From an uncultured Actinomycetota bacterium (GTDB taxonomy: Bacteria > Actinomycetota > Actinomycetes > Prado026): a stretch of 64,000 nt of DNA. The translations under genes were made by a program, and so were the position numbers. Location: positions 1,457,269 to 1,521,268 of the forward strand of contig CAVQCJ010000002.1 in the NCBI GenBank assembly GCA_963711005.1, written 5' to 3'. A model generated the notes under the pieces. The model was given only the letters and a program-made list of their open reading frames with translations, had not been told where the DNA came from and made no database searches. Below, one piece after another: positions 1-64,000 of the stretch. Numbering within the stretch: position 1 is the stretch's first letter; every line of letters starts with the position of its first letter.

Positions 1-53
1 GACGGTGACGGGGCGTGGCGCCATGCCCCGAGTATCGCGCGGTGCGCGTGCGC

Positions 54-3041
54 TCAGCTGTCGCTGACGGTGAGCACGCCGAGGAAGTACGTGTCGCCGG
101 TGGTCCTGGCGGTGACGACCGGGTTGCCCGTCATCGACACCGCGGCCTCGAACGAGTCCACGTCGGTGCCGAAGGTGTTCGTCGGACCGAGCGCGCCGGC
201 CGCTGAGGAGTCCATGACGTTGGTCGGGTCCAGGCTGCCGCCCTGCGGGACCAGGTCGGTCCCGTCCAGCGAGATCGCGTCCCCGGGGATGCCGAGGTCA
301 CCCTCCCAGGCCACGGTCCCGATCCGCGCCTGGCCGCTGGCCCGCGGCACCACGCTGAACGACTGCGGCTGGCCGTCCTTGACGACCTGGGCAAACCCGT
401 CGAACACGGTCACCTGGTCGACCGGAGCGTTCGGGTCGGCGTAGACGACGACCAGCGACCAGCCGGCGTACCGGTTGTTTCCGAGCAGGACCTGCGGGTC
501 GGCGGCCCACCACGTGCCGGCCCCACCCTTGGCGACCAGGTCGGTCACGTCCGCGTACGACTGGAACACGCCCCAGGTGTTCTCGACGCCGGTGTCGGTG
601 CGCTGGGCCGCCACCAGCGTGTACTCGACGGCACCCGGGCCGCGCAGCCTCAGCGTCTCCTGCTTGCCGTTGGGGATCAGCCCGCCGGACCAGTACAGCC
701 CGGCCCAGCGGACGGTGACCCCGGCGGGCAGGTCGAGGTTCGCGGCCGACGAGGTCGTGGTGTTGTCGCCGGCCTGGTTGAACGAGGTCATCGCCCAGTT
801 GTCGTTGTCCACCTTGTCGCCCTTGCCGAGCCGGGCGTCCGCGCACCCGGGGTTGCCGCCGGGGCAGGAGAGCAGCCCGTTCCCGACCTCGGTCACGCGC
901 AGCGGCCCGGTGGCCGCGAACCGCGCGGCCAGACCGCCCGCCTGGACACCGCGGGTCCCGGTGACCGTGAGCGGGTCCAGGCCGTCCGCGCTGACCGTGA
1001 CGCTCACCGGGGTGGTACCGGTGGAGCCGGGGTCGGCGTCGACGTCGACGTACACCTGGGTGTCGGTCGACTGCTCCAGCGGGATCCGGGTGCAGCTGGC
1101 CCCGGTGTCCGTGCCGATGCACGTCCACCCGTCACTGGCTGTGGCCTCCAGCGCGTGCGGGGCCTGGGTCGGGAACGTGTCGAACGCGAAGCCGCTGGTC
1201 TGCAGCCCGGTGAAGTGGACGCCAGGGGGCAGCGCGACCGTTGCGGTGATCGCCCCCGACACGGCGTCTCCGGTGTTGCCGACCGAGAAGCCGATGACGC
1301 CCGGGCGGCCCTGCACCAGGTCGCCGAGGGGGGTGTACGTGAGTCCCAGCACCGGCTTGGGCGTCTCGGTCGGCGTGGGGGACGGTGACGGCGACGGCGA
1401 GCCGGTGGAGGTCGGCGTCGGGCTGGGCGTCGAGGTGGGGTGGTGCGTCGGGGACGGCGACGAGTGCCCGGTCGACCCGGACGTCGGGGCGCTCGTCGGG
1501 GTCGGCGTCGGGGTCGGCGTCGGGATCGGTGCCAGCGTGAAGGTGTCCGTCGGGCCGGGCCCGACGCCGGGGCCGGACGTGCTCGAGCTCGACGTCGACC
1601 CGCCGCCGGGCACGACCGGTCCGGAGGCGCCCGGAGGCGATCCGGTGACCGAGCCGCCGCCCCCGCCACCGATGACCACCGCGGCCACGATCCCGGCCCC
1701 GACCAGCCCGACGGCCGCAGCGGCGACCCCGGCGGCCCAGGCCGTGCTGAGTCCGAAGATCCCGCCGCCGCCCCCGCCGCCGGCAGCCGCGACCGTCGCG
1801 GCCGCAGCGGCGCCGGACCCACCTGCCCCGCCGGCCACCGCGGCGCCGGCGGCGGCACCGGCACCGGCGGTCGCCGCAGTCGCTCCCGTGCTCCCCGCCG
1901 AACCCCCCGCTGTCGCGCCGGCCCCGGCTGCCGCCGCGGGCTGGGCCCCGGCGCTCGCCGCGGCCGTGAGCGCGCCCGCACCGACCACTCCGGCCGCCGC
2001 CGCGGCGGCCGCGCCCGCTCCGCCGCCGCCCGCCGCCGCTGCCGCACCGCTCGAGGCAGCCGCGGCCCCGGTCCCGGCGCCCGCTCCACCCGCGCCCGCT
2101 CCACCCGCGCCCGCACCGCCGGCTCCGGCACCGGTCCCGCCGCCTGCGCCGGCACCGGTCCCACCGGTCGTCCCCGACCCGGCCAGCGCGCCGGCCCCTG
2201 CGGCGGCGGCCCCACCGGTGCCGAGCAGGGCGCCCGAGCTGAGGTAGCCGGCCACGAACAGGCCCAGGACGAGCGGAGCGACCACGCCGCGCATCCCGCT
2301 GCCCACGTCGGTCAGCTCGAGGACCAGCCCGCGGCACCGTTCGCAGGTGTCCAGGTGCTCCTCGACCTGCGCGGTCTCCCGCTTGGACAGGCCGCCACGG
2401 GCGTATGCGCCCAGCCGGTCCGAGTACGGCCGGCAGCCGTCGTCCAGCGGCGCGGCCAGGTGCTGCTGCAGGTAGGCCTGGCGAAGTCCTTCCCGGGCCC
2501 GGTAGGCCAGCGCTGCCACCCCGTTCGCGGTCAGCCCGAGGATCGGCGCCACCTGCGCGGGGGTCAGCCCCTCCACCTCGGTGTGCCAGAGCACCGTCTG
2601 CCACCGCTCCGGCAGCGAGGTGTACGCGCGGGAGACGATCGACTTCTCCAGCCCTTCCAGGGCCGGGTCGACGAACGGCACCCCAGGGTCGTACGGCGTC
2701 AGGTCGTCGGAGATGGTGATCCGGCTGCCGGCACGGGTGCGGTCGTACGCGATGCGGCGCAGCGCCGTGAGCAGGTAGGCCCGGAAGGCCACGTCCGGGC
2801 CGCCACCGGCCTGGACCACCGACAGGACCTTCGCGAACGCCTCCGAGACGAGGTCCTCGGCCTCGTTCGGGTCGCGGGTCATCTGCCTGGCCAGGGCGCG
2901 GGCCGCGCCGACGTGCCGCAGGTACAGCGGACCGAACGCAGCCTTGTCGCCGGACCGGACCGCCGTGATCAGCTCCGCGTCGCTGGGACCGGGCGCCTCG
3001 GCGGACCGAGGCTCGGTCTCGAGCGGGGGCAGATCGGTCAC
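54..3041 (-). CDS. ECF sigma-70 factor fused in one polypeptide to a zinc-finger (ZAS-like HxxxCxxC) anti-sigma-like segment, transmembrane helices, Gly/Ala-rich and Pro/Thr-rich linkers and a ~450-aa extracytoplasmic C-terminal domain (ECF52-like fusion)
   Basis: Single 995-aa ORF with no internal stop. N-terminus has sigma region 2/4-like motifs (RHVGAARALARQMTRD; GLTPAQVAPILGLTANGVAALAYRAREGL). It is followed by EEHLDTCERCRG, a hydrophobic helix (VVAPLVLGLFVAGYLSSGALLG), ~200 aa of G/A low complexity, a second hydrophobic stretch, a P/T/S linker and a beta-rich C-terminal domain. Confidence 0.75.
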   Translation of the reverse strand: MTDLPPLETEPRSAEAPGPSDAELITAVRSGDKAAFGPLYLRHVGAARALARQMTRDPNEAEDLVSEAFAKVLSVVQAGGGPDVAFRAYLLTALRRIAYDRTRAGSRITISDDLTPYDPGVPFVDPALEGLEKSIVSRAYTSLPERWQTVLWHTEVEGLTPAQVAPILGLTANGVAALAYRAREGLRQAYLQQHLAAPLDDGCRPYSDRLGAYARGGLSKRETAQVEEHLDTCERCRGLVLELTDVGSGMRGVVAPLVLGLFVAGYLSSGALLGTGGAAAAGAGALAGSGTTGGTGAGAGGGTGAGAGGAGAGGAGAGGAGAGTGAAAASSGAAAAAGGGGAGAAAAAAAGVVGAGALTAAASAGAQPAAAAGAGATAGGSAGSTGATAATAGAGAAAGAAVAGGAGGSGAAAAATVAAAGGGGGGGIFGLSTAWAAGVAAAAVGLVGAGIVAAVVIGGGGGGSVTGSPPGASGPVVPGGGSTSSSSTSGPGVGPGPTDTFTLAPIPTPTPTPTPTSAPTSGSTGHSSPSPTHHPTSTPSPTPTSTGSPSPSPSPTPTETPKPVLGLTYTPLGDLVQGRPGVIGFSVGNTGDAVSGAITATVALPPGVHFTGLQTSGFAFDTFPTQAPHALEATASDGWTCIGTDTGASCTRIPLEQSTDTQVYVDVDADPGSTGTTPVSVTVSADGLDPLTVTGTRGVQAGGLAARFAATGPLRVTEVGNGLLSCPGGNPGCADARLGKGDKVDNDNWAMTSFNQAGDNTTTSSAANLDLPAGVTVRWAGLYWSGGLIPNGKQETLRLRGPGAVEYTLVAAQRTDTGVENTWGVFQSYADVTDLVAKGGAGTWWAADPQVLLGNNRYAGWSLVVVYADPNAPVDQVTVFDGFAQVVKDGQPQSFSVVPRASGQARIGTVAWEGDLGIPGDAISLDGTDLVPQGGSLDPTNVMDSSAAGALGPTNTFGTDVDSFEAAVSMTGNPVVTARTTGDTYFLGVLTVSDS

Positions 3042-3080
3042 GGGCTTGATTCTCCCTCGGCGCGGGCGTTGTCGATCGTA

Positions 3081-3116
3081 GACGGGGAAGTCACGCTACG
3101 CGTTCATCTCGTGACT
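3081..3116 (-). promoter_or_regulatory. Candidate ECF-type promoter on the minus strand (TGAAC-N17-CGTC, about 35-60 nt upstream of the sigma-fusion start) overlapping a 7-bp inverted repeat AGTCACG-N14-CGTGACT
   Basis: Read directly in the 276-nt divergent intergenic region. The minus strand shows TGAAC (3102-3106) and CGTC (3081-3084) with a 17-nt spacer. The inverted repeat is at 3089-3095 and 3110-3116. Confidence 0.25.
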
Positions 3117-3317
3117 ATCCGTCCATATCCGTCCACCGCGCGGGGGCGTCCAGCGGCTTCTACCCAAGAGACGCCCGACAGGTCCGCTCATGACGGGCCC
3201 GGGGGACGGCTCCGGGGCCTCCGCGAAAAACATCGACAAATCCCGCGTCACGATTGAGCCGGAGGCCGGTCTCATCCCTGTCGGACGCCGAAGCGAAGCG
3301 GAAAGGAGGGGATCGAG

Positions 3318-4100
3318 ATGGGCGAGGACGCACTGGCCACTCTCTTCCCCCTGGGCGGACCTGCCTCTGCCCTCCGCTCCCGGTGGCAGCGGCTCTCCGC
3401 CGAGGCCAGCTGGGCCCACCCCGCCGACTGGTGGGACCCGGCCGTCGATGCTCTGGCGGAGGCCGTCGCGGACGGGCGGGACGCGACGGTCCCCGCCGAG
3501 CTCCTGGGAGCCGTCCGAGCACAGGCCGGTGTTGGGCTCGCCGAGGGCCTGGACGACCTGGCGTCGCTCTACGGGGTCCTGGGCGCCGACGCGCCGCCGT
3601 TCGCGGTCATCCGCTCGTTCAGCGCCGGCTGGGCCGACGCCGGGGTCGACCCGGTCCGGACCGCCGGCTGCGAGGACGCGATGACCGGCCTTGCCACTCC
3701 TTCGTACCTGCGCACCCGGCTCGGCGAGGTCTACCGGACCGCAGTGGCCGAGAACGTGCTGGTCACCGACGTGGTCGGCATGGTGATCCTGGACGCCTCC
3801 GTGATGACGCCGGACCCCTGGCAGCGGCTGGCCCGCGTGTGCGTGCTCGCGGACTGCCTGCGCGAGGAGTTCGCCGGTGGCGAGTCGCTGGTGGCCCTCG
3901 GCTCCGGCCGGGTGGCCGCGCTGGTGGCCCGCGACGAAGACCTCGGGCCGATGCTGGCCCGGCTCCGCGACCTCGTCGAGGTCCGGATGGTGCTCGCGGG
4001 GCTCTCCCGAGCCTCACGGCGCCCCCCGCGGGTGTGGCTCGAGCCGCTCCCCGCGGACTACGACCAGGCGCTCGCACTGCTGCGGGAGCTCGAGCGCTGA
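3318..4100 (+). CDS. Hypothetical protein with a degenerate GGDEF-like C-terminal domain (GG[DE]EF replaced by GSGRV; probably catalytically inactive)
   Basis: RBS GAAAGGAGGGG sits 7 nt upstream of the ATG. DAMTGLATPSYLRTRL resembles the GGDEF D-x-LTGL-x-NRR block, and LVALGSGRVAALV occupies the GGDEF signature position. Confidence 0.5.
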   Translation: MGEDALATLFPLGGPASALRSRWQRLSAEASWAHPADWWDPAVDALAEAVADGRDATVPAELLGAVRAQAGVGLAEGLDDLASLYGVLGADAPPFAVIRSFSAGWADAGVDPVRTAGCEDAMTGLATPSYLRTRLGEVYRTAVAENVLVTDVVGMVILDASVMTPDPWQRLARVCVLADCLREEFAGGESLVALGSGRVAALVARDEDLGPMLARLRDLVEVRMVLAGLSRASRRPPRVWLEPLPADYDQALALLRELER

Positions 4101-4296
4101 AAGATGTGCCGGGCCTGCCGAGGGGGCCGGCCCGGCACGCTTCCGGACCCATCTGAGGGGATGGCTCCGGAACGACCGGGTCCATCGAGGGGTTGGACCC
4201 GGTCTGCAGGGCCCGTCGGGAGGACGGACCCGCGCACCGCGCCCGGCGGTGCACCGGCCCTCGGAGGGGTAGGCCGGTGCACCGCCGAGGCAGCGC

Positions 4297-5007
4297 TCAC
4301 ATCCGCGACAGCAGCCGGGTCAGCGCCCGCGCCGTGAGCTCCGGCGCCGCCAGAGCAGCGAAGTGACCGGCGTCGACCGACTCCACCGGCCAGCTTCGGC
4401 TCGCCGCGACCCGCGCGGACCAGTCGTAGCCGGCCGACGTACGCAGGAAGCCGCACGGCGCGTCCGGCCAGTCGCCCGGGAACGGGACCGGCTCGGTGAA
4501 GTACGCGAGGGGTCGCGACCGGAGACCGGCCAGCAGCCGCGCCCGGTCGGCCGGGTCCGGGACGTCGTCGACCAGGTCGGCGTCCGCCCAGCTCGGCACC
4601 GTCCTGCCCGACTCGAGCACCGCCCGCCAGGCTGACGCCAGGCCCGCGTCCTCGGCGGCCAGCAGGTCCAGCCGGGAGGCGGTGCCGCCGGGCCGGGGCA
4701 GCGCGGCGTCCAGGAACACGTACCCGCGAACCGGTCCGTGCGCGGCCCGGCGGGCGTACGCCAGCTGCGGGAGCAGTGGCCCGGCCCCGCTGTGCGCGAC
4801 CAGCAGCACCGGTTCCCCGGGCCGGACCGCGGCGGCGAGCTGCCGGGCGGCCGCCGCGACGTACCGGGTGGCGTACGGGGGCCGCAGGTCGTCGTCCACG
4901 TCCACGACGTACACGGGTCCGGCGACGTCGAGCAGGTCCGGCAGCCGACCCCACGCCGCGGCCGAGGTCAGCGGCGAGTGCAGCAGGGCCAGGGCGGTCG
5001 GTTCCAC
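4297..5007 (-). CDS. Alpha/beta hydrolase fold protein
   Basis: 236-aa ORF with an HSGAG nucleophile-elbow-like motif (GxSxG variant) and a typical alpha/beta-hydrolase layout. Confidence 0.65.
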   Translation of the reverse strand: MEPTALALLHSPLTSAAAWGRLPDLLDVAGPVYVVDVDDDLRPPYATRYVAAAARQLAAAVRPGEPVLLVAHSGAGPLLPQLAYARRAAHGPVRGYVFLDAALPRPGGTASRLDLLAAEDAGLASAWRAVLESGRTVPSWADADLVDDVPDPADRARLLAGLRSRPLAYFTEPVPFPGDWPDAPCGFLRTSAGYDWSARVAASRSWPVESVDAGHFAALAAPELTARALTRLLSRM

Positions 5008-5037
5008 CCGGCTCAGCCTGCCCTAGGCTCGCCGGCC

Positions 5038-5586
5038 ATGACCGACCCCAGCGACGACCGCGCCGCGCTGCTCCACCAGATCACCGCGAAGGCGGTCGTG
5101 CTCGGCCGGGTGGTGCTGTCCTCGGGCCGCGAGGCGGACTACTACGTGGACCTGCGCCGGGTGACGCTGGACGCGGCCGCCGCCCCGCTCGTCGGGCGGG
5201 CGATGCTCGCGGCCACCGCGGACCTGGACTACGAGGCGGTCGGCGGGCTCACCCTCGGCGCCGACCCGGTCGCGACCGCGATGCTGCACGCCGCGGCGGC
5301 CCAGGGCCGGGCCCTGGACGCCTTCGTGGTCCGCAAGGAGGGCAAGGCGCACGGGCTGCAACGCCGGATCGAGGGCCCCGACGTCGCCGGGCGGCGGGTG
5401 CTGGCCGTCGAGGACACGTCCACCACCGGCGGGTCGGTGCTGACCGCGGTCGAGGCCCTGCGCGAGGCGGGCGCCGAGGTGGTCGGCGTGGCCGTGGTGG
5501 TCGAACGCGGGGCAGCCGCGGCCGTCGCGGCCGCGGGCCTGGAGTACCGGAGCGTGTTCTCGCTCGCCGACCTGGGGCTGTCCTGA
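5038..5586 (+). CDS. pyrE: Orotate phosphoribosyltransferase
   Basis: Has the PRTase motif VLAVEDTSTTGGS and the conserved PyrE N-terminus (ALLHQITAKAVVLGRVVLSSGREADYYVD). Confidence 0.85.
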   Translation: MTDPSDDRAALLHQITAKAVVLGRVVLSSGREADYYVDLRRVTLDAAAAPLVGRAMLAATADLDYEAVGGLTLGADPVATAMLHAAAAQGRALDAFVVRKEGKAHGLQRRIEGPDVAGRRVLAVEDTSTTGGSVLTAVEALREAGAEVVGVAVVVERGAAAAVAAAGLEYRSVFSLADLGLS

Positions 5587-5635
5587 ACCGGCGCGGGCCG
5601 TTGAGTCCGGACCGGGTCCGGCCGAAGATCTAGCC

Positions 5636-6454
5636 ATGAGTGGCTTGTCGACGCTGGTCTTCGTGCTGGTCGCCCTCGCGGCGGCCGGATACTTCGTCTG
5701 GAACTACCTGCAGGAGTCCAAGCGGCGGCAGGCGCTCCAGCAGTTCTGCATGGCCAAGGGCTGGGCGTACACCGCGGAGGACGACTCGTTCACCGCCCGC
5801 TGGAACGGCACGCCGTTCGGCCAGGGCGACCGGCGGCGGTGCCGCAACGTCGTCCGCGGCACCGACCGGGCCGTGCCGTTCGTCGGGTTCGACTATCAGT
5901 ACGACACCGAGTCGACCGACAGCAAGGGCAACACCCAGCGGACGACGCACCACTTCGCCGTCATCGCGCTCGCCCTCCCGACGGTCCTGCCCACGCTGCA
6001 GGTGACCCCCGAGGGCTTCCTGGAGCGCGCCGCGGCGGCGGTGGGGCTCGGCGGCGGGATCGACCTGGAGTCCGAGGACTTCAACCGGCATTTCCGGGTG
6101 CATGCGCGGCAGCCCAAGTTCGCCTCGGACGTGCTCACCCCCCGGACCATGGAGGCGCTGCTGGCCGGCCCGCCCACGGCGTGGCGGATCGAGATGTCCG
6201 ACCTCGTATCCTGGGGCAACGGCACCATGAACCCCGTGGACGTGCTCGCGAGCCTGTCCACGTTGCACCATGTGGTGGACGGCATCCCGTCGTTCGTCTG
6301 GCACGACAACGGGTACGACCCGGACCAGCAGGTCCAGTCGGCTCCGCCAGCAGCACCGGCACCATCAGCGGCACCGGCACCACAGGCACCACAGGCTCAG
6401 CAGGCCCCGGTCGCGCCAGCGGCCATGCCCCCAGCGGAAGGCAGCATCGCGTGA
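5636..6454 (+). CDS. DUF3137 domain membrane protein
   Basis: N-terminal TM helix and conserved FxxRF/HARQPKF-type motifs. It is immediately upstream of LemA with a GTGA overlap, which is the known DUF3137-LemA pairing. Confidence 0.65.
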   Translation: MSGLSTLVFVLVALAAAGYFVWNYLQESKRRQALQQFCMAKGWAYTAEDDSFTARWNGTPFGQGDRRRCRNVVRGTDRAVPFVGFDYQYDTESTDSKGNTQRTTHHFAVIALALPTVLPTLQVTPEGFLERAAAAVGLGGGIDLESEDFNRHFRVHARQPKFASDVLTPRTMEALLAGPPTAWRIEMSDLVSWGNGTMNPVDVLASLSTLHHVVDGIPSFVWHDNGYDPDQQVQSAPPAAPAPSAAPAPQAPQAQQAPVAPAAMPPAEGSIA

Positions 6455-7011
6455 ACGCGGTCATGTGGGTGATCCTGGGGATCGTCGTCGTGGTCCTCCT
6501 GGGCGGAGTGGTCTCCTACAACCGCTTCGTGCGGCAGCGGAACCTCGTCCAGGAGTCGTGGAAGCAGATCGACGTCGAGCTGACCCGGCGGCACGACCTG
6601 ATCCCGAACCTGGTCGAGACGGTCAAGGGCTACGCCGCCCACGAGCGGCAGACGCTCGAGGCGGTGACCGCCGCCCGGGCGGCCGCCTCCGCCCCCGGCA
6701 GCGGTCCGGCCGAGCAGGCCCAGCAGGAGAACGTCCTGACCGGCGCATTGCGCCAGCTGTTCGCCGTCGCCGAGTCGTACCCGGACCTGAAGGCCAGCAC
6801 GAACTTCCTCGAGCTCCAGCGGCAGCTGTCCGAGACCGAGGACCGCGTCGCGGCCGGGCGCCGGTTCTACAACGGCAACGTGCGGGCGCTGAACACGCGG
6901 GTCCAGGCGTTCCCCTCTTCGGTGATCGCCGGGCTGTTCGGGTTCAAGGCCGCCGAGTACTTCGAGGCCGAGGACCCGGCCGTCCGCGCGAACCCGCAGG
7001 TCAGCTTCTAG
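6451..7011 (+). CDS. LemA family protein
   Basis: N-terminal TM helix plus LemA motifs (YNRFVRQRNLVQESWKQIDVELTRRHDLIPNLVE...AESYPDLKAS...RRFYNGNVRALN). Confidence 0.8.
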   Translation: MNAVMWVILGIVVVVLLGGVVSYNRFVRQRNLVQESWKQIDVELTRRHDLIPNLVETVKGYAAHERQTLEAVTAARAAASAPGSGPAEQAQQENVLTGALRQLFAVAESYPDLKASTNFLELQRQLSETEDRVAAGRRFYNGNVRALNTRVQAFPSSVIAGLFGFKAAEYFEAEDPAVRANPQVSF

Positions 7012-7653
7012 GCGCTCGTGCGGGGCCGGCGCCACAGCCCCACCAGGACCGGGACGACGGCGACCGCGACGCCGACGACGAGGATCAGCTCGATGTGGTC
7101 GGCGATGAAGGCCACCTGGCCGAGCCAGTAGCCGAGCAGGACCACGCCCGTTCCCCAGAGCGCGCCGCCGATGACCGAGTACGCGACGTACCGGGGCCAG
7201 CTCATCCGCCCGACGCCGGCCATCACGGTGATGAACGTCCGGACGATCGGCACGAACCGGGCCAGGACGATGGCCGGCGGGCCGTACCTGGCGAAGAAGG
7301 CGTTCGTCCGCTCGACGTACTCGGGCCGGAAGATCCGCGACCCGGGTCGCCGGAAGACGCTCGGCCCGGCCGTGCGGCCGATCCAGTAGCCGACCAGGTT
7401 CCCCGCGATGGCCGCCACGCAGACCAGCAGGCAGACCAGCGGCAACGAGGACGGCAGCACCGGGCTGTCGTTGGCGATGAGCACCCCGGCGGCGAACAGC
7501 AGGGTGTCGCCGGGCAGGAAGAACCCGACGAGCAGCCCGCACTCGGCGAAGATGATGGCGAGGAGGCCGATCAGGCCGACGCTCTTGAGCAGCTGGTCGG
7601 GGTTCAGGAAGTTCGCGCCCAGCAGGACGTCGGGGTGGGTAAGGCTGAGCATC
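7008..7653 (-). CDS. DedA family membrane protein
   Basis: The polytopic protein MLSLTHPDVLL...FLPGDTLLFAAG...RFVPIVRTFITVMAGV matches the DedA/SNARE-associated signature. Only the 3' 215 codons of the long 489-aa track ORF are used. Confidence 0.8.
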
Positions 7654-7690
7654 GGGCCAGGGTACGGGCCCGAGCGGAAACGTCCGGCAA

Positions 7691-7738
7691 ACGCCGCGTC
7701 CGGCACACGCCGGGTCCGGCACACGCCGGGTCCGGCAC
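7691..7738. repeat. Three tandem copies of a 16-nt unit ACGCCG(C/G)GTCCGGCAC in the dedA/trmH-like divergent intergenic region
   Basis: Direct reading gives acgccgcgtccggcac / acgccgggtccggcac / acgccgggtccggcac. Each unit contains the short palindrome GCCGG-GT-CCGGC. Confidence 0.6.
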
Positions 7739-7748
7739 ACTGTGCGCG

Positions 7749-8366
7749 GTGACAGGGGCCGAGGTCGGAGTCGGGCCGTGGACCGGGCCATGGCCGCAGG
7801 ACCCGCGGTACGACGCAGAGCTGCTGGCCGGGGGCGACCGCCGCAACGTCGTCGACCGCTACCGGTACTGGACCGTCGAGGCGATCGTTGCCGACCTCGA
7901 CAGCCGGCGGCACCCGTTCCACGTGGCGATCGAGAACTGGTCCCACGACTTCAACATCGGGTCCGTCGTGCGCACTGCCAACGCCTTCAACGCGGCCGGG
8001 GTGCACATCGTCGGGCGGCGGCGGTGGAACCGGCGCGGGGCCATGGTGACCGACCGGTACGTGCACGTGCACCACCACCCCGACGTCGCCGCGCTCGCCG
8101 CCTGGTCCGCCGCCGCCGGCCTGCCGCTGATCGGGATCGACAACCTGCCGGGGTCGGTGCCGCTGGAGACGTACGACCTGCCGGCTGCCTGCGTCCTGCT
8201 GCTCGGGCAGGAGGGACCCGGGCTCTCGGGGCCGGCCCGCTCGGCCTGCGTCGACGTGCTGTCGGTGGCCCAGTACGGGTCTACCCGGTCGGTCAACGCC
8301 GGGGCCGCGGCGGCCGTGGCCATGCATGCGTGGGTCCGCCGGCACGCCTTCGACCAGCAGCCGTGA
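7749..8366 (+). CDS. TrmH/SpoU family RNA 2'-O-methyltransferase
   Basis: SpoU-type motifs (NIGSVVRTANAFNAAGVHIVG; LLLGQEGPGLS; SVNAGAAAAVAMHAW). Putative GTG start at 7749; the long upstream in-frame ORF is non-coding-looking. Confidence 0.7.
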   Translation: MTGAEVGVGPWTGPWPQDPRYDAELLAGGDRRNVVDRYRYWTVEAIVADLDSRRHPFHVAIENWSHDFNIGSVVRTANAFNAAGVHIVGRRRWNRRGAMVTDRYVHVHHHPDVAALAAWSAAAGLPLIGIDNLPGSVPLETYDLPAACVLLLGQEGPGLSGPARSACVDVLSVAQYGSTRSVNAGAAAAVAMHAWVRRHAFDQQP

Positions 8367-8469
8367 CCCGGCGCGGCTGACGCAGGGGTCATTGGTCCCT
8401 TGCCGGGCGGTGCCGGGCCGATGCGAGGATGGGCGCGCCCCGTACGCACCAGCCGAGGAGCCACCCGCC

Positions 8470-9501
8470 ATGCCCATCGCCTCTCCCGAGGTCTACCGCG
8501 AGATGCTCGACCGCGCGAAGGCGGGCGCCTTCGCCTACCCGGCGATCAACTGCACGTCCTCGCAGTCCGTCGTGGCCGCCCTGCGCGGGTTCGCGGAGGC
8601 GCGCAGCGACGGCATCGTCCAGTTCTCCTGGGGCGGGGCGGAGTTCGCGTCCGGGCAGATGGTCAAGGACATGGTGACGGGGGCGGTGGCGCTGGCGGAG
8701 TTCGCCCACGTCGTGGCCGCCAAGTACGACGTGAACATCGCCCTGCACACCGACCACTGCCCGGCGAACAAGCTCGACGGCTTCATGCGGCCGCTGGTGC
8801 AGCTCGGGCTGGACCGGGCCGCGGCCGGCAAGGAGCCGCTGTTCCAGTCGCACATGTGGGACGGGTCGGCAGTCAGCCTCAAGGAGAACCTGGACATCGC
8901 CGACGAGCTGCTCGACCAGTGCTCGCGGGCGAGGATCGTCATGGAGCTCGAGATCGGGGTCGTCGGCGGCGAGGAGGACGGGGTCGAGGCCAAGCACGAC
9001 GCCAAGCTCTACTCGACGCCCGAGGATGCGATCGCGACGGCCGAGCGGCTGGGGCTCGGCGAGCGCGGGCGGTACCTGCTCGCCGCGACGTTCGGCAACG
9101 TGCACGGCGTCTACAAGCCGGGCAACGTCGTGCTGCGCCCGTCGATCCTCAAGGACCTGCAGGACGCGGTGGCCGGGCGCTTCGACCTGCCGGCGGGTTC
9201 GAAGCCGTTCGACCTGGTCTTCCACGGCGGCTCGGGGTCGCTGCTGTCGGAGATCCGCGAGGCGCTGGACTACGGCGTCGTCAAGATGAACATCGACACG
9301 GACACGCAGTACGCCTTCACCCGCCCGATCGCGGACCACATGCTGGTGAACTACGCCGGGGTGCTGAAGGTCGACGGCGAGGTCGGCAACAAGAAGCTGT
9401 ACGACCCCCGCGCGTACGGCAAGGCCGCCGAGGCCGGGATGGCCGCCCGCATCACCGAGGCCTGCGAAGACCTCCGCTCCGTCGGCACCCGCCTCAGCTA
9501 A
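8470..9501 (+). CDS. fbaA: Class II fructose-bisphosphate aldolase
   Basis: Conserved N-terminus (EMLDRAKAGAFAYPAINCTSSQ) and the HTDHC metal site. Confidence 0.9.
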   Translation: MPIASPEVYREMLDRAKAGAFAYPAINCTSSQSVVAALRGFAEARSDGIVQFSWGGAEFASGQMVKDMVTGAVALAEFAHVVAAKYDVNIALHTDHCPANKLDGFMRPLVQLGLDRAAAGKEPLFQSHMWDGSAVSLKENLDIADELLDQCSRARIVMELEIGVVGGEEDGVEAKHDAKLYSTPEDAIATAERLGLGERGRYLLAATFGNVHGVYKPGNVVLRPSILKDLQDAVAGRFDLPAGSKPFDLVFHGGSGSLLSEIREALDYGVVKMNIDTDTQYAFTRPIADHMLVNYAGVLKVDGEVGNKKLYDPRAYGKAAEAGMAARITEACEDLRSVGTRLS

Positions 9502-9636
9502 CCCTCCCGCGCCTTGCCCGCCAGGATGCTGTGATCTGGTCGTTGGGAGCCTTCCCAACCAGCAGTACGGCGGGTACAGCAAGCTGGGGTGTGGACGAAC
9601 GAGCCGGGCTGGTCGTGAACCGCCGATGATGCGGCG

Positions 9637-10134
9637 GTGCTGGAGGAGTTGGCAGGTCAGCAGGGCGGCGCATTCACGACCGTGCAGGCGCGGCAGTGCG
9701 GGTACTCGGACGCGGCGATCAGGTATCGGGCCGACCGCGGTCACTGGCTCCGACTCCGTCGGGGCGTGTTCGCGTCGGCGCGGCTGGTCAAGGGGCTGGA
9801 CCCAGGGGAGCGGTTCCGGCTCGTGCTGTGGGCGGCGGTGCTCGCGCTGGGCGCCGGGGCCGTGGTCAGTCATCGGTCGGCCGCAAGGATCCACGGCATG
9901 TCCGACTACGGCCACGACCCTGGTCATCTCGTGCTCACCAGGGCTGCCCCGACGTCGCCCGACGGCTACGACGGTCTCGTCGTCCAGCGGGCTGCACTTC
10001 GCGCCGCGGAAGTCACGAAGCACGAGGGACTGCCCATCACGACGATCGCAAAACGGCGTGGGAGCGTATCCATGGCTCGATTCGCAGCGTTGTGCAAGGT
10101 GAAGCGGGAGTCGTTGAGGGAGGAGGATGGGGGC
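9637..10134 (+). pseudogene. Truncated AbiEi_4-like (type IV TA antitoxin-like / DUF559-family N-terminal domain) gene remnant, reading in frame into the DUF3151 gene
   Basis: Residues 1-100 (GAFTTVQARQCGYSDAAIRYRADRGHWLRLRRGVFA...AVVSHRSAARIHGM) match the AbiEi_4 N-terminal domain. The expected C-terminal DUF559 part is absent. The frame runs on through a repeat copy into MTHQ..., the DUF3151 start. Confidence 0.45.
10033..10106 (+). repeat. Degenerate 4th copy (D) of the 72-bp terminal-inverted-repeat intergenic element
   Basis: The right inverted repeat GGTGAAGCG is intact at 10098-10106. The core TGGGAGCGTATCCATGG and the GCAGCGTTGTGCAA module resemble copies A-C. The left inverted repeat is degenerate (CCCATCACG). 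Confidence 0.4.
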
Positions 10135-12477
<2,343 letters not shown>

Positions 12478-12555
12478 CACTGTGTCGGCACAGCTCGCCT
12501 CGGTGTGACAGGGTGAGGGTCGCGCCGACCGTCCGGCGGCACCTACCCTGCGGCC

Positions 12556-13905
12556 ATGACGACACCTACTCCGGACCCCGCGCGCGGCGCCGAGGTCTTC
12601 GCCCTCGACCGTGCGCACGTCTTCCACTCGTGGTCGGCCCAGGGCGCCCTCAACCCGCTGCCGATCGCCGGTGGCGAGGGCTCGTACGTCTGGGACTACG
12701 ACGGCAACCGATACCTGGACTTCTCCAGCCAGCTGGTCAACACGAACATCGGGCACCAGCACCCGAAGGTGGTCGCCGCGATCCAGGAGCAGGCCGGCAA
12801 GCTGGCGACGATCGCCCCGCAGCATGCCAACGAGGCCCGCGGCCAGGCCGCCAAGCGCATCGCCGGGCTCGCCCCGGACGGGCTCAACAAGGTGTTCTTC
12901 ACCAACGGCGGCGCCGACGCGATCGAGAACGCGATCCGGATGGCCCGCCTGCACACCGGCCGGGACAAGGTGCTGAGCTTCTACCGCTCGTACCACGGCA
13001 ACACCGGCGCGGCGATCACCGCGACCGGCGACCCGAGGCGCTGGCCGAACGAGTACGCCGACGGCCACGTGCACTTCTTTGGGCCGTACCTGTACCGCTC
13101 GGCGTTCTGGGCGACGACCGAGGAGCAGGAGTGCGAGCGCGCGCTCCAGCACCTGGAGCAGGTCATCCAGTTCGAGGGCCCGTCGACGATCGCCGCGGTC
13201 CTGCTCGAGACGATCGTCGGCACGGCCGGGGTCCTGATCCCGCCGCCGGGCTACCTCGCCGGCGTCCGTGAGCTGTGCGACCGGAACGGCATCCTCTACA
13301 TCGCCGACGAGGTGATGGCCGGGTTCGGCCGGACCGGGAAGTGGTTCGCGCTGGACCACTGGGGCGTCGCACCGGACCTGATCGCGTTCGCCAAGGGCTC
13401 CAACTCCGGGTACGTCCCCGTCGGCGGGGTCGTGATCAGCGACGCGGTCGCCGCGACGTTCGCCGAGCGGGTGTTCCCCGGCGGCCTCACCTACTCCGGG
13501 CACCCGCTCGCGTGCGCGTCGATCGTGGCCTCGATCGACGCGATGCGCGAGGAGGGCATCGTCGAGAACGCCGCACGCATCGGCGAGACGGTGCTGGGTC
13601 CGGGCCTGCGCGAGCTCGCCGACCGGCACCCGGTCATCGGCGAGGTGCGCGGGCTGGGAGTGTTCTGGGCGCTCGACCTGGTCAGCGACCGGGCCACCCG
13701 CGCGATGCTCGCTCCGTACGGCGGGACGTCGGCGGCGATGAACGAGCTCGGCGGCGAGTGCCGCAAGCGGGGCCTGCTGCCGTTCATCAACTACAACCGC
13801 CTGCACGTCGTACCGCCGTGCACGGTGTCCGACACCGAGGTCAAGGACGGGCTGGCGCTGCTCGACGAGGTCTTCACGGCGGTCGACAAGCACTACACCG
13901 GCTGA
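12556..13905 (+). CDS. Class III (omega) aminotransferase, PLP-dependent
   Basis: Motifs ILYIADEVMAGFGRTGKWFA and FAKGSNSGYVPVGG (Lys in the AKG context) with the aminotransferase III layout. Confidence 0.85.
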   Translation: MTTPTPDPARGAEVFALDRAHVFHSWSAQGALNPLPIAGGEGSYVWDYDGNRYLDFSSQLVNTNIGHQHPKVVAAIQEQAGKLATIAPQHANEARGQAAKRIAGLAPDGLNKVFFTNGGADAIENAIRMARLHTGRDKVLSFYRSYHGNTGAAITATGDPRRWPNEYADGHVHFFGPYLYRSAFWATTEEQECERALQHLEQVIQFEGPSTIAAVLLETIVGTAGVLIPPPGYLAGVRELCDRNGILYIADEVMAGFGRTGKWFALDHWGVAPDLIAFAKGSNSGYVPVGGVVISDAVAATFAERVFPGGLTYSGHPLACASIVASIDAMREEGIVENAARIGETVLGPGLRELADRHPVIGEVRGLGVFWALDLVSDRATRAMLAPYGGTSAAMNELGGECRKRGLLPFINYNRLHVVPPCTVSDTEVKDGLALLDEVFTAVDKHYTG

Positions 13906-13929
13906 CTCACCAGTCAGCAGACCGGTACG

Positions 13930-15195
13930 GTGGGCGGCGTGACGACACCGGACCGCACCGTCCTGCGCCCCGAGCTGCTCCTCGACGTCGTGTCCGGCGA
14001 GCTGCTGCTCGGGCGTGCCGTCGTCGTCGAGGGCGAGCGGGTCGTCGCCGTGATCGCCGCCGCGGACGCGCCGGCAGAGGGTCCGGCGCTGCTCGACCTC
14101 GCCGGGCACACCCTGCTGCCGGGTCTGACCGACTGCCACGCGCACCTGGTCGGCGAGCCCGACTCCGGGCACAGCTACGCCGAGCTGCTCACGCGCAGCC
14201 CGGCGCAGGAGGCCTTGTCCGGGGTCCGCAACGCCAGCGACACCTTGCTGGCCGGGTTCACGTCGGTCCGCGACGTCGGGACCTTCCGCGCGTTCGTCGA
14301 CGTCGCGCTGCGGGACGCGATCGACGCGGGCTGGGTGCAGGGCCCGAGGATGCGCGTGGCCGGTGCGTACATCACCAGCTCCGGCGGCGGTGGCGACATC
14401 ACCGGGCTCGCCCAGGACGTGGACGCGGTGGTGCCCAGGGACCTGCGCGCCGGTGTCGCCGACTCTGTCGACGAGGTCCGTCGGGCCGTGCGCCGCGTCC
14501 TGCACGGTGGCGCCGACCTGGTGAAGGTCATCGCCACGGGTGCGGTGATGACGGCCGGCGGGGTCCCGGGAGCCCCGGAGTTCACCGAGGCGGAGATCAG
14601 GGCCGCGGTCGAGGAGTCCGCCTTCTACGGCGCGCACGTCGCGGCGCACGCGCACGGTGCCGAGGGGATCAAGCGCGCGGTCCGGGCCGGGGTTCGCTCG
14701 GTCGAGCACGGCTCGCTCATGGACGACGAGGCGATCGAGCTGATGGCCGCGGCCGGCACCTACCTGGTCGCGGACGTGTACTGCGGCGACTACATCGCCG
14801 AGCGCGGCAGCGCCGAGGGCTGGGACGCCGACGTGCTGCGCAAGAACGACGAGACGACGCTCGCGCAGCGCGAGGGCTTCGCGAAGTGCGTCAAGGCCGG
14901 AGTCCGTATCGCGTTCGGCACCGACAGCGGGATCTACCCGCACGGGCTGAACGCGCGCCAGTTCGCGTACCAGGTGCGTTGGGGCCAGACGCCGGCGGAG
15001 GCCATCCGTTCGGCGACGCTCACCGCGGCCGAGCTGCTGGACCGCGCGGACGAGCTCGGCACGGTCGCGCCCGGCCGCTTCGCCGACCTCGTCGCGGTCG
15101 CCGGCAACCCGCTGGAGGACATCCGCCTGCTCGAGGACATCCCGTTCGTGATGAAGGGCGGCCGGGTCGTCAAGGGCCTGACCCCGCGATCTTGA
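13930..15195 (+). CDS. Amidohydrolase family metal-dependent hydrolase
   Basis: Metal-binding motifs DCHAHL, AHAHGAEG and FGTDSG. GTG start. The last codons and the stop lie inside an inverted-repeat element. Confidence 0.8.
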   Translation: MGGVTTPDRTVLRPELLLDVVSGELLLGRAVVVEGERVVAVIAAADAPAEGPALLDLAGHTLLPGLTDCHAHLVGEPDSGHSYAELLTRSPAQEALSGVRNASDTLLAGFTSVRDVGTFRAFVDVALRDAIDAGWVQGPRMRVAGAYITSSGGGGDITGLAQDVDAVVPRDLRAGVADSVDEVRRAVRRVLHGGADLVKVIATGAVMTAGGVPGAPEFTEAEIRAAVEESAFYGAHVAAHAHGAEGIKRAVRAGVRSVEHGSLMDDEAIELMAAAGTYLVADVYCGDYIAERGSAEGWDADVLRKNDETTLAQREGFAKCVKAGVRIAFGTDSGIYPHGLNARQFAYQVRWGQTPAEAIRSATLTAAELLDRADELGTVAPGRFADLVAVAGNPLEDIRLLEDIPFVMKGGRVVKGLTPRS

Positions 15196-15248
15196 GAGAA
15201 GCAGGGCCCCGTACGGCGTGTCGCCTCTGTATCTCTCAAGATCGCGGG
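15183..15248. repeat. Inverted-repeat element, family 2, copy 1: perfect 18-bp arms CCCCGCGATCTTGAGAGA / TCTCTCAAGATCGCGGGG separated by 30 nt
   Basis: Read directly from the sequence. It spans the amidohydrolase stop codon (15193-15195) and ends 15 nt before the methyltransferase start. The loop contains GGCGTGTCGC. Confidence 0.6.
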
Positions 15249-15263
15249 GGAAAGGATGCGGGG

Positions 15264-16052
15264 ATGGTGGCGTCCGAGGAGTCCGTGTCGTTCGACCGGG
15301 CTGCCGACTTCTACGACCGGACCAGGGCGCTGCCGCCGGAGGTCGCCGCCGAGCAGACCACGCTGCTGACGGCGCAGGTGCGCGACCGGCTCTGCCTGGA
15401 GATCGGCGTCGGGACCGGGCGCATCGCGCTCCCGCTCGCCGGGGCCGGCGTGAGGGTCGTCGGGATCGACCTGTCCGCGGCCATGCTGGACCGGCTGCGC
15501 GCCAAGGACCCCGGCCGGACGGCGCCTGTGCTGCGCGCCGACGCCGGCGCCCTGCCGTTCGCGACCGCCTCGTTCGGGGTGGCGCTGGCGTGCCACGTCC
15601 TGCACCTGGTCGCGGACTGGGTCGCGGTGGTCGACGAGCTGGTCCGGGTAGTCGAGCCGGGCGGTGTCCTGCTGGTCACCCGCGGTGCACCTCGGGACGG
15701 CCTGCTCGCGGAGCTGAACGCGCGCGTGCGGGCCGGCGCGGGCGCACCCCCGAGGCACGGCTCGCTGGACCATCTCGACGAGCTCGACGCGCACCTGTCC
15801 GGACGAGGTGCGACGGTCGAGCGGCTGCCTGCGCTGGAGCGGTCGCCGACGACGCTGGGCCGGTCGGTGGAGTGGTACCTGCGCGAGCTCGAGAAGCAGG
15901 TGTACTCGTGGACCTGGGACATCCCGCCGGACCGGTTGCGCGCCTCGGTCGCCGCCACCCGCGCCTGGGCGAGCACGGCGTACGGCGACCCGGCCCACGT
16001 GCAGATCCCGGCGCCGCCGATCCGCTGGCACCGGTACGTCCTCCCGGTCTAG
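15264..16052 (+). CDS. Class I SAM-dependent methyltransferase
   Basis: Motif I LEIGVGTGRIALPLA is present. RBS GGGGGAAAGGA sits upstream of the ATG at 15264. Confidence 0.7.
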   Translation: MVASEESVSFDRAADFYDRTRALPPEVAAEQTTLLTAQVRDRLCLEIGVGTGRIALPLAGAGVRVVGIDLSAAMLDRLRAKDPGRTAPVLRADAGALPFATASFGVALACHVLHLVADWVAVVDELVRVVEPGGVLLVTRGAPRDGLLAELNARVRAGAGAPPRHGSLDHLDELDAHLSGRGATVERLPALERSPTTLGRSVEWYLRELEKQVYSWTWDIPPDRLRASVAATRAWASTAYGDPAHVQIPAPPIRWHRYVLPV

Positions 16053-16082
16053 GAACCGGACCGGGTCTGGGACGATCGGCCG

Positions 16083-16703
16083 ATGCTGGTCCATCCCTGG
16101 GACGCCCCGCTCGACGACCACGAGTGGCGGGCGGTGCTCGTGCGCTACCCGTTCGGGGTGCTCACCACAGTCGGCCTCGTCGACGGCTGGCCGGTGTCGG
16201 TCCCGACCCAGTTCACGGTCGCCGGACCGGACGAGGTCGTGCTGCACCTGGCCCGGCCCAACCCGGTGTGGCGGGCGATCGAGGCCGACGACCGGGTCCT
16301 GCTCACGGTCGCGACCGACTGGGTGTACATCCCCAGCGACTGGAAGGCCGTCGAGGGCGAGGACCCGCGGATGGGCATCCCGACCACGTACTACTCGGCC
16401 GTCGTCCTGGCAGCCCGGGCGCAGGTGCTGGACACCCCGCAGGACAAGGCCGCCGTGCTGCGGACCCAGCTGGCCGCGCTGCAGCCCGCCGTCGACGTCG
16501 CCGACCCGGCCGAGCACGGCCGGACGCTGACCGGGATCCGTGGGCTGCGGCTGCAGGTCGACCACGTCAAGGGGAAGCTGAAGTACGGCGGGAACGCCGA
16601 CGACGCGCACCGGGCCGTGGTCGCCGAGCACCTGGCCGGGCGGGGCGGTCCCGGGGACGCCGCGGCGCTGGCGCACCTGCGCCGCCGCCACCCGTACGCC
16701 TGA
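16083..16703 (+). CDS. FMN-binding negative transcriptional regulator (PaiB family)
   Basis: The conserved PaiB pattern is present (WRAVLVRYPFGVLTT...HLARPNPVW...LKYGGN). Confidence 0.75.
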   Translation: MLVHPWDAPLDDHEWRAVLVRYPFGVLTTVGLVDGWPVSVPTQFTVAGPDEVVLHLARPNPVWRAIEADDRVLLTVATDWVYIPSDWKAVEGEDPRMGIPTTYYSAVVLAARAQVLDTPQDKAAVLRTQLAALQPAVDVADPAEHGRTLTGIRGLRLQVDHVKGKLKYGGNADDAHRAVVAEHLAGRGGPGDAAALAHLRRRHPYA

Positions 16704-16713
16704 GCCCGTGCCC

Positions 16714-16736
16714 GTCCGGGCCGATCAAGCCCGGAC
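16714..16736 (+). terminator. GC-rich hairpin GTCCGGGC-N7-GCCCGGAC immediately after the PaiB stop
   Basis: 8-bp perfect stem with a 7-nt loop and no U-tract, as in typical actinobacterial I-shaped terminators. Confidence 0.35.
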
Positions 16737-16759
16737 CCGCACCGGTCGATCCAGGACGC

Positions 16760-17530
16760 ATGGCGGGTGCGCGCGGACCTCGGGGACTGCTCTGGCTGCT
16801 GGCGGCCGTCGCCGGGGGCACGGCGGTGGTCGTCGCCGTCACCGTCGCGCTCTACCCCTCCGACCGGCCCGTCTCGGCCGCCGTGCCGAGCTCGCCGGCC
16901 CCCGCGGCCACCGCGTCGGTCCAGCCGTCGGCGTCCGCCACCAGCGCCGGGACCGATGCGCATGGCTGCCCGGTGGCACTCACCGCGGCTCTCGACGACC
17001 ACCTGCTCTGCCCATCGGACCTCGGGGCGAGCTGGAAGCTCGATGCCGGCACCGTCGCCCGCCCGGTGTCCGAGACCTGCGAGCCCGCGGGGGCGGCGCC
17101 CGTCGGCCCGACCGCGACCTCCCGGGTGCTGTACCTGCGCGGGCCCGGGTTCGACGTCATCGAGCAGATCCGCGGGTACGCGACCGTGCGCGACGCGACC
17201 ACGATGTTCGACACGGTGCGGCTCTGGATGCTCACCTGCACGAGCGACGCGACCGGGCTGGACGTGCGGGACGCGGACAACGAGGTCCGGCCGGCGGCGC
17301 TTTCGGCCGGGTTCGTCGGTGCCCAGTCGTGGTGGGTGATCCAGAAGCGGATGCGGACCGGGCTGGTGCTGTTCGAGTCGGGGACGAGGATCGTCGAGGT
17401 CGCCGTCGTGCCAGCAGGGCCGACGTCCGGCCCGCCGCAGGCCGCGCTGGTCTCCGCGGTCGCGCACGCGGCGCTGCAGTGGGACACCCAGCCGCGCGCG
17501 TCCGCGAAACCGACCTCCTCGACCGACTAG
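16760..17530 (+). CDS. Hypothetical secreted/membrane-anchored protein
   Basis: The N-terminal hydrophobic segment LLWLLAAVAGGTAVVVAVTVAL is followed by an Ala/Ser/Pro linker and a Cys-containing domain. Confidence 0.5.
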   Translation: MAGARGPRGLLWLLAAVAGGTAVVVAVTVALYPSDRPVSAAVPSSPAPAATASVQPSASATSAGTDAHGCPVALTAALDDHLLCPSDLGASWKLDAGTVARPVSETCEPAGAAPVGPTATSRVLYLRGPGFDVIEQIRGYATVRDATTMFDTVRLWMLTCTSDATGLDVRDADNEVRPAALSAGFVGAQSWWVIQKRMRTGLVLFESGTRIVEVAVVPAGPTSGPPQAALVSAVAHAALQWDTQPRASAKPTSSTD

Positions 17531-18507
17531 CGGTCGAGCCGGTCCTCGCGTACGACCTCGAGCGGGGACTTGTCCGGACGCAGGCCGCGCCACGAGGGGT
17601 GCCGCAGGCGCCCATCCGCGGTCCACTCGCCGAAGGCCACCTCGCCGACGATGCGCGGCTCGACCCAGACCGCGTCGCGCGCGTGCGCCCTGGGCACCTC
17701 GGTCGCGAACGGTGCGGTGTCCTGGCGCAGCGGTCCCAGCATCCCCTCCAGGTCGGTGAGCATCGCGTCGGTGAACCCGGTACCGACCTGGCCGACGTAG
17801 GCGAGCCCGCCGGCCTCCTGCACGCCGAGCAGCAGCGCGCCGACCGTGCCCTCGCGGCGTCCGGCGCCGGCGTGCCAGCCGCCGACCACGACCTCCTGCA
17901 TGCGGACGTGCTTGACCTTGACCCACTGCCGGGACCGTCGACCCGGCTCGTACCGCGCGTCCCGGCGCTTGGCGACGATCCCCTCCAGACCCCGCTCCAG
18001 GCTGGTCGCCAGCGCCGCCGCCGCGTCCCCCGCGAACGCCGGCGGGACTGCGAAGCCGTCACCGTCGAGCTCGAGCTGCTCGAGCAGCCCGCGGCGCGCG
18101 TCGTACGGCAGGTCGACGAGGTCGCGTCCGTCCAGGTGCAGCAGGTCGAACACCAGGTACGCCACCGGGACGCGCTCGACCAGCGCGCGGACCTGAGCCG
18201 GGTCGAGGACGTGCATCCGCTGCTGGAGGAGACCGAAGTCGGGCCGGCCGCCCGCGTCCAGTGCGACGATCTCGCCGTCCAGCACCGCCGGCACCGCCCC
18301 GAGCAGCCGTCCGGCGCGGCCGAGCTCGGGGTAGGTGCGCGCGACCTCGCGGTCGTTGCGGGTCAGCACGCGCAGCCGGTCCGGCTCGCAGTACGTCACG
18401 GCCCGCACGCCGTCCCACTTCATCTCGTACGCCCACAGCCCTTCCTGCGCGGGCGGCGGCAGGTCGCCGGCGACGGCCAGCATCGGCCGGATCAGCTCGG
18501 GCAGCAC
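17527..18507 (-). CDS. ATP-dependent DNA ligase (LigC / LigD ligase-domain type)
   Basis: Nucleotidyltransferase motif I (EMKWDGVRAV), motif VI (IVAKRRDARYEPGRRSRQWVKVK), and an OB-domain tail. The start is either ATG 18483 or an upstream GTG around 18507. Confidence 0.75.
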   Translation of the reverse strand: MLPELIRPMLAVAGDLPPPAQEGLWAYEMKWDGVRAVTYCEPDRLRVLTRNDREVARTYPELGRAGRLLGAVPAVLDGEIVALDAGGRPDFGLLQQRMHVLDPAQVRALVERVPVAYLVFDLLHLDGRDLVDLPYDARRGLLEQLELDGDGFAVPPAFAGDAAAALATSLERGLEGIVAKRRDARYEPGRRSRQWVKVKHVRMQEVVVGGWHAGAGRREGTVGALLLGVQEAGGLAYVGQVGTGFTDAMLTDLEGMLGPLRQDTAPFATEVPRAHARDAVWVEPRIVGEVAFGEWTADGRLRHPSWRGLRPDKSPLEVVREDRLDR

Positions 18508-18561
18508 CTGTCTACCTTGTCGCGTCCCCTCCCGGTCGGGCCCGGCGGGTAGCCTGCGGGC

Positions 18562-19821
18562 GTGAGAGTCCTCGTGCTCGGGGCCGGTGCACGTGAGCAC
18601 GCCCTCTGCCGCTCCCTCGCCGCCGACCCCGAGGTCACCGCGCTCGCCTGCGCGCCCGGCAACGCCGGCACCGCACAGATCGCCGAGCAGCTCGACGTCG
18701 TCGCCGAGGACCCGGCCGCCGTCTCCGCGCTGGCCGTCTCCTGGGCTGCCGACCTCGTCGTGGTCGGGCCCGAGGCTCCGCTGGTCGCCGGCGTCGCCGA
18801 CGCGGTCCGCGCCCGGGGCATCGACTGCTTCGGACCGTCCGCGCAGGCGGCCCGGCTGGAAGGCAGCAAGGCCTTCGCCAAGGACGTCATGGCCGAGGCC
18901 GGCGTGCCGACCGCGATGGCGCACGTGTGCGACACCGCCGCCGAGGTGGCCGCGGCCCTCGACGCTTTCGGGCCGCCGTACGTGGTCAAGGACGACGGGC
19001 TGGCGGCCGGCAAGGGGGTCGTGGTCACCGACGACCGGGACGTGGCGCTGGCCCATGCCGCGGCCTACGGACGGGTGGTGGTCGAGGAGTACCTGGACGG
19101 CCCGGAGGTCTCGTTGCTGTGCCTGACCGACGGGACCGCGGTCGTCGCGCTCCAGGCTGCGCAGGACTTCAAGCGGGTCGCGGACGGCGACACCGGCCCC
19201 AACACCGGCGGGATGGGCGCGTACTCGCCGTTGCCGTGGGCTCCGTTCGGGCTCGCCGACGACATCGTCGAACGGATCGTCCAGCCGACCGTCGACGAGC
19301 TGGCCAGGCGCGGGACCCCGTTCGCCGGTGTCGTCTACGCCGGGCTCGCGCTGACTCCGAAGGGGCCGCGGGTGATCGAGTTCAACGCCCGGTTCGGCGA
19401 CCCGGAGACGCAGGTGGTGCTGGCGCGCCTGCGGACGCCCCTGGCCGGCCTGCTCCGCGCCGTCGCGACCGGCCGGCTCGCCGAGGTCGAACCGCCGCAC
19501 TACGACGACGGCGCCGCGGTCACCGTCGTGGTCGCGTCGGGCGGCTACCCGGAGGCGCCGCGCACCGGCGACCCGATCGGCGGCCTGGAAGAGGCCGGCG
19601 CGGTCGAGGGCGCCTACGTCCTGCACGCCGGGACGAGGGCGGTGGACGGCGGGGTCGTCAGCACCGGCGGCCGGGTGCTGTCGGTCGTCGGGGTCGGCGC
19701 CGACCTCGCGCAGGCCCGTGACCGGGCGTACGCGGCGACGGCGCTCATCGACCTGCCGGGCGGCCAGCACCGCTCGGACATCGCGGCTTCGGCGGTCGCC
19801 GGCGAGGTCATCGTCCCCTGA
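18562..19821 (+). CDS. purD: Phosphoribosylamine--glycine ligase
   Basis: ATP-grasp motifs (VVKDDGLAAGKGVVV; GPNTGGMGAYSP; EFNARFGDPETQ). Confidence 0.9.
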   Translation: MRVLVLGAGAREHALCRSLAADPEVTALACAPGNAGTAQIAEQLDVVAEDPAAVSALAVSWAADLVVVGPEAPLVAGVADAVRARGIDCFGPSAQAARLEGSKAFAKDVMAEAGVPTAMAHVCDTAAEVAAALDAFGPPYVVKDDGLAAGKGVVVTDDRDVALAHAAAYGRVVVEEYLDGPEVSLLCLTDGTAVVALQAAQDFKRVADGDTGPNTGGMGAYSPLPWAPFGLADDIVERIVQPTVDELARRGTPFAGVVYAGLALTPKGPRVIEFNARFGDPETQVVLARLRTPLAGLLRAVATGRLAEVEPPHYDDGAAVTVVVASGGYPEAPRTGDPIGGLEEAGAVEGAYVLHAGTRAVDGGVVSTGGRVLSVVGVGADLAQARDRAYAATALIDLPGGQHRSDIAASAVAGEVIVP

Positions 19822-20017
19822 CTGCGGGTGCCGCGCCGGTCACGCGTCGACCCCGGGCGGACCCACTCAGAGCAAACGCTCAGAGATCCGTGACGCGAAC
19901 GTGTCCTGATCAGCCGCTCAGTTCGCTTACTGTCTGCGTGCCCGCGTCCCACCCCGGCCGCAGGTCGACCCGCGGAGACCCCGCGGGTTCTGCGAGCCGA
20001 ACCGAGAAGGACGCTGC

Positions 20018-23000
20018 ATGCGCCGCACCCGCACCGTGGTCCTGGTCGGCGCAGCAGCGATGCTGGTCGCCTTCGCGGTCTCGCCGGCTTCGCCCGCCGC
20101 GGCAGCGAGCCGCGCGCACGGCACCTCTCACGGCAGCACCGGGTCGGTGCTCCCGATCGCCAAGACGGTCACGCTGGTCACCGGTGACGTGGTGCGGGTG
20201 CTCACCCAGCCCGACGGGCGCCGAGCGGTCACGCTGCTGCCGGGCCCGGACGGGACGATCCCGCAGGCCGCCGTCACGCAGGTCGGCAAGCACCTGTACG
20301 TCGTCCCCCGGTCGGCGGTCCGCCTGCTCTCGGCGCAGCGGCTGAGCCCGGACCTGTTCGACGTCGCCGCGCTCATCGCCGACGGGTACGACGACGCGGC
20401 CCGCGCCACGCTCCCGATCATCGTCGACTACGGGAAGGGCGCGGCCGCGGCGAGCCGCGCGGCCACCGCGTCGGTGCGCTCGGCCCGCCGTACGCACCTG
20501 CTCGCCCGGCTCGGCGACGCGTCCTACGACGCGGACAAGAAGCATGCGCACCAGGCGTGGGCCTCGCTGACCGCAGGTGTCGACGGGTCGGGCGCACCGA
20601 CGTCGCTGGCCGGGGGCGCGGTACGGATCGACCTGGACGGCAAGGTCCGGGCGGTCGACGACTACGACCCGCTGGCCCAGATCCACGCGCCGCAGGCCTG
20701 GGCCGCCGGGTACGACGGCACCGGGGTGAAGGTCGCGATCCTCGATACCGGCTACGACGCCACCCACCCCGACCTGGCCGGGAAGGTGAGCACCAGCGCG
20801 AACTTCACGCCTGAGCCGGACGTCACGGACGGGAACGGGCACGGCACGCACGTCGCCGGCACCATCGCCGGCAGCGGCGCCGCGTCCGCGGGCGTGCACA
20901 AGGGCGTCTCGCCCGGCGCCACGCTGATGATCGGCAAGGTCCTGGGCAGCAACGGCAGCGGCGAGGACTCGCAGGTACTCGCCGGCATGGAGTGGGCGGT
21001 CGCGCAGCACGCCGACATCGTGAGCATGAGCCTGGGCGGCGACACCGGCGACGGCAGCGACCCGCTCGAGCAGGCGGTCGACGAGCTGTCCGCGACGTCC
21101 CCGACGCTGTTCGTCATCGCCGCGGGCAACAACGGGAGCAGCCCGACCACGGTGACGTCCCCGGGCGCGGCCGACGCGGCGCTCACCGTCGGCGCCGTCG
21201 ACAGCACCGACACCATGGCCGACTTCTCCAGCCGCGGTCCCCGTCTGGACGGCACCGTCAAGCCGGAGGTCGTGGCTCCGGGCGTCGGCATCGTCGCGGC
21301 CCGCGCGGCCGGCACGTCTCTGGGCGACCCGGTCGACCAGTACTACACGTCGCTCAGCGGGACCTCGATGGCGACGCCGCACGTGGCGGGCCTGGCCGCG
21401 ATCCTCAAGCAGGAGCACCCGGACTGGGACGGTGAGCGGCTCAAGGCCGCGATCGTCGGCAGCACGGTCCCGGTCGCCGGCGCGGGGGCGTACGACTCCG
21501 GCACCGGGCGGGTGGACGCGCTGCGGGCCATCAGCCAGACCGTCGTCGCCGACCCGACGCTGAACCTCGGCTTCTTCCAGTGGCCGCACACGAACCTCGC
21601 GCCGGCCACCAAGACGCTCACGTACACGAACCTCGGCAGCTCCGACGTCACCTTCGCGCTGGCCGAGGGCGGGCAGGACGCCGCGGCCGCCGGCCCGCCC
21701 GGCGTCACGCTGTCCGCCGACCACCTCACGGTCCCCGCCGGCGGGCACGCCAGCGTCGACGTGACGGTCGACCCGACGGTCGCCCAGCCCGGTGCGTACT
21801 CGGGCGTGGTCACGGCAACGCCGGCCGCCGGCGGGCAGAGCGTGCGCACGGCGTTCGGCTACGTGCTCGAGGACGAGCGCTACAACGTCACCGTGGTGGT
21901 CCACCCCCGACCCGGGACGCAGACGGCGTCGCACATCGTGGTGCTCGCGGGCCTGGACGACTACTCGTACACGCAGCGCACGCTCGACGCCGCGGCCGGC
22001 ACGCAGCAGGTCACGTTCCGGGTCGCGCCGGGCCGGTACGGGGCGACCGTGACGTCGTTCGGGACCGCCAAGGACAACTCGCAGGAAGGCGTGGTCGACC
22101 TCAAGCCGCTGGTGCGGGTCACCAAGGACACCACGATCGTGCTCGACGAGGGCTCGACCCGCCTGCTCGACTACAAGACCGACAAGCCGGTCGTCAACGA
22201 CGGCGAGATCATCAACGTCGACTGGGTCGGCAAGAACCCCAACCTGTCGCTGGGTGCCGCCCTCGCCGGCAGCGTCGACCGGCTGTACGCGCGGCCGATG
22301 GTCAACCCCGGCGGTGGCGTCGTGACCACGATCCTGAACATGCAGCTGTCGGCGCCGGAGGGTCTGGTCACTCTCGGCGGCGGGTCGGCGCCGATCGGCG
22401 TCCGCCCCGTCACCGACGTCGGGCAGTCGACGTGGCTGACCCCGGTGCCGACGGTCGCCGGCTCGTTGCGGGTGGTGGACGCCGGCTCGGTGTCCGCGCT
22501 GCGGACCGGCTCGGTGCGCGGGCGCCTGGCGCTCGTCGCGGGCACCTGCGCCGACTTGACGGCGGCCGCGGACGCGCTCGCCGCCGCGGGGGCGGCCGCG
22601 ATGGTGGCCTACCCCGCCTACGGCTCCTCGTGCGCCGGCACCATCACCGGCACCCCGCCGCTGCCGGCGTTCCGGGCCCGCCCGCTGGACGCGGCCCGGA
22701 TGCTGCGCAGCGCCGGGCACGTCGCGACGATGCGGGCCGAGCCCGGGCCCGCGTACATCTACGACCTGGCCGGGCACTGGCCCGGCATCGTGCCGGACGG
22801 CGCAACCCTCGACGGCACCGGCAAGCACGTGGCGACGCGGGTCGAGGACGTCCGGTCGATGGGCGGCACGACCGCGTCGGACGGGCTCGCGCTGTACGAG
22901 AACATGACTGGGATGTGGCCCGACCTGGGGATGGGGATCTACGGCTTGACCCGGGCCGTCCCGGTCCCGTCCGTGGTCACGCACTACCTGTCCCCCGGCC

Positions 23001-23824
23001 CGAACTGGGAGCGGGACGTCACCGTCACCTCGCCGCAGGGCGGCGCATACGCGACGCTGTACGACCCGCCGACCCCGGTCGTGGGCGGGACGACGAAGTC
23101 GGACACCTGGTTCGGCGGCCCGTTCTCGATGGGCGTCTCGCCGGTGCTGAGCAAGGCGTTCGGATGGAGCGTCGCCCCCAACCGGCAGGGTGACACCGGC
23201 ACCGCCGCCGCCTCGCTGGTCGCCGACTCGGCGGGCCACGTCGGCGGGCTGCTGTTCGACAACGACTGGTACGGGACGTTGTCGTCGGCGGACGGCACCG
23301 TGCTCGGGGAGGGCCCCGACCCGCTGTTCCTGGGCTGGCTGAACATGGTGCCCCAGCGCACCGCGTACCACCTGGACGTGCGGTTCACCCGGGCGAACCC
23401 GTTCTGGAAGCGGTCCACCGACGTGCACACGGTCTGGGGCTTCTCGTCGCAGACGCCGAAGACCGATCACCAGGTCTTCCCGCTCATGAACGTCGGTCTC
23501 GACATGACGCTGTCGCCGACGAACGACGCGGCCGCCGGCCCGTTCGGGTTCGGTCTGAAGCTGTCGATGCCGATGGGCGTCACCGCGGTGCCGGTCCTGG
23601 CGCCGACGGTCGAGGTCTCCTGGGACGGGGGCACGACCTGGCGGGCGGCCGGTGTGCACGGCTGCGCAGCCGGCAAGGTCAGCGGCTCGGCCGGCCTGGT
23701 GACGCAGTGCGCAGTGTCGGTGCGCAACGCCGCCGGCGGCTCGGCGTCCCTGCGGGTCAGCGCCACCGACACCTCGGGTCGCAGCGTGACCGAGACCATC
23801 GTCGACGCCTACGCCGTCCGCTGA
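20018..23824 (+). CDS. S8 family serine peptidase (subtilase), large secreted 1268-aa form with C-terminal beta-rich extensions
   Basis: Signal peptide present. Catalytic triad motifs DTGYD, HGTHVAG and GTSMATPHVAG. The long C-terminal region is Ser/Thr/Val-rich. Confidence 0.85.
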   Translation: MRRTRTVVLVGAAAMLVAFAVSPASPAAAASRAHGTSHGSTGSVLPIAKTVTLVTGDVVRVLTQPDGRRAVTLLPGPDGTIPQAAVTQVGKHLYVVPRSAVRLLSAQRLSPDLFDVAALIADGYDDAARATLPIIVDYGKGAAAASRAATASVRSARRTHLLARLGDASYDADKKHAHQAWASLTAGVDGSGAPTSLAGGAVRIDLDGKVRAVDDYDPLAQIHAPQAWAAGYDGTGVKVAILDTGYDATHPDLAGKVSTSANFTPEPDVTDGNGHGTHVAGTIAGSGAASAGVHKGVSPGATLMIGKVLGSNGSGEDSQVLAGMEWAVAQHADIVSMSLGGDTGDGSDPLEQAVDELSATSPTLFVIAAGNNGSSPTTVTSPGAADAALTVGAVDSTDTMADFSSRGPRLDGTVKPEVVAPGVGIVAARAAGTSLGDPVDQYYTSLSGTSMATPHVAGLAAILKQEHPDWDGERLKAAIVGSTVPVAGAGAYDSGTGRVDALRAISQTVVADPTLNLGFFQWPHTNLAPATKTLTYTNLGSSDVTFALAEGGQDAAAAGPPGVTLSADHLTVPAGGHASVDVTVDPTVAQPGAYSGVVTATPAAGGQSVRTAFGYVLEDERYNVTVVVHPRPGTQTASHIVVLAGLDDYSYTQRTLDAAAGTQQVTFRVAPGRYGATVTSFGTAKDNSQEGVVDLKPLVRVTKDTTIVLDEGSTRLLDYKTDKPVVNDGEIINVDWVGKNPNLSLGAALAGSVDRLYARPMVNPGGGVVTTILNMQLSAPEGLVTLGGGSAPIGVRPVTDVGQSTWLTPVPTVAGSLRVVDAGSVSALRTGSVRGRLALVAGTCADLTAAADALAAAGAAAMVAYPAYGSSCAGTITGTPPLPAFRARPLDAARMLRSAGHVATMRAEPGPAYIYDLAGHWPGIVPDGATLDGTGKHVATRVEDVRSMGGTTASDGLALYENMTGMWPDLGMGIYGLTRAVPVPSVVTHYLSPGPNWERDVTVTSPQGGAYATLYDPPTPVVGGTTKSDTWFGGPFSMGVSPVLSKAFGWSVAPNRQGDTGTAAASLVADSAGHVGGLLFDNDWYGTLSSADGTVLGEGPDPLFLGWLNMVPQRTAYHLDVRFTRANPFWKRSTDVHTVWGFSSQTPKTDHQVFPLMNVGLDMTLSPTNDAAAGPFGFGLKLSMPMGVTAVPVLAPTVEVSWDGGTTWRAAGVHGCAAGKVSGSAGLVTQCAVSVRNAAGGSASLRVSATDTSGRSVTETIVDAYAVR

Positions 23825-23941
23825 CCCCTAACGCGCTGAGGCGGGCGGGCCGGGGTCGTCGCCGACGACGGACCAGCGCAGGGCGATCTCGACCAGCCGG
23901 GCCCGCTTCTGGTTCTGCGGCAACCCCCACGAGGAGGAGCC

Positions 23942-24343
23942 ATGCACCGAGCACTCCCGGTCCTGGCAGTCAGCAGCGCCGCCGTCGCTCTCGTCCTGTC
24001 CGGTTGCGGTACGCAGCCGGCGCCTGTGCAGCCGGTCGCCCAGTCCCAGGACCTGGCTTCCGTGGCCGTCCCGCCGACCGCGTCGACCCCGCCGGCCGCC
24101 ACCCCCACAGCTTCGACCCGGACCACGCCGACACCTTCGGCCACCCCGACGACCCCGCCGACCCGCGGGCCGCTCTTGCAGTCTCCGGAGGCCGCGATGC
24201 GCTTCATGGCCGCTGCCTTCGACCGGCGCGACCTGACCGCGCTGCGCACGGTCACCACGCCGGAGTCGCGACGCGAGCTGTTCGACATGTGGCCCGAGCA
24301 GGTGCACCTGAGGCTGTCCCCGGCGGTGTGGTGGCGACCATGA
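23942..24343 (+). CDS. Lipoprotein (signal peptide with LSGC lipobox), Pro/Thr-rich; C-terminus possibly frameshifted
   Basis: MHRALPVLAVSSAAVALVLSGC matches a lipoprotein signal. The coding-like frame continues in a different frame to 24402. Confidence 0.5.
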   Translation: MHRALPVLAVSSAAVALVLSGCGTQPAPVQPVAQSQDLASVAVPPTASTPPAATPTASTRTTPTPSATPTTPPTRGPLLQSPEAAMRFMAAAFDRRDLTALRTVTTPESRRELFDMWPEQVHLRLSPAVWWRP

Positions 24344-24415
24344 CTGTCGCTCCCGCGGCCCGTCCCGGCTGGTACCTCAGCGGCATCATCACCTGCGGCT
24401 GACCCAGCCACATCC

Positions 24416-24480
24416 CGTTGATCTTGAGCAACACAGCTGCGACACGCCGCAGGACCCGGTGATCTGCTCAAGATCAACGC
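24416..24480. repeat. Inverted-repeat element, family 2, copy 2: 15-bp arms CGTTGATCTTGAGCA / TGCTCAAGATCAACG with a 35-nt loop
   Basis: Shares the GATCTTGAG...CTCAAGATC arms and the loop motif GGCGTGTCGC (in reverse orientation) with the element at 15183-15248. It lies between the lipoprotein gene and purB. Confidence 0.55.
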
Positions 24481-24514
24481 GGACCGGGGTGCCAGAGGGC
24501 GGCCGTACGGGAGA

Positions 24515-25958
24515 ATGGACGGCGTGACCGCCAAGCCCGCGATCCCGGACGTGCTCGCCGCCCGCTACGCCTCGCCGCAGATGGCCGAGCTCTGGTCGCC
24601 GGAGAAGAAGGTCGTGCTGGAGCGGCGGCTGTGGGTCGCGGTGCTGCGGGCCCAGCGCGACCTGGGCGTCCCGGTCCCCGACGGCGCGGTCGAGGCCTAC
24701 GAGGCGGTCGTCGACAAGGTCGACCTGGACTCGATCGCGGCCCGCGAGCGGGTCACCCGCCACGACGTGAAGGCTCGGATCGAAGAGTTCAGCGCGCTCG
24801 CCGGCCACGAGCAGGTCCACCGGGGCATGACGTCGCGGGACCTGACCGAGAACGTCGAGCAGCTGCAGGTCCGGGACGGGCTGTTGATCCTGCGCGACCG
24901 GACGGTAGCGACGCTGGTCCGGCTGGCCGCGCGCGCCGTGCAGTACGACCACCTCGTGATGGCCGGCCGTACGCACAACGTCCCGGCACAGGCGACGACG
25001 CTGGGCAAACGGTTCGCGTCGGCCGCCGACGAGCTGCTGGTCGGCGTACGAGCGGCTGACCGACCTGCTCGCCCGTTACCCGCTGCGGGGGATCAAGGGC
25101 CCGGTCGGGACCGCGCAGGACCAGCTGGACCTGCTCGACGGCGACCCGCAGCGGCTGGCCGAGCTCGAGCGTCGGGTCGCCGCGCACCTGGGCTTCACCC
25201 GGGTGCTGACCAGCGTCGGCCAGGTCTACCCGCGCTCGCTGGACCTCGACGTGGTCTCGGCGCTCGTGCAGCTCGCGGCCGGACCGTCCTCGCTGGCGAC
25301 GTCGATCCGGCTGATGGCGGGCAGCGAGACGGTCACCGAAGGGTTCGTGCCCGGCCAGGTGGGGTCGTCCGCGATGCCGCACAAGATGAACACGCGTTCG
25401 TGCGAGCGGGTGAACGGTCTGGCGGTGGTGCTGAGGGGCTACCTCTCGATGGTCGGCGAGCTGGCCGGCGACCAGTGGAACGAGGGTGACGTGTCCTGCT
25501 CGGTGGTCCGCCGGGTCGCACTGCCGGGCGCCTTCTTCGCGGCGGACGGGCTGTTCGAGACGTTCATGACCGTGCTGGACGAGTTCGGGGCCTTCCCGGC
25601 GGTCGTCGAGCGCGAGCTGGCGCGCTACCTGCCGTTCCTGGCGACCACGAAGGTGCTGACGGCAGCGGTGCGCAAGGGCGTCGGACGCGAGGCCGCGCAC
25701 GAGGCGATCAAGGAGCACGCGGTCGCCGTCGCGCTGCGGATGCGCGAGCAGGGCGCCGACCGGAACGACCTGTTCGACCGGCTGGCCGCCGACCCGCGGC
25801 TCGGGCTGTCGGCCGGCGACCTGGCGGCGCTGGTCGCCGACCCCGCAGGTTTCACCGGCGCCGCGTCCGCGCAGGTCGCCGCGGTGGTGGCCCGGGTCGA
25901 GGCGGCGGCCGCCGCGCACCCCGAGGCTGCGGCCTACTCCCCCGCGCCGATCCTCTGA
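24515..25958 (+). CDS. purB: Adenylosuccinate lyase, interrupted by an apparent +1 frameshift near 25049
   Basis: The N-terminal part (IPDVLAARYASPQMAELWSPEKKVVLERRLW...GRTHNVPAQATTLGKRFASAADELLVGV) and the C-terminal part (YPLRGIKGPVGTAQDQLDLL...SVGQVYPRSLD...SSAMPHKMNTRSCER...) are in different frames. Deleting one nucleotide at GTA-C-GAG restores ...LLVGVERLTDLLARYPLRG. Confidence 0.8.
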
Positions 25959-26426
25959 CCGGTCGGCCCGGTCTCGTCGCTCTCGTCCGTCGGCTCGCTC
26001 TGGTCGGTCGGCCCGGGCTCGACGCCCGCATCGGGTGGCTCGGTTCCCTCGGTCCCGTCCGTGGACGCCACCGGTTCCGCGGCCACGAGCGCCGAACCGC
26101 GCACGTACGCGTCCGGCCCGACACCCAGCCAGATCGCGAACACGAACGGCAGGAAGACCAGCCCGACCGCGACCGGTATCCCGTGGCCGAACTGCTCCGC
26201 GACGTCCAGGCAGATCACCGTCCACACGGCGATCCCGACCACTGGCACGAACAGCAGGAGCACCCACCACCAAGGCCGCGCCGCGATCTTGCTGATCACC
26301 AGCAGGTTGACCACCGGCAGCAGCGCGACCCACCAGCGTTTCCCGGCCTTGGCGAAGACGAAGCACCACGGACCGAGGTACAGCAGGTACAGCAGCAGCC
26401 CGAACGCCACCGACTGCGCGGTCACG
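25934..26426 (-). CDS. DUF5684 domain membrane protein
   Basis: The DUF5684 pattern is present (FAKAGKRWWVALLPVVNLLVISKIAARPWWWVLLLFVPVV...LPFVFAIWLG) with an acidic tail. GTG start overlaps the stop of a small upstream ORF (GTGA). Confidence 0.6.
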
Positions 26427-26583
26427 AGGACGACCCGTGGGCCGCGAGGCCGAGCCGTTCGAGCGGACCTGCAGGGTCGGGGTGGCTGACGACCAGCCGA
26501 GCGAACGGCTGCCCGGTCAGCTCGATCACCAGGCCCGGCTGGGTCACCGTCACATCCGTCTCGGACACGGCCAGCTCGCTCAT
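26422..26583 (-). CDS. Small ORF (53 aa), translationally coupled upstream of the DUF5684 gene
   Basis: ATG start with GGGAGAGG 13 nt upstream, very high GC at third codon positions, and a stop overlapping the downstream GTG start. Confidence 0.35.
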   Translation of the reverse strand: MSELAVSETDVTVTQPGLVIELTGQPFARLVVSHPDPAGPLERLGLAAHGSSS

Positions 26584-26615
26584 CGGACGGCGTGCACCTC
26601 TCCCGCCTCAGTAGG

Positions 26616-27527
26616 GTGTCGGGCGTGGCCCCGGAGCAGCATGGCACGCCGTCGACGGGCGGCACGGCCACCTTGGCGGGCTTCGAGCACGTCTACAGCG
26701 GCAAGGTCCGCGATCTGTACGCCCGGCCGGACGGGACGCTGCTGTTCGTGGCCTCCGACCGCCTGTCCGCCTTCGACTTCGTGCTGCCGACGACGATCCC
26801 GGACAAAGGGCGGGTGCTGACCCAGCTCTCGCTGTGGTGGTTCGAGCAGCTCGCCGACCTGGTCCCCAACCACGTGGTCTCCCTCGACGTGCCGCCCGAG
26901 CTCGCGGGCCGGGCGATGGTGTGCGAGCGGCTGCGGATGCTCCCGGTCGAGTGCGTGGCCCGCGGCTACCTGACCGGGTCTGGGCTGGCCGACTACACCC
27001 GGACCGGCGAGGTGTGCGGCGAGCCGCTGCCGCCGGGGCTGGTCGACGGCTCCCGGCTGCCCGTGGCGGTGTTCACCCCGGCCACCAAGGCGGCGCTCGG
27101 AGAGCACGACGAGAACGTCGACCTGGCGCACGTCGCCGCTACGGTCGGCGAGGCCGAGGCGGCGGAGCTGAAGAGGCTGACGCTGCTCGTGTACGCGCGG
27201 GCCGAGGAGATCGCCCGCGGACGCGGGATCCTCCTCGCCGACACCAAGCTCGAGTTCGGCGCCCGGCCGGACGGGACCACAGTCCTGGCCGACGAGGTAC
27301 TGACGCCGGACTCGTCCCGCTTCTGGCCCGCCGACCAGTGGGAGCCGGGGCACGCGCAGCCGTCGTTCGACAAGCAGTACGTCCGGGACTGGCTCACCTC
27401 GCCGGCCTCCGGCTGGGACCGCGCGTCGGGCGAACCGCCGCCACCGCTGCCGGCGGACGTGGTCGCGCGAACCCGTGACCGCTACGTGCAGGCGTACGAG
27501 CTGCTGACCGGAAGGACGTTCACGTGA
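26616..27527 (+). CDS. purC: Phosphoribosylaminoimidazole-succinocarboxamide synthase (SAICAR synthetase)
   Basis: Motifs YSGKVRDLY, VASDRLSAFDFVLPTTIPDKGRVLTQLS and ADTKLEFG. The start is uncertain (GTG 26616, GTG 26625 or TTG 26670). Confidence 0.85.
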   Translation: MSGVAPEQHGTPSTGGTATLAGFEHVYSGKVRDLYARPDGTLLFVASDRLSAFDFVLPTTIPDKGRVLTQLSLWWFEQLADLVPNHVVSLDVPPELAGRAMVCERLRMLPVECVARGYLTGSGLADYTRTGEVCGEPLPPGLVDGSRLPVAVFTPATKAALGEHDENVDLAHVAATVGEAEAAELKRLTLLVYARAEEIARGRGILLADTKLEFGARPDGTTVLADEVLTPDSSRFWPADQWEPGHAQPSFDKQYVRDWLTSPASGWDRASGEPPPPLPADVVARTRDRYVQAYELLTGRTFT

Positions 27528-28489
27528 CCTGGCTGGTCACCGGCGGGGCCGGGTACATCGGGGCGCACGTCGCGCGGGCGCTGGAGGACAAGGGGCTCGA
27601 CGTCGTCGTCCTCGACGACCTGTCCAGCGGGCATCGCGGCTTCGTCCGGGAGGGCACCACGTTCGTCGAGGGCTCGGTGACCGAGCCCGGGGTCGTGCGG
27701 GCCGCGCTCACCGAGCACCGCTGCACGGGTGTGGTGCACCTGGCCGGTTTCAAGTACGCCGGCGTGTCGGTCGAGCGGCCGCTGCACACGTACGAGCAGA
27801 ACGTCACCGGCATGCAGGTGCTGCTGGCCGCGATGGTCGACCTGGGAGTCGAGCAGCTGGTCTTCTCCTCGTCGGCCGCGGTGTACGGGACGCCGGACGT
27901 CGAGCTGGTCACCGAGGCCACGGTCGGGCGGCCGGAGTCGCCGTACGGGGAGTCCAAGCTGATCAGCGAGTGGCTGATCCGGGACGTGGCCCGGGTCGCC
28001 GACCTGCGGCACACCTCGCTGCGGTACTTCAACGTGGTGGGCTCCGGCGCTCCGGACCTGTTCGACACCAGCCCGCACAACCTCTTCCCGCTCGTGCTCA
28101 AGGCGCTGACCGAGGGCCGGACACCGGTGGTGCGCGGCACCGACTACCCGACCCCGGACGGCTCCTGCGTCCGCGACTACGTGCACGTCTCGGACGTCGC
28201 GGACGCCCACGTGCAGGCGGCCCTCGCGCTGCAGGCCCGCCGGCCGCTCGAGCCGGTCTACAACCTCGGCAGCGGCGAGGGTGTGAGCGTGCTCGAGATC
28301 ATGGCGGCGATGGCCCGCGTCACCGGGGTGGAGTTCACCCCCGAGGTGGCCCCACGCCGCCCCGGCGACCCGGCCCGGATCGTCGCCTCCGGCGAGCTGG
28401 CGGCGCGAGACCTGGACTGGGCCGGCCGGCGGTCTCTGGACGAGTGCGTCTGGTCGGCGTGGGAGTCCTGGCGGGCCTCCGGCCGGTGA
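27524..28489 (+). CDS. galE: UDP-glucose 4-epimerase
   Basis: Rossmann motif VTGGAGYIGAHV, the YGESK catalytic motif, and an NAD-dependent epimerase layout. GTG start overlaps the purC stop. Confidence 0.88.
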   Translation: MTWLVTGGAGYIGAHVARALEDKGLDVVVLDDLSSGHRGFVREGTTFVEGSVTEPGVVRAALTEHRCTGVVHLAGFKYAGVSVERPLHTYEQNVTGMQVLLAAMVDLGVEQLVFSSSAAVYGTPDVELVTEATVGRPESPYGESKLISEWLIRDVARVADLRHTSLRYFNVVGSGAPDLFDTSPHNLFPLVLKALTEGRTPVVRGTDYPTPDGSCVRDYVHVSDVADAHVQAALALQARRPLEPVYNLGSGEGVSVLEIMAAMARVTGVEFTPEVAPRRPGDPARIVASGELAARDLDWAGRRSLDECVWSAWESWRASGR

Positions 28490-28767
28490 GGTTCACCGTC
28501 CGGGTGCGCCCGTCCGCCGGGCGGACGCAGGTCGGCGGTCGCTGGGGTCCGGACGCCGCGCCCGCACTGCTCGTGGTGGTCGCGGCGCCCGCGGCTGACG
28601 GGCGGGCCAACCAGGCCGTGGTGGACGCCCTCGCGCGTGCGTTCGGAGTCCGCCGGTCGGCCGTTCGGCTGGTCTCCGGGAGCTCAGGGCGGACCAAGCT
28701 GGTCGAGGTCGACGGGGTCGGGCCGGCCGACCTCGACGCGCTCATGGGGTCCGAGACCTCCGGGTAG
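28486..28767 (+). CDS. DUF167 (YggU-like) domain protein
   Basis: The DUF167 pattern is present (VRVRPSAGRTQVGG...LLVVVAAPAADGRANQAVVDALARAFGVRRSAVRLVSGSSGRTKLVEV). GTG start overlaps the galE stop. Confidence 0.65.
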   Translation: MRFTVRVRPSAGRTQVGGRWGPDAAPALLVVVAAPAADGRANQAVVDALARAFGVRRSAVRLVSGSSGRTKLVEVDGVGPADLDALMGSETSG

Positions 28768-28807
28768 GCTGAGGCGTACCGCCGGACAGATCTCAGGGGA
28801 GCGCCTC

Positions 28808-29053
28808 GTGGCCCGCGTCGTCGTCGACGTCATGCTCAAGCCGGAGATCCTCGACCCGCAGGGCCAGGCCGTGCAGAACGCCCTGCGCCGGCTGGGGTTC
28901 GAGTCCGTGACCGACGTCCGGCAGGGCAAGCGGTTCGAGATCGAGGTCGACGGCCCGGCCGACGACGCGCTGCGCGCCCGCGCCGAGGAGATGGCCACCA
29001 CGCTGCTGGCCAACCAGGTGATCGAGGACTTCGCGGTACGGGTGCAGGCCTGA
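28808..29053 (+). CDS. purS: Phosphoribosylformylglycinamidine synthase subunit PurS
   Basis: 81-aa protein with the PurS signature ([23 protein letters not shown]...[10 protein letters not shown]). GTG start. Confidence 0.85.
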
Positions 29054-29736
29054 TGGGCGCCCGGGTCGGCGTGGTCACCTTCCCCGGGTCCCTGGACGAC
29101 GGCGACGCCCGGCGGGCCGTCACGGCGGCCGGCGGCGATGCGGTGGCGCTGTGGCACAAGGACCGCAGCCTGCACGGCGTCGACGCGGTGGTGCTGCCCG
29201 GCGGCTTCTCGTACGGCGACTACCTGCGCTGCGGGGCGATCTCGCGCTTCGCCCCGGTGATGGAGGCGCTCGTCGACGCGGCCCGTGACGGCCTGCCGGT
29301 GCTCGGTATCTGCAACGGCTTCCAGATCCTGTGCGAGTCGCACCTGCTGCCGGGCGCGCTCACCCGCAACGACCACCTGCACTTCGTCTGCCGGGACCAG
29401 CGGCTGCGCATCGAGTCGACCACGACGGCGTGGACCTCCGCGTACGCATTGGGCCAGGAGATCGTGGTGCCGCTGAAGAACGGCGAGGGCGGGTTCGTCG
29501 CGGACGAGCGCACGCTGGACGAGCTGGAGGCCGAGGGGCGGGTGGTGGCGCGCTACCTGGACGTCAACCCGAACGGCTCGAGGCGGGACATCGCCGGCAT
29601 CAGCAACGCCGCGGGCAACGTCGTCGGCCTGATGCCGCACCCCGAGCACGCGATCGAGCCGCTCACCGGCCCCACCAGCGACGGCCTACCCTTCTTCACC
29701 TCCGTCCTCGAGTCCCTGGTCGGCGCCACCCCATGA
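29053..29736 (+). CDS. purQ: Phosphoribosylformylglycinamidine synthase I (glutaminase subunit)
   Basis: Glutamine amidotransferase motifs [20 protein letters not shown] and MPHPEH. Confidence 0.9.
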
Positions 29737-29737
29737 C

Positions 29738-29809
29738 CGCTTCACCTTCCAGATCGCTGCCCCCCAGCCCTTGGGAGGGTTCCCATGCAACGTTTCGCGA
29801 GGTGAAGCG
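29738..29809 (+). repeat. 72-bp terminal-inverted-repeat intergenic element, copy A (CGCTTCACC...TGGGAGGGTTCCCA-TGCAACGTTTCGCGA-GGTGAAGCG)
   Basis: Read directly from the sequence. It fills the purQ-purL intergenic space exactly, starting 2 nt after the purQ stop and ending 3 nt before the purL GTG. It contains the mini-ORF ATGCAACGTTTCGCGAGGTGA preceded by GGGAGGG. Confidence 0.7.
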
Positions 29810-29812
29810 GGC

Positions 29813-32076
<2,264 letters not shown>

Positions 32077-32114
32077 CCTCCCGCTCGGGCCCGGCCGGGG
32101 CTACCGTGCGCCCC

Positions 32115-33980
32115 ATGAGGACCACGGACGAGATGGCCGCATGGGTGCAGGGGCAGACCGTCACCGGGTGGTTCCGGGACGCGGTCCGGGAGCTGCCCGA
32201 CGAGGTGGCGCTGCGCGCCCGACGTCCGGACGGCGGCTGGGACGAGCACACCTGGGCCGAGGTCGGCCATGACGCGACGGTGCTCGCCGCGGCGCTCCGC
32301 GAGCTCGGCGTGCGGGCCGGGGACCGGGTGCTGCTGTTCGTGCGTAACCGGCCCGAGTTCCACGTCGCGGACCTGGCGGCGCTGCTGCTGCGCGCGGTGC
32401 CGGTAAGCCTGTACAACTCCAGCTCGGCCGAGCAGGTCGAGTACCTGGCCGGGCACTGCGACGCGCGCGTCGCGGTCGTGGACGGGCCCGGTTTCCTGGA
32501 GCGCGTGCTGGCCGGCCGAGACCGGCTGCCGGGGTTGCGCGCCGTCGTCACGGTGGACGACCCGGGCGAGCCCGGCGGGCCGCTCCCGGACGGCGTGCAC
32601 CGCTACCGGGACCTGCTGGCCGGGACCGGCGCGGGCGCCGGCGCGGTCGACGGGCCGGTCGACCTGGACACCGCCGCCGACGCGGCCCGCCAGGACGACC
32701 TGGTCACCGTCATCTACACCTCCGGCACGACCGGCCCGCCCAAGGGCGTGATGCTCGACCACGCCAACGTGGGCTGGCAGGTGGCCGGGTACACGGACCT
32801 CATCGGGGAGATCCAGCCCGGCATGCGCGCGGTCTCGTACCTGCCGATGGCGCACGTCGCCGAGCGGATGGTCACGCACTACGGCTGGCTGTACACCCGC
32901 TCGGTGGTCAGCTGCTGTCCCGACCTCACCCAGCTGGCCGGGTTCCTGGCCGAGGTGCACCCGCAGAACCTGTTCGGCCCGCCGCGGGTCTGGGAGAAGC
33001 TGCGGGCCGGCATCCTGGCCGCCGTCGCCGCCGCCGGGCCCGAGCGCGAGGCGGCGTTCGCGCAGGCCCTCGGGCTGGGCACGAAGGTGGCGCAGGCTCG
33101 ACACGAGTCCGGCGGCGGGCCGATCGCCGACGAGCTCGAGCAGATGTGGGCGGTGGTCGACACGCAGGCGTTCGCGCCGCTACGGCAGCGGACCGGCCTG
33201 GACCAGCTGCGGTACGGGTTCTCCGGCGCGGCGCCGCTGGCTCCCGAGGTGTTCGAGTTCTTCCGCGCGATCGGGCTGCCGTTCTCCGAGATCTACGGCA
33301 TGTCCGAGAACACCGGCGGCATGACCTGGACGCCGTACTTCGCAACCGCCGGCAACGTGGGCAAGCCGTACCCGGGCGCACAGGTACGCCTCGGCGACGA
33401 CGGCGAGGTGCTCTGCAGCGGCGGGATCGTGTCCCGCGGCTACCTCGACGACCCGGTGCGCACCGCGGAGACGTTCGACGCCGACGGCTGGCTGCACACC
33501 GGCGACATCGGCGAGTGGGACGCGGACGGCAACCTGCGCATCGTGGACCGCAAGAAGGAGCTGATCATCACCGCCGGCGGAAAGAACATCAGCCCGGCGA
33601 ACCTGGAGGCGCGGCTCAAGGCCTCCCCGCTGATCGGGCAGGCCGCGGTGGTCGGCGACAGCCGGCCGTACCTGGTCGCACTGCTCGTGCTCGACCCCGA
33701 GGTGACGCCGGCTTGGGCGGCTGCCCGCGGGGTGGAGGGCCGGACGCTCGCCGAGCTCGCCGGCGAGCCGCTGGTGCTCGCCGAGGTCGAGCGGGTGGTG
33801 ACCGAGGCCAACGGGCACGTCAGCGCGGTGGAGTCGATCCGGCGCTGGGCGGTACTCGGTGAGGAGTGGGAGCCGGACTCCGAGCAGCTCACCGCGACCA
33901 TGAAGCTGAAGCGGCGCGGCGTCCAGGCTGCGTACGCGGACCGGATCGACGCCCTGTACGCCGAGAACGTGCCCCGGTGA
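32115..33980 (+). CDS. AMP-dependent synthetase/ligase (long-chain fatty-acid--CoA ligase-like)
   Basis: AMP-binding motifs ([15 protein letters not shown]; YGMSENTG; [27 protein letters not shown]; LKRRG). Confidence 0.8.
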
Positions 33981-34366
33981 GCGAGCGCTCCGCGGCACGT
34001 TCACCCGGACAGCCCGACGAGCTGGCGCTCGGCCGGACCGCGGTGGCCGCGGCCGCCGCCGAGCTCGGGGCCGGCCGCGAGCCGGGGCCCGAGCTGCTCC
34101 GCGACGCGACCAGGGCCGGGCTCAGAGGGCTGGCCGCGAAGGCGCCGGGCCGCAGCGTCGAGGTACGGGTGCCGCCGTGGGGCGCCGTGCAGTGCGTGGC
34201 CGGGACCCGGCACACCCGCGGGACACCCGGAGCCGTGGTGGAGACCGACCCGGTCACGTGGGTGCGGCTGGCGGCCGGGACGGTGGCCTTCGCCGACGCC
34301 GTGGCCGACGGACGGGTGCGGGCCGGCGGCGAGCGCTCCGACCTGTCCGCCCTCCTCCCCCTCTGA
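33977..34366 (+). CDS. Sterol carrier (SCP-like) family protein
   Basis: 129 aa with a GTG start overlapping the upstream stop. The pattern [32 protein letters not shown]...[15 protein letters not shown] resembles the actinobacterial sterol-carrier family. Confidence 0.45.
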
Positions 34367-34602
34367 CCCCTTCGAACCCCAGACGCGTACGAACAGTCGG
34401 GGAAGGGCGAGGTGGGGCGGCGCGCCGCGGGGACGACGGATCTGGCGGTTCAGGAGGCGTACGACAGTGGTTTTCCGCTCGATCCGGTAACGATCGCAAC
34501 GGAATCAGCCATGTATGGGGTCCACCGGCTCCGCCGGGGGAGTAGTGTCCGCGCATCCGTCAGGAGCCGTTCCACCAGCACGCATCCCCGAGGGAGCCGC
34601 CG

Positions 34603-35661
34603 ATGAGCCCGACCGCCGTGGGCGGGGCGGACGGGGTGGCGGTTCGGCTGCGGGCGCTCCGCAAGCAGTTCGGTGACGTGGTCGCCGTCGACGGGGTCGA
34701 CCTGGACGTCCTGGACGGTGAGTTCATCACGCTGCTGGGCCCGTCCGGCTCGGGCAAGACGACCGTGCTCCGGATGATCGCCGGCTTCGAGCTCCCGACC
34801 GGCGGCACGGTCGAGCTGGCCGGCCTCGACGTGACCCGCAAGGCGCCGTTCGAGCGCGACGTCAACACGGTCTTCCAGGACTACGCGCTGTTCCCGCACA
34901 TGACGGTCCGGGAGAACGTCGCCTACGGCCTGCGGGTGCGCGGCGTCGGCAGGTCCGACCGCAACCGCCAGGCCGACGAGGCGCTGGACAGCGTCCGCCT
35001 CGGCGAGTACGGCGCCCGCAAGCCGTCCCAGCTGTCCGGTGGTCAGCGGCAGCGGGTCGCGCTGGCCCGCGCCCTGGTCAACCGACCCAAGGTGCTGCTG
35101 CTGGACGAGCCGCTCGGTGCCCTCGACCTCAAGCTGCGCGAGCAGATGCAGGTGGAGCTCAAGGAGATCCAGCGCGGGGTCGGCATCACCTTCCTGTTCG
35201 TCACGCACGACCAGGAAGAGGCGCTGACCATGTCCGACCGCATCGCCGTCTTCAACCAGGGCCGGATCGAGCAGGTCGGCTCCCCGGCCGAGGTGTACGA
35301 GCGCCCGGCCACGCCGTTCGTGGCCGGCTTCGTGGGGACCTCCAACCTGCTCAGCGGCGCCGCGGCACAGACCGTGCTCGGCCGGCCGGGGGTGTGGTCG
35401 GTGCGCCCGGAGAAGATCCGGATCGCTCCGGCCGGCGAGCAGCCGGCGCCCGACGAGCACGCCGCCAGCGGTTCGGTGCGCGAGGTCGTGTACGTGGGCT
35501 CGGCCACCCGCTTCCTCGTCGACCTCGAGGCCGGCGCCGAGCTGATGGCGCTGCAGCAGAACCTGCAGACCTCGTCGATGGACGTCCAGCAGCTGCGCGG
35601 CTCGGCCGTGCAGCTCATCTGGAAGAAAGAGCACGAGTTCGAGGTGGCGGCTCAATCATGA
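34603..35661 (+). CDS. ABC transporter ATP-binding protein (PotA-like)
   Basis: Walker A GPSGSGKTT, ABC signature LSGGQRQRV, Walker B LLLDEP, and a C-terminal TOBE-like domain. Confidence 0.85.
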   Translation: MSPTAVGGADGVAVRLRALRKQFGDVVAVDGVDLDVLDGEFITLLGPSGSGKTTVLRMIAGFELPTGGTVELAGLDVTRKAPFERDVNTVFQDYALFPHMTVRENVAYGLRVRGVGRSDRNRQADEALDSVRLGEYGARKPSQLSGGQRQRVALARALVNRPKVLLLDEPLGALDLKLREQMQVELKEIQRGVGITFLFVTHDQEEALTMSDRIAVFNQGRIEQVGSPAEVYERPATPFVAGFVGTSNLLSGAAAQTVLGRPGVWSVRPEKIRIAPAGEQPAPDEHAASGSVREVVYVGSATRFLVDLEAGAELMALQQNLQTSSMDVQQLRGSAVQLIWKKEHEFEVAAQS

Positions 35662-35705
35662 GCCGGCGCCGGGAGAGCAACACCATCACGGAACGGAGGT
35701 TGCAG

Positions 35706-36920
35706 ATGCGCACCAAGCGTCTGCTCACGATCGGGACCGCGGGTGTCGTGGTGGCGTTGCTGGCCGCTGCCTGCGGGTCCAGCAGCAGCGGTGGCAGCGG
35801 CGGCGGCACCGGGAGCCGGGCCAAGCCGCCGTCGATGACCGCGCTCAAGAGCCTCGGCGCCGGTGAGGGTGCCGTCAACATCCTCGCCTGGGCCGGGTAC
35901 GCGGAGAACGGCACCAACGACCCCAAGGTCAACTGGGTCACGCCGTTCGAGCAGAAGACGGGCTGCAAGGCCAACGTCCAGGTGGCGAACACCTCCGACG
36001 AGATGTTCGAGAAGATGGGCACCGGCGAGTTCGACGTCGTGTCCGCCTCGGGTGACTCGTCGCTGCGCATGATCTACGCGGGCAAGGTCGCGCCGGTCAA
36101 CACCGACCTGCTCACCAACTACCCCGACATCGTGCCGTTCATGAAGATGCAACGGTGGAACTCCGTCGGCGGCGTGGCCTACGGCATGCCGCACGGCTGG
36201 GGTGCGCAGCTGATGGCGTACCGCACCGACATCGTCAAGCCGGCCCCGGACTCCTGGAGCCTGGTCTACGACCCGTCCTCGCCGTACAAGGGCAAGATCA
36301 CGATGTACGACTCGCCGACGGACGGGATCGCAGCCGCGGCTGTCTACCTGATGGCCACCAAGCCCGACCTCGGCATCAAGGACCCGTACGCGCTGGACCA
36401 GAAGCAGTTCGACGCGGCGGTCGGCCTGGTCAAGGCGACCAAGCCTCAGGTCGGCTCGTTCTGGGCTGCGTACGCCGACGCCCAGAAGGCGCTGGAGAAC
36501 GGGTCGACGGTGATCGGCTCGACGTGGCAGATCATCGTGAACCTGGCCCAGGGCGACAAGGCACCGGTCGACTCGGTCCTGCCCAAGGAGGGCGCGACCG
36601 GCTGGGCCGACACCTGGATGATCGACGCGAAGTCGCCGCACCCGAACTGCACGTACATGTGGATGAACTGGATCACGAACCCGGACATCCAGGCGCAGGT
36701 CGCGGCGTGGTTCGGCGAGGCTCCCGCCAACCCGAAGGCGTGCGCGCTGACCGACCCCAAGGACCTCTGCGCGACGTACCACGCGACCGACGAGACGTAC
36801 TTCAAGAAGATCTGGTTCTGGGCCACTCCGCAGAGTGACTGCCTCGACGGTCGCAACGACGTCAAGTGCATTCCCTACTCGCAATGGGCGAAGTCCTGGA
36901 GCGACCTGCGCAACGGCTGA
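35706..36920 (+). CDS. ABC transporter substrate-binding lipoprotein (PotD/PotF-like)
   Basis: Lipoprotein signal MRTKRLLTIGTAGVVVALLAAACGS, RBS GGAGGT, and a periplasmic binding protein family-1 layout. Confidence 0.8.
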   Translation: MRTKRLLTIGTAGVVVALLAAACGSSSSGGSGGGTGSRAKPPSMTALKSLGAGEGAVNILAWAGYAENGTNDPKVNWVTPFEQKTGCKANVQVANTSDEMFEKMGTGEFDVVSASGDSSLRMIYAGKVAPVNTDLLTNYPDIVPFMKMQRWNSVGGVAYGMPHGWGAQLMAYRTDIVKPAPDSWSLVYDPSSPYKGKITMYDSPTDGIAAAAVYLMATKPDLGIKDPYALDQKQFDAAVGLVKATKPQVGSFWAAYADAQKALENGSTVIGSTWQIIVNLAQGDKAPVDSVLPKEGATGWADTWMIDAKSPHPNCTYMWMNWITNPDIQAQVAAWFGEAPANPKACALTDPKDLCATYHATDETYFKKIWFWATPQSDCLDGRNDVKCIPYSQWAKSWSDLRNG

Positions 36921-36929
36921 CCAGGGGCG

Positions 36930-36975
36930 CGTGTCAGACCGAGGACGGGCCGTAGCCCAGCCTCGGTCTGACACG
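36930..36975 (+). promoter_or_regulatory. Intra-operon hairpin: 15-bp perfect inverted repeat CGTGTCAGACCGAGG / CCTCGGTCTGACACG with a 16-nt loop, between the binding-protein and permease genes
   Basis: Read directly from the sequence; it may act as a partial terminator or mRNA stabiliser. Confidence 0.4.
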
Positions 36976-36992
36976 GCGCCAGGAGGACGTCG

Positions 36993-37910
36993 ATGAGTAC
37001 TGCCACGCAGGCGCCGCCGGCCGAGTCGGTGCCGCCGCTGCCGTCGTCATCGCGGCGGCGGCTGTCGTCGTCGCTGTTCCGGCACGCCCGGGTCCGGCTC
37101 GGCGCCCTGCTCGCCCTGCCGATGCTGTGGCTGGTCGCGGTCTACTTCGCCGCCCTGTTCTCCCTGCTCGCGACCGCGTTCTTCTCGGTGGACGAGTTCA
37201 CCAACGAGGTCGTGCACACCTTCACCACCCAGAACGTCATCGACGTCTTCACCGACCCCGTCTACATCAACGCGGCCCTGCGCACCGTCGGCATCGCCGC
37301 CAGCGTGACCGTCATCTGCGCCGTGCTCGGGCTCCCGATGGCCTTCTTCATGGCCAAGATCGCCTCGCCGCGGTGGCGCAAGCTGCTGGTCGCGCTCGTG
37401 ATCACTCCGCTGTGGGCGTCGTACCTGGTGAAGGTCTACGCCTGGCAGGCGATGGTCCAGCCGGAGTCCGGCGTGCTGGCGTGGTTCCTCAAGCCGATCG
37501 GCCTGAACGGTCCCGGCTACGGCGCGGTGGCCGTCATCCTCACCCTGTCGTACCTGTGGCTGCCGTACATGATCCTGCCCATCTACGCCGGGCTCGAGCG
37601 GCTGCCGGACTCGCTGCTCGAGGCGTCCGGCGACCTCGGCGGCCGGCCCTGGCGCACGTTCCGTTCGGTGGCGCTGCCGCTGGTGTACCCGTCGATCGTG
37701 GCCGGCTCGATCTTCACCTTCTCGCTCAGCCTCGGCGACTACATCACCGTGCAGATCGTCGGCGGCAAGCTGCAGATGCTCGGCAGCATCGTCTACCAGA
37801 ACTACGCGGCCAACCTGCCGTTCGCGGCGGCGATCGCTCTGATCCCGGTCATCATCATGCTGGTGTACCTGGCCGCGGTCCGGCGCACCGGCGCGCTGGA
37901 GAACCTGTGA
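36993..37910 (+). CDS. ABC transporter permease (PotB-like)
   Basis: Polytopic membrane protein with the EAA-like loop LERLPDSLLEASGDLGGRPWRTF. Confidence 0.8.
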   Translation: MSTATQAPPAESVPPLPSSSRRRLSSSLFRHARVRLGALLALPMLWLVAVYFAALFSLLATAFFSVDEFTNEVVHTFTTQNVIDVFTDPVYINAALRTVGIAASVTVICAVLGLPMAFFMAKIASPRWRKLLVALVITPLWASYLVKVYAWQAMVQPESGVLAWFLKPIGLNGPGYGAVAVILTLSYLWLPYMILPIYAGLERLPDSLLEASGDLGGRPWRTFRSVALPLVYPSIVAGSIFTFSLSLGDYITVQIVGGKLQMLGSIVYQNYAANLPFAAAIALIPVIIMLVYLAAVRRTGALENL

Positions 37911-37929
37911 CGACGCGGGCGGTGGCGCG

Positions 37930-38739
37930 ATGACGCTGTCCCGGCGGGTGCGCTGGCTGTTCGCGCTGGCGATGCTGTTCGGCCTCGGGTTCATCTACGT
38001 GCCGCTGTTCATCGTCGTGGTCAACTCGTTCAACGCCAGCAAGGTCTTCGCCTGGCCCCCGCGCGAGTACACGCTGCACTGGTGGAGCGCGGTCTTCCAG
38101 AACGACGGGGTGCGCGCGGCGGTCGTCACCTCGGTCCAGGTCGGGCTGGTGGCCACTGCCATCGCTCTGGTGCTGGGCACCTTGCTGGCGTTCGGACTGA
38201 GCCGGTACACGTTCTTCGGCCGGCAGACCGTGTCCCTGCTGGTCGTGCTGCCGATCGCACTTCCGGGCATCGTGACCGCGCTCGCCTTCCGGACCGCTTT
38301 CCGGACCATCCTCAACGTCGAGCTGTCGCTGTGGACGGTGGCGGCCTCGCACGCGACCTTCTGCATCGTCGTGGTGTTCAACAACGCGATCGCCCGGCTG
38401 CGCCGGATGGGGACGACGCCGGAGGAGGCGTCGATGGACCTCGGCGCCGACACGTTCACGACGTTCCGGCTGGTCACGCTGCCGCTGCTGCGCGGCGCCC
38501 TGCTGGCCGGTGCGCTGCTGGCGTTCGGGCTGTCCTTCGACGAGATCGTGGTGACCCTGTTCACCGCGCCGCCGGGGGTCACGACGTTGCCCATCTGGAT
38601 CTTCGAGCAGCTGTTCCGGCCGAACCAGGGCCCGGTCGTCAACGTGGTTGCCGCGTGCCTGGTCGTCCTGTCGATCTTCCCGATCTACCTCAGCCAGCGG
38701 CTCGCGGCCGACAGCACCACCCCTGGCGGCCGCCTCTAG
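37930..38739 (+). CDS. ABC transporter permease (PotC-like)
   Basis: Polytopic membrane protein with the EAA-like loop EEASMDLGADTFTTFRLVTLP. Confidence 0.8.
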   Translation: MTLSRRVRWLFALAMLFGLGFIYVPLFIVVVNSFNASKVFAWPPREYTLHWWSAVFQNDGVRAAVVTSVQVGLVATAIALVLGTLLAFGLSRYTFFGRQTVSLLVVLPIALPGIVTALAFRTAFRTILNVELSLWTVAASHATFCIVVVFNNAIARLRRMGTTPEEASMDLGADTFTTFRLVTLPLLRGALLAGALLAFGLSFDEIVVTLFTAPPGVTTLPIWIFEQLFRPNQGPVVNVVAACLVVLSIFPIYLSQRLAADSTTPGGRL

Positions 38740-38790
38740 GCGACGGCGCCGGGGCTCAAGGCGCGCGCCGCAACTGCCGACGCGCTTGCC

Positions 38791-39849
38791 ATGAGCGCGG
38801 GGTTGAGCGGCACTGCGGTACCCGCGACGGCTCCGGTGGACGAAGGCCCTGCGGGTGGGGCCCGCACCCCGGGACGCGTCGCCGCGCTGGACGGTGTCCG
38901 CGGCGTGGCCATCCTGCTGGTCCTGGTGGGTCACGCGCTGCCCAGGTTCTGGGTCCTGTCGGCCACCGGGGTGACGGTCTTCTTCGCCCTCTCCGGCTAC
39001 CTGATCACCGGGATCCTGCTCCGCGAGCACGGGCGGACCGGCCGGCTGCCGCTGCGCACGTTCTACCTGCGCAGGTTCTTCCGGCTGGCTCCGACCTTGC
39101 TGCTCGTGCTGTCGGTGACGGTGGTCTGGTGCCTGGCGTGGCACGTGTACACCGCGACCCTGGCCCAGGACACCGTCCAGGTGCTCACCTACCGGGCGAA
39201 CTGGGGGGTCGAGCAGGGCGACTTCACCCTGCCGCTCGCGCAGACGTGGTCGCTGTCGGTCGAGGAGCAGTTCTACCTCGTGTGGCCGGTCCTGATCCTC
39301 CTGCTCGGGACGCGGCGCCCCCGGCTGGTCGCCACGGCTGCGCTCCTGGGCGCGGTCAGCCTCGTCTGGCGGGTCGCCATCGCCGGCACCTCGCTCCTGC
39401 CCGTCGTGTACGGGAGCGTCAGCGTCGCTTTCGCGTTGTTCGCCGGCTGCCTGGTCGCGTGCCTGAGCGCGCGGACGGTCGCGCGGTGGACCCGCCCCGC
39501 TCTGGCTGTCGCCGCCGGTCTACTGGTCGCCGGCCTGGCCGCGTGCACGGCCCTGCACACCCCGACCGCGATGGCCGTGGCCGTGCTCCTCCCGCTGGTC
39601 GCCCTGGTCACGGCGCTGGCCCTGCCGGACATGCCGCTGCCCAGGGTGGCGTCGTGGCGGCCGCTGGTCTGGTTCGGGGGCATCTCGTACGCGTTGTACC
39701 TGTGGCAGACGCCGGTCGAGTACAACGGGCTGGCCGCCTTCCGCGGCGGCACGCCGTGGTGGCTCGTGGTCGGCGTGGCGGTGGCCCTGGCCTGGCTGAC
39801 GACCAGGTACTTCGAACGGCCCCTCACGGCGTTCGGCCGCCGTCTCTGA
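38791..39849 (+). CDS. Acyltransferase family 3 membrane protein
   Basis: Ten or more predicted TM helices, the LDGVRGVAILLV motif and the conserved FFxLSG pattern. Confidence 0.75.
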   Translation: MSAGLSGTAVPATAPVDEGPAGGARTPGRVAALDGVRGVAILLVLVGHALPRFWVLSATGVTVFFALSGYLITGILLREHGRTGRLPLRTFYLRRFFRLAPTLLLVLSVTVVWCLAWHVYTATLAQDTVQVLTYRANWGVEQGDFTLPLAQTWSLSVEEQFYLVWPVLILLLGTRRPRLVATAALLGAVSLVWRVAIAGTSLLPVVYGSVSVAFALFAGCLVACLSARTVARWTRPALAVAAGLLVAGLAACTALHTPTAMAVAVLLPLVALVTALALPDMPLPRVASWRPLVWFGGISYALYLWQTPVEYNGLAAFRGGTPWWLVVGVAVALAWLTTRYFERPLTAFGRRL

Positions 39850-39905
39850 TCTCCGGCTGCGGCCTCCGAGGTGAAGGCCCGGCCGGACCGCGCCGATCCC
39901 TAGCT

Positions 39906-40538
39906 GTGCGGTTGATCGTCGTCGTGGTCCTGCTCGCCGGCGCCGGGGTGCTCGGCGTCCGGCAGGCGATGGGTCACGCCCACCGGCTCGCGCTCACGCT
40001 CGTGCTGCTCCCCGGCCTGCTGCTGGGCATGTTCGAGTTCGAGAACCACCGGGCGAACGACCTCATGACACACACCGCGTCGGTGCTCGCCGGACGCGAC
40101 GTCCACGTCACCTGCCAGCGGCTCAGCGGGGCGTTCGTGGACGCCGGCGCGGAGCTGGGCTACGTCGCCTACGACGGTCCGGGCGGGCGGCCCGGCGACG
40201 AGACCGTGATCAAGTACGACACCTGTCAGGCCCTGTACGACTGGATGGGCTCGGACAAGCAGGACCCGTCCCAGATGGAGGTGGTCGCCGTGCACGTGCT
40301 GGCGCACGAGTCCGAGCACCTGGCCGGCGTCACCAGCGAGAGCGTCGCCGAGTGCTACTCCGTGCAGACCACCGAGCGCACCGCCGTACTCCTCGGCGCG
40401 ACGCCGTCGCAGGCCAGGAAGCTGGCCCTGCGCTATGCCATCGAGGTCTACCCGCTGATGCCCGACGACTACCGCAGCGACGAGTGCCACGACGGGGGAC
40501 GGCTCGACCTGCACCCGGACTCGCCCCGCTGGCCCTGA
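39906..40538 (+). CDS. Hypothetical membrane-anchored protein with an HExxH (HESEH) motif
   Basis: N-terminal hydrophobic segment, several Cys, and a VLAHESEHLAG zinc-metalloprotease-like motif. Start uncertain (GTG 39906 or ATG 39969). Confidence 0.4.
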   Translation: MRLIVVVVLLAGAGVLGVRQAMGHAHRLALTLVLLPGLLLGMFEFENHRANDLMTHTASVLAGRDVHVTCQRLSGAFVDAGAELGYVAYDGPGGRPGDETVIKYDTCQALYDWMGSDKQDPSQMEVVAVHVLAHESEHLAGVTSESVAECYSVQTTERTAVLLGATPSQARKLALRYAIEVYPLMPDDYRSDECHDGGRLDLHPDSPRWP

Positions 40539-40590
40539 CCGCGGCCGGGGCTGACCGGCCCGGCCGCACCCGGCAGGTAGACTCGCACCC

Positions 40591-42143
40591 GTGCCACGTG
40601 GCGACGGTCGGCTCAACCACGACCTGCTCCCCGGCGAGAAGGGTCCGCAGGACGCCTGCGGGGTCTTCGGTGTCTGGGCCCCCGGCGAAGAGGTCGCCAA
40701 GCTCACGTACTTCGGGCTGTACGCACTGCAGCACCGCGGCCAGGAGTCGGCCGGCATCGCCGTCAGCGACGGCTCGCAGATTCTGGTCTACAAGGACATG
40801 GGCCTGGTCGCGCAGGTGTTCGACGAGTCGCACCTGTCCTCGCTGCAGGGGCATCTGGCCATCGGGCACTGCCGGTACTCGACCACCGGGTCGAGTGTCT
40901 GGGAGAACGCGCAGCCGACCTTCCGCGCGACCGCGACCGGCTCGATCGCGCTGGGCCACAACGGGAACCTGACCAACACCGGCGAGCTGTTCCGCGAGGT
41001 CGAGCAGCTGCGGCCCGAGCGCGGTGAGCTGGCCCTGTACGGCACCCCGCCGATCCGCTCCACCAGCGACACAGACCTGCTCGCCACGCTGCTCGCCTCG
41101 CACCCGGACCTGTCCCTGGAGGCGGCCGCGCTCGAGGTCCTCCCGACCGTTCGCGGGGCGTTCTCGCTGGTGTGGATGGACGAGACCACGCTGTACGCGG
41201 CCCGCGACCCGCAGGGCGTGCGCCCGCTCGTCCTCGGACGGCTGGAGCGGGGCTGGGTCGTGGCATCGGAGACCGCCGCGCTGGACATCATCGGCGCCTC
41301 GTTCGTCCGCGAGGTCGAGCCCGGGGAGCTGGTGGCCGTGGACGAGCACGGGCTGCGGACCCGGCGGTTCGCCGCGGCCGAGCCCAAGGGCTGCCTGTTC
41401 GAGTACGTCTACCTGGCCCGCCCCGACACCGCGATCAGCGGCCGCAGCACGCACGCGGCCCGGGTCGAGATGGGCCGGCGGCTCGCCAAGGAGGCGCCGG
41501 TCGAGGCCGACCTGGTCATCCCGGTGCCCGAGTCCGGGACTCCGGCGGCGATCGGCTTCAGCCAGATGTCCGGGATCCCGTTCGGCATGGGACTGGTCAA
41601 GAACTCCTACGTCGGGCGGACGTTCATCCAGCCCTCGCAGACGATCCGCCAGCTGGGCATCCGGCTCAAGCTCAACCCGCTGCGCGAGGTGATCTCCGGC
41701 CAGCGCCTGGTCGTGGTCGACGACTCGATCGTTCGCGGCAACACCCAGCGCGCCCTGGTACGCATGCTGCGCGAGGCGGGCGCCGCCGAGGTGCACGTGC
41801 GGATCTCCTCCCCACCGGTGAAGTGGCCGTGCTTCTACGGCATCGACTTCGCGTCGCCGGCCGAGCTGGTCGCGAACGGCCTGACCGTGGACGAGATCCG
41901 GCTGTCCATCGGTGCGGACTCGCTGGCGTACATCTCGCTGGAGGAGCTGGTGGCCGCGACGACCGTGCCGGCCGAGCGGCTGTGCCGGGCGTGCTTCGAC
42001 GGTGTCTACCCGATCGCACTCCCGGAGCCGGAGCTGCTCGGCAAGCACCTGCTGGAAGGGCTGGAGCGGACTGTCGCGACCGACGCCGAGGGGCTGCCGA
42101 GCCTGGTCGGCGGCGGCGGCGCCGGGGACGCGCTGTCCCGCCC

Positions 42144-42147
<4 letters not shown>
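40591..42147 (+). CDS. purF: Amidophosphoribosyltransferase
   Basis: Ntn-Cys in CGVFGV, PRTase motif VVVDDSIVRGNT, and C-terminal Cys ligands. Confidence 0.9.
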
Positions 42148-43214
<1,067 letters not shown>

Positions 43215-43217
43215 CAG

Positions 43218-43460
43218 TCAGCGGCCGCTGCGGGCCGAGCTGTCGAGGTCTTCCTCGTCGTCGTCCTCGTCCGCGTCGTACTCCGCGTACGGGTCGTCGT
43301 CCTCGTCGGCGTCGACATCGGCGTCGATCTGCTCCGGTGGACCTGCGGGGCGTTCCCCCGCGAGCTCAGCGCGCAGCGCGTCAAGGTCGGTCCCGTGCGA
43401 GCTGTACTTCAGCTCGCGGGCCACCTTGGTCTGCTTGGCCTTGGCCCGGCCGCGCCCCAT
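43218..43460 (-). CDS. DUF3073 domain protein
   Basis: 80 aa with a basic N-terminus (MGRGRAKAKQTKVARELKY) and an acidic tail. Its location next to purM is conserved across actinobacteria. Confidence 0.75.
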   Translation of the reverse strand: MGRGRAKAKQTKVARELKYSSHGTDLDALRAELAGERPAGPPEQIDADVDADEDDDPYAEYDADEDDDEEDLDSSARSGR

Positions 43461-43596
43461 GGCTCGACCCCCTCAAGCGGGGCATCGCCCCGGTCGGCGT
43501 GTCTGTGTGCGAGCCGCTCTGTTCGAACGACTCTGGACGAGCAACTCTGTACGACCGACCGGCAGGGCGGTCGACGTCTGCCTAGGGTACAAGCAG

Positions 43597-44694
43597 TCAG
43601 GCCGGTCCGGGCACCTGACCGGCCGCCAGACCGGGGTACAACCGGCCCGCCCACGGGCCGGCCGCCATCCGCTCCTCGGCGATCCGCTCGGCGGCGGTGA
43701 CCGGGAGCACACCCTCCCGTGCGGCGGCGCCCAGCACCTCGCGGGTGGTCGCCCCGATCCCGGCCGCGGTGGCGGTGGCCCGCTCCAGGTCGAAGCCGCG
43801 CAGCTCGTCGGCCACCTGGATCACCCCGCCGGAGTTCACCAGGAAGTCGGGCACGTAGAGGATGCCGCGGTCGGCCAGGGTCGCGGCTACCCCCGGATGC
43901 GCCAGCTGGTTGTTGGCGGCCCCGCAGACGACCTGCGCCGACATCGCGCCGGCGACGGAGTCGTCCAGCTCGGCACCCAGCGAGCAGGGCGCCAGGATGT
44001 CCAGCGGCTCGGCGACCAGGGCGTCCCCGTCCGGCACCGCGACCACCCCGGGATGGGCGTCCAGCACCCTTTGGACCGCCGCCGGGTCCACGTCGGTGAC
44101 CACCACCTCGGCGCCGTCGGCCAGCAGGTGCTCGACCAGGTGCGCACCCACCTTCCCCACCCCGCGGATCCCCACCCGCCGGCCGGCCAGCGAGGCGGTG
44201 CCCCAGCGGACCTCGGCCGCGGCCCGCATGCCCTGGAACAGCCCGAACGCCGTGAGCAGGCTGGAGTCGCCGCAGCCGCCCCGCTCCGGCGAGCGGCCGG
44301 TCACCCAGCGGCAGGTCTCGTCGATCACGTCCATGTCGGCGACGGACGTCCCCGCGTCGCAGGCGGTCACGTAGCGGCCGCCGAGCGCCTCCAGGAACCG
44401 GCCGTAGGACCGGAGCAGGTCGGCGGTCTTGTCCGTCGCCGGGTCGCCGACGATGACGGCCTTGCCGCCGCCGTGCGGAAGCCCGGCCAGGGCGTTCTTG
44501 TACGACATCGCCCTGGCCAGGCGCAGCGCGTCCGCCAGGGCGTCGGCCTCGGTCGCGTACGGCCGGAACCGCGTGCCGCCCAGGGCCGACCCGAGCGCGG
44601 TGCTGTGGATCGCCACGTAGCCGAGCAGCCCGGTCGCGTCGTCCCGGAACCGCACGACCTGTTCGTGCTCGGCGGCCGAGAGGGGGTCGGTCAT
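43597..44694 (-). CDS. Glu/Leu/Phe/Val dehydrogenase family (valine dehydrogenase-like)
   Basis: Strong similarity to Streptomyces Vdh throughout ([15 protein letters not shown]; [19 protein letters not shown]; [28 protein letters not shown]; [12 protein letters not shown]). Start taken at the internal ATG (MTDPLS). Confidence 0.8.
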
Positions 44695-44866
44695 GGCCCG
44701 AAGCGTAGATCCGCCGCTGCCGTCCGGGTGATCGTCGGCGGCCACCGACTAGTCCGTCCGGGCTACCGCGGGCCTAGCCCTTACGGGCCATATCGGACAA
44801 CCCGGACGGAAGGGATGATGTGCGCGGCTGACCGTCGCCGCGACGGTCCATCCAGGAGGCACCAGC

Positions 44867-45076
44867 GTGACCACCCGTACCCCCGACGCCGAGCCGCTGC
44901 TGACCCCGTCCGAGGTCGCGGCGATGTTCCGCGTCGACCCGAAGACGGTCACCCGCTGGGCCAAGGCCGGCAAGCTGACCTCGATCCGCACGCTCGGCGG
45001 GCACCGCCGCTACCGCGAGGCCGAGGTCCGGGAGCTGCTCGGCCAGATACCGCAGCAGCGCGACTCGGGGGACTAG
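44867..45076 (+). CDS. bldC: BldC-like MerR-family small DNA-binding protein
   Basis: 69 aa, nearly identical to the BldC consensus (DAEPLLTPSEVAAMFRVDPKTVTRWAKAGKLTSIRTLGGHRRYREAEVRELL). GTG start with an AGGAGG RBS. Confidence 0.8.
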   Translation: MTTRTPDAEPLLTPSEVAAMFRVDPKTVTRWAKAGKLTSIRTLGGHRRYREAEVRELLGQIPQQRDSGD

Positions 45077-45146
45077 ACCCGGGGCGGGAGCGCCGCCCGG
45101 GCCGTCCGACAAGGCGGCCCGGACGGCTGCTGCCCCACCCCTCCGC

Positions 45147-45218
45147 GGCTTCACCCCGCGGACTGCTGTGTGGGAGGGCTCCCACCGGCGAACTTGCAGC
45201 AACCTACGAGGTGAAGCG
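45147..45218 (+). repeat. 72-bp terminal-inverted-repeat intergenic element, copy B
   Basis: GGCTTCACC-CCGCGGACTGCTGTG-TGGGAGGGCTCCCA-...GCAGCAACCTACGA-GGTGAAGCG. It lies 70 nt downstream of bldC in the same sense and 12 nt from the stop of the convergent esterase gene. Confidence 0.65.
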
Positions 45219-45230
45219 GGGCCGCGGGGG

Positions 45231-46208
45231 TCAGGTGACGCGGGCGGCGAGCCAGTCGAGCTGCTCGGCGTGCTGGAACGCCGCCCCACCCTCGTGCTCG
45301 TTGTACGGGTAGACGGTGATCGACTTCTCGAGGCCGCCGTAGGCGTTGAAGGCGGCGAACACCGTCGACGGCGGGCACACCTTGTCCATCAGCGCCACCG
45401 AGAACAGCGCCGGCGCCGACGCCAGCCGTCCGAGCACCGCGCCGTCGAAGTACGCCAGCGTCCCGAAGACCTGCTCCACCTGGTCGCGGTGCGCCTTCAG
45501 GTAACCGACGATCTCGCCGTACGGGTCCTCGTCGGTGATCTCGGTCGCCCGCCGGAAGTGGCACAGGAACGGCACGTCCGGCAGCACCCCGACCAGCCCG
45601 CTGGCCAGCGCGCCCACGGCGATGCTGATCCCGCCGCCCTGGCTGCCGCCGGTCACGGCGACCCGGTCCGGGTCCACCGCCGGGTGCGTCCGGACCGCGT
45701 CGACGGCGCGGACCGCGTCGGTGAACACCCGCCGGTAGTAGTAGGCGTCCGGGTCGAGCACCCCCCGGGTCATGAACCCGGGGTACGAAGGCCCGCCGGT
45801 GCCGCCGCTGTCGGCCGTGTCGCCCGCCGTCGAGCCGGTCCCCTGCCCACGGGTGTCGACGACCAGGCAGGCGTACCCCGCCAGCGTCCACACGCTGACC
45901 TCGTGCGCCAGCCCCCGCCCGCCGGTGTAGCCGAGGTAGCGCACCACCGTCGGCAGCCGCCCGCCGCTGCCCGCCGGGACGTGCAGCCAACCCCGAACCG
46001 GGTCGGCCCCGAAGCCGGGGAACGTGACGTCGTAAGCCTCGACCAGCTTCAGCCGGGTGCGGACCGCGGCGAACACCGGCTCGGACCCGGCACCGACCGC
46101 GCGGGCCTGGGTGAGCGTGCGCGCCCAGAACTCCTCGAGGTCCGGCGGTGCCGGCGGACGCGGGTCGTAGTGCCGCAGCTCGTCCAGCGAAAGGTCGAAC
46201 AGCGCCAT
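45231..46208 (-). CDS. Acetylxylan esterase / cephalosporin-C deacetylase family (AXE1)
   Basis: The motifs GGSQGGG (nucleophile elbow), the RGQG oxyanion motif, and the overall CE7 layout. Confidence 0.8.
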   Translation of the reverse strand: MALFDLSLDELRHYDPRPPAPPDLEEFWARTLTQARAVGAGSEPVFAAVRTRLKLVEAYDVTFPGFGADPVRGWLHVPAGSGGRLPTVVRYLGYTGGRGLAHEVSVWTLAGYACLVVDTRGQGTGSTAGDTADSGGTGGPSYPGFMTRGVLDPDAYYYRRVFTDAVRAVDAVRTHPAVDPDRVAVTGGSQGGGISIAVGALASGLVGVLPDVPFLCHFRRATEITDEDPYGEIVGYLKAHRDQVEQVFGTLAYFDGAVLGRLASAPALFSVALMDKVCPPSTVFAAFNAYGGLEKSITVYPYNEHEGGAAFQHAEQLDWLAARVT

Positions 46209-46218
46209 CGCCGCCGCC

Positions 46219-47211
46219 TCAGGCCCGCTCGGCTGGGTACGTGAGGCCGATCTGGCTCCGCACCTCGTCCATGGTGGCCATCACCGAACAGCTCTCGTCC
46301 AGTGGCAGCACCGGGCTCTCGGTCAGCCCGGCCCGCAGGCAGCGAGCCACCTCGGCCGCCTGGTACCGCAGGCCGTGGCCCACCCGCGGCTCGTCGAAGC
46401 GCTCCAGCACCTCGTCGTCGCGGTCCAGCACCGAGAAGGACGTCGGGGTGTACCAGGTCCCGTCGATCTCGATCCGGGCGTCGGTCCCGACGATCGCCGC
46501 CCGGTTCGGGCCGGCCCCCCACAGCGTCGTGGTCAGGACCGCCTGCGCACCGCCGCCGTACTGCAGCAGCACCGACGTCTGCCCGTCGACGCCGGTGTCG
46601 GTCATGTCGCCGACAGCGGTGATCGTCCGTGGCGAGCCGAGCACGGACGAGGCGAACGAGACCGGGTAGACGCCCAGGTCCAGCAGCGCCCCGCCGCCGA
46701 GCATCGGCGCGAACAGCCGGAAGTCCGGGTCGTACGCGAACCACTGCCCGTGGTCGGCCTGCACGGTGACGATCCGGCCGAGCGTGCCGGCGGCGAGGAT
46801 CTCGCGGACCCGCACCATGTGCGGCAGGAACCTCGCCCACATCCCCTCCATCAGGAACAGCCCGCGGGACCGGGCCAGCGCGATCACGTCGTCCGCCTCG
46901 GCGGCGTTGAGCATGAACGGCTTCTCGCACAGCACCGCCTTGCCCGCCTCCAGCGCCAGCCTGGTCGCGTCGTGGTGGCCGGGGTGCGGCGTGGACACGT
47001 ACACCGCATCGACCTCGGGGTCGGCGACGAGAGCGGCGTACGACGGATGCCGGTTGCGCGCGCCGACCTTGGCGCCGAAGACGTCCGCGGTGTCCTGCGC
47101 CCGCGACCCGACAGCGACCAGCTCGGCGTCGTCGAGGAGCTGCAGGTCGTTGGCGAAGGCGGTGGCGATCCCGCCGGTACCGATGATTCCCCAGCGCAGG
47201 CGTTCGGTCAT
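46219..47211 (-). CDS. Gfo/Idh/MocA family oxidoreductase
   Basis: Rossmann motif WGIIGTGGIA, the EKP motif (VLCEKPF), and RBS GGAAGGA upstream of the ATG at 47211. Confidence 0.8.
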   Translation of the reverse strand: MTERLRWGIIGTGGIATAFANDLQLLDDAELVAVGSRAQDTADVFGAKVGARNRHPSYAALVADPEVDAVYVSTPHPGHHDATRLALEAGKAVLCEKPFMLNAAEADDVIALARSRGLFLMEGMWARFLPHMVRVREILAAGTLGRIVTVQADHGQWFAYDPDFRLFAPMLGGGALLDLGVYPVSFASSVLGSPRTITAVGDMTDTGVDGQTSVLLQYGGGAQAVLTTTLWGAGPNRAAIVGTDARIEIDGTWYTPTSFSVLDRDDEVLERFDEPRVGHGLRYQAAEVARCLRAGLTESPVLPLDESCSVMATMDEVRSQIGLTYPAERA

Positions 47212-47308
47212 GGGCAGATCCTTCCGGGCGCGGGGACCGGGGCGCCAGCCGGGGTCCGTGGCCGACCCGCTCTTGCCGTCGGGGGGTTCCGGGCGTTCGG
47301 ATGGTGCC

Positions 47309-48082
47309 ATGACCATCCGAACCGCGCCCTGGCCGGCCGGTGTCCCTTGCTGGATCGACCTGCAGGTCCCCGACGTCCCCGCGGCCCAGGAGTTCTACGG
47401 TGCCGTCCTCGGCTGGACCTTCGCCCCGCCCGCCCAGGAGTTCGGCGGGTACGTGGTCGCCGAGTCCCACGGCGCCATGGCCGCGGGGATCGGCCCCGCG
47501 CAGGCAGGCGCCGCGATCGCCTGGACCTTGTACCTGGCCAGCGAGGACGCCGATGCGACCGCGAAGTCCGTCGAGGTCGCCGGCGGCACCGTGGTGCTGC
47601 CACCGGGCGACGTCGGCCCGCTCGGGCGGATGTTCCTCGCCGCCGACCCGACCGGTGCGGTCTTCGGCGTCTGGCAGGCCGGGGACAACCACGGCGCGGG
47701 CGTGGTCAACGAGCCCGGCGGGCTGTCCTGGGAGGACCTGCGCTCGCACGATGCCGACGCGGCGCGCGCGTTCTACCGCGACGTCTTCGGCTACGACTAC
47801 GCACCCGTCGAGGGCGCCGGACCCGACTACACGACGTTCTCCCTCGCCGGCGAGGGCGCCCCGCGCGGCGGGATCGGCGGGATGTTCGGCGCCGAGGACC
47901 GGCCCTCGCACTGGCTCGCCTACTTCGGCGTGCAGGACGCCGCGGCGGCCACCGCGGCGGCCGAGCGGCTGGGCGGCTCGGTCGCGCTGCCCGGTTTCGA
48001 GACCCCGTTCGGCGTGATGGCCGGGATCGTCGACCCCTGGGGCAGCTCGTTCTGGGTGGTCCAGCAGTCCGGCCAGGCCTAG
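47309..48082 (+). CDS. VOC (glyoxalase/bleomycin resistance) family protein, two-domain
   Basis: The motif pattern (WIDLQVPD...F.PTGAVFGVWQ) appears twice, consistent with a tandem VOC fold. Confidence 0.7.
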   Translation: MTIRTAPWPAGVPCWIDLQVPDVPAAQEFYGAVLGWTFAPPAQEFGGYVVAESHGAMAAGIGPAQAGAAIAWTLYLASEDADATAKSVEVAGGTVVLPPGDVGPLGRMFLAADPTGAVFGVWQAGDNHGAGVVNEPGGLSWEDLRSHDADAARAFYRDVFGYDYAPVEGAGPDYTTFSLAGEGAPRGGIGGMFGAEDRPSHWLAYFGVQDAAAATAAAERLGGSVALPGFETPFGVMAGIVDPWGSSFWVVQQSGQA

Positions 48083-48106
48083 CCGGTCCGGGCGGCGTGG
48101 AGCTGC

Positions 48107-48604
48107 TCAGGAGCTGGCAGTCCGGGCTTGCTGGTCCAGGGCCTTGTCGACGGCGTCCATGTCGTAGCCCGGTCGCACCAGGTCGAAGCCGACCGCGCGG
48201 ATCTCTGCCCGGGTGCGGTCGCCGATGGTCTGGAAGAACACGTCGACCTGTTCGGCCTGGTAGCCCTTGGCTGTGCCGGAGAACCGGCCCTCCCCGACGT
48301 GGGTCGCCTTGGCCAGCGGGCGTCGCAGGTAGAGCCAGATGAGCACCGAGAAGGCCGCCGCGACGACGAGCGTGCTGAGGCTGTACAGCAGCGTTGCCCA
48401 CCGACTCACGGGTGCCCCCGGAGTGTCGCCGATGCCGGCGTCATGTCCGGTGACGGTGCTCCAGAGTCCCTGGGCCGTCGCCCACCAGGCCACGGCCGCG
48501 ATGATCGGAGGGATCGCGCTCATGTTCGACGCGCCCCACAGGCTGGGGCGTGGGCGGTCCCGCCAGCGCAGCTTGCCGCCATTGCGGCCTCCGGTAGCGC
48601 TCAC
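48107..48604 (-). CDS. DivIVA-domain membrane protein
   Basis: TM helices are followed by a DivIVA N-terminal-like motif (GYQAEQVDVFFQTIGDRTRAEIRAVGFDLVRPGYDMDAVDKALD). The start overlaps the stop of the upstream ECF sigma gene (GTGA). Confidence 0.55.
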   Translation of the reverse strand: MSATGGRNGGKLRWRDRPRPSLWGASNMSAIPPIIAAVAWWATAQGLWSTVTGHDAGIGDTPGAPVSRWATLLYSLSTLVVAAAFSVLIWLYLRRPLAKATHVGEGRFSGTAKGYQAEQVDVFFQTIGDRTRAEIRAVGFDLVRPGYDMDAVDKALDQQARTASS

Positions 48605-49869
48605 GCTTCCCTCGCCGCGTCAGCGGCCCGGCGGCGCGACAGCTCGCGCTCCCGTTCGTTGCGGGTCATCGCGGCCGCGCGCTCGAACTCGACCTGCGCC
48701 TCCCCTGGCCGGCCCAGCTTCATCAGCAGGTCGCCGCGCACGCTGGGCAGCAGGTGGTACCCGCGCAGGGCCGGCTCGTCCGTCAGCGCGTCGACCAGGT
48801 CGAGGGCGGGCTGCGGGCCGTACGCCATCGACACCGCCACGGCGCGGTTGAGCTCCACCACCGGCGACGGCGTCACCCTGGCGAGCGCCGCGTACAGCGC
48901 GGCGATGCGCGGCCAGTCCGTGTCGTCCGCCCGGAAGGCGCGCGCGTGGCAGGCGGCGATCTCGGCCTGCAGGACGTACGGCCCGCCGGATCCGTCCAGC
49001 TCCTCGGCCCTGGCCAGCGCGGCCAGGCCCCGGTTGATCAGCAGCCGGTCCCAGCCGGTCCGGTCCTGGTCGAGCAGCAGCACCGGCTCACCCTCCGGTC
49101 CCCGGCGCGCGCCGACACGGGACGCCTGGATCTCCATCAGCGCCACCAGGCCGTGCACCTCCGGCTCGTCCGGGGTCAGCTGCGCGAGCAGCCGGCCCAG
49201 CCGCAGCGCGTCCCCGCACAGCTCCGGCCGCATCCAGTCGGCACCGGACGTCGCCGAGTAGCCCTCGTTGAAGATCAGGTAGACCACCTCGAGCACGGAG
49301 GCGAGCCGCTCGGGCCGGTCGGCAGCGGCCGGGACCTCGAACGGGACGTCGGCTGTCGCCAGCGTCTTCTTCGCCCGCACGATGCGTTGGGCGATCGTCG
49401 GCTCGGGGACCAGGTACGCACGGGCGATCTCGGTGGTGGTCAGGCCGCCGAGCAGCCGCAGCGTCAGCGCGACCCGCGCCGGGACGCCCAGCACCGGGTG
49501 GCAGGCGGTGAACACCAGCCGCAGCAGGTCGTCGTCGATGTCGTCGGAGAACGCGCGGTCGAAGTCCGGGGTCACCGCCGCGCCGCCGTCGGCCAGCTCG
49601 CGCCCGATCTCCGCGTACCTGGTCCGCAGCCGCTCGTGGCGCCGGAACAGGTCGACCGCTCGCCGCCGCGCCACGGTCATCAGCCAGCCGCGCGCGTTGC
49701 GCGGGACCCCTTCGACCGGCCACTGCTCGAGCGCGGCGACGAGAGCGTCCTGGGCGAGCTCCTCGGCCAGACCCAGGTCACCGGTGTAACGGGTGAGCCC
49801 GGCGACCAACCGCGGGTACTCCAGCCGGAACACGGTCTCGATCGCCGCGCGGCTCTGCGACCCCGTCAC
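48601..49869 (-). CDS. ECF-type sigma-70 factor with a long C-terminal DUF6596/TPR-like extension (YciI-associated class)
   Basis: Sigma region 2 (LAEELAQDALVAALEQW), region 4 (GLTTTEIARAYLVPEPTIAQRIVRAKKTL), and a ~230-aa C-terminal extension. It follows a yciI gene. Confidence 0.8.
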   Translation of the reverse strand: MTGSQSRAAIETVFRLEYPRLVAGLTRYTGDLGLAEELAQDALVAALEQWPVEGVPRNARGWLMTVARRRAVDLFRRHERLRTRYAEIGRELADGGAAVTPDFDRAFSDDIDDDLLRLVFTACHPVLGVPARVALTLRLLGGLTTTEIARAYLVPEPTIAQRIVRAKKTLATADVPFEVPAAADRPERLASVLEVVYLIFNEGYSATSGADWMRPELCGDALRLGRLLAQLTPDEPEVHGLVALMEIQASRVGARRGPEGEPVLLLDQDRTGWDRLLINRGLAALARAEELDGSGGPYVLQAEIAACHARAFRADDTDWPRIAALYAALARVTPSPVVELNRAVAVSMAYGPQPALDLVDALTDEPALRGYHLLPSVRGDLLMKLGRPGEAQVEFERAAAMTRNERERELSRRRAADAAREA

Positions 49870-49896
49870 CTGCCGATCTCACCACAGCGCGAGCAC

Positions 49897-49968
49897 CGCT
49901 TCACCTCGTGGAACGTTGCATGGGAGGGCTTCCACGCCCGCGTCAGCGACGTCCCACGGGGTGAAGCG
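49897..49968 (-). repeat. 72-bp terminal-inverted-repeat intergenic element, copy C (reverse orientation on the genome; sense with respect to the yciI-sigma operon)
   Basis: CGCTTCACC-TCGTGGAACGTTGCA-TGGGAGGGCTTCCA-...-GGTGAAGCG. The reverse complement aligns with copy A, including ...CCCATGCAACGTT(C)CACGAGGTGAAGCG. It starts 14 nt after the yciI stop and ends 27 nt before the sigma start. Confidence 0.65.
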
Positions 49969-49982
49969 CGGGACGGAGCGGA

Positions 49983-50318
49983 TCAGAAGACCTGGCGGAT
50001 GCGGGACTCGCCCTCGCCGACGATGCTCAGGAAGCGCTTGGTCCACTCGACCGCCTCGTCCTTGTCCCGGCACTCGCAAAGCGCCCAGCCGCCGATCAGC
50101 TCCTTGGCCTCGGCGAACGGGCCGTCGGTCACGGTGAACTCCCCGCCGTGCAGCGTCACCTTCGCACCCATCGCGGTCGGCGCGACGCCACCGGTGGCCA
50201 GCAGCACGCCGGCTTTCGTGGCCTCCTCGACGAACGCCCCCATCTCGGCGTTCAGGTCGGGCGTCGGCTCGGGGATCGGCACGGACTCGTCGCCCAGGGT
50301 GTACATCAGGAATCGCAT
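49983..50318 (-). CDS. YciI family protein
   Basis: 111 aa with the YciI-like pattern (LLATGGVAPTAMGAKVTLHGGEFTVTDGPFAEAKELIGGWALCECRDKDEAVEW). Confidence 0.8.
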   Translation of the reverse strand: MRFLMYTLGDESVPIPEPTPDLNAEMGAFVEEATKAGVLLATGGVAPTAMGAKVTLHGGEFTVTDGPFAEAKELIGGWALCECRDKDEAVEWTKRFLSIVGEGESRIRQVF

Positions 50319-50444
50319 GGCTGGCTCCTTCGATCTGGTCGTGCCGGCGCTTCCGGCTCACCCATGGGTCGATCGGCACGCGGCCGGATCGACACCGCGC
50401 GCAGGGCAGTCTCGAACCGCGGTGGTGAGCCGGGATCGGGTCGG

Positions 50445-50711
50445 TCAGTCCCGCCGGTCTTCTCGGCGCTGCTTGCGGCGTCGGTGCCGGCGCATCACAC
50501 CGAGCCCGAACCACACCAGCGCCCCGAACACCGCGGTCACGATCGTGTACAGCCACAGCGGCCAGGTGAAGGTCAGCCAGAGGAACTTGAACCTGACGTC
50601 CTCGGTGTTCTGGACGATGAAGATGACCAGGACCGCGAGCCCGGAGAACGACGCGATGGCACCGCCGCCGATCTTGCGCCTGGTGGTCGCATCCGGCACC
50701 TGCTGACTCAT
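50445..50711 (-). CDS. DUF1049 / LapA-domain small membrane protein
   Basis: 88 aa with two TM helices and a basic RRHRRRKQRRE tail. Confidence 0.6.
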   Translation of the reverse strand: MSQQVPDATTRRKIGGGAIASFSGLAVLVIFIVQNTEDVRFKFLWLTFTWPLWLYTIVTAVFGALVWFGLGVMRRHRRRKQRREDRRD

Positions 50712-50799
50712 GGCACTCCTCCCGGTAACCGTTCGCAGCCCGCGACGCGTCCGGGCGCCGTTGGCAGCCTAGGGTGTCGCGGCCGAGGATTCAGGGGAG

Positions 50800-50873
50800 T
50801 GGCCAGGGGCGGGGTCGAACCGCCGACCTTCCGATTTTCAGTCGGACGCTCGTACCAACTGAGCTACCTGGCC
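50800..50873 (-). tRNA. tRNA-Phe (GAA)
   Basis: The reverse complement folds as a cloverleaf: GGCCAGG-TA-GCTC-AGTTGGTA-GAGC-G-TCCGA-CTGAAAA-TCGGA-AGGTC-GGCGG-TTCGACC-CCGCC-CCTGGCC-A. The anticodon is GAA; CCA is not encoded. Confidence 0.9.
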
Positions 50874-50909
50874 GTGCAAACGAGGCCAGATCATATCCGA
50901 ACGGCTCGG

Positions 50910-51275
50910 TCACCCACCGAGCGCGACCAGCACCCGCCGCACCTGGGCCGGGGCCGAGCCGGGCGTCACGAGCAGCGCCAGGTCGGTCGTCCCCGGGACG
51001 GGCTGCAGGCTCCCGTCCAGCGTCGTGACCCGTCCGGTGGTCGCGTCGGTCAGCGCGGCTCGTGCGGTCAGCCCGGCGCAGCCTGCGTCCAGCCCGCTCA
51101 GGACGACGGCCGACGGGGTCAGCCGGACGACCGCGTGCTCCGACTGGCAGTTCACCGCCGCCAGCTCGGCCGGGTTGAGGGCGGCCAGCGCCTGCCCGCT
51201 GCCATGGGTCACCACGGCGGCCCCGAGCAGCATCGACCCGAGGCTGACCGCCACCTGGGTCGAACGCCTGCTCAT
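50910..51275 (-). CDS. Hypothetical small secreted protein
   Basis: 121 aa with signal peptide MSRRSTQVAVSLGSMLLGAAVVTHG and two Cys. Confidence 0.45.
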   Translation of the reverse strand: MSRRSTQVAVSLGSMLLGAAVVTHGSGQALAALNPAELAAVNCQSEHAVVRLTPSAVVLSGLDAGCAGLTARAALTDATTGRVTTLDGSLQPVPGTTDLALLVTPGSAPAQVRRVLVALGG

Positions 51276-51389
51276 GGCCGCACGCTCGCAGGCAGAGCGG
51301 GCTCCCGGCGGCGGTTCCCGCCGGCACCGGCCGTTCGTCCGGGCCGGGTCCGTACGAACGGCCGGTACGCGCCGCCTACCCTGGACCGC

Positions 51390-52166
51390 GTGGACATCAC
51401 GGGTGCATCGGCGATCGTGACCGGAGGGGCGTCGGGGCTGGGCGCCGCGACCGCGGAGAGGCTGGCCGCCGAGGGCGCCGCCGTGGTGGTGCTCGACCTG
51501 GACGAGGCCAAGGGCCGCGCGTTGGCCGACCGCATCGGCGGGTCCTACGTGCACGCCGACGTGACCTCCGAGGATCAGGTGCTGGCCGCGGTGTGGGCGG
51601 CGAACGCGCTCGGGCCGCTGCGCGTGCTGGTCAACTGCGCCGGCATCGGCATGGCGATGCGCACCGTCGGCCGGGACGGGTCGTACGAGTCGGCGCACGG
51701 GCTGGACGTCTTCACCAAGGTCGTCGCGGTGAACCTGATCGGCACCTTCAACTGCTTGCGGCTGGCCGCCAGCGCGATGAGCCGCACCGAGCCGGACGCC
51801 GACGGTCAGCGCGGCGCGATCGTGAACACGGCGTCGATCGCGGCGTTCGACGGGCAGATCGGGCAGGCGGCGTACAGCGCGTCCAAGGGCGGCATCGTGG
51901 GGCTGACCCTCCCGGTGGCGCGCGACCTGGCGGTCGTCGGGATCCGGGTGAACACGATCGCGCCGGGCCTGATCGACACCCCGATCTACGACGCGTTCCC
52001 CAACCCGGCGGAGTTCAAGGACCAGCTCAGGCGCGACGTGCTGTTCCCGCACCGGCTGGGGACGGCGGAGGAGTTCGCCTCGCTGGTGCTCGAGCTGGTT
52101 CGCAACCGGTACATGAATGCCGAGGTGGTCCGGATCGACGGCGGCGCACGGCTGCAGCCCAAGTAG
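51390..52166 (+). CDS. SDR family oxidoreductase (3-hydroxyacyl-CoA dehydrogenase type-2-like)
   Basis: Motifs TGGASGLGAAT, NCAG, and the catalytic YSASKGG. GTG start. Confidence 0.8.
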   Translation: MDITGASAIVTGGASGLGAATAERLAAEGAAVVVLDLDEAKGRALADRIGGSYVHADVTSEDQVLAAVWAANALGPLRVLVNCAGIGMAMRTVGRDGSYESAHGLDVFTKVVAVNLIGTFNCLRLAASAMSRTEPDADGQRGAIVNTASIAAFDGQIGQAAYSASKGGIVGLTLPVARDLAVVGIRVNTIAPGLIDTPIYDAFPNPAEFKDQLRRDVLFPHRLGTAEEFASLVLELVRNRYMNAEVVRIDGGARLQPK

Positions 52167-52230
52167 TCGGAACGGCGAGGCGACGAGCGAGTGCATCGAG
52201 TGAGGACCCGAGCTTGACCACGGACTCGCG

Positions 52231-54918
52231 CTAGGCGCGGGCCGGCTCGACCAGGCCCTGGCGTACGGCTTCGGCGGCCGCGGCCTTCCGCGACGGCACC
52301 GCCAGCTTCGCCAGCACGGCGGAGACGTGGTGGTCGACCGTCTTCACCGAGATGAACAGCCGACCGGCGATCTCGTCGTTGGTGTGACCTGCGCAGACCA
52401 GCTCGAGCACTTCGCGCTCGCGTCGCGTCAACCCCGCCGGGTCGGCCCGCGTCGCCGCCCGCGCACCGGCCGGGATCGACTTCACGCCGAGGTCCCGCAT
52501 CCGCTGTCGCGCGATCCGGGCCGTCGCCGTGGCGCCGAGCGCCTCCAGGCGGTCGAGCGCCTCCCGCAGGTGCGTCTCATCCGTCGAGTCGAGCAGTGCG
52601 AGCGCGGCGTCGTACGGACAGCCCAGCTCGTCCCACAGCTTCGCGGCTCCGGCGCAGTCCCCTTCGGCGCTGCTGGCGAACGGCTCGACCAGCGTCCCGC
52701 CGGGCCTCTCGCCGGTGATCCGGCGCAACCAGCACGCCGCCTGGCTGCGCGTCGTCGGGTCGCGGTGCATCGCGGCCGAGGCGGCGGTGCGGGCCTCGCG
52801 CGCTGCTGCGTCGGAGTCGCCGGCGAGCCATCGAGCCTCGGCCCGGGCGCCCGCGACCAGGGCGATCCAGTGCGGCTCGTCCAGCCCGACCGCGGCGCCC
52901 ATGGCCTCGTCCAGACACTCCCAGGCACCGCTCTCGCCCCGGCGTGCCCGCAGCCGCCCGAGCGTGGTGAGCGACTGCAGCCGGTTCACCGACGACGCGC
53001 CGGCCAGGGCCAGGACGTGCCGGCACAGGGCCTGTGCCTCGTCCCAGCGCCCGAGGCGTTCCAGGACGCCGGTGCGCTCGCCCCGCAGGCAACGCCCGTA
53101 CGTCCCGATGTCGTGGTCGTCGCAGTACGCGACCCCGTCGACGAAGTACCCCTCCCCGGCGGCGAACTGCAGGGTGGTCGCGTGCAGCTCGTAGAGGTTC
53201 ACGTACGCCCGGCTCGCCTGCAGCTCCCAGCCGCCCTCGAGCGCCATCCCGAGCGCGTGGGTGAGACTGGCCTTCCAGTCCCTGCCGTCCTCGGCGGCCG
53301 CACAGGCCTCGCTGATCTGGAGGTCGACGAGGACGTCCGGCAGGTCGAGGTCCTCGGCCAGCGCGCGGGCCTGCGCCGCCGGGCCCGGCACGTCGGACGG
53401 GCGGGACTGGTCGGCGCGGGTGCCGGCCAGGTCGGCCCACGCCCACGCGAGCTCCCGGCTCGGGCCGAGCGGCTCGAGCACGGCCAGCGCCGCCTCGACC
53501 GCGGCGTTCGACTGGGGTCCGCGCGCCAGCCGCCACAGCGCGTTGGCCTGGCGCCCGAGCGTCGCACCCAGCCGGCGCTGGTCACCGAGCTCCCGCCATC
53601 GCGAGAGCGCCGCGTCGGAGGCGTCGGCGCAGTCCTGCCACCGGTCGACCAGCGAGCACTCGTACGCCAGCCCGTCGAACAGCTCGCCCGCTGTCCGGGG
53701 GGCGGCCCGGTGGGCGAAGCGCAGGGCCCGCTGGAACTGCGCGACCGACTCGCGGTGCGCCGCCAGCTCGGAGGCGCGCCGGGCGGCGCGCGGCGCGTGC
53801 ACCAGGACCAGGTCGCCGTCGTCGGCGCTCTCGGCGTGGAAGGCCAGCCGCGCGTCGTCGTCGCACCCGGTCGCCAGCAGCGCGTCGAGGATGCTCCGGT
53901 GGATCGGCGCCCGACGGTGCGCCAGGACGGCCTGGTCGATCGCCCGCCGGGCGATCTCGTGCCTGAACCTGAGCATGTCGCCGTCGCCGACCACGATCCC
54001 GCAGGCCAGCAGCTCGTCGAACGCGTCGACCGCGCCCCCGCTGAACATCTGCAGCAGCGCGGGCTCGACCCGTGGTCCCACGAGCGCCGCGACATCGAGG
54101 ACCTGCCGGGAGTCCGCGCTCAGGCCGGCGACGCGCGCCAGCACGGCGTCGCGCGCCGACGCGGGCAGGTCGGCGTCCGTATGGTGCACGATCTCGGCGA
54201 GGAAGAACGGGTTGCCACCGGTGAGCCGGAACAGCTGCCCGGCGTCCCACGAGGTGCCGGTGACCAGCTCCTGGACGGCGTGGGCGGACAGCGGCGGCAG
54301 GTCGACCCGGCGGGTCGTCCGCTGCGTCGCGAGCTCGCCGAGCGCGATCCGCAGCCGGTCGTCGGCAGCGAGTCCGTCGTCGCGATAGGTGATGACGACC
54401 AGGACCGGGAGGTCGCGGATCCGCCGTCCGACGAAGCGGAGCAGGTCCAGGGTCGCCTCGTCGGCCCAGTGCACGTCCTCGACGGCGAGGACGGTGAGCA
54501 CGTCGGACCGGCCGAGCGCGCGCAGCAGGCCGCTGTACAGCTGCTCGCGGGGGGCGTCGGTGCGGCACAGCTCGGCCATCTCGCCGCCCATGGCGGCGGC
54601 GATGTCGAGCAGGGGTCCGAGCGGGCGAGGCGTGAACAGGCCGTCGCACGCGCCCCAGCACCACTGCGCACCGGTCAGATCACCTTCGAACTGCTCGAGC
54701 AGGCTGGACTTGCCGACTCCGGCCTCACCCGCGACGAGCACCAGCCGGCCCTGCCCCCCAGCCGCCTCCCGCGCGTACTGCGCCAGCGCGGCGAGCTGGG
54801 ACTCCCGTTCGAGCAGGGGCACCGCACGATTGTCCGCCTGCCTCCGGCGGCCGTCCAGGCGATCGGCGACATCGAGCAGGGCGATGAACCAGGAGCACGT
54901 GGGCGATCGCCGGGCCAA
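52231..54918 (-). CDS. LAL-type LuxR family transcriptional regulator (N-terminal AAA/P-loop NTPase, TPR-like middle, C-terminal LuxR helix-turn-helix)
   Basis: Walker A GEAGVGKSSLL, Walker B LTVLAVEDVHWAD, and the C-terminal LTRREREVLELVCAGHTNDEIAGRLFISVKTVDHHVSAVLAKL. The true start may lie downstream of the first ATG. Confidence 0.8.
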   Translation of the reverse strand: MARRSPTCSWFIALLDVADRLDGRRRQADNRAVPLLERESQLAALAQYAREAAGGQGRLVLVAGEAGVGKSSLLEQFEGDLTGAQWCWGACDGLFTPRPLGPLLDIAAAMGGEMAELCRTDAPREQLYSGLLRALGRSDVLTVLAVEDVHWADEATLDLLRFVGRRIRDLPVLVVITYRDDGLAADDRLRIALGELATQRTTRRVDLPPLSAHAVQELVTGTSWDAGQLFRLTGGNPFFLAEIVHHTDADLPASARDAVLARVAGLSADSRQVLDVAALVGPRVEPALLQMFSGGAVDAFDELLACGIVVGDGDMLRFRHEIARRAIDQAVLAHRRAPIHRSILDALLATGCDDDARLAFHAESADDGDLVLVHAPRAARRASELAAHRESVAQFQRALRFAHRAAPRTAGELFDGLAYECSLVDRWQDCADASDAALSRWRELGDQRRLGATLGRQANALWRLARGPQSNAAVEAALAVLEPLGPSRELAWAWADLAGTRADQSRPSDVPGPAAQARALAEDLDLPDVLVDLQISEACAAAEDGRDWKASLTHALGMALEGGWELQASRAYVNLYELHATTLQFAAGEGYFVDGVAYCDDHDIGTYGRCLRGERTGVLERLGRWDEAQALCRHVLALAGASSVNRLQSLTTLGRLRARRGESGAWECLDEAMGAAVGLDEPHWIALVAGARAEARWLAGDSDAAAREARTAASAAMHRDPTTRSQAACWLRRITGERPGGTLVEPFASSAEGDCAGAAKLWDELGCPYDAALALLDSTDETHLREALDRLEALGATATARIARQRMRDLGVKSIPAGARAATRADPAGLTRREREVLELVCAGHTNDEIAGRLFISVKTVDHHVSAVLAKLAVPSRKAAAAEAVRQGLVEPARA

Positions 54919-55031
54919 GTCGCGAAGCGTGTCGTCGGTCTTGCCGCAGTGGCCGCGCAGAGCCCGGTGGCTGTCTGACCTGCGCTCACACTTCCGCGAG
55001 GCATCTCGGGAAGTGTTTGTGCAGGTCAGGC

Positions 55032-55108
55032 CTGGCGACCCCGACGGGACTCGAACCCGCGACCTCCGCCGTGACAGGGCGGCGCGCTAACCAACTGCGC
55101 TACGGGGC
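55032..55108 (-). tRNA. tRNA-Asp (GTC), CCA encoded
   Basis: The reverse complement is GGCCCCGTAGCGCAGTTGGTTAGCGCGCCGCCCTGTCACGGCGGAGGTCGCGGGTTCGAGTCCCGTCGGGGTCGCCA. The anticodon loop is CTGTCAC. Confidence 0.9.
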
Positions 55109-55124
55109 CTGGATCTGGCTGAAC

Positions 55125-55197
55125 GTGCCCCCAACGGGATTCGAACCCGTGCTGCCGCCTTGAAAGGGCGGTGTCCTGGGCCACTAGACGATGAGGG
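55125..55197 (-). tRNA. tRNA-Glu (TTC)
   Basis: The reverse complement is GCCCTCATCGTCTAGTGGCCCAGGACACCGCCCTTTCAAGGCGGCAGCACGGGTTCGAATCCCGTTGGGGGCA. The anticodon loop is CTTTCAA; CCA is not encoded. Confidence 0.9.
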
Positions 55198-55283
55198 CCA
55201 GTAGTTCCCGTCGGAGACCGGCAAAGCATAGGGGACGGCCTCGGAATCCTCCAAAGTGGTACGAACGGGGGTGAGCCCACCTC

Positions 55284-55655
55284 GTGGGCGAGCCCGGAGG
55301 GAGTCGCGTGGACGTCGACGACGACCGCTTCGACGAGCTCGTCGGGCTGGCGCTGGACACGATCCCGGCCCGGTTGGCGCGCGCGATGCGCAACGTCGTC
55401 GTGCTGGTCGAGCCGGAGTCCCCGGCCGACGGACCCGAGCTGCTCGGGCTCTACGAGGGCATCCCGCTGACCTCGCGCGACACCGGGTACGCCGGCGTCC
55501 TGCCGGACCGGATCACGATCTTCCGCGGCCCCATCCTGCGCCGCTGCTCGACGTACGACCAGGTCGTCGAGGAGGTCCGGGTGACGGTCGTGCACGAGGT
55601 CGCTCATCACTTCGGGATCGACGACGACGAGCTGCACGACCTCGGCTACGGCTGA
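55284..55655 (+). CDS. Zincin-like metallopeptidase family protein (DUF1025-type)
   Basis: 123 aa with an HEVAHH (HExxH) motif and the conserved pattern IPARLARAMRNVVVLVEPE...ITIFRGPI. Confidence 0.65.
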   Translation: MGEPGGSRVDVDDDRFDELVGLALDTIPARLARAMRNVVVLVEPESPADGPELLGLYEGIPLTSRDTGYAGVLPDRITIFRGPILRRCSTYDQVVEEVRVTVVHEVAHHFGIDDDELHDLGYG

Positions 55656-55684
55656 CGGCTGCGGCGGACGCTGCGGCCCGGCGC

Positions 55685-57646
55685 TCAGTCCGGGAGCGCG
55701 ACGCCGCCCAGGTCGACCAGGTCGCTCAGCAGCTCCAGCGGCGTCGGCATCCCCACAAGCGCGCCCTGCACGGCGTCGCACCCCAGCGCTCGCAGCAGCC
55801 GCAGCTGGTCCAGCGTCTCGACGCCCTCGGCGACGGTCGTGCGACCGGTCGCGTGGCAGGCGTCCAGCACGGCCTTGACGATCGCCGCGTCGGCCGCGTC
55901 GTCGCAGACCGTCGCGATGAAAGTCCGGTCGATCTTGACCGACCGGATCGGCAGCCGCTTGAGGTAAGCGAGGGACGAGTAGCCGGTGCCGAAGTCGTCG
56001 ACGGCGAACGCGACCCCGGCCTCCTCCAGTCGTCCGACGCACGGCATGATCGCGTCGATCTCGGCCAGCTGGTCCTCGAGGATCTCCAGCGTCAGCTGCT
56101 GGGGCGGGACCTCGTGCAGCGCGAGCAGCGCGAGCACCTCGTCCGCGAAGCCGGGGTCGCTGAGCCGGTCGACGGCGACGTTCACGTGCACCCCGGGTCC
56201 CAGCGGCCCCCAACCGCCCGCGTCGGTGAGCGCCTGGTGCAAGACCCAGCTGGTGACCGGCGCCGACAGCGCGGACTCGCTCACCACCGGCAAGAAGTCC
56301 TCGGGCAGCAGCAGCCCGCGCTCGGGGTGCCGCCAGCGCAGGAGCGCCTCCATCGCGACCAGCGTGCCGTCCATGCGGACGATGGGCTGGTAGTGCAGGA
56401 CCAGCTCGCGCCGGTCCAGTGCCAGGCGGGCCTCGGACTCCAGGGACAGCCGCTCCTGGCTGCCGGTGTCGACCGGCGCGCTGGCGATGACGAAGCGGCC
56501 CCGTCCGGCCTGCTTGGCCTGGTACATGGCCGCGTCGGCGGCGCGCAGCAGGTCCACCGGCCGGTCCTGCGCCGACGCCGGGGTGACCAGCCCGATGCTG
56601 GCGGTGACGACCACCGACTCGGAGCCGACCGCGACCGGGATCCGTACCGCCTCGAGCATCCGCGCGGCGAGCGACTCCAGCTCCGGCAGCCCGGCCGCGC
56701 GCTCCACCACCACGACGAACTCGTCGCCGCCGAGCCTGGCCACGGTGTCGGTCTCGCGCACGACCGACTGCAGGTTCTTCGCCGCGGCCATCAGCAGCTC
56801 GTCGCCGGCCTCGTGGCCGAGCGCGTCGTTGACGCGCTTGACGTGGTCGAGGTCGACGAACAGGACAGCGACGTCGCGGCCGTCCCGGCGGGACCTGGCC
56901 AGGGCCTGCTCGAGCCGGTCCAGCAGCAGCCGCCGGTTGGGCAGCCCGGTCAGCGGGTCGTGCAGCGCGAGCGCGACCAGCTGGTCCTCCGCGGCCCGGC
57001 GGGCGGTGATGTCCTCGACGACGCTGACCGAGAAGGCCGTGCCCTCCTCCTCGTACCGTCGGGTGTTGACCAGGACCCAGACGACGGTGCCGTCGCCGCG
57101 GACCAGGCGCCGCTCCGACCGGGCCCGCGACTCGCGCTGCCCGACCGCCCGCCGGCGGGTGTCCTGGGCCGCCTCGACCTCGTCGGGGTGGACGAGGCCC
57201 GTGAACGGGGTGCCGATCAGCTCCTCGCGCGGGAGGCCGAGGAGGTTGCACAGGGCGTCGTTGACCTCGACGAAGAAGCCCTCGTCGGTCAGCAGCGCGA
57301 CGCCCACCGGGAACGTTCGGAAGATCTCGGCGAACCTGGCCTCGTCCGGGTGCACCCGGGTCTCCCGGAAGACGCCCACGACCAGCGACCGGCCCTGGAC
57401 GGTGACCTGCTGGGCCTGCGAGGTCAGCTCCGCTCCGCTGACCGAGCGGAACACCTGCCGGCCGGCCCGGCCGGCCCTGGCCATCCGGCGCCAGTCCCGG
57501 TCGACCGTCTCCCGGTCGCGGGGGTGGACGGCGTCCAGCTGCTCGGCGTAGGTGGTCGCGGTCTCGCGGATGCCGAACAGGCCGACCACGGACCCCGACC
57601 ACGTCACCGCGTCGGTCTCCGGGTCCCACGTCCAGAGGCCGCTCAT
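55685..57646 (-). CDS. PAS/PAC-GGDEF-EAL signalling protein (diguanylate cyclase/phosphodiesterase)
   Basis: Two PAS-like N-terminal modules, an intact GGDEF motif (ARLGGDEFVVVV) and an EAL domain (EALLRW...DDFGTGYSSL...KIDRTF). Confidence 0.85.
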   Translation of the reverse strand: MSGLWTWDPETDAVTWSGSVVGLFGIRETATTYAEQLDAVHPRDRETVDRDWRRMARAGRAGRQVFRSVSGAELTSQAQQVTVQGRSLVVGVFRETRVHPDEARFAEIFRTFPVGVALLTDEGFFVEVNDALCNLLGLPREELIGTPFTGLVHPDEVEAAQDTRRRAVGQRESRARSERRLVRGDGTVVWVLVNTRRYEEEGTAFSVSVVEDITARRAAEDQLVALALHDPLTGLPNRRLLLDRLEQALARSRRDGRDVAVLFVDLDHVKRVNDALGHEAGDELLMAAAKNLQSVVRETDTVARLGGDEFVVVVERAAGLPELESLAARMLEAVRIPVAVGSESVVVTASIGLVTPASAQDRPVDLLRAADAAMYQAKQAGRGRFVIASAPVDTGSQERLSLESEARLALDRRELVLHYQPIVRMDGTLVAMEALLRWRHPERGLLLPEDFLPVVSESALSAPVTSWVLHQALTDAGGWGPLGPGVHVNVAVDRLSDPGFADEVLALLALHEVPPQQLTLEILEDQLAEIDAIMPCVGRLEEAGVAFAVDDFGTGYSSLAYLKRLPIRSVKIDRTFIATVCDDAADAAIVKAVLDACHATGRTTVAEGVETLDQLRLLRALGCDAVQGALVGMPTPLELLSDLVDLGGVALPD

Positions 57647-57731
57647 ACTCTCAGCATCGGCCTGACGACAGAGCGTGGCAATCGGCCGTCCGTGAGCGTC
57701 CCGCCATCGGCCGACCGGGTGATCATGGGCC

Positions 57732-58514
57732 TCAGGGCAGCCAGGCGAACCGGCCGTGCAGGTACACCCAACCCACGAACGCCACTGCGTCGATCAGGAA
57801 GTGCGCGACGATCAGCGGCGCCGTGCGGCCTTTGAGCTGGTAGACCCGCCCGAACAGCAGACCCATGAGGGCGTTGCCGAAGAAGGCCGGAACCCCCTGG
57901 TAGAGGTGGTACGAGCCGCGCAGCACCGCGCTGGTCGCCAGCGCCGGCCACGGCCGCCAGCCGAGCTGGTCCAGGCGGTGCAGCAGGTAGCCGACGACCA
58001 GCGTCTCCTCGAGGATCGCGTTCTCCAGCGCAGACAGCAGCAGGACCGGCAGCCGCCACCACACCGCCGGCAGCGAGCTGAGGACGAGCTGGGCGCTGAA
58101 CCCCAGCGCGCTGGCGGTCACCACCAGCGCCAGGCCGGTCCCGCCGACGACCAGGGCCAGCAGGGCGCCCAGCCCGAGGTCGAACCGCTTGTGGCGCAGG
58201 TCGATGCCCAGCACCCGTCCGGGCCGCTCGCCACCGATCAGCAGGAAGTGGCACGCGAGCAGGACCGGGACCAGGGCGAAGCCGATCCCGAGCAGCTGGT
58301 AGACGAGGTCGAGGGTCGGCCGGCCGGGCGCGTGCGAGTTGTTGAGGGACGCGGTCGCGCTGGAGACCGGCTGCCCGGAGGTGAGGATCCCCAGCAGCCG
58401 GACGACGGCGTACACGCCGGACTGGCCGAGCGAGAGCGCGAAGACGAGCAGCACCTCGCGGCGCAGGGTGCGCCGGTCGAAGCGGGTCGGGCTCGCGGTG
58501 TCCTCGGCGACCAC
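57732..58514 (-). CDS. CPBP (CAAX protease / Abi) family intramembrane metalloprotease
   Basis: Polytopic membrane protein with the EE..xxxR motif (ALENAILEETLVVGYLLHRL) and the conserved His pair (AHFLIDA). Confidence 0.7.
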   Translation of the reverse strand: MVAEDTASPTRFDRRTLRREVLLVFALSLGQSGVYAVVRLLGILTSGQPVSSATASLNNSHAPGRPTLDLVYQLLGIGFALVPVLLACHFLLIGGERPGRVLGIDLRHKRFDLGLGALLALVVGGTGLALVVTASALGFSAQLVLSSLPAVWWRLPVLLLSALENAILEETLVVGYLLHRLDQLGWRPWPALATSAVLRGSYHLYQGVPAFFGNALMGLLFGRVYQLKGRTAPLIVAHFLIDAVAFVGWVYLHGRFAWLP

Positions 58515-58578
58515 GGCGCGACGCTACCCGGCCCCGCCGGTTCTCGGGTGAGAGCTGCGGGGGCCTAGGGTCGCGGGC

Positions 58579-59403
58579 GTGCAGCTGACCGTCGGCCCGC
58601 TGGTCTTCGACGCGCTCGCCTGGGGTCCCGGCGACGGCGACCCGGTCCTGCTGCTGCACGGCTTCCCCGAGGGCGCCCGCTGCTGGGACGGGGTCGGCGA
58701 CCTGCTCGGGACGGCCGGCCTGCACGCCGTGGCCCCGGACCTGCGCGGCTACAGCCCCGGGGCGCGCCCGCCGGAGGTGGACGCATACGCGCTCGACCGG
58801 CTCGTCGAGGACGCCGCCGGGTTCCTGACGGCGCTGGGCTGGCGGTCCGCCCACGTGGTCGCGCACGACTGGGGCGCCGTGATCGCCTGGACGCTGGCCG
58901 CACGGCACCCCGAGCTCGTCCGCACCCTCACGGCGGACTCCGTCCCGCACCCGGCCGCGTTCGGCGCGGCGCGCGAGGACCCGGACCAGCGGCAGCGGTC
59001 GGCGTACATCGGCCTGTTCCGCACCGAGGGCAAGGCCGAGGCGGTGCTGTCCGCGCAGGACGGCGCCCGGCTGCGCGCGGTCTTCGACGGCTCCGGGCTG
59101 ACGGCGGCCGAGGTGGCCGCGTTCGTCGACCGGCTGCTCGAGCCGGGCGCGCTCACGGCGGCACTCAGCTGGTACCGCGCGATGCGGCCGGCGGACTTCG
59201 CGACGATCCCCGCGGTCCGGGTCCCCACGACGTACGTGTGGGGAGTCGAGGACATCGCGGTCGGCCGGGTGGCCGCGCAGGCGTGCGCCGGGTACGTGAC
59301 CGGGCCGTACCGGTTCGTCCCGATGGACGGCGTCGGCCACTGGGTGCCCGAGCAGTGCCCGGACGTGCTGGCCTCGCTGGTCCTCGAACAGATGGCGCTC
59401 TAG
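58579..59403 (+). CDS. Alpha/beta hydrolase
   Basis: HGFPEG...VVAHDWGAVIA (GxSxG-like nucleophile elbow with Asp; a non-heme haloperoxidase/epoxide-hydrolase-like fold) and a C-terminal catalytic GVGHWVPEQ. GTG start. Confidence 0.75.
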   Translation: MQLTVGPLVFDALAWGPGDGDPVLLLHGFPEGARCWDGVGDLLGTAGLHAVAPDLRGYSPGARPPEVDAYALDRLVEDAAGFLTALGWRSAHVVAHDWGAVIAWTLAARHPELVRTLTADSVPHPAAFGAAREDPDQRQRSAYIGLFRTEGKAEAVLSAQDGARLRAVFDGSGLTAAEVAAFVDRLLEPGALTAALSWYRAMRPADFATIPAVRVPTTYVWGVEDIAVGRVAAQACAGYVTGPYRFVPMDGVGHWVPEQCPDVLASLVLEQMAL

Positions 59404-59405
59404 CC

Positions 59406-59457
59406 CGTCGTTGCATACGGATCGGGGGTCCCGACCCCCGATCCGTATGCAACGACG
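59406..59457. terminator. Bidirectional terminator-like perfect palindrome (25-bp arms CGTCGTTGCATACGGATCGGGGGTC / GACCCCCGATCCGTATGCAACGACG) between convergent genes
   Basis: Read directly from the sequence. It sits 2 nt after the hydrolase stop and 4 nt before the glgA-like stop. It is GC-rich with no U-tract. Confidence 0.6.
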
Positions 59458-59461
59458 ACGG

Positions 59462-60631
59462 TTACTCGCGGGCTGCGATTGCCGCGCGGTACACCGCCAC
59501 CGTCTGCTGCGCGATCATCCGCCAGGAGAACTCGCGCTCGGCCCGCAGCCGGCCGGCGGCACCCATCTCGCGCGCCCGCTTGGGGTTCGCCACCAGGGTG
59601 TTCACCGCGGCGGCGATCTCCGCCTCGAAGGTCGCCGGGTCGTCCGCGTCGTAGTGCACGAGCAGCCCCGTCTCCCGGTCGACGACGACCTCCGGGATGC
59701 CGCCGACGTCGGAGGCGACGACCGCCGCCCCGCACGCCATCGCCTCGAGGTTGACGATGCCGAGCGGCTCGTACACCGACGGGCAGACGAACACCGTCGC
59801 GTGCGTGAGCAGCTGGACCAGGTCCGGCCGCGGCAGCATCTCCTCGACCCAGACGACGCCGTCCCTGGTGGCCCGCAGCGTCTCGACCGCGGCCCTGGTC
59901 TCGGCGCCGATCTCGGGGGTGTCCGGGGATCCGGCGCACAGCACGACCTGCACGTTGCGGTCGAAGGCGTGCGCGGCGGCGAGCAGGTGCCCGACTCCCT
60001 TCTGCCGCGTGATCCGCCCGACGAACAGGGCGTACGGACGGTCCGGGTCGACACCCACCCGGCGCACGGCGTCGGTGCCGCCGTCGGCCCGGTACAGCTC
60101 GGTGTCGATGCCGTTGCGCACGACGTGCACGCGGTCGGGGTCCAGGAACGGGTAGCAGTCCAGGACGTCGGTGCGCATGCCGTCGCTGACCGCGATCACC
60201 GCGTCGGCCTCGGCGTACGCGGCCCGCTCGATCCAGGACGAGACGCGGTAGCCGCCGCCGAGCTGTTCCAGCTTCCACGGGCGGCGCGGCTCGAGCGAGT
60301 GCGCGGTGACCACGTGCGGGACGCCGTGCAGCAGCCCGGCGAGGTGCCCGCCGAGGTTGGCGTACCACGTGTGCGAGTGAACGACGTCGGCCTCCTCGAC
60401 TGCGGCCGAGGCCGCCATCTCCAGGTCGACGCCCAGGGTCTGGAGGGCGAAGTTCGCGCCGTCCAGCTCGGCCGGCGGCCGGAACGCGGCGGCCCCGTCG
60501 CGGTCGGCGCCGAAGCAGGCGACCTGGACGTCGACCAGCGCGCGCAGCTCCCGGACGAGGAAGTCCACGTGGACCCCGGCGCCGCCGTAGACCTCCGGCG
60601 GGAACTCCCTGGTCAGCAGCGCAACTCTCAC
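59462..60631 (-). CDS. glgA: GT4 glycosyltransferase, glycogen synthase-like (GlgA / GlgM-type ADP-glucose-dependent glucosyltransferase)
   Basis: N-terminus MRVALLTREFPPEVYGGAGVHV, typical of actinobacterial GlgA/GlgM, plus the GT4 EX7E region (VFVCPSVYEPLGIVNLEAMACGAAVV). GTG start, divergent from glgC. Confidence 0.8.
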   Translation of the reverse strand: MRVALLTREFPPEVYGGAGVHVDFLVRELRALVDVQVACFGADRDGAAAFRPPAELDGANFALQTLGVDLEMAASAAVEEADVVHSHTWYANLGGHLAGLLHGVPHVVTAHSLEPRRPWKLEQLGGGYRVSSWIERAAYAEADAVIAVSDGMRTDVLDCYPFLDPDRVHVVRNGIDTELYRADGGTDAVRRVGVDPDRPYALFVGRITRQKGVGHLLAAAHAFDRNVQVVLCAGSPDTPEIGAETRAAVETLRATRDGVVWVEEMLPRPDLVQLLTHATVFVCPSVYEPLGIVNLEAMACGAAVVASDVGGIPEVVVDRETGLLVHYDADDPATFEAEIAAAVNTLVANPKRAREMGAAGRLRAEREFSWRMIAQQTVAVYRAAIAARE

Positions 60632-60635
60632 GGGA

Positions 60636-60649
60636 TCACCCTAGGGTGA
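60636..60649. promoter_or_regulatory. Perfect 14-bp palindrome TCACCCTAGGGTGA filling the 22-nt divergent glgA/glgC intergenic region; mirrored TAGGGT -10-like hexamers positioned for leaderless transcripts on both strands
   Basis: Read directly from the sequence. On each strand, TAGGGT (the TANNNT class) lies 6 nt upstream of the respective start codon (GTG 60631 on the minus strand, ATG 60654 on the plus strand). Confidence 0.5.
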
Positions 60650-60653
60650 CCCC

Positions 60654-61880
60654 ATGCGGAGCCGCAGGCATGTGCTGGGGATCGTGCTGGCCGGGGGCGA
60701 GGGCAAGCGGCTGATGCCGCTCACCGCCGACCGGGCCAAGCCCGCGGTCCCCTTCGGCGGCCAGTACCGGCTGGTCGACTTCGTCCTGTCCAACATGGTC
60801 AACGCCGACTACCGGCAGATCTGCGTGCTGACGCAGTACAAGTCGCACTCCCTGGACCGGCACATCACCACCACCTGGCGGATGTCCACCCTGCTGGGCA
60901 GCTACGTCACGCCGGTGCCGGCCCAGCAGCGGCTCGGTCCGCGCTGGTACACCGGCAGCGCCGACGCGATCTTCCAGAGCCTGAACCTCGTCTACGACGA
61001 GATGCCCGAGTACGTCGCGGTGTTCGGCGCCGACCACGTCTACCGGATGGACCCCTCGCAGATGGTCGAGGCGCACGTGGAGTCCGGAGCCGGCGTCACC
61101 GTCGCCGGGATCCGGGTCCCGAAGTCGCAGGCGAGCGGCTTCGGCATCATCGAGACCAAGCCCAACGGCCTGGACATCGAGGCGTTCCACGAGAAGCCCA
61201 CGCACCCGCCGACGCTGCCCGACGACCCGGACACCTGCTACGCGTCGATGGGCAACTACGTGTTCTCCACCGACGTGCTCGTCGAGGCGCTCAAGGTCGA
61301 CGCCGGCGACGAGGGCTCGGTGCACGACATGGGCGGCAACATCATCCCGATGATGACGAAGCTCGGTGCCGCCAAGGTCTACGACTTCGACCTGAACGAG
61401 GTGCCCGGTGCGACCGAGCGCGACCGGGGCTACTGGCGCGACGTCGGGACGCTCGACTCGTACCACGACGCGCACATGGACCTGGTGTCGGTGCACCCGA
61501 TCTTCAACCTCTACAACCGGCAGTGGCCGATCCTCACCCAGTACGCGCCGCTGCCGCCGGCCAAGTTCGTCGAGGGCGGCGAGGCGCACGAGTCGATCGT
61601 CGGGCTTGGCACGATCATCTCCGGCGGGCTCGTCGACCACTCGGTCGTCTCTGGCGACGTACGCATCGGGCACGGCGCGCACGTCAGCTCGTCGGTGCTG
61701 CTGCCCGGGGTGGTGGTCGGCCGCGACGCGATCGTGCGGCGGGCGATCCTCGACAAGAACGTGATCGTGCCGGACGGCGCGACGATCGGGGTCGACAACG
61801 CGCGCGACGCCGAGCACTACACGGTCTCGGACAGCGGCGTCGTCGTCCTCGGGAAGAACGCCCGCGCCGTCGTCTGGTGA
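60654..61880 (+). CDS. glgC: Glucose-1-phosphate adenylyltransferase
   Basis: Motifs [20 protein letters not shown] and FGADHVY, with a C-terminal left-handed beta-helix. Confidence 0.9.
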
Positions 61881-62872
61881 GTGCCGAGACCACTCCCGAC
61901 CCGCCCGCCGTCGACGAGCTCGACCGCTGGCGGCTCTGGCGTCGCTGGTTCGTCATCGCCTGGGCTTGCGCGCTCGTGCTCTTCATCCTCACCCGCGGTG
62001 TGCCGTTCGAACGCACGATCCAGACGTTCTGGATCCTGCTGGGACTGTTCGCCTTCAACATCGGGCGGCCGGTACGCAGCTACGGGCGGATCCTGTTGGA
62101 CTGGTTGCCGTTCGTCGGCTTCCTGATGCTCTACGACATCACGCGGGGTTTCGCCGACGTGCTGGGTCGGCCGATCCATGTGACGGAGCCGTTGGACGCG
62201 GAGAAGTGGCTGTTCAACGGCGGCGTGCCCACCCAGTGGCTGCAGGCGCACCTCTACCACGTGCAGGTCCAGTGGTACGACCTGCTCGTCGCGATCGTGT
62301 ACTGCTCACACTTCGTCGTCGTGTGGGTGTACGCGGCTGTGCTGTACGTCAGCCACCGGCAGCGCTGGGGGCAGTGGGCGCGCCGCATCCTGCTGCTTTC
62401 CTACGCCGGGCTGCTGACCTACGTCCTGTACCCGGCCGCTCCGCCCTGGTACGCGAACCACGTCGGCCTGCTGCCTGGAGTGGACCGCATCGCCTCCCGC
62501 GGGTTCGACGCGATGCATCTGCACCAGGCGTCCGCGCTCGTCTCCCAGGCTCAGGGGCAGAGCAACGACTATGCGGCGATGCCTTCGCTGCACGGGGCGT
62601 TCACGGCGATGCTGACGGTGTTCCTCTGGCCCCGTCTGCCCAACTGGGGCCGGGCTCTGATGGTCCTGTACACCGCGGCCATGGCGTTCTCGCTGGTCTA
62701 CGGCGGCGAGCACTACGTCGTGGACATCTTGATGGGGTATGCGTACGTAGCCGCGGTGCTGCTCGCATGCTGGTGGTGGGAGCGGATGCGCGCGAACCAG
62801 CGGGCGGCCAAGGCGGCCAGGCTGGCCGCGGCCGAACCCGCCGAATCCGAGGGGTCGCTGGCGAGCCCGTGA
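61877..62872 (+). CDS. PAP2-superfamily membrane protein (inositolphosphotransferase/phosphatase-like)
   Basis: Polytopic, with PAP2 motifs ([14 protein letters not shown]; [16 protein letters not shown]). GTG start overlaps the glgC stop. Confidence 0.65.
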
Positions 62873-62903
62873 TCGGGGGCCTGCGCGGTGGCAGGATGCG
62901 GGC

Positions 62904-63317
62904 GTGAGCATGCCGAGCGGGCCCGACGGCGATCCCGTGCCGCCGCCGCCCGGGCCGCCGAGCCAGCCGCCACCCACCCCGCCGCCGTACCGGCAGCCTC
63001 CGCCGTACGGGCCGCCGCCGCCACCACCACCACCCGGGCCCGGGTACGGCTACCCGTACCCGTACCCGATGCCCGGCGCCCCCTACGGGGTGGACCGGTA
63101 CGGCCGGCCCTACTCGGACAAGTCGAAGATCATCGCCGGGGTCCTGCAGCTCGTGCTCGGCACGTTCGGCGCCGGGCGCTGGTACACCGGCCACTACGGC
63201 ATCGCCGTCGCCCAGCTGCTCACCTGCGGCGGCCTGGGGGTCTGGTCCCTGGTCGACGGCATCATCATGCTGGCGGGGGACGTGACCGACCCCGAGGGGA
63301 GGCCGTTGCATGGCTGA
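62904..63317 (+). CDS. TM2 domain protein with a proline-rich N-terminus
   Basis: A PPPPGPG/YGYPYPYP low-complexity stretch is followed by the TM2 signature (KSKIIAGVLQLVLGTFGAGRWYTGHYGIAVAQLLT...GVWSLVDGIIML). Confidence 0.7.
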   Translation: MSMPSGPDGDPVPPPPGPPSQPPPTPPPYRQPPPYGPPPPPPPPGPGYGYPYPYPMPGAPYGVDRYGRPYSDKSKIIAGVLQLVLGTFGAGRWYTGHYGIAVAQLLTCGGLGVWSLVDGIIMLAGDVTDPEGRPLHG

Positions 63318-63750
63318 GCCGACGGCGCCCGCGCCAGCGACCCGGGCGGTGAGCAGCCGGCCGTGGCTCGCACCCGCGGCCTTGGGCGCGATCGCCGTCG
63401 CCGGCTGCGCCTACCTCGGCGTCGAGGACCCCAACGACCCGGGCTCGCTGCTGCCGCGCTGCCCGACGAAGCTGATCACCGGGCTGGACTGCCCGGCCTG
63501 CGGCGGACTGCGGATGGTGCGCGCGCTGACCGGCGGCCAGTGGTCCGCGGCGCTGCACGCCAACCTCTTCCTGCTCGTCCTGACGCCGTTCGCCGTCCTG
63601 GCCTGGCTGCGCTGGTTCGTGGCCGGGCTCAGCGGCGGGAGCTACGTGCCGCGGCTGTCCAAGCGGGTCTCGTACGCGCTGCTGGTCGTGGCCGTCGTCT
63701 GGACGATCGTGCGCAACCTCCCCGGCTGGCCGCTGCACCCCCTCGCCTGA
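63310..63750 (+). CDS. DUF2752 domain membrane protein
   Basis: The CPTKLITGLDCPACGGLR zinc-ribbon-like motif characteristic of DUF2752, plus TM helices. It overlaps the TM2 gene. Confidence 0.6.
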   Translation: MAEPTAPAPATRAVSSRPWLAPAALGAIAVAGCAYLGVEDPNDPGSLLPRCPTKLITGLDCPACGGLRMVRALTGGQWSAALHANLFLLVLTPFAVLAWLRWFVAGLSGGSYVPRLSKRVSYALLVVAVVWTIVRNLPGWPLHPLA

Positions 63751-63826
63751 CGCGCCGGGCCGTCTTCCGCCGATCCGGCCCAGGGACGCGGCGTGGCGGC
63801 CGCGTTCTGCCGGTGAGGTGAGCACC

Positions 63827-64000
63827 ATGGAGGGCAGACGAAGGCAGCAGGCTCGGCAGGAGGGCCCGATGGCGACCCAGGCGTCCGCACGTCCAGCCGG
63901 CACGGGCGCGGCCGAGCCGTGCGCGCACTGCGGCGAGCGGTCCCGGCACCCTGTCCTGGGACTGCTACGCGGAACCGTCGTCGTCTACTGCTCCGCCGGG
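63827..64000 (+). CDS. 5' end of an ORF truncated by the window edge (unknown product)
   Basis: ATG at 63827 with an open frame to the window end (MEGRRRQQARQEGPMATQ...). There is no further support. Confidence 0.2.
   Translation, partial: MEGRRRQQARQEGPMATQASARPAGTGAAEPCAHCGERSRHPVLGLLRGTVVVYCSAG

Follow-up and report, generated by a model that had tools for sequence, protein, structure and literature searches.

A family of 72-nt palindromic hairpin repeats near gene ends of uncultured actinomycetes from soil

The window, by which we mean the whole stretch of 64,000 nucleotides analysed here, has a G+C content of 73% and carries five copies of a short inverted-repeat element, all of them intergenic. 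Three elements of 72 nt (copies A, B and C) had been noticed in a first-pass annotation and were all found where it had placed them, at 29738-29809, 45147-45218 and 49897-49968. A fifth copy (E, 9510-9581) had been overlooked; it is not caught by the pattern of the element ends and was recovered with a covariance model. The flanking genes were confirmed by Pfam and include purA in addition to those given below. Strands of the copies refer to the reference orientation described further on.

8326-9501: fba
9510-9581, minus strand: copy E, 72 nt with eroded ends; 33.4 bits with the covariance model (E 1e-6)
9637 onwards: AbiEi_4 gene fragment
10059-10106, plus strand: copy D, truncated to 48 nt (core and right arm); 12.8 bits
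10135-10554: DUF3151 gene
29053-29736: purQ
29738-29809, minus strand: copy A, full 72 nt; 72.7 bits
44867-45076: bldC
45147-45218, plus strand: copy B, full 72 nt; 65.4 bits
45171-45184, no strand: 14-nt palindromic core TGGGAGGGCTCCCA of copy B, one mismatch to the CebR/CelR box
45231-46208, minus strand: AXE1 esterase gene
48601-49869, minus strand: ECF sigma factor gene
49897-49968, plus strand: copy C, full 72 nt; 78.2 bits
49983-50318, minus strand: yciI
9544-9557, 10059-10072, 29772-29785 and 49921-49934: equivalent 14-nt cores of the other window copies

Copy A fills the gap between purQ and purL, as had been noted earlier: it starts 1 nt past the purQ stop codon, and 3 nt separate its end from the purL GTG at 29813. 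Its right arm contains GAGGTGA (29799-29805, plus strand), 7 nt upstream of that GTG. Copy C was likewise correctly placed between yciI (stop 49983) and the ECF sigma factor gene (start 49869), both on the minus strand. Copy B had been assigned to the 3' region of bldC and does lie 70 nt past the bldC stop (45076), but it sits between convergent genes and is nearer to the stop codon of the AXE1 esterase gene (45231-45233), from which it is separated by 12 nt. Copy E is found 8 nt past the fba stop codon, with eroded ends (TGCTGTACC / GGCAAGGCG) and an intact core and inner stem, and copy D lies 28 nt upstream of the DUF3151 start codon, where the remaining core reads TGGGAGCGTATCCA. Tandem Repeats Finder detected no tandem array overlapping any of the five copies. 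Both purL and purB show apparent frameshifts in the window when compared with relatives, which suggests that the assembly is prone to indel errors, though every copy keeps the family length.

The 9-mer of the ends was counted six times in the window, where 0.75 occurrences would be expected; the paired pattern GCTTCACC-N40-70-GGTGAAGC was found three times, and 100 shuffles gave none. The terminal inverted repeats first reported are thus real and far beyond chance. Copies A, B and C all measure exactly 72 nt and have the ends (C/G)GCTTCACC ... GGTGAAGCG. Metagenomes were then scanned with GCTTCACC-N14-16-TGGGA-N32-36-GGTGAAGC, which returned 23 loci. Clear members were present at 13 of these; as L137 duplicates L127, 12 of them are distinct. 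Every one has a length of exactly 72 nt and lies on a soil-metagenome contig of 68-75% G+C. A covariance model (R1) built on 15 members detected a second copy in L127, at 188-259 (59.5 bits), that the pattern had missed. Further 72-nt members outside the window number 13, all from soil metagenomes, and these copy counts are drawn from 64 kb and short contigs. Since the fixed 9-nt ends and the TGGGA of the metagenome members are partly imposed by the search pattern, conservation is best judged from the six copies that are free of this bias (A to E and the L127 copy at 188-259), in which TGGGA and CCA are each found 6/6 and the ends are mostly intact.

Outside these sources, a genome-collection scan was made with CGCTTCACC-N46-62-GGTGAAGCG; the matches listed, at least 120, were chance hits to unrelated taxa, with no member of the family among them. 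One chance match and no family member came from a pattern scan of IMG/VR, and no matching family member was found among the PLSDB plasmids. The family is also absent from Rfam, which yielded no matching family under either the gathering or an E-value threshold: only three tRNAs in the window reach the gathering threshold, and the matches at the elements are generic miRNA-precursor hairpins far below it. The literature on actinobacterial REP, REPIN or MITE families held nothing that matches the 72-nt elements, and no REP/REPIN-type family described in Actinomycetota was found in the literature searched. The 72-nt copies A, B and C do belong to a family of fixed-length hairpin repeats, so far undescribed, in a high-GC soil actinomycete lineage that is uncultured. 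The same ends, core and spacing recur at unrelated loci, which makes an independent origin without copying implausible. An affiliation with Nocardioidaceae, as first proposed, found no support: the nearest named protein relatives are Streptomycetaceae-like for PurQ (83-84% identity) and belong to Jatrophihabitantaceae for the AbiEi-like protein (33-42%).

Each unit consists of two 22-nt inverted arms around a 28-nt asymmetric apex. The outer 9 bp of the arms are CGCTTCACC/GGTGAAGCG, and the inner 13 bp are variable yet complementary. In the reference orientation, the element reads 5' CGCTTCACC, a 13-nt arm, 1-2 nt, TGGGAGSGCTCCCA, a linker of ~12 nt, the complementary arm and GGTGAAGCG 3'; copy A has this orientation on the minus strand and copies B, C and D on the plus strand. 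The apex opens with a TGGGAGCGCTCCCA-like palindrome, the quasi-palindromic core that had already been recognized. Folding of copies A, B and C gave long hairpins from either strand (-30 to -50 kcal/mol, z -2.5 to -7.3); copy C is the most stable (-50.5 kcal/mol, z -7.3) and copy A, at -30 to -33 kcal/mol, has the weakest stem.

Covariation was tested in 17 full copies over the 20-pair outer and inner stem, of which 90.9% of the cells are paired. When the 3' partner was slid by 1-3 columns as a control, pairing fell to 35-47%. Compensatory, both-sided changes were seen in 10 stem pairs and 33 cells, compared with 16.2 cells in shuffles, and none of 500 shuffles reached 33. RNAalifold was also run on the members, and covariation was again supported. 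Because the search pattern does not constrain the inner 13 bp, covariation there is independent evidence that the hairpin has been maintained. The non-Watson-Crick cells are mostly transition intermediates, 22 of the G:U type and 22 of the A:C type; this 22:22 balance gives no sign of strand-specific RNA selection and favours neither strand. On the pattern of these changes, the hairpin is under selection, and symmetrically so with respect to strand.

The likeness first described between copies A and C over the 3' 28 nt is genuine, 26 of 28 nt being shared when the plus strand of A is set against the minus strand of C. The AACGTT module (TGCAACGTT), which had been listed as a structure common to the copies, is merely the inner-stem sequence of A and C; it varies in other members, where the inner stem covaries freely. 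None of 18 copies is flanked by a target-site duplication, and in this set the flanks frequently prolong the palindrome (TTC|...|GAA), being C-rich on the 5' side and G-rich on the 3' side.

Relatives at graded distances from the window were retrieved by a search with the AXE1 protein. L150 is ~91% identical to the window over its positions 35-59 kb, and L151 and L121 are ~85% identical. At the site of copy A, the closest relative that covers purQ-purL (L121) has no copy but a 37-nt spacer with a short unrelated hairpin, and L122 and L123 have other long hairpins. At the site of copy B, L150 keeps an ortholog in the same orientation (66/72 identical), and L151 retains only CCGCTTC-CCGAGGT-GAAGCGG, a 21-nt hairpin which is evidently a family copy after internal deletion. 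L124 has a family copy there with a flipped apex and with stems that have diverged mostly by transitions, L152 has a different 72-nt hairpin of a sister family, and L153 is empty, with 19 nt from the conserved bldC tail to the AXE1 stop. Orthologs of copy C are present in L150 (8824-8895) and L151 (7609-7681). In L151, the core and left end are degraded and a perfect compensated 14-bp inner stem is left. The 72-nt copy in L150 is 62/72 identical to copy C and shows a compensatory change within the terminal stem (CGCTTTACC/GGTAAAGCG); it has outlived both of its flanks, yciI having been lost on one side and the sigma factor gene with ORF165 on the other. Copies within one genome are ~60% identical in the variable part and the family mean is 59%, compared with 85% for L125 and L140, which are different loci of one metagenome.

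In these comparisons, the elements combine two behaviours. Long-term conservation of structure at fixed sites is expected of a functional element, and duplication, loss, erosion, flipping and replacement are expected of a repeat family. The reading that we favour, with moderate confidence, is that they are undescribed interspersed 72-nt palindromic repeats of the REP/REPIN kind, which would spread, persist by vertical descent and act as a symmetric hairpin between cistrons or at the 3' ends of RNAs.

At the fba-DUF3151 locus, copy D does lie upstream of the DUF3151 gene, but it is not a degenerate full copy as first described, since only 10059-10106 is derived from the element. The orthologous locus in a relative (L127, ~75% identity to the window) has the order fba, full element, intact 316-aa AbiEi_4/AbiEi_1/REase-like gene, second and inverted full element, DUF3151, and the stop codon of the AbiEi-like gene falls inside the second element. 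Copy E has its ortholog at L127 1252-1323, and the position equivalent to copy D is occupied by the full copy at 188-259. The alignment shows that a deletion in the window took away the left arm of copy D along with the 3' part of the AbiEi-like gene. The AbiEi_4/REase-like gene, which has two inverted copies at its sides, was considered as cargo or transposase of the element and rejected: it is a resident gene with homologs (48-61% identity) at the same fba-DUF3151 position in relatives. In L148, a hairpin of the sister family is found on one side only of the AbiEi-like gene.

This sister family (family 2) comprises hairpins in L122, L148, L149 and L152, three of which (L122, L148 and L152) measure exactly 72 nt between conserved ends. 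These ends are CACTTYGCC...GGCAARGTG, separated from those of the family described so far (family 1) by compensated transitions; the inner stem is conserved and the TGGGAG core is absent. L122 and L152, from the same metagenome, have family 2 at the A and B sites, both of which hold family 1 in the window. Among the contigs examined, neither family was seen in contigs of the other. In copy E, a core of family 1 is found together with an end like that of family 2. At shared sites, the element positions differ by 10-14 nt between the families, and the flanks differ too.

Such replacement at the same sites could also be explained without mobility, if the hairpins were cis-acting RNA or DNA structures that arose or were retained site by site and came to resemble each other through their fit to one trans-acting factor (an enzyme like RNase III, or a protein that binds RNA or DNA), whose drift in specificity between lineages would have produced dialects. 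The common length of 72 nt in family 1 (CGCTTCACC ends) and family 2 (CACTTYGCC ends), the occupation of the same sites by family 1 in the window and by family 2 in the L122/L152 metagenome and L148, and the mixed make-up of copy E are all in line with this. The same holds for the divergence of orthologs by compensatory changes instead of decay, and for the copy that was retained after both of its flanking genes had been lost. However, a separate origin of the 9-nt ends, the 14-nt core and their spacing is implausible without copying, and the paralogs L125 and L140 are 85% identical. The position shifts of 10-14 nt with differing flanks also fit separate insertions better than drift in place, and empty and eroded sites occur. 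We regard the non-mobile explanation as unlikely and continue to interpret the elements as interspersed repeats.

The position of the elements relative to genes was assessed at 14 independent loci. At 13 of these, the element follows a stop codon, and most copies lie within 20 nt of one. Convergent genes flank it at six loci (B/L124/L150, L128, L135, L140, L143/L145 and probably L141), usually with 5-20 nt to both stop codons; seven loci are co-directional (A, C, E, D, L125, L131 and L136) and one lies in a divergent region (L139). Copies occur where housekeeping genes end (pur, fba, eno, glgB). The apex points one way at four of the seven co-directional loci (A, C, E and L136) and the opposite way at three (D, L125 and L131). 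It had been stated that every copy is in sense with local transcription. In the window, this is true of A and C, of B only if it is assigned to AXE1, and not of D; copy D, and copy B relative to bldC, have a polarity opposite to A and C. Given the 4:3 split and the apex of L124, which is flipped relative to the window at the orthologous bldC-AXE1 site, the rule of a constant orientation fails.

The sense rule was part of a comparison with mycobacterial MIRUs, in which the element would be a polar unit, always in sense, with a translated 6-codon mini-ORF coupling the flanking genes. MIRUs are minisatellite-type repeats whose insertion sites are start codons and whose internal ORF is coupled, with -4 nt spacing, to the gene that follows (PMC12548453; PMC3635867). 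The 72-nt elements resemble them in being intergenic and actinobacterial, with some copies inside operons abutting stop and start codons. Copies A and C also have the same polarity to transcription and both carry the mini-ORF (ATG CAA CGT TYC RCG AGG TGA), and copy A abuts the purQ stop and the purL start. The ATG is however present in only 4/18 copies, and in none does an ORF overlap the downstream start; the mini-ORF of copy A stops at 29803-29805, clear of the purL GTG at 29813. MIRUs are direct (tandem) units with fixed polarity and a coupled ORF, whereas the 72-nt elements are single palindromic units of mixed polarity with no conserved ORF, and they are mostly found after stops or between convergent genes, the latter at 6/14 independent loci, with no tandem copies or arrays. 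The MIRU-like reading is contradicted by this comparison across the family and is hardly credible. What does hold from the first-pass description is a dispersed intergenic family with terminal inverted repeats and a long stem, abutting gene ends.

The core of the element provides a second point of comparison. Over 18 copies, the majority bases of the 14 core positions spell TGGGAGCGCTCCCA, the sequence published as the CebR/CelR operator consensus for Streptomyces and further Actinobacteria (PMC5332605). Mismatches to this box number 1-3 in individual copies, a range that includes boxes listed as predicted S. scabies sites (PMC5332605), and all matches in the window with up to two mismatches lie inside elements. 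The element might then be a vehicle or cluster of sites for a LacI-family repressor of the CebR/CelR type, with the apex palindrome as its functional part; in double-stranded DNA, this could form a roadblock, titrate the repressor as a sink or serve in regulation. Against this, none of the 18 copies holds a perfect box, and the central CG is replaced by GG or CC in the window cores. The 3' half-site of the core is much less conserved than the 5' half, an asymmetry that is unexpected in a symmetric dimer site. The core is embedded in a hairpin repeat whose copies lie at housekeeping-gene 3' ends and not at promoters of genes for the utilisation of cellulose or cello-oligosaccharides, the window has no LacI-family gene, and the sister family has the 72-nt length without the core. 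We consider the operator explanation very unlikely. The identity of the consensus sequences makes a CebR-type operator a lead for binding assays, not a function.

The closest known kind of element is that of the REP/REPIN sequences, repetitive extragenic palindromes whose doublets form hairpins and are mobilised by RAYT (Y1) transposases, the gene for which usually has the repeats at its sides. These share with the 72-nt elements that they are short, non-coding, extragenic and multi-copy, with inverted arms and a spacer that fold into one long hairpin, and that they occur at gene 3' ends and between convergent genes; largely vertical persistence and lineage-specific families are further likenesses. 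The roles proposed for REPs include termination and mRNA stabilisation (PMC3337134, PMC3733652 and the RAREFAN preprint). Most REP superfamilies are defined by GTAG/CGTC tags at the palindrome end (PMC3733652), whereas the 72-nt elements end in CGCTTCACC/GGTGAAGCG (TTCCGCTTCACC with flanks) without GTAG/CGTC at the foot of the stem. Because this tag is absent, we liken the elements to REP/REPIN sequences in the way they would work and do not assign them to that family. They differ further in that their arms are not conserved small palindromes, their length is fixed at 72 nt, divergence among their copies is far beyond that of typical REPIN populations, the window has no RAYT and none is known for them, and the host phylum is Actinomycetota; actinobacterial genera are not mentioned in the REP survey paper.

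Two other systems were considered for comparison. Bacterial MITEs such as Correia/NEMIS have terminal inverted repeats, small size, intergenic dispersal and presence/absence polymorphism in common with the 72-nt elements, as well as the potential to carry protein-binding sites. In contrast to MITEs, no target-site duplication was seen at the elements, no parent insertion sequence with these ends is known, and the inverted repeats run on into a 22-bp stem, which covaries and differs in sequence within one genome. Since the stem differs between copies of the same genome, a single end-recognising transposase does not explain the elements. The Neisseria DUS and Haemophilus USS are conserved 9-10-mers that occur as inverted pairs in terminator-like hairpins after genes, with dialects that differ between related lineages. 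The inverted pairs of conserved 9-mers after genes and the lineage dialects described here are analogous, but the 72-nt elements have more fixed architecture, with their strict length, an apex of 28 nt and an inner stem of 13 bp that covaries.

Considered as interspersed repeats, the elements would have been dispersed by some mechanism into a few permissive intergenic niches, mostly <20 nt from stop codons. Some copies would then have persisted by vertical descent under selection for the hairpin, and others would have been eroded, lost, flipped or replaced by the sister family. Each copy is presumably transcribed along with its neighbouring gene or genes, in their 3' ends, and could act as an orientation-independent RNA hairpin. 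Its 22-bp stem covers about two helical turns. Such a hairpin may function as a bidirectional terminator without U-tract, as a structure that protects the 3' end, as an RNase III-type processing structure, or as a combination of these. Of the features of a canonical intrinsic terminator, the hairpin is present and the T-run absent, and 0 terminator-like sites with U-tract were found in the 44.5-50.5 kb region of the window. Between purQ and purL, the stem of copy A probably sequesters the Shine-Dalgarno-like GAGGTGA of purL; with this motif paired, purL initiation would depend on ribosomes terminating at purQ, 1 nt upstream of the hairpin.

Several observations weaken this interpretation. No transposase, RAYT or plausible mobilising gene was found in the window, no target-site duplication is visible, and copies within a genome have diverged much more than is typical of REPIN or MITE populations that are active. 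An insertion sequence with these ends was found neither in the window nor in the fetched loci. Within the purSQL operon, a strong terminator would do harm, but the stem of copy A is the weakest. A plain terminator would need neither the strict length of 72 nt nor the conserved core, which point to some binding partner.

For annotating genomes, the covariance model is of use in flagging where transcripts are likely to end or to be processed inside operons, and it averts ORFs being wrongly extended, as happened in L151, where the called sigma gene runs over an element. Since the core consensus is identical to the CebR/CelR operator, it provides a direct hypothesis for a binding protein. The 72-nt hairpins could be the cis partners of a co-evolving trans-acting protein, which would have given rise to the dialects represented by families 1 and 2. 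They could then be the first REPIN-RAYT-like domesticated transposase system in Actinomycetota, or a repeat that distributes LacI/CebR-type operators to the 3' ends of genes, where they would be roadblock terminators dependent on protein; we think this quite unlikely at present. With its strict length, its covarying stems and its dialects, the family offers a tractable case for learning how such repeats spread, persist and get used in high-GC genomes that lack canonical U-tract terminators.

Hairpins other than the window's 72-nt elements of family 1 (copies A-E) were found in the window and in loci L123 and L132, as listed below.

Hairpins outside the set of copies A-E
Window 15182-15249: 68-nt hairpin with arms CCCCGCGATCTTGAGAG..., overlapping the stop of an amidohydrolase gene
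Window 36930-36975: 46-nt hairpin with 21-nt arms that are 90% complementary
Window 45077-45135: the ~60 nt directly 3' of the bldC stop codon, containing a hairpin (GGGCCGTCCG...CGGCCCGGACGGC)
Window 59406-59457: perfect palindrome with 25-bp arms (CGTCGTTGCATACGGATCGGGGGTC and its reverse complement)
L123 10684-10752: 69-nt hairpin CCGCGACGATCTTGACC...GGTCAAGATCGTCGCGG, filling the purQ-purL gap of this locus
L132 1582-1653: 72-nt perfect hairpin GGCTTCACCTAGCGGGATACGGGATTGGGAG...GGTGAAGCA, 40 bits

The palindrome at 59406-59457 separates convergent alpha/beta-hydrolase and glycogen-synthase-like genes, lying 3-5 nt from each stop codon. It scored 21 bits with model R1, the covariance model of the family-1 elements, and is therefore a different hairpin type, which occupies a niche of the same kind as the 72-nt elements. 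The amidohydrolase hairpin and that of L123 have similar ends, and the two may represent a third repeat family. The ends of the L132 hairpin are identical to those of family 1 and the TGGGAG core is present; the contig, from a separate metagenome, has a much lower G+C content and an AT-rich flank. Either a chance resemblance or a distant relationship, in another organism, could account for this hairpin.

In an ABC transporter operon, the hairpin at 36930-36975 separates the gene for the sugar-binding protein from the first of the permease genes, and it has the appearance of a classical intercistronic stabiliser. It is kept in L151 (86% identity), and weak model hits were obtained at the equivalent position in L152 and L153. 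The bldC-proximal ~60 nt were nearly invariant across the window, L124, L150, and L151, with greater variation in L152 and L153, and the sequence past them was highly variable. Rfam contained no match to this hairpin region, which is possibly a conserved terminator or 3' UTR element belonging to bldC.

Comparison with the L121 proteins revealed two frame changes in purL (29813-32076) and one in purB (24515-25955; near 25044-25102). Codons 1-20 of purL are read in one frame from the GTG at 29813 and codons 21-640 in a second frame starting at 29874, just past one surplus base within TACGCGCGAG around 29870; the tail follows a third frame from 31744. Because multiple frameshifts hit essential genes, the reading frames suggest assembly indel errors rather than pseudogenes.

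Copy D, the truncated element upstream of DUF3151, is preceded by a gene remnant:

Window 9637-10058: truncated AbiEi_4/AbiEi_1/REase-like gene

The remnant is open in frame across copy D into DUF3151 (ORF 9637-10554). An intact 316-aa gene of this type was found in L127, the orthologous fba-DUF3151 locus of a relative, and syntenic homologs between fba and DUF3151 were present in L148 and in the contig carrying P0122.

Gene content also differed around copy C, which lies between yciI and an ECF sigma gene. L150, a close relative, lacks yciI, the sigma gene, ORF165, and a ~790-nt spacer (window 47271-50424 versus L150 8812-8938); it retains copy C, directly abutted by a ~26-nt remnant of the sigma gene 5' end. 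ORF165 and the spacer are also missing from L151 (window 47234-48613). The surroundings of copy C are a hotspot of gene-content change.
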